Part shown: positions 1-64,000 of the stretch, piece by piece | Position numbering within the stretch: position 1 is the stretch's first letter | Layout of the letters: each line of letters opens with the position of its first letter | DNA from: Lama glama | Lineage: Eukaryota | Assembly: GCA_028534125.1 (NCBI GenBank) | Contig: CM052816.1 | Coordinates: forward strand, 101,742,001-101,806,000 | Length of the DNA stretch: 64,000 nucleotides | Direction: 5' to 3' | Position numbers and translations under genes: made by a program | The notes under the pieces: generated by a model | What the model was told of the DNA's origin: nothing | The model's database searches: none | The model's input: the letters and a program-made list of their open reading frames with translations, nothing else

Positions 1-584
1 ACTACCCCAAACGTGGCTTCAGCTCGAAAGCCCACCTCTCTGTCAGCGTTCCAACTATTTTGAAATCAGGCTTAACACAGGATTCTTACCACTTTTCTCC
101 CTGAGTCTTAAAACAGAACAAAGGAGAAATGGCCCCAGAGGTCTGTGCATGGGCCTCCCTCCAGGTCTTGTCAGGGTTGACGGACTGAGGGAGCCGAGGG
201 GCCGGCGTCGGTGGTGAGACCTCTGGGGACCCGCTGCCCCGACAGTGTGAATGCAGGCTGCAGGGCTACATGCTGTCAGGGAGCCCTGGAGACCCTGGCC
301 TTACAAGGCTGTCTTCTCGGGGGGCTCCGACCCTGGGAGAGCCAGGCAGAGAGGACAGTCTGCATGGGGTCCCTCCAAGGAAGATAGAAACATAACTGGG
401 CTTCGAGCAGAGTGACAGCCTCGGTCACCAGATGTGACACAAGGGACGAGTCCAGAGTAGGTCACCGAGACCTGGGGGCCTGGGGCCCTGGCCACACATC
501 CTGGGCCTTCGTCCTCAAGCATGAGTTCCCTCTGGCCTGACTTCATCACGAGGCCTCCCCATGGTAGTGGGGGCCATTCTCTAA

Positions 585-13887
<13,303 letters not shown>

Positions 13888-13891
<4 letters not shown>

Positions 13892-14261
13892 CACCGGCTC
13901 GGACGCGCCGCTGACCGGACGGGAGGCCCCACCCGCCACCGAGAAGCCCCCGCGCGTGCGTGCCCCAAGCCCAGCCCCGCCCAGCCCCTTACCGGCCCCG
14001 CCCAGCACCGCACAGGTACCGCCCACCGCCCGAAGCCCCGCCCCCGCCGCGCCGTCCGACCCCGAGCCGGGGGCGGGGCCAGAGCGCCGCGGGCTGCTGG
14101 GCGCGCACGCGCGGTCGGCGGCAGCGCGGCGCGTGCACAGCCGGCGCTCGTTCCAGCGGCCCCGCGCGCGCCGCCGTCCCGCACTGCTCAAGCTCGCGTC
14201 GCTGCAGCCGTCGTGCCACGCGCCGCCGCACGCGCTGGAGCAGGAGGAGACGCCGCTGTGA
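13888..14261 (+). CDS. SLC9A3: Putative alternative NHE3 C-terminal coding frame (124 aa, ends -ALEQEETPL*), reached by exon 15->17 splicing
   Basis: Open from the exon 17 acceptor in phase 1, matching the exon 15 donor phase. The last 25 codons all end in G/C. Terminal class I PDZ ligand. No transcript evidence is available here. Confidence 0.5.
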
Positions 14262-14859
14262 CGGCAGCCCATCCGTGCTCTGCACCCACGACCTCGCCCC
14301 GGGGGTGTCTCGCCTCCCAGGAGTCTCCACCCCACCATGGATGCCCCCACCCTGGGTTTGCACACATGACCTCTCCCTGCCCCAGAATGCCCCGCCACGA
14401 CCTCGCCCCCAGGGGTCTCCACCCGCCACGGGTGCGCCCACCTGGGGTCATCCCTTCATGGTCATCCCTGGGTCATTGCCTGGAGTCATCCCCTCCATGG
14501 CCTCACTCCCCAGGAGTCTTCCGGTGGCCTGGAGTAGCCCTGGGCACTCACCCATCCAGGTGAGTGCTCGGATGGACAGGAGCCGGACTCTCAGGGGACC
14601 AAATGTGCTGCAAGGCCTGGAATCTCCGAATTCCTTGGGGTCTGTATGGAGAGGCCCCTCTGGGCCCGGGAGTGGGCCATGTGCCTCCTCCACCTTCTGA
14701 GTGCGGGCATTCTTGCCAGGAGACTCCACTGTGGTCCCTCTGTCCACCTGTCCTGTATTTGAACTGATCTGGCACTTGTGTGTTACTGTTTCCATTGTCA
14801 TCCTGACTCAGGGATATTCTCTGCTTGAGTTCTTGCCACCTCGTGTCCATTTTCATCAG

Positions 14860-14932
14860 CAGTGCTGGGGAAACTGAGACCCAAACAAAATGAGATTTAC
14901 CTAGTGTGATACCAACCTAGGATTCCAGACCA
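14860..14932. mobile_element. MIR SINE core fragment
   Basis: gggaaactgagaccc...ggattccagacc resembles the MIR core. Confidence 0.45.
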
Positions 14933-16706
14933 AGGCTGGCCTCTCTCCAAGCACCCAGGGAGGGCAACAGCCTCCCCCCCAGGGCGGGGTGTGGGGTATC
15001 TTCATGTCCACTCACCCGGTCTTTCAGCCACCTGTCAGATGGGCTACAGGTGCAACCGCAGGAACATCCTATTGGAGCATCCTTTTTGTGCTGAGATGCC
15101 CAGCCCCAGGGCTTGTCCTGCACACCCTAGTCTTGGTGTAGTGACCTCTGGGCACTGGGTGCTGTCTTGTCCCCAGACACCTGGTGTCTGGCCTGAGTGG
15201 TCCTGCCTGACACTGGCAGATGGCCCAGGCTGGTTAGGGGGTTGTGCCAGCCGCATGGGTGTGCCCACACAGCCCCAGCAGAGTGGATGAGGCCTCTGCT
15301 CAGCAGTCTTGTTTAGAATCTCAGCAGGTCTTTCAATGGACCCGGGCCGGACGGTTGCTCAGGCATCTCACCACTGCTGGGGAGCCAAGGGGACTTGGAC
15401 AGAGCCCCCAGTTCTCTGGAGGGGGGAGGTAAGGCACTGTGCAGTGAGGCAGGGAGGTGGCCCTCACCTCCTCAGACGAGGACTTGTGGGGCAGTAAAGG
15501 ACAGTGGACTCGTAGAAGCTTCTCTAAAGCCAGGCTCAGTCCTGCTCAGGGAACCGTCCATGCTGTGCTGAGACCACATTCCCACGATGTAGTTCTCACT
15601 GCGTCACAGGCCAGGATCACAAGCAGTTTGTGGTTTCAGAGCTGCACATCGATCTCTTATGGGAAGTTTACACTTTGCTGTTGAGAAAAACACTAGACAG
15701 CAGGGAAGGCGCAGTGTTCACCCAGTCGGCTCTGTAGGCTGATGGCGCATCTGCTCTCTCCTGGAACCACTGGCCCAGTCGTCACAGTACAGGAGGGACA
15801 TGCGCTTTCCAGGGCTTGTTCCCCACACTCACATCCACTTTGAGCAACCCCGTGAGCACAAAATCCAGCCATTGTCTGCCTAACAAAACCTGGAGGAAGG
15901 TACAAGCTCTGCCTACACTCGGCGGGAGTGGGTCGTCCGGAGTCCACAGCCTGGCTGGTCCAGCATCTCCAGCTGCCTTAACAACTCCCTGGACCGCTGG
16001 CTGATTCACCGCTGCAGAGCCGGTGGCTGAGCTGAGGAAAGTGGCTTCGGGGCGGTTCCTGGACGCCCACTGGACGCTGCAGATACTAAACCGCCAGGTG
16101 ACAAACCTCTCCTGGGCCAGTTCTGTGGCCGGTGTCCTCTGTGGTGGGTGGGCAGGTTTCCTGTTTGTTGACCTGCACAGCTAAGTACAGATACCCGAAC
16201 GGAGGTTCCAGGCCATTTCGGCTTGAGACTGGTCTGGTGACACAGTGTTATAAACCCTAGTGCTGGGGGTACGTTTCATAGCGTTGTAAAGCAATGTAAA
16301 CAAAGTCTTATGAATGTATTTCCTTAGGAAAACCATTATCAATTCTTTTATTAGGAAAGAATTCCTATTTATTTAATACTGAACTTTGGCCTACTTTGTG
16401 GTAGACACAAATTTAGGAGTCATTTCTCACGTCCGTATTTTCTTGAAAATAATTTTGTAACAGTGCTCACACAACTGTGCTGTTGGTCTTCTATTGTGAA
16501 AGGAGACTTAATGGAGGAACTTCACTGAAATGTATTTTAAGTTAGGAGGGGTGAAAATTGTGGATGCTAATTCTGTGAATGTAATCTAGTCAGACTGTGT
16601 AACCCTAATCACAATCAACGTGCCTTAAAGAGCTGCCCCACGTGCTGTTGGCAGTGTCCGGGCAGGGGGCCACCACAGACCCTACAAGGACTGCTTGATA
16701 AAGCCT

Positions 16707-16712
16707 ATTAAA
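16707..16712 (+). terminator. SLC9A3: Likely SLC9A3 distal polyadenylation signal (ATTAAA)
   Basis: Lies at the end of an AT-rich UTR-like block (about 16260-16740) that includes TATTTATTTAA at 16366-16376; followed by U/GU-rich sequence. Confidence 0.5.
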
Positions 16713-17832
16713 AATGTTTTAAGGCATTTTGGGGTGAAAACTTTGTTTCTAAGTGAGAAATCATATCAAGGAGGATTTAAGGAGCCATCTCCTGCATGCA
16801 GACAGCATCCTGGCGCTGAGATTGCCTTGGATGTGTGCGCGCGCACACGTGACAGCCCCTTGACTGCACAAAGAGGCTTCCGGCACCACCTGGGCCCTGG
16901 GAACTAGTCCCTCCCCAGTAGAGACAGTGGACACACACCACTCACTGCACACAGGAGCAGGCCCCACCCAGCCAGAGTGGGAGGATCAAGCTCCTGCCAC
17001 ACCCGAGTGGCCCAAAGCAGGTGGGCCCGGGGCTGGAAAAAAGTGGGCCAGGACAGCAGGGTCTAGAGCCTGGGAGGAAAGGCAGGGGCCTCTGCAGGCT
17101 CAAGACAAGGCCGGTGGAGGAGGCAGGAAGTCCTGCCTGTGAAATGTTCACAACTACTGAGGGTGAAATAAGAGCACAGCATTCACCCAGCATCAACACC
17201 GCACACACATCCCACAGGGGAAGGCGGGACACGGCACGTCCACCACGGACGCCTCTCCCTCCTGAAACTGGGATGCAGGGCACCTGCCGGAGGAGCAGCG
17301 GGGCGAGCTCCTCCACCCCTCAGCCAGAGCCGTCAGCGTGCACCAACCCAGGCCCGGCCCGGCGGAGCAAAGCTGTCCAGCTGGAGCCAGGAGGGCTCAC
17401 ATTTACTCCAGAAGTAGCCTTGCAATTAACTTAGTGTAAAAGTAACGACTGATTTGAAAAATGAGGCAGAGGCTGTGTAGGGACAGAAAAGGAGGCTCAG
17501 GGACTGTCAGGAACAGCAGCTCGCAGAACCTGAAACATGCACCAAACGTCTGCATCCATGTCCGCTTTTACAGGCCTGGCGCTCAAGGGTCACCCGCCAT
17601 ACCGCCCACGCCAGGTCTGCCCCGTGGAGTCGGGGGGGCCGCCAGATCCAGCCGACCCCAGCGGGCAAGGGGGCAGAAGAGAGGCCGCAACTCTAGGGGT
17701 ACGTGGGGGCTCCAGGCGGGGCCCTGGCAGAGGTCATGTGTCTGACAACCTAAAGCAGCTTCTGGGTGTCACAGAACCATGGCCAGGAAGAAACCCTAAA
17801 ATGAGACATCCTTGTTTCCCTGCAGTTTACTC

Positions 17833-17838
17833 TTTATT
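17833..17838 (-). terminator. EXOC3: EXOC3 polyadenylation signal AATAAA
   Basis: tttatt on +, about 110 nt after the stop, with U/GU-rich sequence downstream on -. Confidence 0.6.
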
Positions 17839-17945
17839 GAGCAGTTTCGGATGTGTGTGCACAGTGCAGAGGTGAGGAGGGCATTCCTCCCTGAGCCCTG
17901 CTCACTGGGCTGCCCCGGACGACACCCAAGGTGGGTCAGGACTGG

Positions 17946-18117
17946 CTACTTGAGGAGCTTGGCCACATTCAGGCTGGGAACCACGATGTCCTTGAAGATG
18001 GGCACGTAGTCTGTGCTCGCCTGGGCTGGGCCCTGCTCCAGCGTCTCGATGATGGTCTGCTTCATGTCCCGGCTGGCGTCCCCACGCATGGCCAGCAGGG
18101 CACTGATGTGTTCGTCC
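17946..18117 (-). CDS. EXOC3: EXOC3 exon 13 coding part (172 bp, stop TAG)
   Basis: [56 protein letters not shown]. Confidence 0.96.
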
Positions 18118-21100
18118 CTGGGGAAGGGCCGTCAGGGGTGCACCTGCAGCCTCTCAGCCCAAGCTGACTCTAGTCCCCCACCGAGGGCTCCAGAAAAGGC
18201 GTCTCCCCTGTCACACCAGGGGCACTAAAGCCTGAGTTTCCATCTTACCCTGGTCTTTTTTTCAGTCTACAACTGCACAGGTTTTTAGCGTTGCTTTTCT
18301 GAATGTTTGCTGAATGGATAGCCTAGTTAGGGCGGGAGGACCTGGAGGGCGCACAGCCACCAGTTCTCTCCACTAACACGAGCCCAGAGCAATGGCAGAG
18401 AGAGAGGGCCGGCTGAGGCAGTGGGGAGCCAGCAAGCCTACAGCCCTTCCCTCCTTACCCCCGACACGGAGGGGCCCTGGCTTCCATCTCTGAATCCACC
18501 TCAAGCACAGCACAAGGTGAGCCTCCCAAAACCACTCTGCTCTGCCGGCTTCCCCCCAGTGCACTAGCCCAGTGACGCTGGCTCCGTCCGACACCAGGAG
18601 GTGTGTGAACCTCGGCTCAGCTGCACCGTTACTGTGTCCCAGGCCCACTCCACCCACACTGCATCTGCACGCTGGTCCCTGCAGGAGCCCAGACCCGCCA
18701 CACTCACCCCACCAGGCTCACACCTACTGCCTGAGGCTCTCCCTCCTCCCCATGATCTCAGAAAGGGCCCCACCTTACCTGATATCTGGGTACTTGCTGA
18801 CCAGAGTCGAGACCTCCAGGTAGAGCAGAGAAGGGTCCGTGAGCTTGATGACTTCTGCAACGGCGATGATGGTGTCACAGTACCCGTCCACATCCTCCCC
18901 AGACCCCTGCAAGACAGGGCGTGGACACGCTCAGCACAACACATGCCCAAGTCTCTGTCACACCCTCTCCGGCCGAGGCCACCTAGCCGGCAAGCCTGGC
19001 ACCTACCTCTTTCAGGGAAACACCTCAGGATGCACTCGCAGGAGGACCCAGCAGAGATGGGGTGGGGAGATGGGTGGGAGCACCCTGGCCTGTGACTGGG
19101 CCCTGCAGTCAGCCCCGCAGCTCAGGATGCGCCAGGCACCTCTCATGAGCCGCCGTCCCCAGTGCCTGGCCCTCAACCACAGGGTCAGTTTACAGAAGAA
19201 GAAACCAACAGGTGAGCTGGTTCCTGACGTGACTGATCCCGACTGACTGGCCCAAAAGGTCCTAAGGATGGAAACCAACAGGCGGCGGGACTGCCCTGAC
19301 TTGGCCAGGGCCTGAGACGGGCAGCGGGCGGGCGGCACTCACAGACGCCAGCTTCCGGAACAGGAAGCGCAGCTGCTCGGCCTCGCGGACCATCCTCTCG
19401 GCACCCTCCTTGCGCTCGTCAGCACTCCGGAACGAGATGCGCTTCTGCATGACGGCCCGCAGGTACTCCACCACCACACGCCGGTGCGCCTCGGCGATCA
19501 TCCTCTGAGGGGCAAACACACGGTCAGACTTGGGCACTAAGTCAGGCTGAAGCCAACATGACCGGGCCAGCGCGTCCTTCCCACTTGTCACCGACACACG
19601 GTTCAGAGTGAACAAATCAAGCAAAACAAGCACGTCTGTGATTTTATTATGATCGCCATTTTAGGAAATCCCAGCGGCATTCACTGTTTCCGTAAAATAA
19701 ATGCTGAAAGGAAGGTGGAAACGGTTGTGTCTGCAACACAGGCAGATGCACTGGCTGCCACGAGCCTCGCGGGGTGGCGCCCGCTGGTCCTGCCTCGTGC
19801 AGAGATGTGTGTGTCCATTCCAGAAAGCCAGCAGGATCACGCTCCCGGAGGGATGCTGGCTGGCAGCCTCACCAACGCGTCACCCTAGGGGCAGACTCAC
19901 TGCGGGACGGCTTCCCGCCACATGTGAGGAGTGGGCGCTGGCGTGGCACCAGCTTTGCAGAGACCCGTCCAAGTGCTCACGGGCCGCCTGGAGGGATTCG
20001 GGTCTACTCCTCCTCGCTCTGCCGTCCTGTATGCGACTCTGAGCTTCCTACCCCCAGGATGGAGTGTGGGTTCAGTGGGAGAAGTCGGGACCTGGGCCAG
20101 ACCCCCACTCTGCCCCTCACAGGTGGAAGGGCGCACAGGCCTAATGCGCAGGAAGCACACACTGCACCTCGTGCACGGAAGGCTGACCAGCTGCCAGCCT
20201 CTGGATGTGGTGGGACAGGAGCTTCAGGGAAGATGAATCCTGAGCCCACGTGTGGAGGTCAGCTTCAGAGAAGACCACACTCCTCTGGGGAGCCCACTCT
20301 TAGTGGAAGATGGACCTGGGCAGTCACCCCAAACACGCCAGCACAGCTATGAGGATGTGATGTGAGGCACTGGAGCCCAGAGCCCAGGAGTCGGGTCTGT
20401 GGGGAGGCTGAGAGGCTCTGCTCCCCGCACCGAGTTGGGGCATTCTACGCGAGACAAGGGGAGACGGCACCCAGCAGCTGCAGGGACCCGTGGCTGAGCC
20501 AGGTGAAGGGCCGTGTGTGCCAAGGCAGCCGCCCAGGCTGGGGGCTGGCTGAGCCCACAAGCCCGAGCCCAGGGATGACACACAGGGGCACATCAGACAC
20601 CAACTACTAAATCCCAGTCCACAGTGTCTAAAAATAAAAGGTGGAACCAAAAGCTGTACAAGCAACAGGAAGTTCAAAACTGACCAGAGCTGGCCCCACT
20701 GACCTCTAAATCACCAAAGGTTCCCTGACAGTTGTACAGGGACCACCGCGGGATGGGCTAGAGGAATCTCCTTTAAGATTACGAGCCAGACAAAGTCAGA
20801 CAAAGCCAGGGCTGCAGGACGAAGAGCACACACGGGCGTGTAAGAACCAGAGGATGAAACCACTGTCCACGGGGGAACTGAAGGGGTCTGGAGACACGTC
20901 CTAGGGCAGCGAGAAAGTTCCACAAAGTGCTCCATATACCAAAACCACTCACTTCCATAAACCAGCATCAGACAGAAAGCCTGACTTTAAAGCAACGACA
21001 GCAGAATTACACATGGCTCTGAGAACACCCCCGACACCCCGGGAAAAGCCATCTAAGCACGGGCCGGGAACGGGACCTGGGGAGACAGGCAGCCAAGGCG

Positions 21101-24100
21101 GCTTCCACACATGGTCCCCGGGTGTCCCCTGTGCCTGGTAGCAGCTCCCAGGCCTCTGCCGGGTGGAGAAAGGCCGGCAGCCTCGTTGTAGGCTGAGCAG
21201 GGTCATGGAGAGGCCTCTGATCCGACCCGTGGCCACTGCCCCCACCCTCCTTTGGAGGGTCCTTATCACCCACAGGATCCTGGGGCTGCAGCCAGGTCAG
21301 TGTGGGCTTTAGAGGGGTGTTGGGGGCAGAGAGGTTATTAGATGCCCCGTCACCTCCACCTCTCTCTCATCTTCAGGCACGGACGTCTCTGACCTGCCTT
21401 GGGTTAATAAAACCACCCGTGAACTTCAAAGAACTAGTGACACTGAACTCTACACAAGATGCCAGCTGGACTCACCACACGACTGTGCCCACATTCTTAC
21501 CTTTTTATAAGGCTTTTTAATTTTGGCAAAATCATTGAAATAGTCTTCCACGGTGACACAGATGATGTCCACGGCGTTCGAGCCTAACAGCCACTTCTTC
21601 GTCATCAGCTCACTGAGATGTTGCTGAAAGCACAGACCACAGAAAACACCCCTGGACACTGTCCCCACGTGACTGAGTCATCGGGAGGGAGGCACACAGG
21701 GCCCACATTCCTGCGTCTGCCTGACGTTCCTTCCGACTGTGACAGCAATACTCCTGTAACATTCTGCAAATACACACTTTAACTACATGAGATTTATGCT
21801 ACACGCAGTGTAGGTATCGGTGCATCCACATTTTATCTTAACTGACTACGTCCATTTATTATGTGGATGCTCTGTTACTGACCAACTCTGACAGATAGTT
21901 AAAATTTCTCACGTTCTGCAATTACAAAAAATGCTGCAATGACTGTGTCTTTAGGTGAAATTCCTAAAAGTGGAACTGCTCAGTCAGAAAGTATGCAGCT
22001 AAAACCTTGATAATGGTTTCCAAACTGTCTCCAAACACTGTACCGATTCACAGTTCTACAGCGAATACGAGTCTCTCTTCTCGTGCCCTCAACCCCACAT
22101 GGTAGCAATGTTCCTAATCCCTGCTGTCTTGCTAAGCAACAGGAATATTCAGTTTGATCTGCATTTCTCTGAAGCGGACACGTAAGACTGTTTTGTTTCA
22201 TTTTAGGACGTTTATAAGCCTTTGTGAAATAGTTCTCTGTGTCTTTCATCTATTTCCCTGTCATGTTGTCTTTTCTAATACCGTGAAGTAATTTCAAATG
22301 CATACATGTCATCTGTTTTCTAAACCACTTTCGAGAAAATTACAGACATGACAGAATTATCCCACCAGTCACCTGAAGAGTTCCTACCCAGCAGGACCAA
22401 GATGATCACGGTTCTATTTTTAAAGTATATTCTGGTTTCCACCAATTCTAGACAATGCTGAGCCATTCCTGTATTTCTGAAGTACACTTACTTGTTCATC
22501 GTGTGTTGTGCCTGTGACATGATCTGAGCGCACTCGGCCAGACAGTGTTCTGCACCTTGGCTCAAAACCCAGCCCGGCCTTGTGAAGTGTGTGCAGCCGG
22601 CACATGCTCCCAGTTTGGCTCTTCTATCGAGGATTTGCTAATGAGCACAGTCGGCCTTGTTTCTACTTGGCATTCCACCGAGTAGCTCGGTCTCTGAGTT
22701 TTACCAGATGTCTCTACCCGATTACCCGCCAGCGGGCCCCCAATGCGGGCCTGCGTCCCACGCAGCACCCACGGCCCAGAGAAGCACAGGCCTGACCCCC
22801 GCTGCAGACAAATGTGCACGCGGCTCAGGCCGCCTGTGGTGGGAGGAGAAAGTGCCCACCTCCAGGTCCAGGAAGACCTCCTCCAGCAGGCTGCCACAGC
22901 CCTCCTTGGCGATGGCGTCCAGAAGACCGTCCATGCTCGGCTGGCTCAGGGACACACCTGCTTCCCCCTCACTTTTCAGATACTTCCTCTTCAAACTGAC
23001 TACGGATTCTCTGCAAGGAAGCAGGGAGGGCTGGGTGAGGGGACCTTGATCCTGTCCTGCCCCCGCCCTGGGCGCACCCCCAGGCCCCTCACTTGAAGGT
23101 CTGGCAGTTGTTAATGACAGCGATCATGTACTGAACGTAGCAGTGCGGGTGCTGCCGGTTCCTCAGGTGCTCCTCCTTGTACACCTGCGCCTCCTCCCGG
23201 TACCTGAGGACACACACAGCCCGCGTCAGAACACAGAAGAACCCCGAGGGTCTGCGGCACCATGCAGACATTAAGCCTGACAGATGAGTTCTGCATCACT
23301 AATGTCTGACCAGGTGAGTCTTCAAAAACAAAACATTTGTAGGGCGGAGGCAAACTACACTAACAGAAGAACAGAGAAGTTAATCATTTTACATGGATTA
23401 AAATTTAATTTCACATCAGGCTCTGAAATGTGGCTCATATTTTGATTACAGAAACATTCTGAAATACATGCAAGTAACTGGGAAAGCTTTATTTTGTCTG
23501 ACATATAACTCATCTAGAAACTCATACAACAGTGTTGGGAACACTACCAAATGTCAGACAAATGTCCTTTTCTGAAACTTTCCCTGAAAAAATCAAATGA
23601 AAAATAACTTAGATTCTTTAAGGTGTCAAGAACACAAACCACTGAGATACCCACATATTTCGTTTTGAACTTATGATGGGGATTCTCAAATGCGTGGGGT
23701 AGAAGGACAGTAAAACACATCATGTGTATTTTCAGTAGATCTTAAGAAAAGAGCAAACTGAAAATGGGCAACTGAAGGGACGTGATAAAGCATTTTTCCA
23801 CCTTTCTGTCCAAAGTGGGGCTCAGGTAATCAAACAACTAAGGCTGATGAGGAAAACTTCCCCTTTGTGGAAAAATCCCACCTCATTCTTCCAACAAGGT
23901 GTCTAACTCAGGCCACGACCATCACAGACGGACAGGCCTGGGGGTTCAGGCCCTGACCCCCTGGATGGCCAGCCAACGGGGTTCTAGGTGAGGGGCCTGC
24001 TGTCAGCACTGAGCCACCAGAGCAGGACGAGGGACAAGGGACTTGCGTCCCCTGACAGACACAATGTGAGGCCCTTGCAAAGCAGTGAGTAAGCACAGAG

Positions 24101-25052
24101 GAGCCCCACAGCCTTCAGAGCCAACCTGTGGTTGGGGGCAAACAGCCCCTCGAGGGCCAGGCCAGGCGATGCTGTGTAGGATGACCTGTGCGTCCCCACA
24201 AACCAGGGGCCTGGGGGGCTGCTGTACTGTGCCCCACGAGGCAGAGCCTTTGCCAGCCTGGTCCGAGCACACAGCTATAAGCAGACAGGCTCAAGACCAG
24301 CAGGAAAACCCAACACAGACTTGGCTGGGCCCCCGGCCGGATGGGCCCCCAGCCGGATGGGCCCCCAGAAGGCTTGTGCACGTTTCACACGGGCCAGTGG
24401 CACGGTAGTTAGGGCAGCAGATGAAAGGCTGCAAAGTCTGGGATTTGCTCTAAAGTACAGCCAACCCTGGAACAGCGTGGGTGTGAACAGCGCGGGTCCG
24501 CTCACACACCGCCAGTTCTCATGACAGCACCGCGCCATCTGAGACGGGCTGAGTGTGGGTGCAGAACCCTGATGGCAGGGCTGCAGGGCCGTGAGCGTGC
24601 ACTCCCGCTGCCCCAGGCGGTCAGCGTCCCGCCCATCGTTCAAGTCACCTGTACTTCAGCAGAGTGAGGGGAGGGAAACCAGGAGAGGCGAGGTGGCTTC
24701 AAAGGAACGGCTTTTGAACCAAGATGATGGGGTAAGTTCTTTACGCCGTTCTTTCTACACTTGTGTACACTGGAAAACCTTCCTTGGGAACAATTCCAAG
24801 GGAGGAGGTGTTGCCGTGGAAGGCGGGCTCTGCTGGCGGTGGAACCAGGACACAGGGACGCTGCCTGAAGGGGGCTCTGACGCCGCACTGTGGCAGCGCC
24901 CCCCCACGCCAAAAGCACGTCTGGGACCTCAGGGGATGTGGAATCAGTTCAAAGGGAAGATAGTAGGAAAAGGCTCAAAGTCTACGTAACAAAGGAGGTA
25001 TCTATAGGGAATCCAGGGTTGAATTCTTTGATATAAATTTTTGCTTTTCATT

Positions 25053-25098
<46 letters not shown>

Positions 25099-28000
25099 AA
25101 ACGAGCACACTGGCAAGAATACATACCTACTTAAGAAAGAGTTCATTTGCTGAAGACACAAAACTAGTACCTTCGTTTTCAAATCTTCACTTATCTGAGA
25201 AGCGACTTGAAGGTTCTGTTCAAACATCTAAAAGTTGGAGAACTTATGAATTCTGATGCAAACTCACAAGAGTGCAAGTTTCCCATTATGTAAGCCCCCA
25301 TCTGCTGCCTGGTAGTTAAGATGATCCAAATTCAGAGAAAAAAACGAAACCGCTTGAAAAACAATAAAGCTAGTTAAACAAACAAAACTTTCCCGCTGTG
25401 TAAAACCTAGTGAATCATTTCCTCATCACTTGCAAACGGCTAGCCCACAAAGGGGGCAGTGTGCGTTCTCACCAGGAGACGAGGGGCCTGGGGATCGGGG
25501 TGGCTGGGGTCGCATGGGAACCAGGGGCTGGGCTGTCATTTGTGACGTGGGTTTCCTGAGAACTAGGACACACAGGAGCTGAGGGGAGCCAGATGTGGAA
25601 AGATGGAGAAGGGCCAGAGGGCAGAGCTCACCCCAGAATGAGGGGAAGGGGGAGCCCGGTGTGCCACTGACTAGCAGGATCACCCAGAGCCCGGCGGGCG
25701 GCCAAGCCGTGTCAGCAGAAGGAGACCATCCCAAGTCGACTCAGCCCACCCACCACCAGCTACTGTTATCAGAGGAAGGTGGGCGGCCAGGAGAAGAAGG
25801 AAAGCAGGGGACACCAGCAGGTGCCGGGCACCGAGAAGTAGGCCAGCTGCGAAAACGCACTCGTAGTGACGGCTGAAATCTAGAGGACTTGTCCCTAAAT
25901 GCGTCAGCTTACGCACCTAGGTGGCATTCACGAAGACAAATCCTGGGCAGTTACATCGAGAAACAAGCAAGCAAACTCAAACCTGAGCACCACACACACG
26001 TAACATATAGTCAGGTTCCAGCTTAAGACCAAATACATCAGGAAAACAGCAACAGCGACCATGGGACTGCGGAGCGCTGGCAAGCCCGGCCCCCGGGTCC
26101 TCAAATCCAGAGAGCGGCAGGCTCTCGCCATCTCTGCACAGGCAGGCTCGTGTGCTGCAAGCCCGCAGACCCAGGCCGCGCAGGAGTGGCCCAGGCCAGG
26201 CGCACCTGGAAGACGATGGCGGGGAGCGTGGTCTGGTAGTAGCCGTCCTGGTCGGCTTCAGGCTCAGTCTCCTTCACCCAATCCTTCCGGTCTGTTTCCA
26301 GGGCCTTCCGCAGCCAGGCAATGATGTTCGACTGGGCCAGGAAGGGAGAAGACAACAGGCTCGGAGTCAGTGGGCCGCTCTTCAGCGGAACAGCTGCAGA
26401 GGGAAGCCCTGTCCCCAGACAAGGGGACACCAGGTGGGGCCACCCCTCGAGCCACCTCCACTGGGCGGTGCCCCCCAGCCTCTGTCGACTTAACCCTTTG
26501 GACGACGGTCATGCTGGAGGCAGGCCCATCCCTGGAGACCAGACCCACCACTGTCACCTCAGGAGCACAGGGCTGCCCTGCTTCCCAGCACTGCCTCAGA
26601 GCCCCGGTCAGCACTGGCTGGTGTCAGGCTCACCATGTCCCAGGAGCAGACCCCAACCATGGCATCTTACTCTGGGGCCACCTGGAGGTCACCGGGCAGC
26701 ATTCCATCCCCTGCCTGCCCTCCTCCCACTCCCAGGCTCAGCACTGAGACCGGCAGACTCATCCTCCAGACAGAGGAGGTTCCCACTTGCAGGATGGATG
26801 CCCCAGACAGCTTCTAAATCCAGGGCCAGAGAAGGGCCACTCTCCTCTCCTCAGCTCGCTGGCAAACACACGTCTCCGCACCCACTTTCCAGAAACAGCC
26901 CTCACGTGCTTGGGAAGCCAATGCCAAGACAGGGTCCGGCGCCTGCCCTTGCCCCCTGGCTGTCTGTGCACCAGACACCGCCTGCCTGGGACGTTCGCCT
27001 CCCACTCACAGTCAGCGTCGACATGTACGTGTCCAGCAGCGCAGAGACCACGTTCGGAGAAAGCAAAGGCTCCAGGTTGCTGGCGTCCACCTCCGGGACC
27101 AGCTCCGCGTTGCCCATCATCTCCGCACTACGGGGAAGACCAGGGGTGAGACAGACCCGCTGCAGGCCAACAGCGCGCTCTGCTGCCACTTCAGACATGC
27201 AAATGCCCAGCCACCCTCAAGGCGGTGCGAGGGGAGGCAGGCCTGGCCGCCAGGGGCAAGGCGTCTGCTCCCCCAGGGGTGCCTCCAGGGAGACTGGGGC
27301 CTGGCAGACAGGAGGTGCTGAAAGGACAGCAGTGCTGTGGTCAGGGAACAACAGACAAGCACTAAGGTTGACACTGCTGATCCCTGCAAGGTGACAAGGA
27401 CCCAAGGACCGGAGCAGAGAGCATGTGATGTTCATGCTGACATATGAGGCAGCAAGGAAGAGCGTCTCGTGCCTAGGAAGACAGGGATGTGGACCGAGCC
27501 TCAGAAAAACATTTTTATAAAAGACAGCTAATACCTAGGGGTGTGGCTGGGTTCCTGTAAGTCCAAGGTCCGACTGCTCAGAAAATTCATGCCTTATCCA
27601 CAAGAATTTGGAATGACAGTACTAACAGCTAATCCACTACCCACAAGAAATCTAAGGTCCTCCTGAGTGAGAAAATTCTGCATGAAAGTCTGCAAATGCT
27701 AAAAAACTGTTTACCATCTAGATTATTTTTGCCCAAGAACTGTAATTCAGCCTGAAAATGTGTCTAGCATGAAAGCAGTTCAACTTTCCTTGTGAGGAAG
27801 TCCCACGTGACAGAACGTGGTGACCCACACGAAGCTGTCAGAGAAGTTTCAAATGACAGACCACCACCTAGGACGTGCTGCATGAACCGCGCGGGCGCAC
27901 AGCGCTCACCCAGCAGCTGGGCCGGAGCACAGGCACGCCCAGAGCCCGGACTCCAACCTGCTCCCCAGCCCCAGCCGCACGCCCTCGGGGGTGGTCCTCC

Positions 28001-31000
28001 CTGTGCCTCAAATCCCTCAAGTCCACGGGACGGTGGCTGTGCCCCTCAGGGGTGGCCCACCGGGACCCGCGTGCAGGAACCCCAGATCACGGGGGGCAGC
28101 GCAGGAGGCGATGAGGCCCGGGCCCCACACGGTAAAGCCGCACCACCATGGTGGTCACGGTTCCTTCCTTTACAATGTTCTGTGGAAAATGCACATATCC
28201 TTTATTATAAATAGTTACCGAGAAACAAAACACGAACAGAAATACCCCAAAATCTCCTGCTAGAATGAGAGGCTTACTTAAGCTCTAAGTAGCAACAAGA
28301 CAGGCTGGGATACTGTGTCCTCCCCTCTGCAGGCCCCTCCTCAAGCACCGCCACCACGGGGAGGGCCTTTCAGACCCTCCCTCAAGCTGAGACGTGCACA
28401 AAGTGGCTCGCGCCCCTTTTACGACAAAACCTTAATTTAAGGCTGAAATGCAGAAAAGACACTGGTCTTCCCAGCACAGCGGCAGGAAGAAAGCAAACGC
28501 AGGGTTGTCAGAGCCAGGAGAAGCCAGATGACTCTGTGCAGGTCATGGGGCGTCACGGGACCAGTGGGTGACCCCCCACCCCTTGCTCAGGTGCTACCAA
28601 GGGAGGAAGCGGGTCAGCGCGGTGAGTACCTGGCGTCAGCACAGCTGAAGTCCAGGGCCTAGGCACCACCCACACCAAAGCACGCGCCCGCAGGGCGGGG
28701 CCCGGCCTGGGGAGCAGACAGGCCAGGAGAGAGACCCATGAGCCAGCAGACGCCTTGAGCGAGACGACCCGGCAAGTCTCACAGCTGGACGAGACAAGAA
28801 GTACACAGTGCGAGGGCGCGGTTACCTCGTGTAGGTGTTCAAGACCCATGTCAACAGGCTCACGATCTCGTTGGCTTCCAGGTCTTCCGCAGCGAGCTCC
28901 TGCATGCGTGTGCTCAGGGCCTGGCGGTACATGCGCAGGAGGTTGCTGAACATCTCGTAATGGGGAGGGAAGCACTGGGCCATCAGGTTCTTGGCGACAA
29001 TGAGGTCATCCAGGACGTACTTCCGTATGATCTCCAGGTGGCGAACAAGCCACATCCTGTCGGACTCCCTGGTGCCTGCCTGCGTGCCCTCAATCCTCGT
29101 GGTCACAGTTCTGTCCAGGACGGTGAACATCTTCTCCTTCCAGTTCTTGGGCCGCCCTGGAGGCACAAAGCCAGTCTGCTTCTTCCGGTCAAGTATGCGC
29201 CTGTCGATTTTCTCTTCCCTTTCGATGATTCTGACGACTGAGACCAGCAGGGTGGGGTCCCGGCGAACAGTGCCCAGGCACCTCTGCAGCACCATCCACA
29301 GCTGCTTGGCCAGCTCGTCTGAGAGCGCCTGCGTGCTCCCGAAGTAGCTGTGGATGAGGCTCATGTCGCGCGTGTTCCCGCTGTCCATGCGGTACTGCTC
29401 ATGCAGCAGCCCGTCCCGGGAGCACTCCAGGTCCATCAGCTTCCGGTGGGCCTGCAGGAGTGCCCCTTGCTCTATGAGGTCCCGCGTCTCCCTCACGATC
29501 TCGGGCACTAGGGTAGAGACACAACAGCACTGAGAAAGCCCAGACGAGGGACCACGCAGGTTCTGGGCAGACGGCGGGGACGGGAGCCCCGGGAGTCCGC
29601 CCCCACCTGCACGACCCCTGCACGGACAGAATCTAAGTAACTCGGAACTCCAGAGTCTACTGGGCCCTTGAGGCTTCCAGGGGAGGCCTGGACAGTGAAT
29701 TGTGGGCGATCTGGGTGTATTTCAGCTCTTAGCACAGTAGCAGTTACCCACCCCCCATCCCTCATCCCCACCACCCCTGCCACGTGTTCCCGGAGCAGCT
29801 TGCAGACAGCTTAAGGGGGCCAAGGTTGGCAAGAAGGATGCTGTCCTCCAAACGCTGGGGATCTGTGCTCCGGCTGCTGACCGCTGCTCTGGTCACAGAG
29901 GTGCCGACACAGAGGCGGGGCCGCTGCTGCGCATCCACCTCTGGCTGAAGTGGCTTCCAGGGGGTTTAAAGGGCTGCTGCCGTTTTTTCCCTTCGTTTTT
30001 CTCTTTTTCCCTTTTGGAAACCAGATGCTAAAGACCAAGACATTCAAAAGCAGCCTCATCTACAGGGGAGCTCAGAAAGTGACTGCAAATGACCAGCAAA
30101 GGCACAGCTTCAGAAAAGACCTAAGAAAACCCTTGAGTTTACACCTCAGCCTGTTCCTCAACAGAGACAGCCTACAACAATCAAAAACAAAAACAAAAAA
30201 CAAAAGCCAGCATACCCTGGGAAAGAGGAAAATCTGATTCCCAGAGTCACCACGATACTGGACCCAAACATCTGGTGTTTAACAACAAGAGCGTCACAAG
30301 GCGCACAAGACGGAAGGAAGCACAGAGATTCAAAGGGAAAATAAACCCATAGAAACCATCCCTGAGAAAGACTAGACCGTGGACTAAAACAAGATCTCTG
30401 AACAACTCAAAGATGCTCAAAGAACAAAAGGAAAATGTGGAGGAAGTCAAGAAAAGGATACATGAACAAAATGGAAATACCCATGAGAAGACAAGAAACC
30501 TTAAAAGAAACCAAAAACTTCTGGTGGTAAAAAAGTACAATAACTCAAGTGAAAATCTTACTTTAGGGATTCAAAGGCAGATTTGAACAAGCAGAAGAAA
30601 AAAGTCAGCAAACATGAAGACAGGACAAGAGAAATGACCAAGTATGAAGAACAGAAAGAAAAAAGGACTGAAAAAGAGTGGACGGAGCCCGAGGGACCCG
30701 GGGGACACCATCTGGCAGACCCAGTGCAGACCCAGTGCAGACCGCGGCAGCCCCAGAAAAGGAAGAAAGGGGCAGAGCAAGCTCAGGCACACCTTGCTTT
30801 CTTCAGCCTCACTTAGCACACATTACAGGTACTGTGCAGTTTCACAAACTGCAGGAAGTGCTGCCGGCCAACAGGAACGACAGGAGAAGAGAAGTGGGCC
30901 AAGAAGGCTGCGAGACGTCACGAAGGAGACTCTGGCAGGGAGACAGTCCCAGTCCAGGCAGCTAACAGTCACCGAGAGGAGCTGCCCCCGAGCACCCACT

Positions 31001-33967
31001 GCGGAGTCAGCAGTGGTGTCACTCCCGAGAGACTTGAGAAGGGCCCCGGAACACAGCCTCAGGAAGACGGGCATGCACAGGGGAATGGGGCCATGCACTC
31101 AACGATGCTGCTGGCAGACACAGGCGTAGGGTCCAGAAGAATGGGGTGGAACAGAACGCAGACTACCACAGTGTGACAGGGCAGCAGCAAGGCCACCATG
31201 CAGTGGTTAAGTGGAAGGGAACACTCAGGGCCAAGCAGAGCTGGGGGAAGTGCAGACATGTCTGGGGAAGGCCAGAGAGAACCTGCTGAGACCAGACAAG
31301 AGATAAGGGAAGGCAAGGGTTAGACCATCCCAGGGCTTCTTGCTGGGATGCTGGTGACCCTGGCAGAGGCTAGGGAACAAGTGGAGGGACAGACCCTGGG
31401 GATGGAGCCTGAGGGGGCCATGCTGAACATAACCAGGAGCCCCAGAAGGGAATTCCTGCCAACACTGATCCCAATCAGGCCACGGACACTCCTCCTCCTG
31501 CTGATTCTCAAAGGTCCCTCCCTTGCCCTCTTGCCCGTAGGCCCTCCCCTCGGCCGGGCCGGAGGACCCCGCCAGGCCCGCTCCAATACTGACAGAGACT
31601 CCAGGGCACGCCCCACCCCGTGTCCCCTCTCTCTCCTGCCTCTGTCCTGTGCACACCCTCCCTCTGCCTGGACACAGCGTTGCTTCTCTCACAGACTGCG
31701 AGCTCTTCCCAGATGTGTGCTGCACCTCTATTCCCCTGCACCAGCAGGGCCCGGGGGAGCTGCCCTGCAGCTGAGGAAGGCCGCTTACGCGGCGCCTGTC
31801 TGTTACCCACGGCGGTGCCTCTGTCCTGACAAATCAGAACCATGAGCCACCTTCTAGTCTTTACCTACTCAACTGACCATCCACCCCCGTTCAAAACAAG
31901 AACCTGACTGTGCAGGCAAAAATCACACCTCTCACCCACTCCAAGCAGGTTCACAAACACACCACTCCCGTATCTCCCACAGAGCAAGCAAACATGTGAG
32001 CCGTGGGGAGCACAGTGGCCCCGCCCAGTCCGCTACCTGAGAAGATGTTCTTGAGGTTCTCCACGGCTGCAGCAAGCTGGCTGTGCCGCACGACGGCGTC
32101 CTTCACGTCCTTGAGGCTCTCGATGGTGTTGATGCTCTGCCTCCAGTCCTGGCTGACGTCGGCCAGGGACTGCTGGATGTCTTTGACATCGCTCAGCGCG
32201 CTGTGGAGCTGGCTCAGGCCTGTGCGCACCCCGTCCAGCTGCGACTGGATTGCAGCCTACGGAAGACATGGCCGGGGCGGGGGTAAGTGGAACTGGGACA
32301 GCCATGGACAGATGCAGGGAAGAGAAGCTTCAGAGCAGGGAATAGTCAATGCCCAGAGCAGAGAGTAAAGTCCAATAAGGATTTGAGTCACGGGGAACTT
32401 CTTTTTTCATTGCTGCCTTAGCACAGAACCAGGCTTTCACAGCTTTGCTGGGAAAACCTCACAGTTCCTCATCTAGCCTTCAGCCTGAAAATGTGGGACA
32501 CCACCGTGGGGACACCCCAGGTGGTGGCTGCCCCTGAAATGGCATCCTTAGGACTCTAAATATGATCTCCCGGGCAACCCTCGGTTTCCTAACAGGCCTT
32601 GTCTAGAGGGAGAAACTGTCAGGATTTGCTCATCAACCTGAGGGGAGAGGGGTGTCCAGCCATTCAGCCAGAACCAGGCTCAGCCCCAGGATGGCCGGCC
32701 CCACTGCACAGAACTGGTACGTGTGAGACTCAGACTCACACTGAGGGCCCAGGAAATGCCCCCCGGGGAGCTGCACAGTCAGAAGGGAGAGGGAGGCAGA
32801 AGGGAGAGGGCAAGAAGGAGCAGCAGCATGTGGACAGAACAGGCAGGGAGAGCCCAGGCAGCACAACCAAAGCCAAGAACACCTTCCACCCAGGAGTGCT
32901 AACTTGCGTTTCAGAGTAATTAACAACAGACTGCACAAGGTTTCTAAGTCACTACTGATGACCGTTAGTTAACCCCATGAGATTCTAAAACAGACTAAAT
33001 TTCTGAATAAAAATATAACAAGTCCCAACTGTTTTTTAAATTGATATGAAATTGTTTCAAATTAGTCGAACAGGTCTTTGATTGCTTCGATGGCACAAAT
33101 GAAGGATCCTCCTCCTGTCTCATCACACCTGCCATTACCTGGATGCTAATGACGTGATGTTTCAGAGACGTGACCTCATCGCCATATCCGTGTGAGAATT
33201 AACTTCCTCAGAGGCAATCTCTTAAATCCTCAAGACTGTTGCGTTGCCAGTCCACTACAGCAGGCTCCTATATTACCGTTTTTATAACTATATCAGATGT
33301 GCATTATTTTAATAAAACCTCATCTCTCCACATGAATTGTTGAAAGCCAATCGAAATCATAAAAGACTGGTTTTCTTTTTTGCCTCACTCTCACACACTC
33401 TAATAAATGTGAATAGCTCTTCTACTTCCTACCCCACAGCCCGCAGAGCGCCTGGCACAGCCAGCCTACTGCTGTGTGTGCTGAATGATCTAAACAAAAT
33501 GCCCTCTGGAGACCGCTGGTAGAAGAGCTTTCAATAAATAAGAAAAGCTGTTATTATTCTAGTGCTTTTCAAAAAGTGAAATGCATACTTCCATGCTTAA
33601 AAAGGTTCCTTCAGTGCTCTCAATACTCCCATCGCCTTCCCTGTAAATCTACTGATTGGCAGTATATTGTTGGAAGGAAAGTCCTAAGTAAAGGTAGCCT
33701 TCAAGTCTGTCTCTCTTCGTATCTTCACAATGATGCTGTTAAGCAGGAACCTGAAGGGCGAAATAAAAGGCCCTGTCCCGCCTGGGAGTGAAGCAGGTGC
33801 CCGTGGCCACTCTGGTCTTATACCTTCAATCTGGCCTCCACAGAGGCCTTCTTCCGGGCCTCTCTTCTGCGATACTGCTCCACTTTGTCCAGCTGGTCCG
33901 GGCGCTGAAGCATCCCAGCAACCCTCTGGACCGCTGTTGCAACAGCCTCTCGGTCCGTCTCCTTCAT
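17946..33967 (-). CDS. EXOC3: Exocyst complex component 3 (Sec6), complete spliced CDS, 12 coding exons, 2238 nt = 745 aa
   Basis: Starts [32 protein letters not shown] and ends [18 protein letters not shown]. All junctions are GT/AG and in phase. Confidence 0.98.
18779..18906 (-). CDS. EXOC3: EXOC3 exon 12 (128 bp)
   Basis: [42 protein letters not shown]|gtaagg. Confidence 0.96.
19343..19504 (-). CDS. EXOC3: EXOC3 exon 11 (162 bp)
   Basis: [25 protein letters not shown]...FLFRKLAS|gtgagt. Confidence 0.96.
21501..21623 (-). CDS. EXOC3: EXOC3 exon 10 (123 bp)
   Basis: [41 protein letters not shown]|gtaaga. Confidence 0.96.
21850..22280 (-). mobile_element. Old LINE-1 3' fragment
   Basis: AT-rich block with antisense L1 3'-end motifs (aatgctgcaatga, ttcctaaaagtggaactgct, tttgatctgcatttctctga). 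Boundaries approximate. Confidence 0.6.
22860..23010 (-). CDS. EXOC3: EXOC3 exon 9 (151 bp)
   Basis: [18 protein letters not shown]...[10 protein letters not shown]|gtgggc. Confidence 0.96.
23093..23203 (-). CDS. EXOC3: EXOC3 exon 8 (111 bp)
   Basis: [36 protein letters not shown]|gtgagg. Confidence 0.96.
25056..25095. repeat. (AC)20 microsatellite in EXOC3 intron 7
   Basis: Direct reading of the sequence. Confidence 0.97.
25127..25227 (-). CDS. EXOC3: EXOC3 exon 7 (101 bp)
   Basis: tttag|[33 protein letters not shown]|gtatgt. Confidence 0.95.
26206..26331 (-). CDS. EXOC3: EXOC3 exon 6 (126 bp)
   Basis: [42 protein letters not shown]|gtgcgc. Confidence 0.96.
27010..27127 (-). CDS. EXOC3: EXOC3 exon 5 (118 bp)
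   Basis: [39 protein letters not shown]|gtgagt. Confidence 0.96.
28826..29507 (-). CDS. EXOC3: EXOC3 exon 4 (682 bp)
   Basis: [15 protein letters not shown]...[10 protein letters not shown]; ORF 28822-29508; tag|...AG|gtaacc. Confidence 0.98.
30180..31220 (+). mobile_element. Old LINE-1 ORF1-region fragment (degenerate)
   Basis: A-rich + strand with L1 ORF1-like motifs (gggattcaaaggcagatttgaacaagcagaagaaaaa...gaagacagg). Boundaries approximate. Confidence 0.65.
32037..32256 (-). CDS. EXOC3: EXOC3 exon 3 (220 bp)
   Basis: [21 protein letters not shown]...ENLKNIFS; tag|...G|gtagcg. Confidence 0.96.
33824..33967 (-). CDS. EXOC3: EXOC3 exon 2 coding part (exon probably starts at 34014)
   Basis: gccATGAAGGAG...TTGAAG|gtataa; MKETDREAV...SVEARLK. 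Confidence 0.96.
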
Positions 33968-34002
33968 GGCTGCAAAGCAGGCAGAATCCCTGCACCTCTC
34001 AT
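33964..34002 (-). other. Out-of-frame uORF ([12 protein letters not shown]) whose stop overlaps the EXOC3 start (AUGA)
   Basis: Direct translation of the predicted exon 2 5'UTR. Confidence 0.6.
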
Positions 34003-34799
34003 ACTAGAGGTGCCCTGTGTGCCAACCAGGCAGGGAACAGGAGGGGAAGATGCATGAGGAAGGTAGAAATGTTAAGTATAAAACTCACCCCCTCCACCAA
34101 CAATCAGCTGCTCATTGTGGAGCTACAGGGAGAGCATTTGGGATCATTAATCCAATAAACCTGAAAGAAAGCTTAACTCGGATTATGAACTCCTTGGTAA
34201 GAAATACAAACGTTCAAATTCAGTTTTACCTTTAACTGGACAAAGGGCAACTATAGGTATTAACATAAGGAGGACTTCTCTATGTGGACCCCAGACCCCT
34301 CATCATGTATCAGTATCCAAGGCACTGCTCTCCCCGAGATGGGTCCGCTTTCTCATTTCCAGAGCCTTCACTTAATATGCCGGCGGGGCGGCTCTGCCAG
34401 GGAGCCTCAGTGAGGACACAGGAGCACGGGGACAGCTCACACTTCACCACGCCCAGCTTAAGTTCCAGCACCGTCACTGTCTGCATTACCCCAAATTCTA
34501 TTTCCTACTGCAAACACAGGTGAGAGGGCAAAAGGCACTCTGCTCAGACACAGCATACAGCGCACAGGTGCTCAGATACCGAGCCAGCCTGCCTTCATGC
34601 CAGCTCCACGGACACCCCCACCAGGGCGACAGGGGAGCGGTGAGCGCCCGGCAGAGGAGGGCTGACTTCAGCCGTCAGACGTCCCCTTCCACGCACGCTT
34701 CCTGCGCAGAGCTTCTCGGAGACGTTTCTCACTCCCCATTCCCACACGTGTCGGAGACCCCAAGGGTCCCGAGAAAGAGGGCCCCCATCTGTACACGAG

Positions 34800-35620
34800 T
34801 GCCCTTCTGCGCTCACGGGGCTGGTGCGGCCGCCGTCTGCCCTCGCTCCCTTCCCTGATCACGGCCGCCGGCGCGCGGGGCGGGACACACGGCCGTCAGA
34901 GGCGGCGCCCGACGGCCCCCTGCGGCCGCGCGCCCCCTCGCCCGGCGCCGCGCAGGCAGCTCTGCACCTGCTCCTTCCCTCCGTCCCCTGGCGCGTCGTC
35001 AGCCTCCCCTTGGAGCCCCACAGCCGCCCGCGCCGCCTCCGGGCCGCGCCCGCACCCGCTGGAGCCCGGGGAAGGGACAGCGGGAGGGGACAGCGACCCC
35101 CACCCAGCACCGCCCGCCCGCCGGACCGCGGCAAGCCCCTCACCCTGCGCGCCGCCGCCGCCGCCCGGAAATTAGCGGCCGAGGGCGCTTCCGCTTCCGG
35201 CCTCGCGACCGGAAGGGCGGGGCCTGGGCGGCCCTGGCCGCAGGCAGAGGGCTGCGGGCACCGGCACCGGAGGGTCCTCGCTGAGCGTGGGCGAGATCGC
35301 GGGCCCGGGGGGCCCGGGAGCGGGGAGCCCGGGGCTGACGCGGCGGGGCTGGAGCCCGAGGGGCGCAGAGCCGGGCGGCGGCGCGGTGAGGGGCAGGGGC
35401 GCGAGCGCGCGCAGCGGACACACAAACACACGTGGACACGCAGACACACACACCACGTGAACATACACAGACCCCGTACACGCCCCCCCACGCCACACAC
35501 ATGGGAGCGCGTGCGGGTGAGCACACGCGTGCAGACGGGGCAGGGCGGGGAGGTGGAGGTGCGGGAGCCCCCATTGCTGCCTCCGAGCACACCACAGCCT
35601 GCCAGTCAGCCGAGCGGCGG
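34800..35620. promoter_or_regulatory. EXOC3: EXOC3 CpG-island, TATA-less, likely bidirectional promoter
   Basis: Tandem ETS/GABPA sites (cttccgcttccgg 35188-35200; ccggaag 35209-35215), TCGCGA core at 35203-35208, GC box at 35215-35222. The human orthologous promoter is shared with EXOC3-AS1. Confidence 0.85.
35144..35200 (-). other. EXOC3: EXOC3 non-coding exon 1 (5' end approximate)
   Basis: Donor GCGCAGG|gtgagg at 35144/35143 inside the CpG island, next to ETS motifs. Confidence 0.7.
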
Positions 35621-35699
35621 TCACCTTCCAAGGCCCATCACCTTACTAATCCCTCTGCGAGCTGATCCCAGTATTGTCTCATCTGTCCCTAGTAATTTA

Positions 35700-36600
35700 T
35701 GAAAACAGCACCAAACTGAGCAATGAAGGATGTGAACAAAAAGGTAAAATTATGTTTGAAATTATAACTGTAGAACATTTGGAAACATCCTCAGTGCAAG
35801 AGTGGGCCAGGGAAAACAAAGATCCCCCAAAAGCAATTTATCCCAGGTACTGGGATCCTTGGGTCAGGAAAGGCCCCCCAAGAACTCCTAGCTGGGGGCC
35901 TGCACTTCACTTGGGTTTCGTGCCTCCTCAGCCTGGAAGCTCTCACTGAAACCCCTCAGCAGAAGCAAGTCAGGAGCATTTCTAGAAAGGGCCCCCCAGC
36001 CTCCGTGGGAGTAAAGAGAGGAGGGAGATGGTGTGTTTCTACAGCGTCCTGAGATCCTGTCTATTCTGGGAGAACAGGAATATTGATTAGCCTTGGCTTC
36101 AGCTTTATTAGATCTGCAGAGAAAAATGCAAGCATCCCATAGGGACAGTAGGAAAAGAAACGCCCAAGGATCATGTGTAACTACAAAATAAGGGCTAGAA
36201 ATATGTTCAAATATACCAATTTTCAGAACACAAGTAAATGGATTTTAAGACAATCAGTTATTTATGAGAAAAACATATGAATCATAAATGGACAGAATGA
36301 TTAGATGTGGAGGGGGTTTGCACACTGGCTAGTCCAGGCTCAAAAAAGCTGGTGTGGCAATATTAATACTGGAAAAAATGGGCTTTAAGTCAGAGGAGCT
36401 GTCAGAGTTATTTTAAGATGCAAAACACATAAACCATGAAGAAGAAGATAGTTTGCTGTGCTAAAATTTTAAACTGGTACTTTTTTAAAGAAATCAGTAA
36501 ATGAAAACACAAGCCACAGACTGAGAGAGAATCTATAACTAACGAAATGCTGCTTCCCTTAATTTTAAAATAACACCCACAATTCAACCAAAAAGGGGCA
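35700..36600 (+). mobile_element. Degenerate LINE-1 fragments between the AHRR 3' end and the EXOC3 promoter
   Basis: A-rich, with L1 ORF2-like aaaaagctggtgtggcaatattaatac...ctttaag. Confidence 0.45.
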
Positions 36601-37814
36601 AACAAGTGTAGGACAGACGGTAGAGGACCAGCCAAGACTCAGGAAGGAACCACGGCACTGGCATGGTCCTTAGGGAGGCCCCGGGGCCCACTCCTGCCCT
36701 GCAGCCCATGCGACCTTGGAACCACAGCCCAGGGTTGCTTCCACTGGAAGCCCTGCCCTGATCCCCTCTCACTCAGACCTGCCCGTCCCCACCCTCTCCT
36801 CACCCTCTGGCTCCAGCCCACAGGCCATCTCCATCCCTACCCCGTCTGCTGTTCCTGTCAAGGCTCAAAGGCTGCCTTGCCCACAAAACCACCACCTGGG
36901 CTACAAGACCCCAGCTAATCCATTTGTGCAGCACCCATCCCCTTCTGATGCCTTACAGAACTTGCATGGTTCTTTGGTCACTTGTCTGTCCCCATCCACT
37001 GTGCACATGCCTGGGGAACAAGCCATCAGCAGTAACAGGGTAGGTGGTGGTAGAGTCATGTGACGGAGCAAAAATGAGTGACATCCATCTACAGGTCTCC
37101 ACACAGATGGGTCTGAAGACCACAGATGACAGGGAGGGTGCAGGGGAGGGCAAGCTGGGTGGGGGCCACTCGGGATGGGGAACAGCTGGGTTAGACCCAG
37201 GAGATGGGGGCAGGTTGGCCTGGTCTCCCCTGGGAAGGACACGGGAGTCTCAGAGTAAGGACCAGGGTGGTGGCCTGCAGGGCTGCAGGAAGGAGGCCAG
37301 GGCTCCACCTGCAGCAGCAGAGCAGGTCCGAGCTCAGGGCACTAGAAATGTATTCAGTTTTGGGAGTGCTCTTTGACCAAACCGAGGAAACAAAACACAT
37401 CTCACTTGGTCTTGAGGGGGTCTCTGATGACCCCCTGCCCCTTCCCATGCACCTGTCACCAGGTCCTGGGCAGGGCGGGGCTGACCCCAAGGGTCCCCCC
37501 AAAACACGCACAACACGGGGCCAGGCTCTGCTCCCCACAGGATAAGTGGGTTCTGGGGTGTCCTGAAGACACCTGGGAAGGCCCCCTGCCCTCAGTGATG
37601 GGCAGGAGTGGGGCTGGAGGGAAAGGGAGAGTGCCTGAGAAAGTGCCGCTGGGAGGGCGTGGCCAGGGGCTGTCAACCTCCTTTGTGTCCACAAGGCCCC
37701 ATTGAGAGCTGAAGGACGCTCTTGGAGTGTTAACTGGCCCACACACACTTTGAAGGAAATAGAGTGATTTCATTTGGAGAATCAAGTAGATGTTTCCACT
37801 TACGTGTACTAACA

Positions 37815-37820
37815 TTTATT
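37815..37820 (-). terminator. AHRR: AHRR polyadenylation signal AATAAA (3'UTR about 2.9 kb)
   Basis: tttatt on + at the end of an AT-rich distal UTR block (about 37750-38140). Confidence 0.7.
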
Positions 37821-38895
37821 TTACATCAATATTGCAAACTTAATACAAACCTTAGCATCAGAAATGTATTTGAAAGCTCTTTCTAAAGGCACTGAGAATA
37901 CAGTACAAAAAGTTACATTATAGTGTATCCGTTTTAAAAAATTCAACAAGTCAGTCTGGGTATTGAAAACTTTTTTCTTCCAGTAGAAACTGCAAAAATA
38001 TAAAATATAATTTGTACTTATCTCCTTTCCATCCCATTCCTACATAATATTTAATATTTTTTCAGCTATATAGGCAAAAGCTATAGACAACAAAAAAACA
38101 TAAGCCTGTACTTAGTACTAATAATGACATTTTAAAGTGAAATGGCCACATCTACAGAGATGACCACATCTGACCCTCTGCATTCCTCCCCCACACAATT
38201 TTTCAGGAGGGGCATGGCTGTAAGAGAACAAAAGTGCTGACTGGGGTGAGTTTTGTTGCAACCGACCCAGCAGAAGAAGGGACCAGGGCGTGCCAGGACC
38301 TGGGCCCCAAGCACGATGGCCTCTCCAGAATGCAGACCCTGCAGAGCTGGTGGCCAGATGCTACATCAGCAACGCATGACCCGGCCGCCCACCAGCTGTG
38401 ACTTGTTTGGTGCACGTGGTCCCAGGAGAGTGGGCACAGACGGCTGCACGTGAACCTGAGGGAGGAGGCAGCACAGCACGGCACTGTGGTCCCCGCGGGC
38501 GGGGACGGCTGTGTGCCCCCTAGAAAGGCTTCTCCTCACATGAGGCTCACACCTGCATCTCTCCTTGGTTACGCTGGGATCTGGCTACAGTGTGCAAACA
38601 TGCAACGGTGTCTCTCTATTCGGTCTTTCCGGTCCAGGGCTCTCCTGGTGACGTGTTCCACACACGTGATGCCTCCTGTCTGCTGCTCCCTGAGACGAGG
38701 CGGGGCAGGCCTCACGCTCGGTGCATCCCACGACCTGCCCGTGCGCTGGCCTGGGCCTGGTACTGAGGGTGAGGACGAGGACACGGGCGGGAGTCTTTAC
38801 CCCGGAGCTCCAAAGAGGCTGATGGGTACTGACGGTGTGGGTCTTCCCAGGAGGAGTTGGACACTTGGTCTGAATAGGGAGGGTGGCAGGGGGGC

Positions 38896-38984
38896 AGGAA
38901 GGAAGGAGGAAGGAGGAAGGAAGGACGGAGGAAGGAGGAAGGAAGAAGGGAGAAAGGAAGGAGGGAGGAAGGAAGGAAGGAAGG
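38896..38984. repeat. (GGAA)n-type purine repeat in the AHRR 3'UTR
   Basis: Direct reading of the sequence. Confidence 0.9.
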
Positions 38985-40722
38985 TGGTTTCCACCCACCA
39001 CCCCCCATCTTAGGGATTAAGTCTAGAAAGTGTGCTGTGCTCGGTGTGCGAACTGCGAGTGCTGCGGAGCATGGGGCGAGGGTGGGAAGCAGGTGGCCCT
39101 GACGGGAGGCTGTGCTGCCGTCACCACAGGTGAGGGGAGACTGGCGGCTGGGGTGGGGACAGCACAGCACCAGTGTCACTCTGGCCCCCGTGGGCTGGGC
39201 AGACATGAAGAGCAGGCTCTGGGAGTCCCAGGAGGTGACAAATGGACCACTTCCACCCGGGGCTCCTCCATCAGTCCTGGGGAGAAACCTGCAGCCCCCG
39301 CCTGCCCTCCCACGGAGCAGGCAGCTGTGGGGCACGGGGGCTGTGCCTGCGCGTCTAGAAGACTGAGTCCCACCAGCCCGGTCCTGAGTCTGACGAGGCA
39401 GATGCGCACACACCAAACAGCATCAGCACTGACCCAGGAGCAGAACACTGACACCCCAACGCCACAGATGACACCAAGCCCCCCCAAGCATGTGGAGCCG
39501 CAAGTCCCCCTCCCTGGGGCTCCCACCTCCCGAGACCCCAATGGAGGTGACTGAGGACAGATGCCCCTTCTGTGAGGGGGAGGGGTCTCCCACCCCAGCA
39601 CAGGTGGGCCCAGCCACAAGGGACCCCGAACCAGCCTCCTGCTCGGCGGTGGTTTTGTCCCCTGCTGTCATGTCCTGGACTCACTGCGCCCATGGGGCGG
39701 GGTCACCCCAGAAGGTGTGTGAACTTTGCCCTCAGTCATGAGCCATCTCTTGGTGGTGACTGTGGGTGGCCTTTACTTTCTGCTTTTGAATCCAAATTTC
39801 CTACACTCAGAATCTGTCAGGCTTTACATTTTTTTAAAATAAAACATTACCTGTCTGCCCTTTCTCTAATAATTCTTCCTGGGATGATGACTGGAAATCT
39901 CAGTTGAAAAACTGTAGACAGTCAGCAAGGCAGCGAGGCAGCTGGACTTGCTGCCGCTTCTCTCTACATCGTGTGCTTCTCTGTTCCGCCAAATCGAGAC
40001 TCTGTAAACAAGGTTACGTGACGTAGTGAGAGACAGCTCAGCATGAACCATTCCAGGGGCCCACTGAGAACACCAGAGAGACTTCTGCAGAAACAGGATG
40101 TTATCCGGCCAGTTTTCACCCTGGGCACGGCCTCAGCCTTCGCCCCAGAGTCTTGGGCACACGCTGCACGTTGTGATGAAGCGCAGGGCTGGCGCTGACA
40201 GCCTCTTCTGCCTGGAACTCCTAGGTTCCTCCCAGGAGCAGGCACACAGTCACCTACAGCTCAGGGAGCTTTTTTCCTAATTTGCTGTCTCAGCCACGGG
40301 ACACCCAGGGTGTGTGCTCTCTGAGGTCCGCACCATGGGGGCATCAACCTGCCTTCACAGCGCAGGCAGGGAAGCTGGGACGTGGATGTGGGGGGCGGGG
40401 AGCTGCACCTGCGGCACGGTTCCCGCTAGGCCGGCACCCACTGCCGCCCTCGGGACGGGGAGCTCTGCCGGCCAGGCCGCACGGCTCACTTCGGATGCTT
40501 TATGAAAACCTGTAACCCTCAGAGTGCAGTGCTGTCAGACTCGCAAAGACGTAAGGCCGCTTCACATCTCAGAACTTCGCTGACATTTCACAAGATACAG
40601 AAAGCTGCTGCACGTGCAGCTTTGCAGCGCCTCCCTCAGGACAGGCTCTTGCCCTGCACCTGCTGTCCCCGCCAGGGGGTAAATCCGTATTGGACAGATG
40701 TCAGCATTCAGAAACGCCCGCT

Positions 40723-41722
40723 CTACGGCAGGAACGCGCACATGGAGTCTCTGGGTGGCTTCCGTGTCGCCAAGGCACTGCTGGGGAACATCCCGGGCGC
40801 TCCGCCCTGGCTGGGAGCAGCCCACGGGGGAGAGTCCAAGGGCTCGCGCTTGACGACAGGCGTGGCCCCAGGAGCTCTGCCGTCGTAGCCCGGAGCAGGG
40901 GGCTGGTGGCCCCGCACACAGAGGCGGGCTGGAGGCCCCAGGCAGGCACAGCGTGAGGGGTGGAACGGGGCCAGCTCCCTGCTGGGCCTAGGGTGGGCCC
41001 CCAGCGTGCCGGGCCCCAGGTGTGGACTGCAGAGGTGGTGCCTGGAGTCCGGCTCTGTTTTCAGGTGCATCCTGCTCGGGAAAGTGGCCAGCTGTCTCTT
41101 GGCCACATCGCCGGCCCCCAGCCACACCTGGCTTGGGGACACAGAGTAGCCATCTGCTGCGTCCTCGGGCCCAGAGTCACTCTCCATCTTGATGGGCACA
41201 TCGAGTGACATGGGGTTGCACAGGGCTCCCATAGGCATCGGGACACCTCGCAACTTGTCCTCAGTGGGATAGCCACCTGGTGGGACACACTGCGCTCCCT
41301 GCTGAGGGTGCCCATTGTCCAGGCTCCCCTGGGGGAAGGGGCAGCTGGCAGGAGGGTGCATTTGGCCCTGATGGCCATCCTGCAAGGCTCTGCTGGTCCG
41401 GCCGGCGCAGGCACCTGGGGGATGTTTTGGGGGGTGAGAGCCGGGGCAGTTCCTGAAGGACACAGCGCTGCTGGCCTGGATGGTGCCCTGCACGCCTGGG
41501 TGAGGCAGGCAGGCGCCATGGGGCGGGGCATGCGCAGAGAACGGGTCGCTCTGGCTGGGCTCCAGCTTCAGCTTAGCGCCGCTGTCCTGACCGGATTTCC
41601 AGTTCAGGTGCTTCGTGGGTCCTAGTGTCTCGAGGCGGCAGCTGGACATGTACGTGTCTCTCCGCTCCCTCAGTCCCAAGGAGCCGCTCAGCAGCCCCCC
41701 AAGCACCTCTCCTCCCCCGTCC
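40723..41722 (-). CDS. AHRR: AHRR terminal exon coding part (1000 bp, stop TAG)
   Basis: ctgcag acceptor; ORF 40723-41706; [31 protein letters not shown]. Confidence 0.96.
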
Positions 41723-44700
41723 CTGCAGGAAGAGAAGCCCGTCAGACAAAGCAGGACAGCGATGGACCACCAGTGCAGTCTCTAAGGGGAGGCACTAAAT
41801 TAGGGTGGTGCTGGCCACCCTGCAAGGGCTGCTCTGTGCCGTCCACAGCCCTGTGACACCAGGCCAGCCTCCTCCCTTTTGAACGTGACCCTCCCATGGC
41901 CTCCCTAGTGCCCAGGGTTGGGGGCAGGTGAGGGCTGTGGGAGGGCAGGGAGAAGAGAGGGTTCTGAACAAAAGTGAGGACGGAGGATGGGGCGGGGACG
42001 GGCAATCACCCTAGGTCCAGGCCACGGGCAGAGCTACAGCCACAGTCCCCACTGACCCTGGCCAATCCCCACACATGTGAACTTCCAGGCAAGAAGCGTG
42101 TGTGGGTGTGCTCTGCATGTCACCATGTCCCACCAAGAGAGAGGTTTAGCTGCTGTGGTCAAGGCCACCAGACTGCTGTGACTGAGCCACTTACCCTGCG
42201 GCCCCCTCGGGGTCAAAGACAAGATCTGGGCGGCCCCTGAGGCACAGGCAGGGGACCCGGGCTGGAACCCGGGCCCAGCAGCAGGCGTCTGCTGGTGCCC
42301 TGAACACGGAAATGCTGTTTTCCCCATCGCCCCTTCCTGTCGGGAGTCAGAGAAGGTGGGTGAGCAGCGACCGCAGCCTCCAGCCCCCCGCTCAGCCAGA
42401 CGCCTGCCCCTCCTGACGGCATTCCTGTGGGACTCGCCATGTCTCCAGGGACACAGACACTTCACTCACTTGAAGAAGAGGAGACAATTTTAACAAGTAC
42501 CTGTTAAATGACTGGGTTTTCCATACAATTCTGATTCACACAGACTCCCGGTAGCTTTCGCTCTGTGAAGGACAAAAATAGCAACATAGCAAGCAGAATA
42601 AATACGCGTCAATGGCAGAAATTGCAACATGACAGGTGTCACTGTCACACCTAAGAGGAGAGGACGCAACAAAAACTTAAAGATTATAAACCTTTTTTCA
42701 GTTACAGATTTGCTGAAAATTCCAATTCATATCACTTTTCAGGCCAAAGAAGCACCAGCGAAGCTGCTGCAGGAAGCAGACATGCGCCTGGAAGGATCTC
42801 AGTGCTTTGGTTTTCTTCCGACGGTCAGAGTGAAAGTCAGGTGAGTCCTGTGATCTGCAGTAGTTTACAAAGTCACCATGAGCACTAAGTCGGTGACACT
42901 GAGCCACGGCCCAGGGGTGTGTGTGCACTGACACAGGGTGTGTGGTCTCAAACCCCAAGCCAGCTCCTCCTGGGAGATATGCTCAAGGAAAAATGAGGCT
43001 CAGAAGCATTAAGTGACTTGTCTGAAGTCGCCTGTCCTTCAGGTGCAGGAACAGGATTCAAATCCCTTCCAACCACACCACAGGCAGAGCTCCCTGCACT
43101 GCCATGGCGCTGCCTCTCCGTTTTCTGGTCTCCCCTGTAGGAGAGACGGAGTCAGAGACGTGAGGCTGGAGCGTCGCCCTTGGTGGGGATCCTACCATCG
43201 AGCAATTCAAATGCCTCCCAGGTGGTTCACGTCCGTGGATGACTGGGAAGGCCCCGAGCTGTCTGGAGGACAATCAGCCAGTAGGCTGATTCACACGCAC
43301 AGAACCGGTGAGCATTTAGGAGTGAGGGTGCGTCACAAAGTCCCGTCGAGGAAAGCCTGTGAAGGGCTTGAAAGGTCTTCAGGGGCCACCCCGCCCCCCG
43401 TGCCACCCAGCACAACCCTCTCAGGGTCCCAGACTCCGGGTCTGCTCCTCACATGCTCTGAGCTCAGACGCAAACGAACGTGATGCAGCGTCGGAGTTGG
43501 TGAAGAGTTCGGTTCAGAGCAGAAATCAGTTCCAGGAAACGTCGGAGGCCGACAGAAGTCACGTGCTTCTTTCTTAAAATGTTGGGTGGGAGTAACACCC
43601 TGTGGCTGGGCCTGGCTTCCTCTCGTCCGAGTCTCAACGACATCCGTCCAATGTGAGTCTTGTACCCGCGCTGTCCCCACGTGTGCGCCCCCCTCACCCT
43701 CACCGCACCCTCACCCTCGCCAGCCCTCCGGGGCCGAGCAGCAGTGGGCGACTCGGGGGGCCGCACCTGCTCGGAAGCCCCGCGGCTCCTGCGCGGAAGC
43801 CCCGCGGCTCCTGCGCGGCCCTGCGCTGGGGACGCCGCCGCGCACACCTGCGCTTCCCGCCACGGCCGCCGGAGGGCAGCAGGGCCCGCCTCGCGCACGG
43901 GCGCCGGGACAGCGGGGCAGCGCGGGCTTTCCTCGTCTCCGCTGCGGGGCTGGGGAGCTCGCGGCGTCTCGTCCCCGTCGGCCCGAGGGAGCTCACACAC
44001 GGCGCTCTGAGACAGCAGGCGCAGACGGAGGGTGCTTCGCGGTGTGAGCGCGTCGGCCCAGGCGGGGCGGCAGCGGGCGGCGGGCTGTCGCGCGGCCGCT
44101 CGGAGGCTCCGGCCCCCGAGAGCCGCGCGGGTGCGGCCGGGCGTGGCCTCGGGGCTTTGGCGCAGCTTCGTTTTGGCCGCTTCACTGGTTATTTTTACTG
44201 TGTTTTTCCCTCAGGTGTTCTGTTTTCCTCCCTCCTATTTTGTGACATTTCCTACCTTTACAAAGGGCGTATCATATTTAATTTTTAAATGCTCCAGCAT
44301 GCGGGCCGGCGGGGCCCAGAGGCCGGCCCTGTCCGCGGGCCTCCCTCGTGCGTGACGGCAGCGGCCGCCCCGCAGACCCGAGGCGGGAAGGGGCCGGCAG
44401 GAGCCCTCCAGCGCGGCTGTTGCCGGCCTTCCTCCTCGGCTAAACGGCTCTGCGGCCAAAGGTGAACCGCGGGTGCCGAGGGGGGCCGAGAAGTGGGCTG
44501 GGGACTAGGAGGCCTTTTGCCCGTCAGCGGTACGGAGGGGGCGTCACGCAGACCTCAGACGGCCCTCCCTTCTCCCCGGGGTCGCCCTCGCAGGTGCACA
44601 ACTGGAAACACAGGTTGCAGACGCACAACGTTTTAATCGCTCCGGAAAGTGACCCCTGCAGCACAGACCTGGCCCATTGCAGGAGATTATAGCCAGGGAC

Positions 44701-47700
44701 CCCCCAGAAAACCTAGTTCAAGGTGCTCTGTACTCCCCAAAAGCCGAGAAATCCCTGGGTGGACAGAATGTGTGCCGTGTCACCGCTGCCGGGACGTCAT
44801 CTCCAGCATTTGCCCCAGCGCTGAGCTGACGGAGGGGATGGCAGAGGCAGCAGGGAGGGCTGCTCCCCTGGCCTCCCATCCCCACAGTGGACACAGGCCG
44901 GGCGCTGACTGGGAGGCTGTAACTGGAGGGCGCAGGAAGGCAGACATGCAGGAGTGTTTGGTGCCACAGTCACAAATATTAGTGAAAGCTTTTTATCTAA
45001 TAGTTGCTTCCTACATAATGTACTAGCTTTAAAAACAGCAAACGTCCCATTTTACTGCTGGCTGGAAAGGAGGAAAGACTAGACAGAAAATACCAAGTGC
45101 GGAGACTGACCCACCAGCCGCCAAGGGGACCCTTACTCACTTGGTGTCCGTTGTGGACGAGATGTCCCCTCTGTGCTTCGCCCTCAGAAGCACGCTCTTC
45201 ACCTTCATCTCCGCCACGGAAGGCAGGAGCACCGGCTCTGCCACACAGAACAGGGAGAGGCAAGGCGGCAGGGCTGCGCCCGACGGCGCCTTCCTCTTCT
45301 GCCCAAACAGGAATTTTAGTTTTCCTTGAAACTGCATCGTCTGGTGTTTCAAAGACAGAAACGAAGCTGTGTTCACAGAGTGAATTAGTGACACGGCCAA
45401 AGGACAAAGAATTCACGTTCCCAGGGACAGAAAAAACTCGGAGAGGATCTTTCCTGAGTCACTAAGCAGACGTGAACCAGCACTTCTTCCACACTCGGCC
45501 TCCTTGGTCATGTGTTCCCCGTGGCCTTTGAATGGCTCGGGGTTGCTCTGGAGTCCCCGTGATGTCCTCCAACCTTAAGGCATGTTCTCGTGTGTGCACT
45601 CATGGGTGTGTGGGTGTGTGAGTCCTCGCACGGGGACATACATGTGCACTGACTGGGGCAGGGCCACCAGGCAGCCCTTCAGTAGGATCTGCTTGGGTAG
45701 ATAATCTCTGAGGACTTTCCACATTAACCCGCCACTTCCAAATTAGTATTGCTTCATTCGTGATGATAAAACTTAGGGACAGCTTGACTTGGTTATCTAG
45801 AGCACACGGTGTGAGTAAAAATCCAGGAAGTAACTTTGGAGTTTGCGATAAAAGAAAATTAAGGATCTCTCTATAATGGAAGAGCTGATCTATAATCGAG
45901 TTACTTAAAGTGACTTCAGGGTGCTCCTGTCCTTGATGGAAAAATGACCCCACAATGTGGCTGCACTCTCTCCCTAGCCATCTTCTGTTCATCCATCCTG
46001 CTTTCTATCCATCCTTCCATCCATCCATTCTTCCATCTGTCCATCCATCCTTCCATCCGTCCTTCCGTCTCTCCATCCACCCTTCCATCCATCCATCCAT
46101 CTATCCATCCATCCTTCCATCTGTACATCCACCCATTTGTCCATGGACTGATTGAGTGAACAAATACTTGCAAAGCACCTACCACGTGGTGGTCACATGC
46201 TTGGTGTGGGCGAGTCAAGGCAGTGGTGCTGGGACATGTTTAACATCCAGCTCTCCAGAGAAAAAAGCCCTGATTTGTAGTGTTTGACATTTTCTCAAAA
46301 GCAGTAAGAAACCTCTGAGGCTCGCGGCACGGCACTGCTCGGGGCCCAGGCAGGGAAAGCCAGCGAGAATTGAGAACCAAGACAGGCAGGCGGGACGTCC
46401 ACGGCCAAGAGCCAATCTTGGGCTCAGGCTGGTCAGCAGGGCCTCCTCAGGGCTCCCTCTCCTCAGAGCCATTTAGAAGCTGATCCAGAAATACCTGCTT
46501 GCCCCTGCCCCTCCTTCCCTCCCACAGACACCCACTGAGCACCTCCTGGAACACATCAGGCCAGCCCAGGGACTAACACTCAGAGGTCCTGCCAAACACC
46601 AAACACCTGCTGTTTGTCCCTCTTGGGGACCACAGCCCAGGAGAGGAGACAGACCCCCAGGACCCCACAGTCAAGGTGTGGCTGGGGAGGAGCAGGGGTC
46701 GTGGGAGGGGCCGCTCTGCATGCACCCAGGATGAGGCAGGAAGCTGGGGCTCAGGGTCCGGCACCAGACACTGATGCGGAAAGCCCACTGGCCCTGGGGT
46801 CAGCAGTGGAGGTGGGCAAAGCAGCACAGGGATGGGGCGCGCTGGGCTCCTGGGAGAGACTGTGGGGACCCTGGGCCAAGGGGAGGCGGCAGAGGCCCTG
46901 GAGAGCAGCATACATGCGGTCCAGGGGATGGAGGTTTGGGGTGGGCGGGAGCTTTGCTCTGCTGCCCGTGAGGGCACACCTCCATCCGCCTCAGCCCTTC
47001 CAAGGAGGCGCTGGAGGAGAAATGGAAACCCCAGTGTCTTTCTGTAGGAGGAGAGGTTAAAACCAGAAGCCAGGGCTGCCATTCGGCTCTCCTGTGCTTC
47101 TCAGTCCTCGCTGGGAAAACACTTTTAATGAGTTTTAAATAAAGGGAAATTGAACATAAGTACAAACCCTCTGCAGATTTCAGTTCATCTAGGTGGTGCC
47201 TCTACCGGCAGCTGACTTCACATTTTCATCTCACTGCCTGCACACTCTCCCAGCTGAGTCATGGGCAGTCAGCACCTCGGGCACTGCCCCTCGCTTCTTG
47301 GCTTCTTGGTCCGCACTGCGGCACAGCCCCGCCACCCTGCAGGCCGCAGCCCCGTGCACTCACCAGGAAGCCCGAGGTGCTGTCTAGCAGGCAGCGCACG
47401 CGGCAGACGAAGCAGCGCGTCAGGAAGGCTGAGTACTCCGTGGGCGAGCCGGCGCCCCCCTCCTGGGCCCGCAGCAGCCTCCCCAGGATGGCGTCCTCTC
47501 CTGCCCACATTGGCAGAGGCAGCGTGATCAAGGGAGAAACCATAAATACGCTCTGATGAGCAAGGTCATGCGTGTAAGGGCGCGGAGCACACGTGGCCCC
47601 CCAGGTCGCCCTCCCATGAGCGCCCAGTGCGTCCCAGTTCCCTAGAGACAGCCGCCCTGACATATTTTCCCTTCTTCGTCCTTTGCCCTTAAAAACAGCG

Positions 47701-50700
47701 TTTCAGAACAACTGCATGTGTGATGAGCGATCAGTGGTTGAGTTTTTGTTTTTGTTTTTGTCTTGAGCTTTAAAATAAACCTGCGTGGGCATCTGAAGTT
47801 TGCGCTCCCCTCAGCGTTATAAAGTGAATCGTGCTGCTGTGTGAAGTTGTGCTGGAAACCCCTCTCGAATTAGTTACCACTTCAGGGGAGGTGTGTGAAA
47901 GGCCAGAACTCTGTCTTCCCTGCACTGGACCCCGGTGACGCTGCTCTGTCCCTCAAGGACCTGGATGCCTGCCCAGCGTGTGGAGTGGGCAGGGGCCGCA
48001 GATCCAGGACTTCGCAGAGGTCCTGCTCGCAAGGGACAACGTCTCTGAACAAACAACCTTTGCGGGCTTTTTTCAGGTAAATCTAATGTCGGCCACACAA
48101 CTTTCCTGGAAGATGGGAGACAAGTACTGTGGCTTCTTGGTGAGCACAGAGAAGTGGCCAGAGACAGCCAGAGAGCCACGTTGGGCTGGAGGCGGGAAGA
48201 GGGACGCGGGAGGAGGTCTTCGAGGAGGGGAGTGGACGCGGCATCAGGGAGAGGAAGGGTCCCTGCAGAGACGCCCACGTGCTCCCACTAACGTCTGAGC
48301 CTGGGCTGGACTGGGCCCAGGAAGACCCACCTGTCTCCGCGAACAGGGGCTGCCCACATGCTGCCGGTGGGGGGTCCATGGCCCAGTGGAGCTGCCGGCG
48401 GAAGTCCTGGCGGTCGTCCACGTGGATGTAGTCGTAGATGTTCTGGTGCATCACGTCTGTCTGCAACAGCGTGACAGTCACTTTAGGCTTACCTGAGGGA
48501 GCTGCCACACTTCACACCAGCGTTAATCACTGCGAAAGCGTCTCGTCCACCTGTCAAGCAAGTCACACCTGTGAAGAGAAAGCCTCTTGGAAAGGGCTGG
48601 GCCTGGGCCGCGAGGACTCGCTCCCCGCAGGCCACGCCCACACGGCCCAGAGGCCCGGCGGCCGGCTCCCGAGGTGCCCCCAGGGCCGCCAGCCCCTCCC
48701 CCAAGCCGGGCGGCTCCCTGGGGGCAGCTGGGGCTCAGACGCCCGCTTTTCTAAGTGACTCGACCGTCCGTGCTCGAAGAACTCATCAAGCTGTACATTC
48801 ACATTTGGTCACTTCCCAGCCTGTATCACTGGAACCACAAAAGTTCCAGTGGAGGCACCCCTGTGAGGTGAGAGGGAGCCACCAGGTGAGCTGGGGCCTG
48901 GCCAGTGCCTCCTGACAAGAATTCCCCCTTCCCAGCGCCTCCAGGCCTGACCGTTGCCTCATCCAGGACGCCACAAGGCCCCGCCAGCCGCCAGCCCTCT
49001 CTCTGGCCCCCGGTCCTCCCACCTGCTCGGGCTCTGAATGCAGAGGCTGACCCCTATGGGCTCCGGGTGCACGCTGGGAAATTGTGGTCTGGGCCACAAA
49101 GGCCACTACCGTGGGCTACAGAGACTGGCCGCCGTGGGCACGACTGTCGCTATTGTCGATAAAATACCCTGGGTGTTGGCAGTGACGAGGCCGCTGCACG
49201 CTTCCTCGTTACCCTCTCACCTGGGACCCCAGCAGGGCCGGCCCGCTTCTGTTTCAGTCACTCCTTAACTGGATCATTATAATAACTAGAGGGAGGAAAA
49301 GGTGCTGAAGATTCAAGACCTCACAGACAAGTCACCTTCTTAGGAGGTGACCAGTAACCTCACCCAGAGTGGATGAGATGCCCCTCCCAGTCACCTGTGA
49401 CACGTGGCTGAGGCTCCTTGGCCCCCAGATGTCAAGCCAGTACCTCGGGAAGGTGGAAAATGAGTGTGGTCGTAACTCAAAGGTTGGACTCTAATCACCT
49501 GCACACCCCTCCATCCACTGTTTCCAAGAAAGAAGTGGACACCGAGGTCAGAATAAGTTATTGTTGTTGGTCAGTGCTGTCCAGAGTCAGGGGCTCTGGA
49601 TGTGAACAGGGACCAACTCATGGTGATGTGGACCCACCAGGCTTTCCCTCCTGCTGAGACCTGGCACCACTGGCCACGGCTTCTGGTGCTCAGCCACCTG
49701 GAGTCTCCCCATCACCCAGAGTCTCCCTCTCACCCAGTCTCTCCCCCTCACCTGGAGTCTCCCTCTCACCTGGAGTCCCCCCCTCACCTGGAGTCTCCCC
49801 CTCACCTGGAGTCCCTCCCCACCTGGAGTCCCCCCCTCACCTGGAGTCTCCCCACTCACCCGAGTCCCCTACTCTTACCTGGAATCTCCCCCTCACCTGG
49901 AGTCCCCCCCTCACCTGGAGTCCCCCCCTCACCTGGAGTCTCCCCACTCACTCGAGTTCCCTACTCTTACCTGCAGTCTCCCCTCACCTGGGCTCTATGG
50001 TCACAGGTGCACTTCCCATAAGGATGCTTTCTTAATGGACTTCAGAGATTCAGGCATAACACATAGGCTGCAAAGTGCCCACGCCATAAATATGCAGCTG
50101 CACCACCCAGTAAGGAAGTGGGACCCAATAGCAGCTCTGAACCCTCCCATCCACCCTCCCCAGAGACAGTCAAGGTGCCGGCCACACCCGGGCCGCTTCT
50201 GGAGGTAAATGGAGCGCTATGTCCTCTGCGTCACGTCACAGCCGTGACTCACCCACGTGGTGTGTGGTGGCATGTTTCACCCGCATCATTGACCGGTCCT
50301 TCTCTGCGTGGATGAGCCACAGCTGATGCATCCACTCACTGCTGGGACATCTGCGTGGTTTCCCATCTGAGCCGACACAGGGGCTGCTGCTGTGTTTTGA
50401 GGGCGTTGCTGTTGGGTGCACACCCAGGAGTGGAGTTACTGGGCCACGGGGTGGGCAGGGCCCAGCTGTAGCAGAAAATGCCCAGTAGTGCAAAGCGAAC
50501 ACGCGAATCCAGGCTCCGCTGAGGCAGCGTGAGCGTCCGGTTGCTGGACGTTTTGGCCAATGTTTGGTATCTGCAGCCTTCTTCGTTTGGGCTCGGTGGT
50601 GGATGTGTCGTGGTTTCTTTTTGTGGTCTTAATTAGCACATCGTCAAGGCTAATGACGCTGAGCGTCTTCTCACTTAAATGCAGGTGAGCGTGTTGCCTG

Positions 50701-53700
50701 TTTCTCCATCTTTTTCATGAGTTTCCACTGAGGGCCTGCGGACCTGTCAGTGTTCCTCACCTCCGTGAACACACGTCCTTTTAGGGTATCTTCTTCGCAA
50801 GATCTCCTCCACGGCCTGGCCTGCCCTTCTGCTCTCTTGATGGCTCTGACTCGGCCGATCCATCAGTCTCTCTTCAGGGACAGGGTTTTGTCCCAAGAAG
50901 TCTTTCCACCTCACTCTGCCTTGTTATCTTCTGGAAACTTCCACTGTCCACTGTGCATGGTGTGAGGTAAGAGTCAGTATTCATCTTCCGTTCGGATCCA
51001 GCTCACGCAGCCCCGTTTGCTGACAAGAGCAGCACCTCCCCACCTCCGGGCAGTGCCGCCTCCGTTGGAAGCCCACACCTGCTCTGAACCTCCAGTTCCG
51101 CCTCCCGGGTCTGTCTGGCCACGGCTGTACTGATCCCACCCATCCCAGCCCCTGAGCCTACGGGGTCTTGTCTCCGGACTACCCGTCCCCAGTGATCAGC
51201 ACTCCCGCCCCACCCCCAGGTGGCCTTAGATGTGCTCCGCCCTCTGCACTTCCAGTTGGCTTGTCGATGTCTCTCCAGACTTCCTGCTCAGTTTTGTGGC
51301 GATGTCAGTAGTCCTACAATTTGTTCTGACATCTTTGGAATGTTGCTGAGTCCTCCCATTCGTGAATGTGACACATCCTCCAATTACCTGGGTCTTCTTT
51401 AATTTCTCCAAATGACGGTTTCTGTTTCTCGTGTGGAGGTCTGGCGTCTCATCTGGTTAACCCGTTACTAGGAGTTCAGTGTTTTCCACCTGCTGTTGAA
51501 GGACAGCATTTCCCCCGTGGTTTTGACAAAGGAAAAGACTGTGCTGACTGCTGAGCTCTGGGCACCAAGGGTCTCACAGTAAACTAATGAGCGGGCATTG
51601 TGGTCCACGTTACTCTCTCATGAGTTTTAGCGGGTGACCTCAAGCTTCGCAGAACCCCAGGGGCTCCCCACTGCCCCAGTCACCGCCTCCACATCCCTCA
51701 GACAATTAACAAAAGGGATACACAGTGTGAGCCTGCGGCTTAACCAGCACAGGAGGCAGGTTAACTTGAGGGAGGGCAAACAGAGCTGGAAGGGGCGTTA
51801 CTGGCAGAGGCAAATTCGAAGACATGTTAAATGCGAACATTCTTCTGGGGTGAGAAACCAAGTTCGGTGCTAATTAGTGTGGCCGCCTTCTGTCTTTCCT
51901 CATCTCCTAGGGTCTGATTCCTACAAACAAGGTCAAGGAAAACACATGGTGGGGAACGTGCGAAGGAAGGAGGGAAAACACGACGATTATTCAGATGGCT
52001 AAAAGCCAGCCCGACTGGTCCCATCAGTGTGTCCTCATCTTGGCCTTTCTGTGGAGCTGAGCACAAAAGTGCAACCGTTTCCACATGCGGCTCGTTCCAG
52101 CAGGGACCGTCTTCTGTGCGAGGGTGCGTATATCCGTTATCCGTGCTTGTGGACGCTTAACTGCTTCCTCCCGCAGCCCCTGACATCCGCACGGTTCACA
52201 CGGGACCTGCCCCCCCGCCTGCTGACCTCCCAGAGGACCGACAGCTCCTTGAGGCAGCAAATGTCAACAGCGACCAAAACACACACCTAAGTCTGTTTAT
52301 TCATCTCAGGGGTGCTGAAGTGGAAGACACCGAAACCGCTCAGGCTGTGATAGGAAATACCTGGTTCCTGACTTTCTGTAAAGCATTTTGCCCCAGAAGC
52401 TCACAATAGTACAAAGCTGTTCTAAGATGTTCGTGAAATTCTCTGCGTAAGCTAGAGGCACTGCTAATGACTTAATGACATTTGGAAACAATTTCTTTAG
52501 AATAAGGCAGAACTTTTTTTTTTAACTTCTAACACTTTAGAGGAAATAGCCAAGCTCCAAGAAAACAAAAGATCCAGTTAGCAAGTTCAGACCTGGAATC
52601 AGGTCTCCTCTGCAGGGCACCTGCATTTCTCAGGAAGCCAAACCCAGTGATAAGGCCAAATTTTGTCCAAAAGCAGGTGGCTCTGGGCATCTGGAGAATT
52701 CACAGAGCAACACAGGAGACAGTGATTGGAACCAAAAGAAATTCTGAGCCTGCAGAAGGCAGGCCAAACCATATTTCGCAGAGCCCCGTCCTGCACACAT
52801 CCGCAGTAGGACGTGGAAGCCTTCGTTATTTGGGGTTGGAATCTGCCGTGCCCACAGCCAGCGGTGATGTGAGTGGGAGCTGCTTGAGGGGACCCCAGAG
52901 CCAGGGAGCCAGCCACCCAGCTATGCCACCAAGCTCGTCTTCACTGCCTGCTACACACAGCCTCCCTAGAGTGATGGACGAGGCACCTGTGGGAAGCAGA
53001 CTTGGGGGGAGGCAGCAGGGCTAATTGGGTGCTGAACTGTCACGGGAGACAGATCAGGTGGCATAGTTCATGGGTCAGGAGCAGCCAAGGAGGAAGAGGC
53101 CTCAGGTGCCCCCCCCCCGGGGCGGGGCTGGTGATGGGGACGCCTCCCGCAGTGGCCCCCTTGCCCCCAGCGCCCCCAAGGGCCCAGCCGCAGCCCCGTG
53201 GGTGGACATGCTGTGGCTCCTTGGGTGGAGCAGGATGTCGTCACCCAACCCTAGGGGGGCAGAGCCGGCTCGACCCCTGTGGTCTGACCCGGAGTCCCTT
53301 GGAGGTCCCGCCCCCACACCTCACCAGCCAGGTCCTCCACGAGGGACACACCTCCACCTGCCGCAGGGACTGTCCCAGGGCCAGGACAGGACAGGGTGTG
53401 GCAGTTGCTCTGTGTGGGTTCAGGTGGCAGGAGAGCCGACCGAATGATTGAGGAATCGCTTCTCAGAATCACCAGCAGAGCGACAACCACTTCGGTTTTG
53501 GAAGTGACACAAAATGATGGTTGTCGTGGAAACTAGATCAAACGCTCCAGTGGCCTCCAGGGCTCAGGCCAACCAGAATTCTCAGCGTGTCAGGGCCCCA
53601 CACTTCCTCTGCCCTCGGCGTCTGCCCACCACCTGGCTTTCTGCTCGTCCAGTGAGATTTTCGTTATCAACTCCACGTCCCAACTCCCAGCTCCAAACCC

Positions 53701-54995
53701 CCGTCTCATCACTTGGCTCTGATCCCAGATGCTGCAGACACCTCCCCTCGCCTGCAGAGGTACTCGGGCTCTGCGGGCCCGTCGGGGCCCCCAGCGGGCA
53801 GCTCCTGGCAGCCTCCAGGCCAGCACCCTCCCTGGGTCAGGCCAATGTTGCAGCAGGCGGGCTTCTGCCAGCCAGCTGGCCTGGGGCCCTCAGTGGGCTC
53901 GCCGTCGCCCAGGCCACCACCTCGCCCTCGCCCTCGCCGATGAAGGGGTCTCCAAACCGCTCCTCTGGGCGCCCGGCCCCAGCCCGGGCACGGCTGCCCT
54001 CCACCCGCTCTGTGCCCCTTTCCCGCTAGTGCTGTGTCACTGGGTAGTGCTCCTTTACAGTTAACTCATAGTAACTCTGTATGAAACTGTTCGAAGCACT
54101 GCAGTTTCTGACTCCGAATGGGGCTCTGACAGACACACTGTGTTCTTCCTTTTCCCGGGTTCTGTTCTGCTCTCTTACATCTGCCTGTTTGTATCTTGAA
54201 TTCCTCGGCGAGCACCAGGGCCCTGTGCTATTCACTGTGTGGTCCGCTCCCTCTGGGGGTGTGTCTGCGGCGCGGGCTGTGGCCGCGCCCGAGCCGAGCC
54301 GGCTCCTCCTCAGTCCTCAACAACTGCCTCACTGGGTGCGAGTTCGGGTTTCCAGCGACAGCTTGGATTTCCCATGAGAGACTTCTCTGCCTTCCCAGAG
54401 GCCAGACCAGGCCCCTCCTCCTCTCCTGGGCCAGAGGTGGGACTTTTCTTCGAGCCGCCCTCCCAGGACCCCAGTGTTTGGTGGGACTGACCCGGCTGTC
54501 TGCCCCAAGCTCTGGAACCACACAAGCTGGGATGGCCTGAAGCAACGTTCCCAGCAAACTATCTGCACATCAACGCCGGCTTTCCCAGAGCCCACGCTGT
54601 ATCTGGGGCCCGGAACGCCACCGTGCTGGTGAGGACGAGTCCACAGCCGGCCCTGACCAGCCTCTCCCCAGTGAGGAGCACGGGAGGCTGGGCCACAGCC
54701 GGCACGAGTCCCTGCCCTTTAGGCCGGGACGCCCAGGACCCGCCAGGCCTCTCGCCGTCACAAGGCTGGGGTGTGCAAATCCTCATCTGACAAAAGCTCC
54801 GTGATTTAAAAAGCTTGATCTTGGAGATGATTCAAACCTGGAGGACAACAGGCGTCTATGAGGTAGCAGAACAGAACATGCAGCGGACGGAACAGCTGTG
54901 CTTACCTGGTGGAAGCCCAGGTAGTCCGCAATCGTCGCTGACGCGTAGAATATCACGCCTTCGGCGCTCACGACCAGAGCGAAGCCGCGGAGGGA
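40723..54995 (-). CDS. AHRR: Aryl hydrocarbon receptor repressor, last seven coding exons (5'-partial; bHLH exons lie beyond the window end)
   Basis: PAS-A segments [55 protein letters not shown] and [22 protein letters not shown]-terminal repressor domain with SUMO motifs IKME, LKTE and VKRE. Confidence 0.97.
42195..42336 (-). CDS. AHRR: AHRR exon (142 bp)
   Basis: cgacag|[47 protein letters not shown]|gtaagt; phases fit both neighbours. Confidence 0.9.
42501..42562 (-). CDS. AHRR: AHRR exon (62 bp)
   Basis: tcacag|[20 protein letters not shown]|gtactt. Confidence 0.9.
42990..43070. mobile_element. MIR SINE core fragment
   Basis: aaatgaggctcagaagcattaagtgacttgtctgaagtc...caggattcaaatcc. 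Confidence 0.65.
43690..44600. promoter_or_regulatory. Intronic CpG island in AHRR
   Basis: Dense CpG; 22-bp direct duplication ggaagccccgcggctcctgcgc at about 43773-43816. Confidence 0.65.
45141..45340 (-). CDS. AHRR: AHRR exon (200 bp)
   Basis: [49 protein letters not shown]...TTDT|gtgagt. Confidence 0.96.
45989..46143. repeat. (TCCA)n degenerate tetranucleotide repeat
   Basis: Direct reading of the sequence. Confidence 0.92.
47364..47500 (-). CDS. AHRR: AHRR exon (137 bp)
   Basis: [46 protein letters not shown]|gtgagt. Confidence 0.96.
48331..48460 (-). CDS. AHRR: AHRR exon (130 bp)
   Basis: ttgcag|[43 protein letters not shown]|gtgggt. Confidence 0.96.
49695..49991. repeat. 18-bp minisatellite (consensus CACCTGGAGTCTCCCCCT), about 16 degenerate copies
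   Basis: Direct reading; produces HLESPP / LQVRGR repeats in the ORF track. Confidence 0.93.
50030..51500 (-). mobile_element. Old LINE-1 3' half, antisense on +, highly diverged
   Basis: L1 3' motifs (caggagtggagttactgggcc, gtggtttcttttgtggtcttaattagc, ggtgtgaggtaagagtc, gttgctgagtcctcccattcgtgaa). Boundaries approximate. Confidence 0.6.
54906..54995 (-). CDS. AHRR: AHRR exon (90 bp, PAS-A start)
   Basis: ttccag|[30 protein letters not shown]|gtaagc. Confidence 0.96.
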
Positions 54996-55279
54996 CTGGA
55001 AGGAAAAGCAGAAACTGAGTCGGCTCCTAGGCACGTCTGCGGAGTCACCGAAGCCGGAAAAGTCACGCATTAACTCCGTTTGCGTTTTCAGCCGCTGCTC
55101 CCTAGTTGTGTGGTCCACGTTCATGGCCTCCAGGAAGGCCTACTTTCAGTTTATTTATGGCCGTTTTGCAGATGGTCCCAGGCTAGCAGGAGACATGGGG
55201 ATTCGGTCGCATTTGTAAGGCTCAGGACTTGGGTTCTCCTATTTCTAGTGATGAGCAAATTTAAGTTTTATAAAATGTA

Positions 55280-55790
55280 AACATCATCACGATGAGATGA
55301 GAAACCAAAACAGGGACCTTTGTGTCACCTGTGTGGACTTCCCCATTCGAGCACCCTCTTCTGTGTTCTGATTTTTCTGAGAATTTTTATCATGAAAAAA
55401 TGAGTTCCACAGAGTTTCCACATCCACGGAAACCATCACATGGATGTTCCTCAGTCTGTTGACGTGGGGAGTTACACTGACGGACGTTCTGATGGGGAAG
55501 CATTCTTGCCTGTATGGGGCAGACCTCATCTGATCGTAACTTTTAATACACTCCTGAAATCGATTCATTTCACCTAGGAAATTTCCATCTATAGTTGATG
55601 AAATCCAGCCTACAAACTCTTCTTCTTATTTCAGTGTCAGGGGCATCTGATCATCAAGAAGTGGCTGGGACCCCTGCTCTCTTCTTCCAATTTCTGGACC
55701 CACTTGTTTACAGTGAGGATGTGTATTCCTTGACAGTTTGGTTCACCTCGCCTCTAAGACCCTCCAGTTTGGGTGCATTTGGTGTATAAC
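55280..55790 (-). mobile_element. LINE-1 ORF2 (RT-region) fragment, inverted relative to the adjacent L1
   Basis: T-rich on +, resembling antisense L1 ORF2. Confidence 0.55.
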
Positions 55791-55799
55791 CCTCCTCAA

Positions 55800-57330
55800 G
55801 AAACTAGAGACGGCAGAGACAGTCACGTACAACATCAGGAGAAGAAAAATTGAAATGAGAGAAAAAAATCAGTGAAAAGTGTTTAGTCAAATAATAAAGA
55901 TTGTCAACAAGGTGAAAAAATGGCTTTTTGAAAAGATTAATAAAATTGATAAACCCCTAGAAATACTGAACAAGAAAAATGTAAATTACCGACAGCAGGA
56001 ACTCTGAAGAAGACGCCACGACAGACCCTGCAGGCACTAAACACAGCAAGGAGACACTAAGAATGCTGCTGAGGAAATTAAGTGCCTTAGATGAAAGGGA
56101 CAAACGCTTTGAAAAAGATTAACGGAAGTGTTACTAGAAGAGCTAGAAAATCTAAGTGGCCCAGTAGCTATCAAACACATTGAGTCTGTGGTCAGAGCCT
56201 TCCCACTAAGAAAACTCCTGGCCCAGATCAAAGACACATACAATGCCCAGGACTGAATCTGAAAAGAAAAGCAAGGCCTGGAAGCAGTGCAGAGAGAAGA
56301 CCCAGACAAACAGGAGGTGTTGAAGCTCCCGGGTCACAACCTCGGCAGAGTCAGGACGTCCCGCCTCCCTGAACCGATCTATAAAGTCATCTCAGTCACA
56401 GGGACAGCAGGGTGCTTTCTTTTTGTAGAAACTGATGAGGTGATTCTGATATTTATGTGGAAATAAAGGGCCCAGAATTGCCAAAGCAATGTTGTTAAAG
56501 GAGAGCAGAACTGCGGGACGGATGCTGACCGACTTCACGACTCACTGCAAAGCTGTGCCAATCACGACAGTGGGTGTTGGCGTGAGGACAGGCGAGCGCT
56601 AGGCCGAGCCAATGAGGGAGGGAGAGTCTTCGAAAGAAATGTGTCTGGGGCAGCTGGTTATCTGTGCAGGAAAGAGAAAGCAAAGCAAAAGCACCCCTGA
56701 CTCTTATCTCATTCCACACACAAAAATTAATTCAAGAGATACCTTAGACCTAAACATAAAACACTTCGAGAATCACAGAGCTTGTAGAAGAAAGTATAGG
56801 AAGACACCTTTGTGAGTCTGGGGTGGGCAGATCTGGACAGGATACAGAACACTAACGCTTAAGGGGAACAGGTCATGACCTGGACTTTAATAAATGACGA
56901 GACAAGCCACAGACTGAGGAAAAATACAGTACACCGGCAAAGGACTTTATCCGGATACATAAAGAACTTCTACAAAAACCGTTAAAAGAAGAACAACCCA
57001 ATCTTTAAAATTGGGCAAAAAACTCAAAGAGACACTTTACGGAAGGAGACAGAAGAACACCCACAATGCAATGGAAACACACCAGCGTCATCCGTCGTCA
57101 GGAGCCCGCAGCCTACAGCCACTGTGAGACTCCGTCTCACACGGAGTAGGGTGGCGACGGGCAGGAGGACTCGACGACACTAAATGTTCCGGGAATGAGA
57201 AGCAAACTGGTAAGACTATGAGACGGAACCCTGTTCTGCTGCAAAGCCACGCTTCAGCCACGAAAGCTCAGTTTGGAAAAGAAGATCACAGCACTCACAA
57301 AAGTGTAAGACACTCGATGGAGCTCTTACT
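55800..57330 (+). mobile_element. Old LINE-1 ORF2/3' fragment
   Basis: tggctttttgaaaagattaataaaattgataaacc, cccagaattgccaaagcaat, acacaaaaattaattcaaga, atacataaagaacttctacaa. Confidence 0.75.
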
Positions 57331-58419
57331 CAAGAGGAAGCACTCAGTGTTAAACAGTCTGCAGACAACCTGAGGTGCTGGGCGCTCACAGGCGGCTAGG
57401 ATGAGGCTGCCGCTTGGAGTGGAGCCGCAGCCCCCTGGGTAACACGGGCAGGGTCAGGAAGGGAGTGTCGCCCAACTCTCTGCCTTGTTTCAAAGTTCGG
57501 GGTGACCTTCTGACACAGAGGTGCAAATGCCAGGGCAGTGGCTTTGCAAGAGGATTTAGACCTTGTGCTGACTTTTCTGAGCAAGAAACCCAAGCCTCAC
57601 ACAGCACCCCGCTGCACCTCTGCTTCAAACGGTCTAGCACCAGAGTGACCATTGCATCACAAGGCCCGTCACTGGCCGCCTGCCCCTGAGCCCCAGTGAA
57701 CTGAAAATTGACCCCGTGTGACACCCCTGTCCCCTGGAACGTCTCCAGGAACCAGACAGGCTGTCATTTGTCCATAATTCCTGTGCAGCTCCAGGGAGGA
57801 GTGTCTGGACTCACTGCCCTCACATCTTTGAGTACCGGATGGAAAGTCCAGTGTTTGCCTGGACCTTGTCCCAGTGGGCTGGTCAGGAGTTTGTGAATGT
57901 GCCCAATCCCCACCCCCAAATGCCTCTGCTGTTGGGCACCTAGTGTTTCCTGGGTTGGGGGGGAATCTACGAAACATTCCTTTGGGATTTGCTTGCTGTA
58001 TTGTTTAACAAAAGACCAAATTCTCCTGTATGGAGACCGGCAGAAAGGAAGAGGCGCCTTTCCTTCCAGTACAGGATCCTTCACCAGGACGTGGAGCTGA
58101 CCCCGGAGGACAGGTGTGAACAGCCTTGTCCTGCAAGTCCGTCCTGCACGGACTGAACCGTGCGTTGGCCTGGGGGTGGGGTAGTGGAAGACCTCTCACT
58201 GTCTCTGTGCCCTTCAGAGGCACTTTACCCAAAGCTATGAAGCCTTCCCCCCACCTCCACTGGCCTGGAGGTTTTCCTACAGCACTTGGGTCCCCAGACC
58301 TGTGGCGAGGCTGGCCCCTGTAGCTGTGCCCCTCAGATGCTGACCCAGCCGAGACAGTGCATTTGGCAGCGCCAGGTTTCCTCACATTGTGGTAGAATCT
58401 GGGTATCCTTCTAACCACC

Positions 58420-58715
58420 TGTAGCACATGGTTCAGTGGCATTAACACGTCCACACCGCTGTGCGGCACCACCACCGCCAGAACTTCCTCATCGTCCCCA
58501 AGTGACGCGCTGTCCCCATCAAGTGCTGACCCCCAGCCCCGGCCCCCGTCCTACTTCTGTCTCTGAATCTGCCCCCCCAGGGCCACGTACAAGTGGACTC
58601 ACAGGGATCTGTCTTTTTGTGACAGGCTTTTTCACTAGAATAACACCCCCAGGGTCACCCACTTGTAGACTGTGCCGGAACGCCCTTCTTTAAGGCTGAC
58701 TAATGCTCCTCTGAT
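58420..58715 (-). mobile_element. LINE-1 3' end fragment (L1M-like)
   Basis: ttcagtggcattaacacgtccacaccgctgtgc...ctacttctgtctctgaat...aaggctgactaat. Confidence 0.6.
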
Positions 58716-60834
58716 GTGCTGCCCGCACCGCCGGCCCACATCCCCCAGGGCGTCTGGGCTGTTCCAGCTCCCAGCCACTGGGGCACCAGTGAGCACCCTC
58801 AGGAAGGGAGGTGCCCGAGGAGAGGATGGGCACTCACCTCCACAGCCTCCTCTCCCTGCAGCCTTCCTGCGAGGAAGGAGGCGTCCCTGCAACCTTCCTG
58901 CGAGAAAGGAGGCGTGTGATGAAGTCAAACCCACTGCCCTCAGAGCCCTGAGTCTCTAAGGAGGAGGCTCAGCCCAGGCTCTCAGCCTGCAGCTCACTGG
59001 CAGTCCCGGGGGGGCCTCAAGTGCCTCACCTGGGAAGCTGCCTGGATTCCATCTCCTCCCTCCCGACCCCGGGCCCAGTGGGGTCTGGCGCCCCCCGGAG
59101 GGTGGCGGGCTTCCAGGCCACCCGCTGTGCGCAGTGACCGGACACTCAGGCCAGGAAAGCCTGCCCTGAATCCTCAGCCTCACGCCTTATCCAGAGGCAG
59201 CGGCCGCATCCCAGGAGGAGGACCCTGTAGCCCCACCCCCGGGGTCTGGGACAGCACTGGGTCCACCATGGGGCGGTCAGGAAACAAGGCGTCCATTCTC
59301 CTTACAGACTCAGGACAAGGGTGGTCGTCTGGACACACCCCTGACCGTGAGAGCTGATGGCGGCAGTGGCCCAGGTGACTGAACCCAGGCACCCCACGGT
59401 GCCAGGCAGTGATGACTGCGAGGGCCTCATTCCTCCCACAGGCTCAGCGTCTGGCCCCGGGCAGCCAGAGTGGGCGAGGTGGGCGCCCGGCTGTGCCGCC
59501 GGGAATCCACACAGCGTCCCCATCTCAGAGGCCACGCAGACTCCTGACATCCCACTAATCATAGTCCAAGGACTGAAGAAATGCTCAGGCTTTGAGTACA
59601 TAAAATGCCGTCTCAAAAAAGATTTTATGAGATTAGTCACAACCAAAAGCAACCTTAATTTTAACTCACAAGGCAGAAATTTTAAAAAGCAAAAAGGACC
59701 ATAAAATGAAGTTTGCCGAGTCATATGGATTCAATATCAGATGGACGCTCTGGTCCAGAACCATCACGCCAAATACTTTTACACATGTGGGGCCGCCTTT
59801 CAAACATGCATCGCAAACGTTTGTTTGTCTTCTCTCCCCTTCTCTTTTTAATCCTACAAGAGTTTTGTGTTTTTTTAAACATGGTACATGGAAAATGAGA
59901 TCACTTTTCCAAGCGGAAAAAAGAATTTGGCCCCAAGCTGAAGGCCGCGCTTTCTTAAGGGGAGAAACAAGCACATGTAGGTTCAATTACTAGAAGTCAC
60001 GGAACGTGCACCTGCCACGCTGAGGGGACGCGGGGCCACGCAGGCGAAGTGGCCCTGGCGCCCCCGGCCCCTCTGCCCGGATAGAGGCAAAGTGTGGGAA
60101 GCCCTTGAGTATCCTGATCGCTTCCAGCCCGTGGCAGAAAAAAGAGCCAGCAAGTACTTCAAAGATCGCTTGTCAAGGTCATGGCAGAGGAAGGAGAAGA
60201 GGGAAAAGGAACAATTCCAGCAGCCCCTCTCATCGCCCCTCCCTGGAATGAAAGGAAGTTGGGAGCAGCACCCTCCCGAGAGCTGTTGCTGCGGTTACAG
60301 AGAGCAACACACGGCCAGGGCCGCCAGTCACGCGAGCGAGCGAGGGGCACCGGGCGTGTCGGGCAGCCGCGGGGCCCTGCTGGAGCCAGATCACTCGCTG
60401 GGCCTCGCCGTGGGGCCCGCGTGCGTGCGAGCTGCTCCTGCTCGGGGAGCGGATCGCTGGCTGTTTATAGATCCCACAAACAGTAGACTCGGCCTGGGGC
60501 TCCTGCCACGGAGCAGCCACGGCACTTGAAAGCAGCTGGCTGATGGGGGCAGGACCATAAGGGGGAGGCAGGTGCGGGCCCCCAGGCCCTGGGAGCCAGC
60601 CCGGTCCCCACTCTGCTCTTCCACCGCCCTGGGCCCTCTAGGTCTTTCTTTTCAGGTGAATGACTTCGCTGTGGCACAGACACCCGGGCCGCAGAGGTGC
60701 AGGATGGTGAGGTTGGGCCTGGGGCCCCACATCCTGGTGGGAGCGAAGCCCAGATCTGGGCACAGACATGGCCACTGCAGACAACTCTCTTCCTTCCCTG
60801 GGGGAGTGCGACTATTTCAAAACCACCTCAACCA

Positions 60835-60945
60835 AGGGCTGACTTTTCAGCTGTGTGACCTTGGACAAGCTAATTAACCTCCCTGGGCCTCGGATTCCTC
60901 ATTGAGAAACGGGAATGACAGAAATGACTGCCTCTGAGGTTAAAC
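60835..60945. mobile_element. MIR SINE fragment
   Basis: ctgtgtgaccttggacaagctaattaacctccctgggcctcggattcctcatt...gggaatgac. Confidence 0.75.
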
Positions 60946-61199
60946 AAGCACGCCCCGCAGAGTGAGCCCAGAATTAACATTGCTGCTGCTGATCAGAACG
61001 CAGCGTTTTGTGCTGGGCTCTGATTCACCGAGAGTGTTGACTGTTTTCTAGAGCGAACAAAGCCTATTTTTAACGCTGGGACCAACTTTCAGATTGCAAA
61101 CATCTTGGTGTGAAGTTTAGTTCAGGAGAAGCAGCTGTGGACAGTCAACAAGCAGACTGTGACAGAGAAGGAAGCAGGCCCACCCTGACGGAACGCTGG

Positions 61200-61340
61200 T
61201 GCTTGGGGCTGCACCCCTGATCCCCCAAATCTCTGACCTCTCTCTCCGAGTGTGTCTGGGACCACCAGCCTTGGTCTCACAGTCTTGGGTCACTCCAGAC
61301 CTTCTGGGTCAGAATCTGCCCTTGGACAAGTTCCAGACCT
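61200..61340. mobile_element. Possible MER5-like DNA transposon remnant
   Basis: ccagaccttctgggtcagaatctgcc...acaag resembles MER5. Confidence 0.35.
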
Positions 61341-64000
61341 TCCCTCTGTGCCCAGCAGAGCCCAAGGGAGGCCCTGCAGGAGGGAAGGGTGGTGCTGGGA
61401 GCTGGGGCAGAGCCCTCCTGACAGACAGGTGTCATCACACAGGGAAGTGGCAGCCACCTGGCCGGCGCCGCAGGTGCTGGCCCCTCCCCGAAGGAGGAAT
61501 CTCAGGAGGCTCCAGGACGGACCAAGCGAGGTCCCACCAGGGCCGCGTCCCCCAGGGAGTGGAACAGACAGGTCATCAGGCCCCCGGGTTCAGCTGCTCT
61601 GCCATGAACCCAGGATGACCCAGAGCCAGCCTGAAGCTCCTCACAAACGTAGTAACTAAAACACAGCACGGTGACCAGGGCTGCTGGTTCTCAGTGTGCT
61701 GCAGCTGCATGAACAGGATTCACACTTAGAACACACAGAATACCAAGCATGGCCCAGCACCACCCTGCTGCTTCCACGGCGCCTCCTCCTTGGGGCTAGC
61801 TGGGACCTCACCTTGTACTGAAGTCACCTGCCGGGGGCCCTCCCTGTGACTGTGAGTTTAGCACAGGCAGGGCCTGGGACACATGCGTCTGAGCCCCGGA
61901 GAGCCCGGGACCAACCAGGGCCAGAGTGACCACAGTGATCGCTAGCCACTGAGGGGAACCCAGCGAGCCTAGCTCAGTGACCACAGGCAGTCAGGGGCTC
62001 ATGGCGGACGATCAGGGGCTATGGTGCACAGTCGAAGGTTTCACAGTGGGGAGTTATGGGGGTCTAAAAGCCCACCCAGGCCCCAGACATCTGAACTACC
62101 CTCTGGGGTGGGGCTAGAAGCTGTGGGCTTCTGACCCACAGGGAGGCCGCTGGGTGGGCAGAAGGCACAACCGCGCAGCCGTGGCTGGACGTAGCCCGAG
62201 GCATGGCACGAGCTGGGGAACAGGGCCCTCGGTACGCCCAGCGCGTGGTCGGGCAGGCGGAGGCTGTGAGACAGCAGGAATGAGGTGGGTGGGACTGGGG
62301 GCTGTCTGGGGGTTGGGGAACAGGCTGCCCTTCCCGGGCTGTGTCCACCCACAGGCCCGCGGCAGCCATGGAACTTCTTCCACTTTTATTTACATCAAAG
62401 GAGTTTGGGAACAACAGGCCCAGCAGTCACAGCAGGAGGTGAGAAAATGCGCTTTCTCTGAGCAGTGAGGACGGAGGGTGAGCAGGAAGCCCCCAGCCCC
62501 TGGAGAGGGGGCTGCAGGTGCAGCGGCCTGCTCAGTGGAAGGCCCGGATGGGCGGCCAGGTGCGGGCACACCAGGGAGCTCTCTCAGGGAGCCGAGCGGG
62601 AGCGGGGAGCCTGGGCCGGCCGCAGTGGGCCCCAGAAGCACAGCTGCCGGCCTTGCCAGGTGTCCGTCCTGGGCTCCCAGACACCCTTCAACAGTCAGGG
62701 ACAGGTTGTTGTGCGACAGCCCCTCCTGCAGCCCACCGTCCCCTGTGGCCAACGCAAGACCCCTGCTCCTGGGCCACACAGCCCTGCCCACCCTGGCGGC
62801 TCTGCCCCGCCCTCCTGGGCCGATTCCCACGATGCCCCTCTTCCTGCACCAGGCTCTGGCGGTGAGCTCTCCGGGGCTTCACGTCTGCCTTTCTGGAGGA
62901 CCGTGGTCCCTGAACCCACGCGTCCAGCACCACAGGGAGGAAACCACAGCAGGAGCCCTGTCCGCAACCCTGCCGGTCAGCAGAGCGCCTTCGGGTCCGA
63001 CCAGGGGAAGGGGGTCTCTAGGTCTTTCTTTAGAAGACTGACAGCCTGAAGGTGCGCAAGTCTCCACGCCTGCAGTTCTCGGCAGGTCCCTTGCGGTTCC
63101 TGGGAATGTCCCGGGAATTATGCTGGCTTTCCCAGAAACCAAGTTAGCGTGCTGGCACGGGCCGACGGCTGGCTCTCAAGGCTCCCAGGCAGGCAAGGCC
63201 ACTCACAGCTGCTTCCACGAGGCCCACGGTGCCCGGGCACCCAGGGAGCCGGAGCTGGAGCCGAGGCGGCAGCCCAGGCTCTGTGAGTCCCAGGCCAAGG
63301 GCTGGTGTGGGAACTGGAGAAACCCGCTCACCTCAGGGGCCGGTCAGCACGTCTGTCCGTCTGCAACCTCCTCCCCTGCGGATCCTGCTCCAGCCTCGAA
63401 CTCAGAAACCAGACAAATCAAACGAGTCTGTGCCTCCCCGTTGGCTGCTTTTGACTTCGTTTGGCATCTGGCAAAGCTTATTCCATTAAACATGGACACA
63501 TGGTGTCTGTGTCCACACAGGTGAGCCAGCACAGGCTCCAGTCCTTCCCCAGGGTCAGCCCCTAGTGCCCTAATGGGAGGAGTGGTCCCCAGAAGGCCTC
63601 AGGGACCCGCAAGGAGCCCAGAGCTGACTGGGGTCAGGGTGAGGAGGAGCTGAGGGTGCGGCCCAGGGTGGGAGGTTTGGGGGAGCAGAGAACACTGGAA
63701 GAAATTCTTCCTATGCTCTGCTCTGGCCCCTCCCCCAGCTGCCTGGGGACAGTCTGCCTGGTGGAGTGATGGGGCAAGGGTGCAGGGCCAGCCGGGGAGA
63801 GGCCCGTACTGCTGAGCTGTGCCTCCGAGCACTCACCCCTCCCTGTCCTATGCAAGCCCCAGGCCAGGACTCCTCCCAAGGTGGCCCTTTCTAAAGGGGA
63901 ACCTTCCCCAAGGAGGCAAGTCCCGCCCAAATCCGGCCTGGCCCCTCCCCCAGCCCCGTCCCACCTGTCCCCAGCACACAGCTTGGCTCCCCAGGGGCAG

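What the first reader, a model, noticed from the sequence alone, without database searches (positions are those of the whole stretch)
13888..14261. Hidden coding frame in the NHE3 '3'UTR': exon-16 skipping would give a new 124-aa C-terminus ending in a PDZ ligand (-EETPL)
Seen in sequence: exon 15 ends in phase 1 (TCA G|gtgaga, 12636). Joining it directly to the exon 17 acceptor (cccgtag|GT, 13888) reads GGT GAC ACC GGC TCG GAC..., giving ...[33 protein letters not shown]...RRVHSRRSFQRPRARRRPALLKLASLQPSCHAPPHALEQEETPL*, open to TGA at 14259-14261. This replaces the 82-aa GIDNPV...STHM tail. The last 25 codons (14184-14258) all end in G/C while 14 of 25 have A/T at position 2. That periodicity matches the real SLC9A3 exons and is not expected of plain CpG-island DNA. 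Exon 16 has a weak donor (CAT|gtaact). Established knowledge: E-T-x-L-COOH fits the class I motif bound by NHERF/PDZK1-family PDZ domains (compare CFTR DTRL), and these are the main NHE3 scaffolds. Inference: an unannotated NHE3 isoform with altered PDZ anchoring and trafficking. It would escape NMD because the stop is in the last exon. This would also explain why an exon contributing only 4 coding nt has been kept. Alternative: the same frame is translated from a separate transcript starting in the local CpG island, using a near-cognate CTG (13911) or GTG (13956).
Basis: partly seen in the sequence, partly recalled or inferred. Interest (0 to 1): 0.9.

Follow-up and report, generated by a model that had tools for sequence, protein, structure and literature searches.

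The report
Conserved alternative NHE3 tail in exon 17
The supposedly non-coding last exon of the sodium/proton exchanger gene SLC9A3 (NHE3) holds a second reading frame that mammals have kept under protein-level selection; skipping exon 16 would give NHE3 a different tail ending in -ETPL, which gene-prediction pipelines already list in many species but which none of my seven searches of the open-access paper library found described.

Summary
Exon 15 ends in phase 1 at 12636. Joined to exon 17 at 13888, the frame runs 124 codons to TGA at 14259-14261 and ends in EETPL.

Openness alone means little. The stretch is a 76% GC CpG island, all six frames are open there, and shuffles give P = 0.36. 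The period-3 argument is also weak.

Protein databases hold full-length NHE3 models with exactly this exon 15-to-17 join and tail. They come from cat, leopard, Geoffroy's cat, mink, squirrels, horse, marmoset, gibbons, gorilla and gelada, and a human entry is listed. Titi monkey and desman models carry the same tail after a different upstream junction.
- Tails are 108-143 aa long, with 27 distinct gap intervals, all in frame.
- The last 61 aa are 90-98% identical to the window.
- LEQEETPL-stop is the same in all 19 tails read.
- A dog model reads the block out of frame, which let me infer dog bases. Of 12 differences, 9 fall at codon position 3 and all 9 are synonymous.

So this is a real, selected coding frame, most likely an alternative NHE3 C-terminus. 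It is not new to the databases.

I found no paper on it in seven searches. PDZ binding is untested, and the canonical -STHM tail is already a PDZ ligand.

The parts
12526..12636 (+). SLC9A3 exon 15, encoding ...[14 protein letters not shown] and ending in phase 1 (last base G). Donor is CAG|gtgaga.
12921..13164 (+). Exon 16, the canonical 82-aa tail GIDNPV...PESTHM. It is skipped in the alternative isoform. Its donor CAT|gtaact lacks G at -1 and at +5.
13165..13887 (+). Intron 16. If retained, the canonical stop TAA lies at 13166-13168. An in-frame TGA at 13854-13856 closes the alternative frame 11 codons upstream of the acceptor.
13888..14261 (+). Alternative-frame coding part of exon 17: 124 codons including the split Gly codon, plus TGA.
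13888..13922 (+). Conserved start of the tail, [12 protein letters not shown]. It is present in all 19 sequences compared, except that the desman and titi monkey models start SDTGSD. The first bases also supply G+TGA of the canonical stop.
13923..14075 (+). Variable Pro/Ala-rich linker. Its length differs between species, always by whole codons. It carries five CCGCCC GC boxes at 13977-14038.
14076..14258 (+). Conserved 61-aa block, GPERRGL...HALEQEETPL. It is 90-98% identical to the window in all 16 other tails aligned.
14247..14261 (+). ETPL plus TGA: a class I PDZ-ligand-like C-terminus, unchanged in all 19 tails read.
13600..14450 (.). CpG island (GC 0.76, CpG observed/expected 0.87) enclosing the alternative frame.

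Best explanation
Window 13888-14258 is a real protein-coding frame kept by purifying selection in placental mammals. It is read when SLC9A3 exon 15 (phase 1) is spliced directly to exon 17, skipping exon 16. The product is NHE3 with its last 82 residues (...STHM) replaced by a tail of about 124 residues. That tail has a conserved 12-residue start, a variable proline/alanine-rich linker predicted to be disordered, and a near-invariant basic 61-residue block ending in -ETPL. Shown here: the frame, its homology to annotated exon 15-17 isoforms, in-frame indels, synonymous-biased divergence, and the conserved stop. Inferred: that the junction is used in this species; that the tail is translated; and that -ETPL with the basic block changes which PDZ scaffolds (NHERF family, PDZK1, SNX27) and kinases act on NHE3, and so changes its trafficking.
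For: (1) A search of 1.84 billion representative proteins with 13890-14123 found an 850-aa cat NHE3 whose sequence runs ...TATDSPS|GDTGSD...EQEETPL. (2) Two region-limited searches listed 18 further full-length NHE3 models of 774-1117 aa that match this tail. They come from Felis, Panthera, Leopardus, Mustela, Sciurus (two species), Equus, Callithrix, Symphalangus, Hylobates, Gorilla, Theropithecus, Plecturocebus and Galemys, and a Homo sapiens entry is listed. Most are RefSeq 'isoform X' models. A dog model was also listed, but its tail goes out of frame (see point 5). In the RefSeq and UniProt models I read, the tail follows exon 15 directly. (3) In the alignment of 17 tails, lengths are 108-143 aa with 27 distinct gap intervals, all whole codons. 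The C-terminal 61 aa are 90-98% identical to the window, against 46-83% in the linker. (4) Across 19 sequences the invariant columns include the whole run AHARSAAARRVHSRRSFQRPRA and LEQEETPL. (5) The dog Ensembl model P0016 translates the block in the +1 frame. This fixes the dog bases at alternative-frame positions 2 and 3 over 14065-14190. Of 12 differences from the window, 9 are at position 3 and all are synonymous; 3 are at position 2. In the core 14100-14190 the count is 7 against 0 (binomial P = 0.008). So the DNA diverges while the protein is held. (6) Similarity between cat-family and window sequences begins about 9 codons before the acceptor and is absent further upstream, as expected for an exon boundary. 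(7) The frame has no ATG, so it needs an upstream coding exon. Exon 15's phase supplies exactly this frame.
Against: RefSeq and Ensembl models can be spread between species by protein homology, so the number of models is not the same as independent transcript support. No Mus or Rattus model was found. The dog model is out of frame within the linker. The synonymous-bias test rests on one species pair and on inferred bases. The same position-3 bias would also fit the antisense frame that shares position 3. I found no orthologous DNA, so I could not test whether conservation stops at the TGA. I found no Ribo-seq, mass-spectrometry or published evidence.
Confidence: 0.8

Rival explanations
1. The stretch is conserved non-coding DNA, either a 3'UTR element or a CpG-island promoter (for example for an antisense transcript such as human SLC9A3-AS1). 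It merely happens to be open in one frame, and the exon 15-17 models are annotation noise.
For: It is a CpG island with five GC boxes in the linker. Open frames are expected at this GC content. SLC9A3-AS1 exists as a human lncRNA.
Against: All 27 gap intervals preserve the frame. Dog-window differences concentrate at codon position 3 while amino acids stay fixed. The stop sits right after an invariant octapeptide in 19 sequences. A promoter role for the linker could still coexist with coding.
Confidence: 0.07
2. The frame is translated as a separate small protein of about 100-135 aa, from its own transcript starting in intron 16 or the CpG island, and not as an NHE3 tail.
For: RefSeq XP_069412239.1 (bighorn sheep, 133 aa) and UniParc UPI0007A6EABD (132 aa, with an unrelated 24-aa N-terminus) are stand-alone models of this frame.
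Against: The window has no ATG in the frame between 13857 and 14258, and an in-frame TGA at 13854. The sheep ATG reads ACG in the window. The GTG at 13956 is not conserved. Protein conservation starts at the first codon of exon 17. The N-terminus of UPI0007A6EABD has no counterpart in the window.
Confidence: 0.06
3. Selection acts on an antisense open frame (13652-14422, minus strand, 256 codons) that shares its third codon position with the claimed frame.
For: The minus frame is open and shares position 3. Whole-codon indels and position-3 changes would preserve it too. By my own hand reading of the changes inferred, not by a separate tool run, 8 of the 9 position-3 changes would also be silent in it.
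Against: It runs on into intron 16, where cat-family and window sequences are no longer alike. Its product is low-complexity Gly/Ala/Ser/Arg. Every database model recovered is on the plus strand, although my queries were plus-frame peptides, so antisense models could not have been found. The plus frame ends in a recognised motif exactly at an invariant stop and matches exon 15's phase.
Confidence: 0.03
4. It is a chance open frame with no function.
For: P = 0.36 for this open length in shuffles, and longer open frames exist in other frames here.
Against: The last 61 aa are 90-98% identical across at least six mammalian orders, with an identical C-terminal octapeptide.
Confidence: 0.02

Closest known systems
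Predicted 'sodium/hydrogen exchanger 3 isoform X1/X2/X3/X5' (RefSeq Gnomon models in Felis catus, Panthera pardus, Leopardus geoffroyi, Mustela lutreola, Sciurus carolinensis, Equus przewalskii, Symphalangus, Hylobates, Gorilla) and UniProt TrEMBL entries such as A0ABI7VPM8_FELCA
   Same: The same exon 15-to-17 join (DSPS/A|GDTGSD). The tail is homologous, with 71-83% identity over the first 78 aa to the best database hits. The last 61 aa are 90-98% identical, and the -LEQEETPL end is the same.
   Different: These are automatic models in other species. I found no model or read evidence for the window's own species. The linker differs in length and sequence.
Canonical NHE3 (SLC9A3) C-terminus ending -STHM
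   Same: The same protein up to exon 15. [quoted passage not shown]
   Different: The last 82 aa are replaced by an unrelated 124 aa. The end is -ETPL (Leu at position 0, acidic residues at -3, -4 and -6) instead of -STHM. The epitope of at least one C-terminal antibody (rabbit NHE3 aa 809-831, PMC4472014) lies in exon 16 and would miss the isoform.
Alternative C-terminal splice forms that exchange PDZ ligands in transporters and channels (for example PMCA a/b variants; from my own knowledge)
   Same: Exon skipping shifts the frame in the last exon and yields a different tail and C-terminal ligand.
   Different: Here the alternative frame lies in what is treated as 3'UTR of the main mRNA. No experiment exists for it.
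CFTR -DTRL and other D/E-S/T-x-L ligands of NHERF PDZ domains (from my own knowledge)
   Same: -ETPL fits the pattern acidic residue, Ser/Thr, any residue, Leu at the C-terminus.
   Different: Binding was not tested. Pro at -1 is unusual for these ligands.

Membership tests
Annotated exon 15-17 NHE3 isoform (RefSeq 'isoform X' type) | Exon 15 ends in phase 1, and a direct join to exon 17 gives ...DSPS-GDTGSD... | tested here: met
   Window sequence compared with models P0006, P0009, P0010, P0026 and others.
Annotated exon 15-17 NHE3 isoform (RefSeq 'isoform X' type) | The tail is homologous over its whole length and ends in LEQEETPL-stop. | tested here: met
   E-values from 2e-14 to 2e-7 for the first 78 aa. 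Alignments.
Annotated exon 15-17 NHE3 isoform (RefSeq 'isoform X' type) | Transcripts with the 12636-to-13888 junction in this species. | not testable with these tools
Protein-coding sequence under purifying selection | Indels between species are whole codons. | tested here: met
   27 distinct gap intervals in 17 tails, all in frame. One exception is the dog model P0016, which is out of frame in the linker.
Protein-coding sequence under purifying selection | Substitutions are biased to synonymous sites. | tested here: met
   Dog against window, with dog bases inferred from the +1-frame translation. Nine differences at position 3 (all synonymous) against three at position 2. In the core block the count is 7 against 0, P = 0.008. 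This is one species pair only.
Protein-coding sequence under purifying selection | Evidence of translation (Ribo-seq or peptides). | not testable with these tools
   No such data were within reach. No paper contains the string EQEETPL.
Class I PDZ-binding C-terminus (x-S/T-x-hydrophobic-COOH) | Ser/Thr at -2 and a hydrophobic residue at 0, directly before the stop. | tested here: met
   E-T-P-L followed by TGA at 14247-14261. It is unchanged in all 19 tails read.
Class I PDZ-binding C-terminus (x-S/T-x-hydrophobic-COOH) | Physical binding to a PDZ domain. | not tested
   Complex prediction takes reference chains only from bacteria, archaea and phages, and the window holds no PDZ protein. The test needs a pull-down.
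Independent small ORF or separate gene | A conserved start codon of its own. | tested here: not met
   No ATG in the frame from 13857 to 14258, and TGA at 13854. The sheep ATG is ACG here, and GTG 13956 is not conserved.

The most novel reading that the evidence does not exclude
Exon 17 of SLC9A3, treated as 3'UTR, is a coding exon that selection has kept across placental mammals. It gives NHE3 a second regulatory tail of its own: a near-invariant basic 61-aa module ending in -ETPL. This tail would recruit a different set of PDZ scaffolds or sorting factors than -STHM and direct a subpopulation of NHE3 to a different compartment or tissue. It would also be invisible to at least one antibody raised against the canonical C-terminus (PMC4472014).
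Probability: 0.45. Interest if true: 0.75.

Novelty: new member of a known kind. Interest (0 to 1): 0.6.

Why it matters
NHE3 carries out most intestinal and proximal-tubule sodium absorption. Its regulation through the C-terminal domain and PDZ scaffolds has been studied for decades on one tail. A second tail under strong protein-level selection in at least six mammalian orders would mean that part of NHE3 biology has been missed, covering trafficking, kinase control and tissue-specific roles such as the male reproductive tract. At least one C-terminal antibody (rabbit NHE3 aa 809-831, PMC4472014) does not see this tail, and constructs built on the canonical cDNA do not carry it. It also gives a clean genetic handle. 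Edits in this frame lie in the 3'UTR of the canonical mRNA, so the isoform can be removed without changing canonical NHE3 protein. The sequence itself is not new to databases. What is new is the evidence that it is under selection.

Tried and rejected
There is therefore no junction evidence. The look-up of sequencing runs showed only that RNA runs hold at most 0.50 of the words of 12500-14500, which does not resolve splicing.
- Metagenome scans: a 27-aa query was too short. The 78-aa query matched patterns but no relative. The degenerate LEQEETPL-stop DNA pattern found nothing.
- Pfam found no family for either tail piece or for exon 16.
- AlphaFold2 on the sheep 133-aa model with 19 aligned rows gave mean pLDDT 59 and pTM 0.13. 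It showed only a low-confidence helix at GAHARSAAARRVHSR, so I treat the tail as disordered and did no fold search.
- Period-3 composition as proof of coding was rejected as not decisive.
- Chance ORF was rejected on conservation.
- The N-terminus of UPI0007A6EABD has no counterpart in the window.
- Literature: searches for the peptide string, for NHE3 splice variants and for testis variants found no description. The SLC9A3-AS1 papers are cancer lncRNA studies with no bearing on coding.

Full report
**What is in the sequence**

The window carries SLC9A3 (NHE3) exons on the plus strand.
- Exon 15 is 12526-12636 and ends ...TCA G|gtgaga, which is phase 1.
- Exon 16 is 12921-13164 and encodes the canonical tail GIDNPV...PESTHM.
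- Its end reads THM-stop whether intron 16 is retained (ATG TAA) or spliced at CAT|gtaact to GTGA at 13888.

**Is it more than chance on its own? No.**

The stretch lies in a CpG island (13600-14450, GC 0.76, CpG observed/expected 0.87).
- All six frames are open there for 106-265 codons.
- In dinucleotide-preserving shuffles, 36% stay open for at least 123 codons from the acceptor.
- A period-3 pattern as strong as that of the last 25 codons occurs at six places in the window. Three are in known NHE3 exons. One is in intron 4 (4904-4927). One is in another CpG island (about 34962). One is here.

**Restrictions that shaped the work**

No reads were laid, so the junction could not be tested.
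- The window was searched as 13890-14123 and 14178-14258 only.
- Proteins of other species were used as queries only over the part upstream of the homologous stretch: region 723-805 and region 756-837.
- Local scripts, alignments and one structure prediction are not searches, and they did include that stretch or its homologues.
- The joined exon 15+17 model of the window was never sent to a search.
- A protein labelled Homo sapiens (P0021) appeared in the hit tables. I did not print, align or search with it.

**Cross-species evidence**

The first 78 codons were searched against 1.84 billion representative proteins. Four hits came back.
- Three are ORFs from genomic contigs that read through the acceptor.
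- One is an 850-aa cat protein named 'Sodium/hydrogen exchanger' (UniRef100_A0ABI7VPM8). It runs ...TATDSPS|GDTGSD...HALEQEETPL, which is exactly the predicted join.

A word-index search also found RefSeq XP_069412239.1 (bighorn sheep, 133 aa, 'uncharacterized protein') and UniParc UPI0007A6EABD (132 aa).

Two region-limited searches with the cat and squirrel tails listed full-length NHE3 models of 774-1117 aa with this tail.
- The species are Felis catus, Panthera pardus, Leopardus geoffroyi, Mustela lutreola, Sciurus carolinensis, S. vulgaris, Equus przewalskii, Callithrix jacchus, Symphalangus syndactylus, Hylobates moloch, Gorilla gorilla, Theropithecus gelada, Plecturocebus cupreus and Galemys pyrenaicus. 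A Homo sapiens entry was also listed, as was a dog model whose tail goes out of frame (see below).
- Most are RefSeq 'isoform X1/X2/X3/X5'.
- No Mus or Rattus model appeared.

The isoform is therefore already present in automatic annotation.

**Signs of selection on the protein**

In an alignment of 17 tails:
- Lengths range from 108 to 143 aa.
- There are 27 distinct gap intervals, all whole codons.
- The linker is only 46-83% identical to the window, while the last 61 aa are 90-98% identical.

With 19 sequences, the run AHARSAAARRVHSRRSFQRPRA and the end LEQEETPL are invariant.

Gene models built on a 15-17 junction would be reported whatever the tail reads. The fact that nearly all of them reach the same C-terminus is therefore not simply an effect of selecting for open frames.

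The one exception is the dog Ensembl model (P0016). It slips into the +1 frame inside the linker. That model was useful.
- Its +1-frame residues fix the dog bases at positions 2 and 3 of the alternative frame over 14065-14190.
- Of 12 differences from the window, 9 are at position 3 and all are synonymous.
- Three are at position 2.
- In 14100-14190 the count is 7 against 0 (P = 0.008).

So about a fifth of third positions differ while the amino acids are held. This is protein-level constraint, not frozen DNA. It also suggests that the dog frameshift is an assembly or model error, because the dog block is still conserved in this frame.

**Where the frame is entered**

- Similarity between the cat-family ORF (P0005) and the window begins about nine codons before the acceptor, at the polypyrimidine tract, which reads as ALTPxPPxG. 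It is absent further upstream.
- The window has TGA at 13854-13856 and no ATG between 13857 and 14258.
- The sheep ATG is ACG here, and GTG 13956 is not conserved.
- Exon 15's phase gives exactly the conserved frame.

An NHE3 tail is therefore far more likely than a stand-alone small protein.

**The antisense frame**

An antisense frame (13652-14422) shares codon position 3 with the claimed frame, so codon-position tests cannot exclude it. I rate it unlikely for two reasons.
- It runs on into non-conserved intron.
- Its product is low-complexity.

No model of it turned up, but my queries were plus-frame peptides and so could not have found antisense models.

**What the tail looks like**

- Pfam finds no family.
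- AlphaFold2 with the alignment gives mean pLDDT 59. It shows a single weak helix over GAHARSAAARRVHSR and no fold.
- This fits a disordered regulatory tail carrying short motifs.
- The end E-T-P-L has Thr at -2 and Leu at 0, which is the class I PDZ pattern, with acidic residues at -3, -4 and -6.
- From my own knowledge, NHERF PDZ domains favour D/E-S/T-x-L, and SNX27 favours acidic residues upstream of the motif.
- The basic block has Ser residues with Arg at -3 (RVHS), typical of basophilic kinase sites. This is inference only.
- The canonical -STHM is itself described as a putative class I PDZ motif, studied with SNX27 (PMC4472014). The isoform would exchange one ligand and its context for another.

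**Literature**

- No paper holds the string EQEETPL.
- Searches for NHE3 splice variants, alternative C-termini and testis variants found no description.
- A recent review states only that SLC9A3 has 17 exons (PMC10573352).
- The searched library covers open-access papers only.

**Verdict**

The thing is a real, conserved alternative coding frame, most likely an alternative NHE3 C-terminus. It is known to annotation pipelines but not, as far as I could find, to the literature.

Not shown here: use of the junction in this species, translation, and PDZ binding.

Noticed in passing
window 13977-14043: Five CCGCCC GC boxes (Sp1-type on the minus strand) lie inside the variable Pro/Ala-rich linker of the tail, within the CpG island. 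The linker may double as a promoter, for example for an antisense transcript like human SLC9A3-AS1.
   Followed up: partly
protein P0016 (Canis lupus familiaris, UniProt A0A8C0TR99), homologous to window about 13890-14190: The dog Ensembl model reads exon 16 in a shifted frame, joins it to exon 17 at the CAT|GTGAC splice, then slips into the +1 frame within the linker. The C-block is nevertheless conserved at the amino-acid level in the alternative frame, so this is probably an assembly or model error.
   Followed up: partly
protein P0002 (UniParc UPI0007A6EABD): A 132-aa model from an unidentified, more divergent mammal carries the tail with two extra in-frame deletions in the conserved block. 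Its 24-aa N-terminus (MTFMGLARRD...) matches neither NHE3 exon 15 nor anything in the window.
   Followed up: partly
proteins P0006, P0011, P0013, P0020, P0022: Other models combine the tail with further differences. The cat 850-aa model lacks the exon that encodes [30 protein letters not shown] in the window (about 7740-7830). The cat and leopard 928-aa models are 48 aa longer upstream. A squirrel 952-aa model joins part of exon 16 (...SFLLAD) to the tail.
   Followed up: no
window 4816-5493: A 226-codon open frame in GC-rich intron 4 shows a period-3 pattern at 4904-4927 as strong as the one in the finding. It has no visible relation to NHE3.
   Followed up: no
window 34800-35700: A second CpG-island-like stretch has long open frames on both strands (292 and 243 codons) and a local period-3 pattern at 34962-34966. 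It may be the promoter or first exon of a neighbouring gene.
   Followed up: no
window 16340-16710: The only plus-strand poly(A) signal after the tail is ATTAAA at 16707. This implies an exon 17 of about 2.8 kb. Two minus-strand AATAAA signals at 16347 and 16368 suggest the 3' end of a convergent neighbouring gene overlapping it.
   Followed up: no
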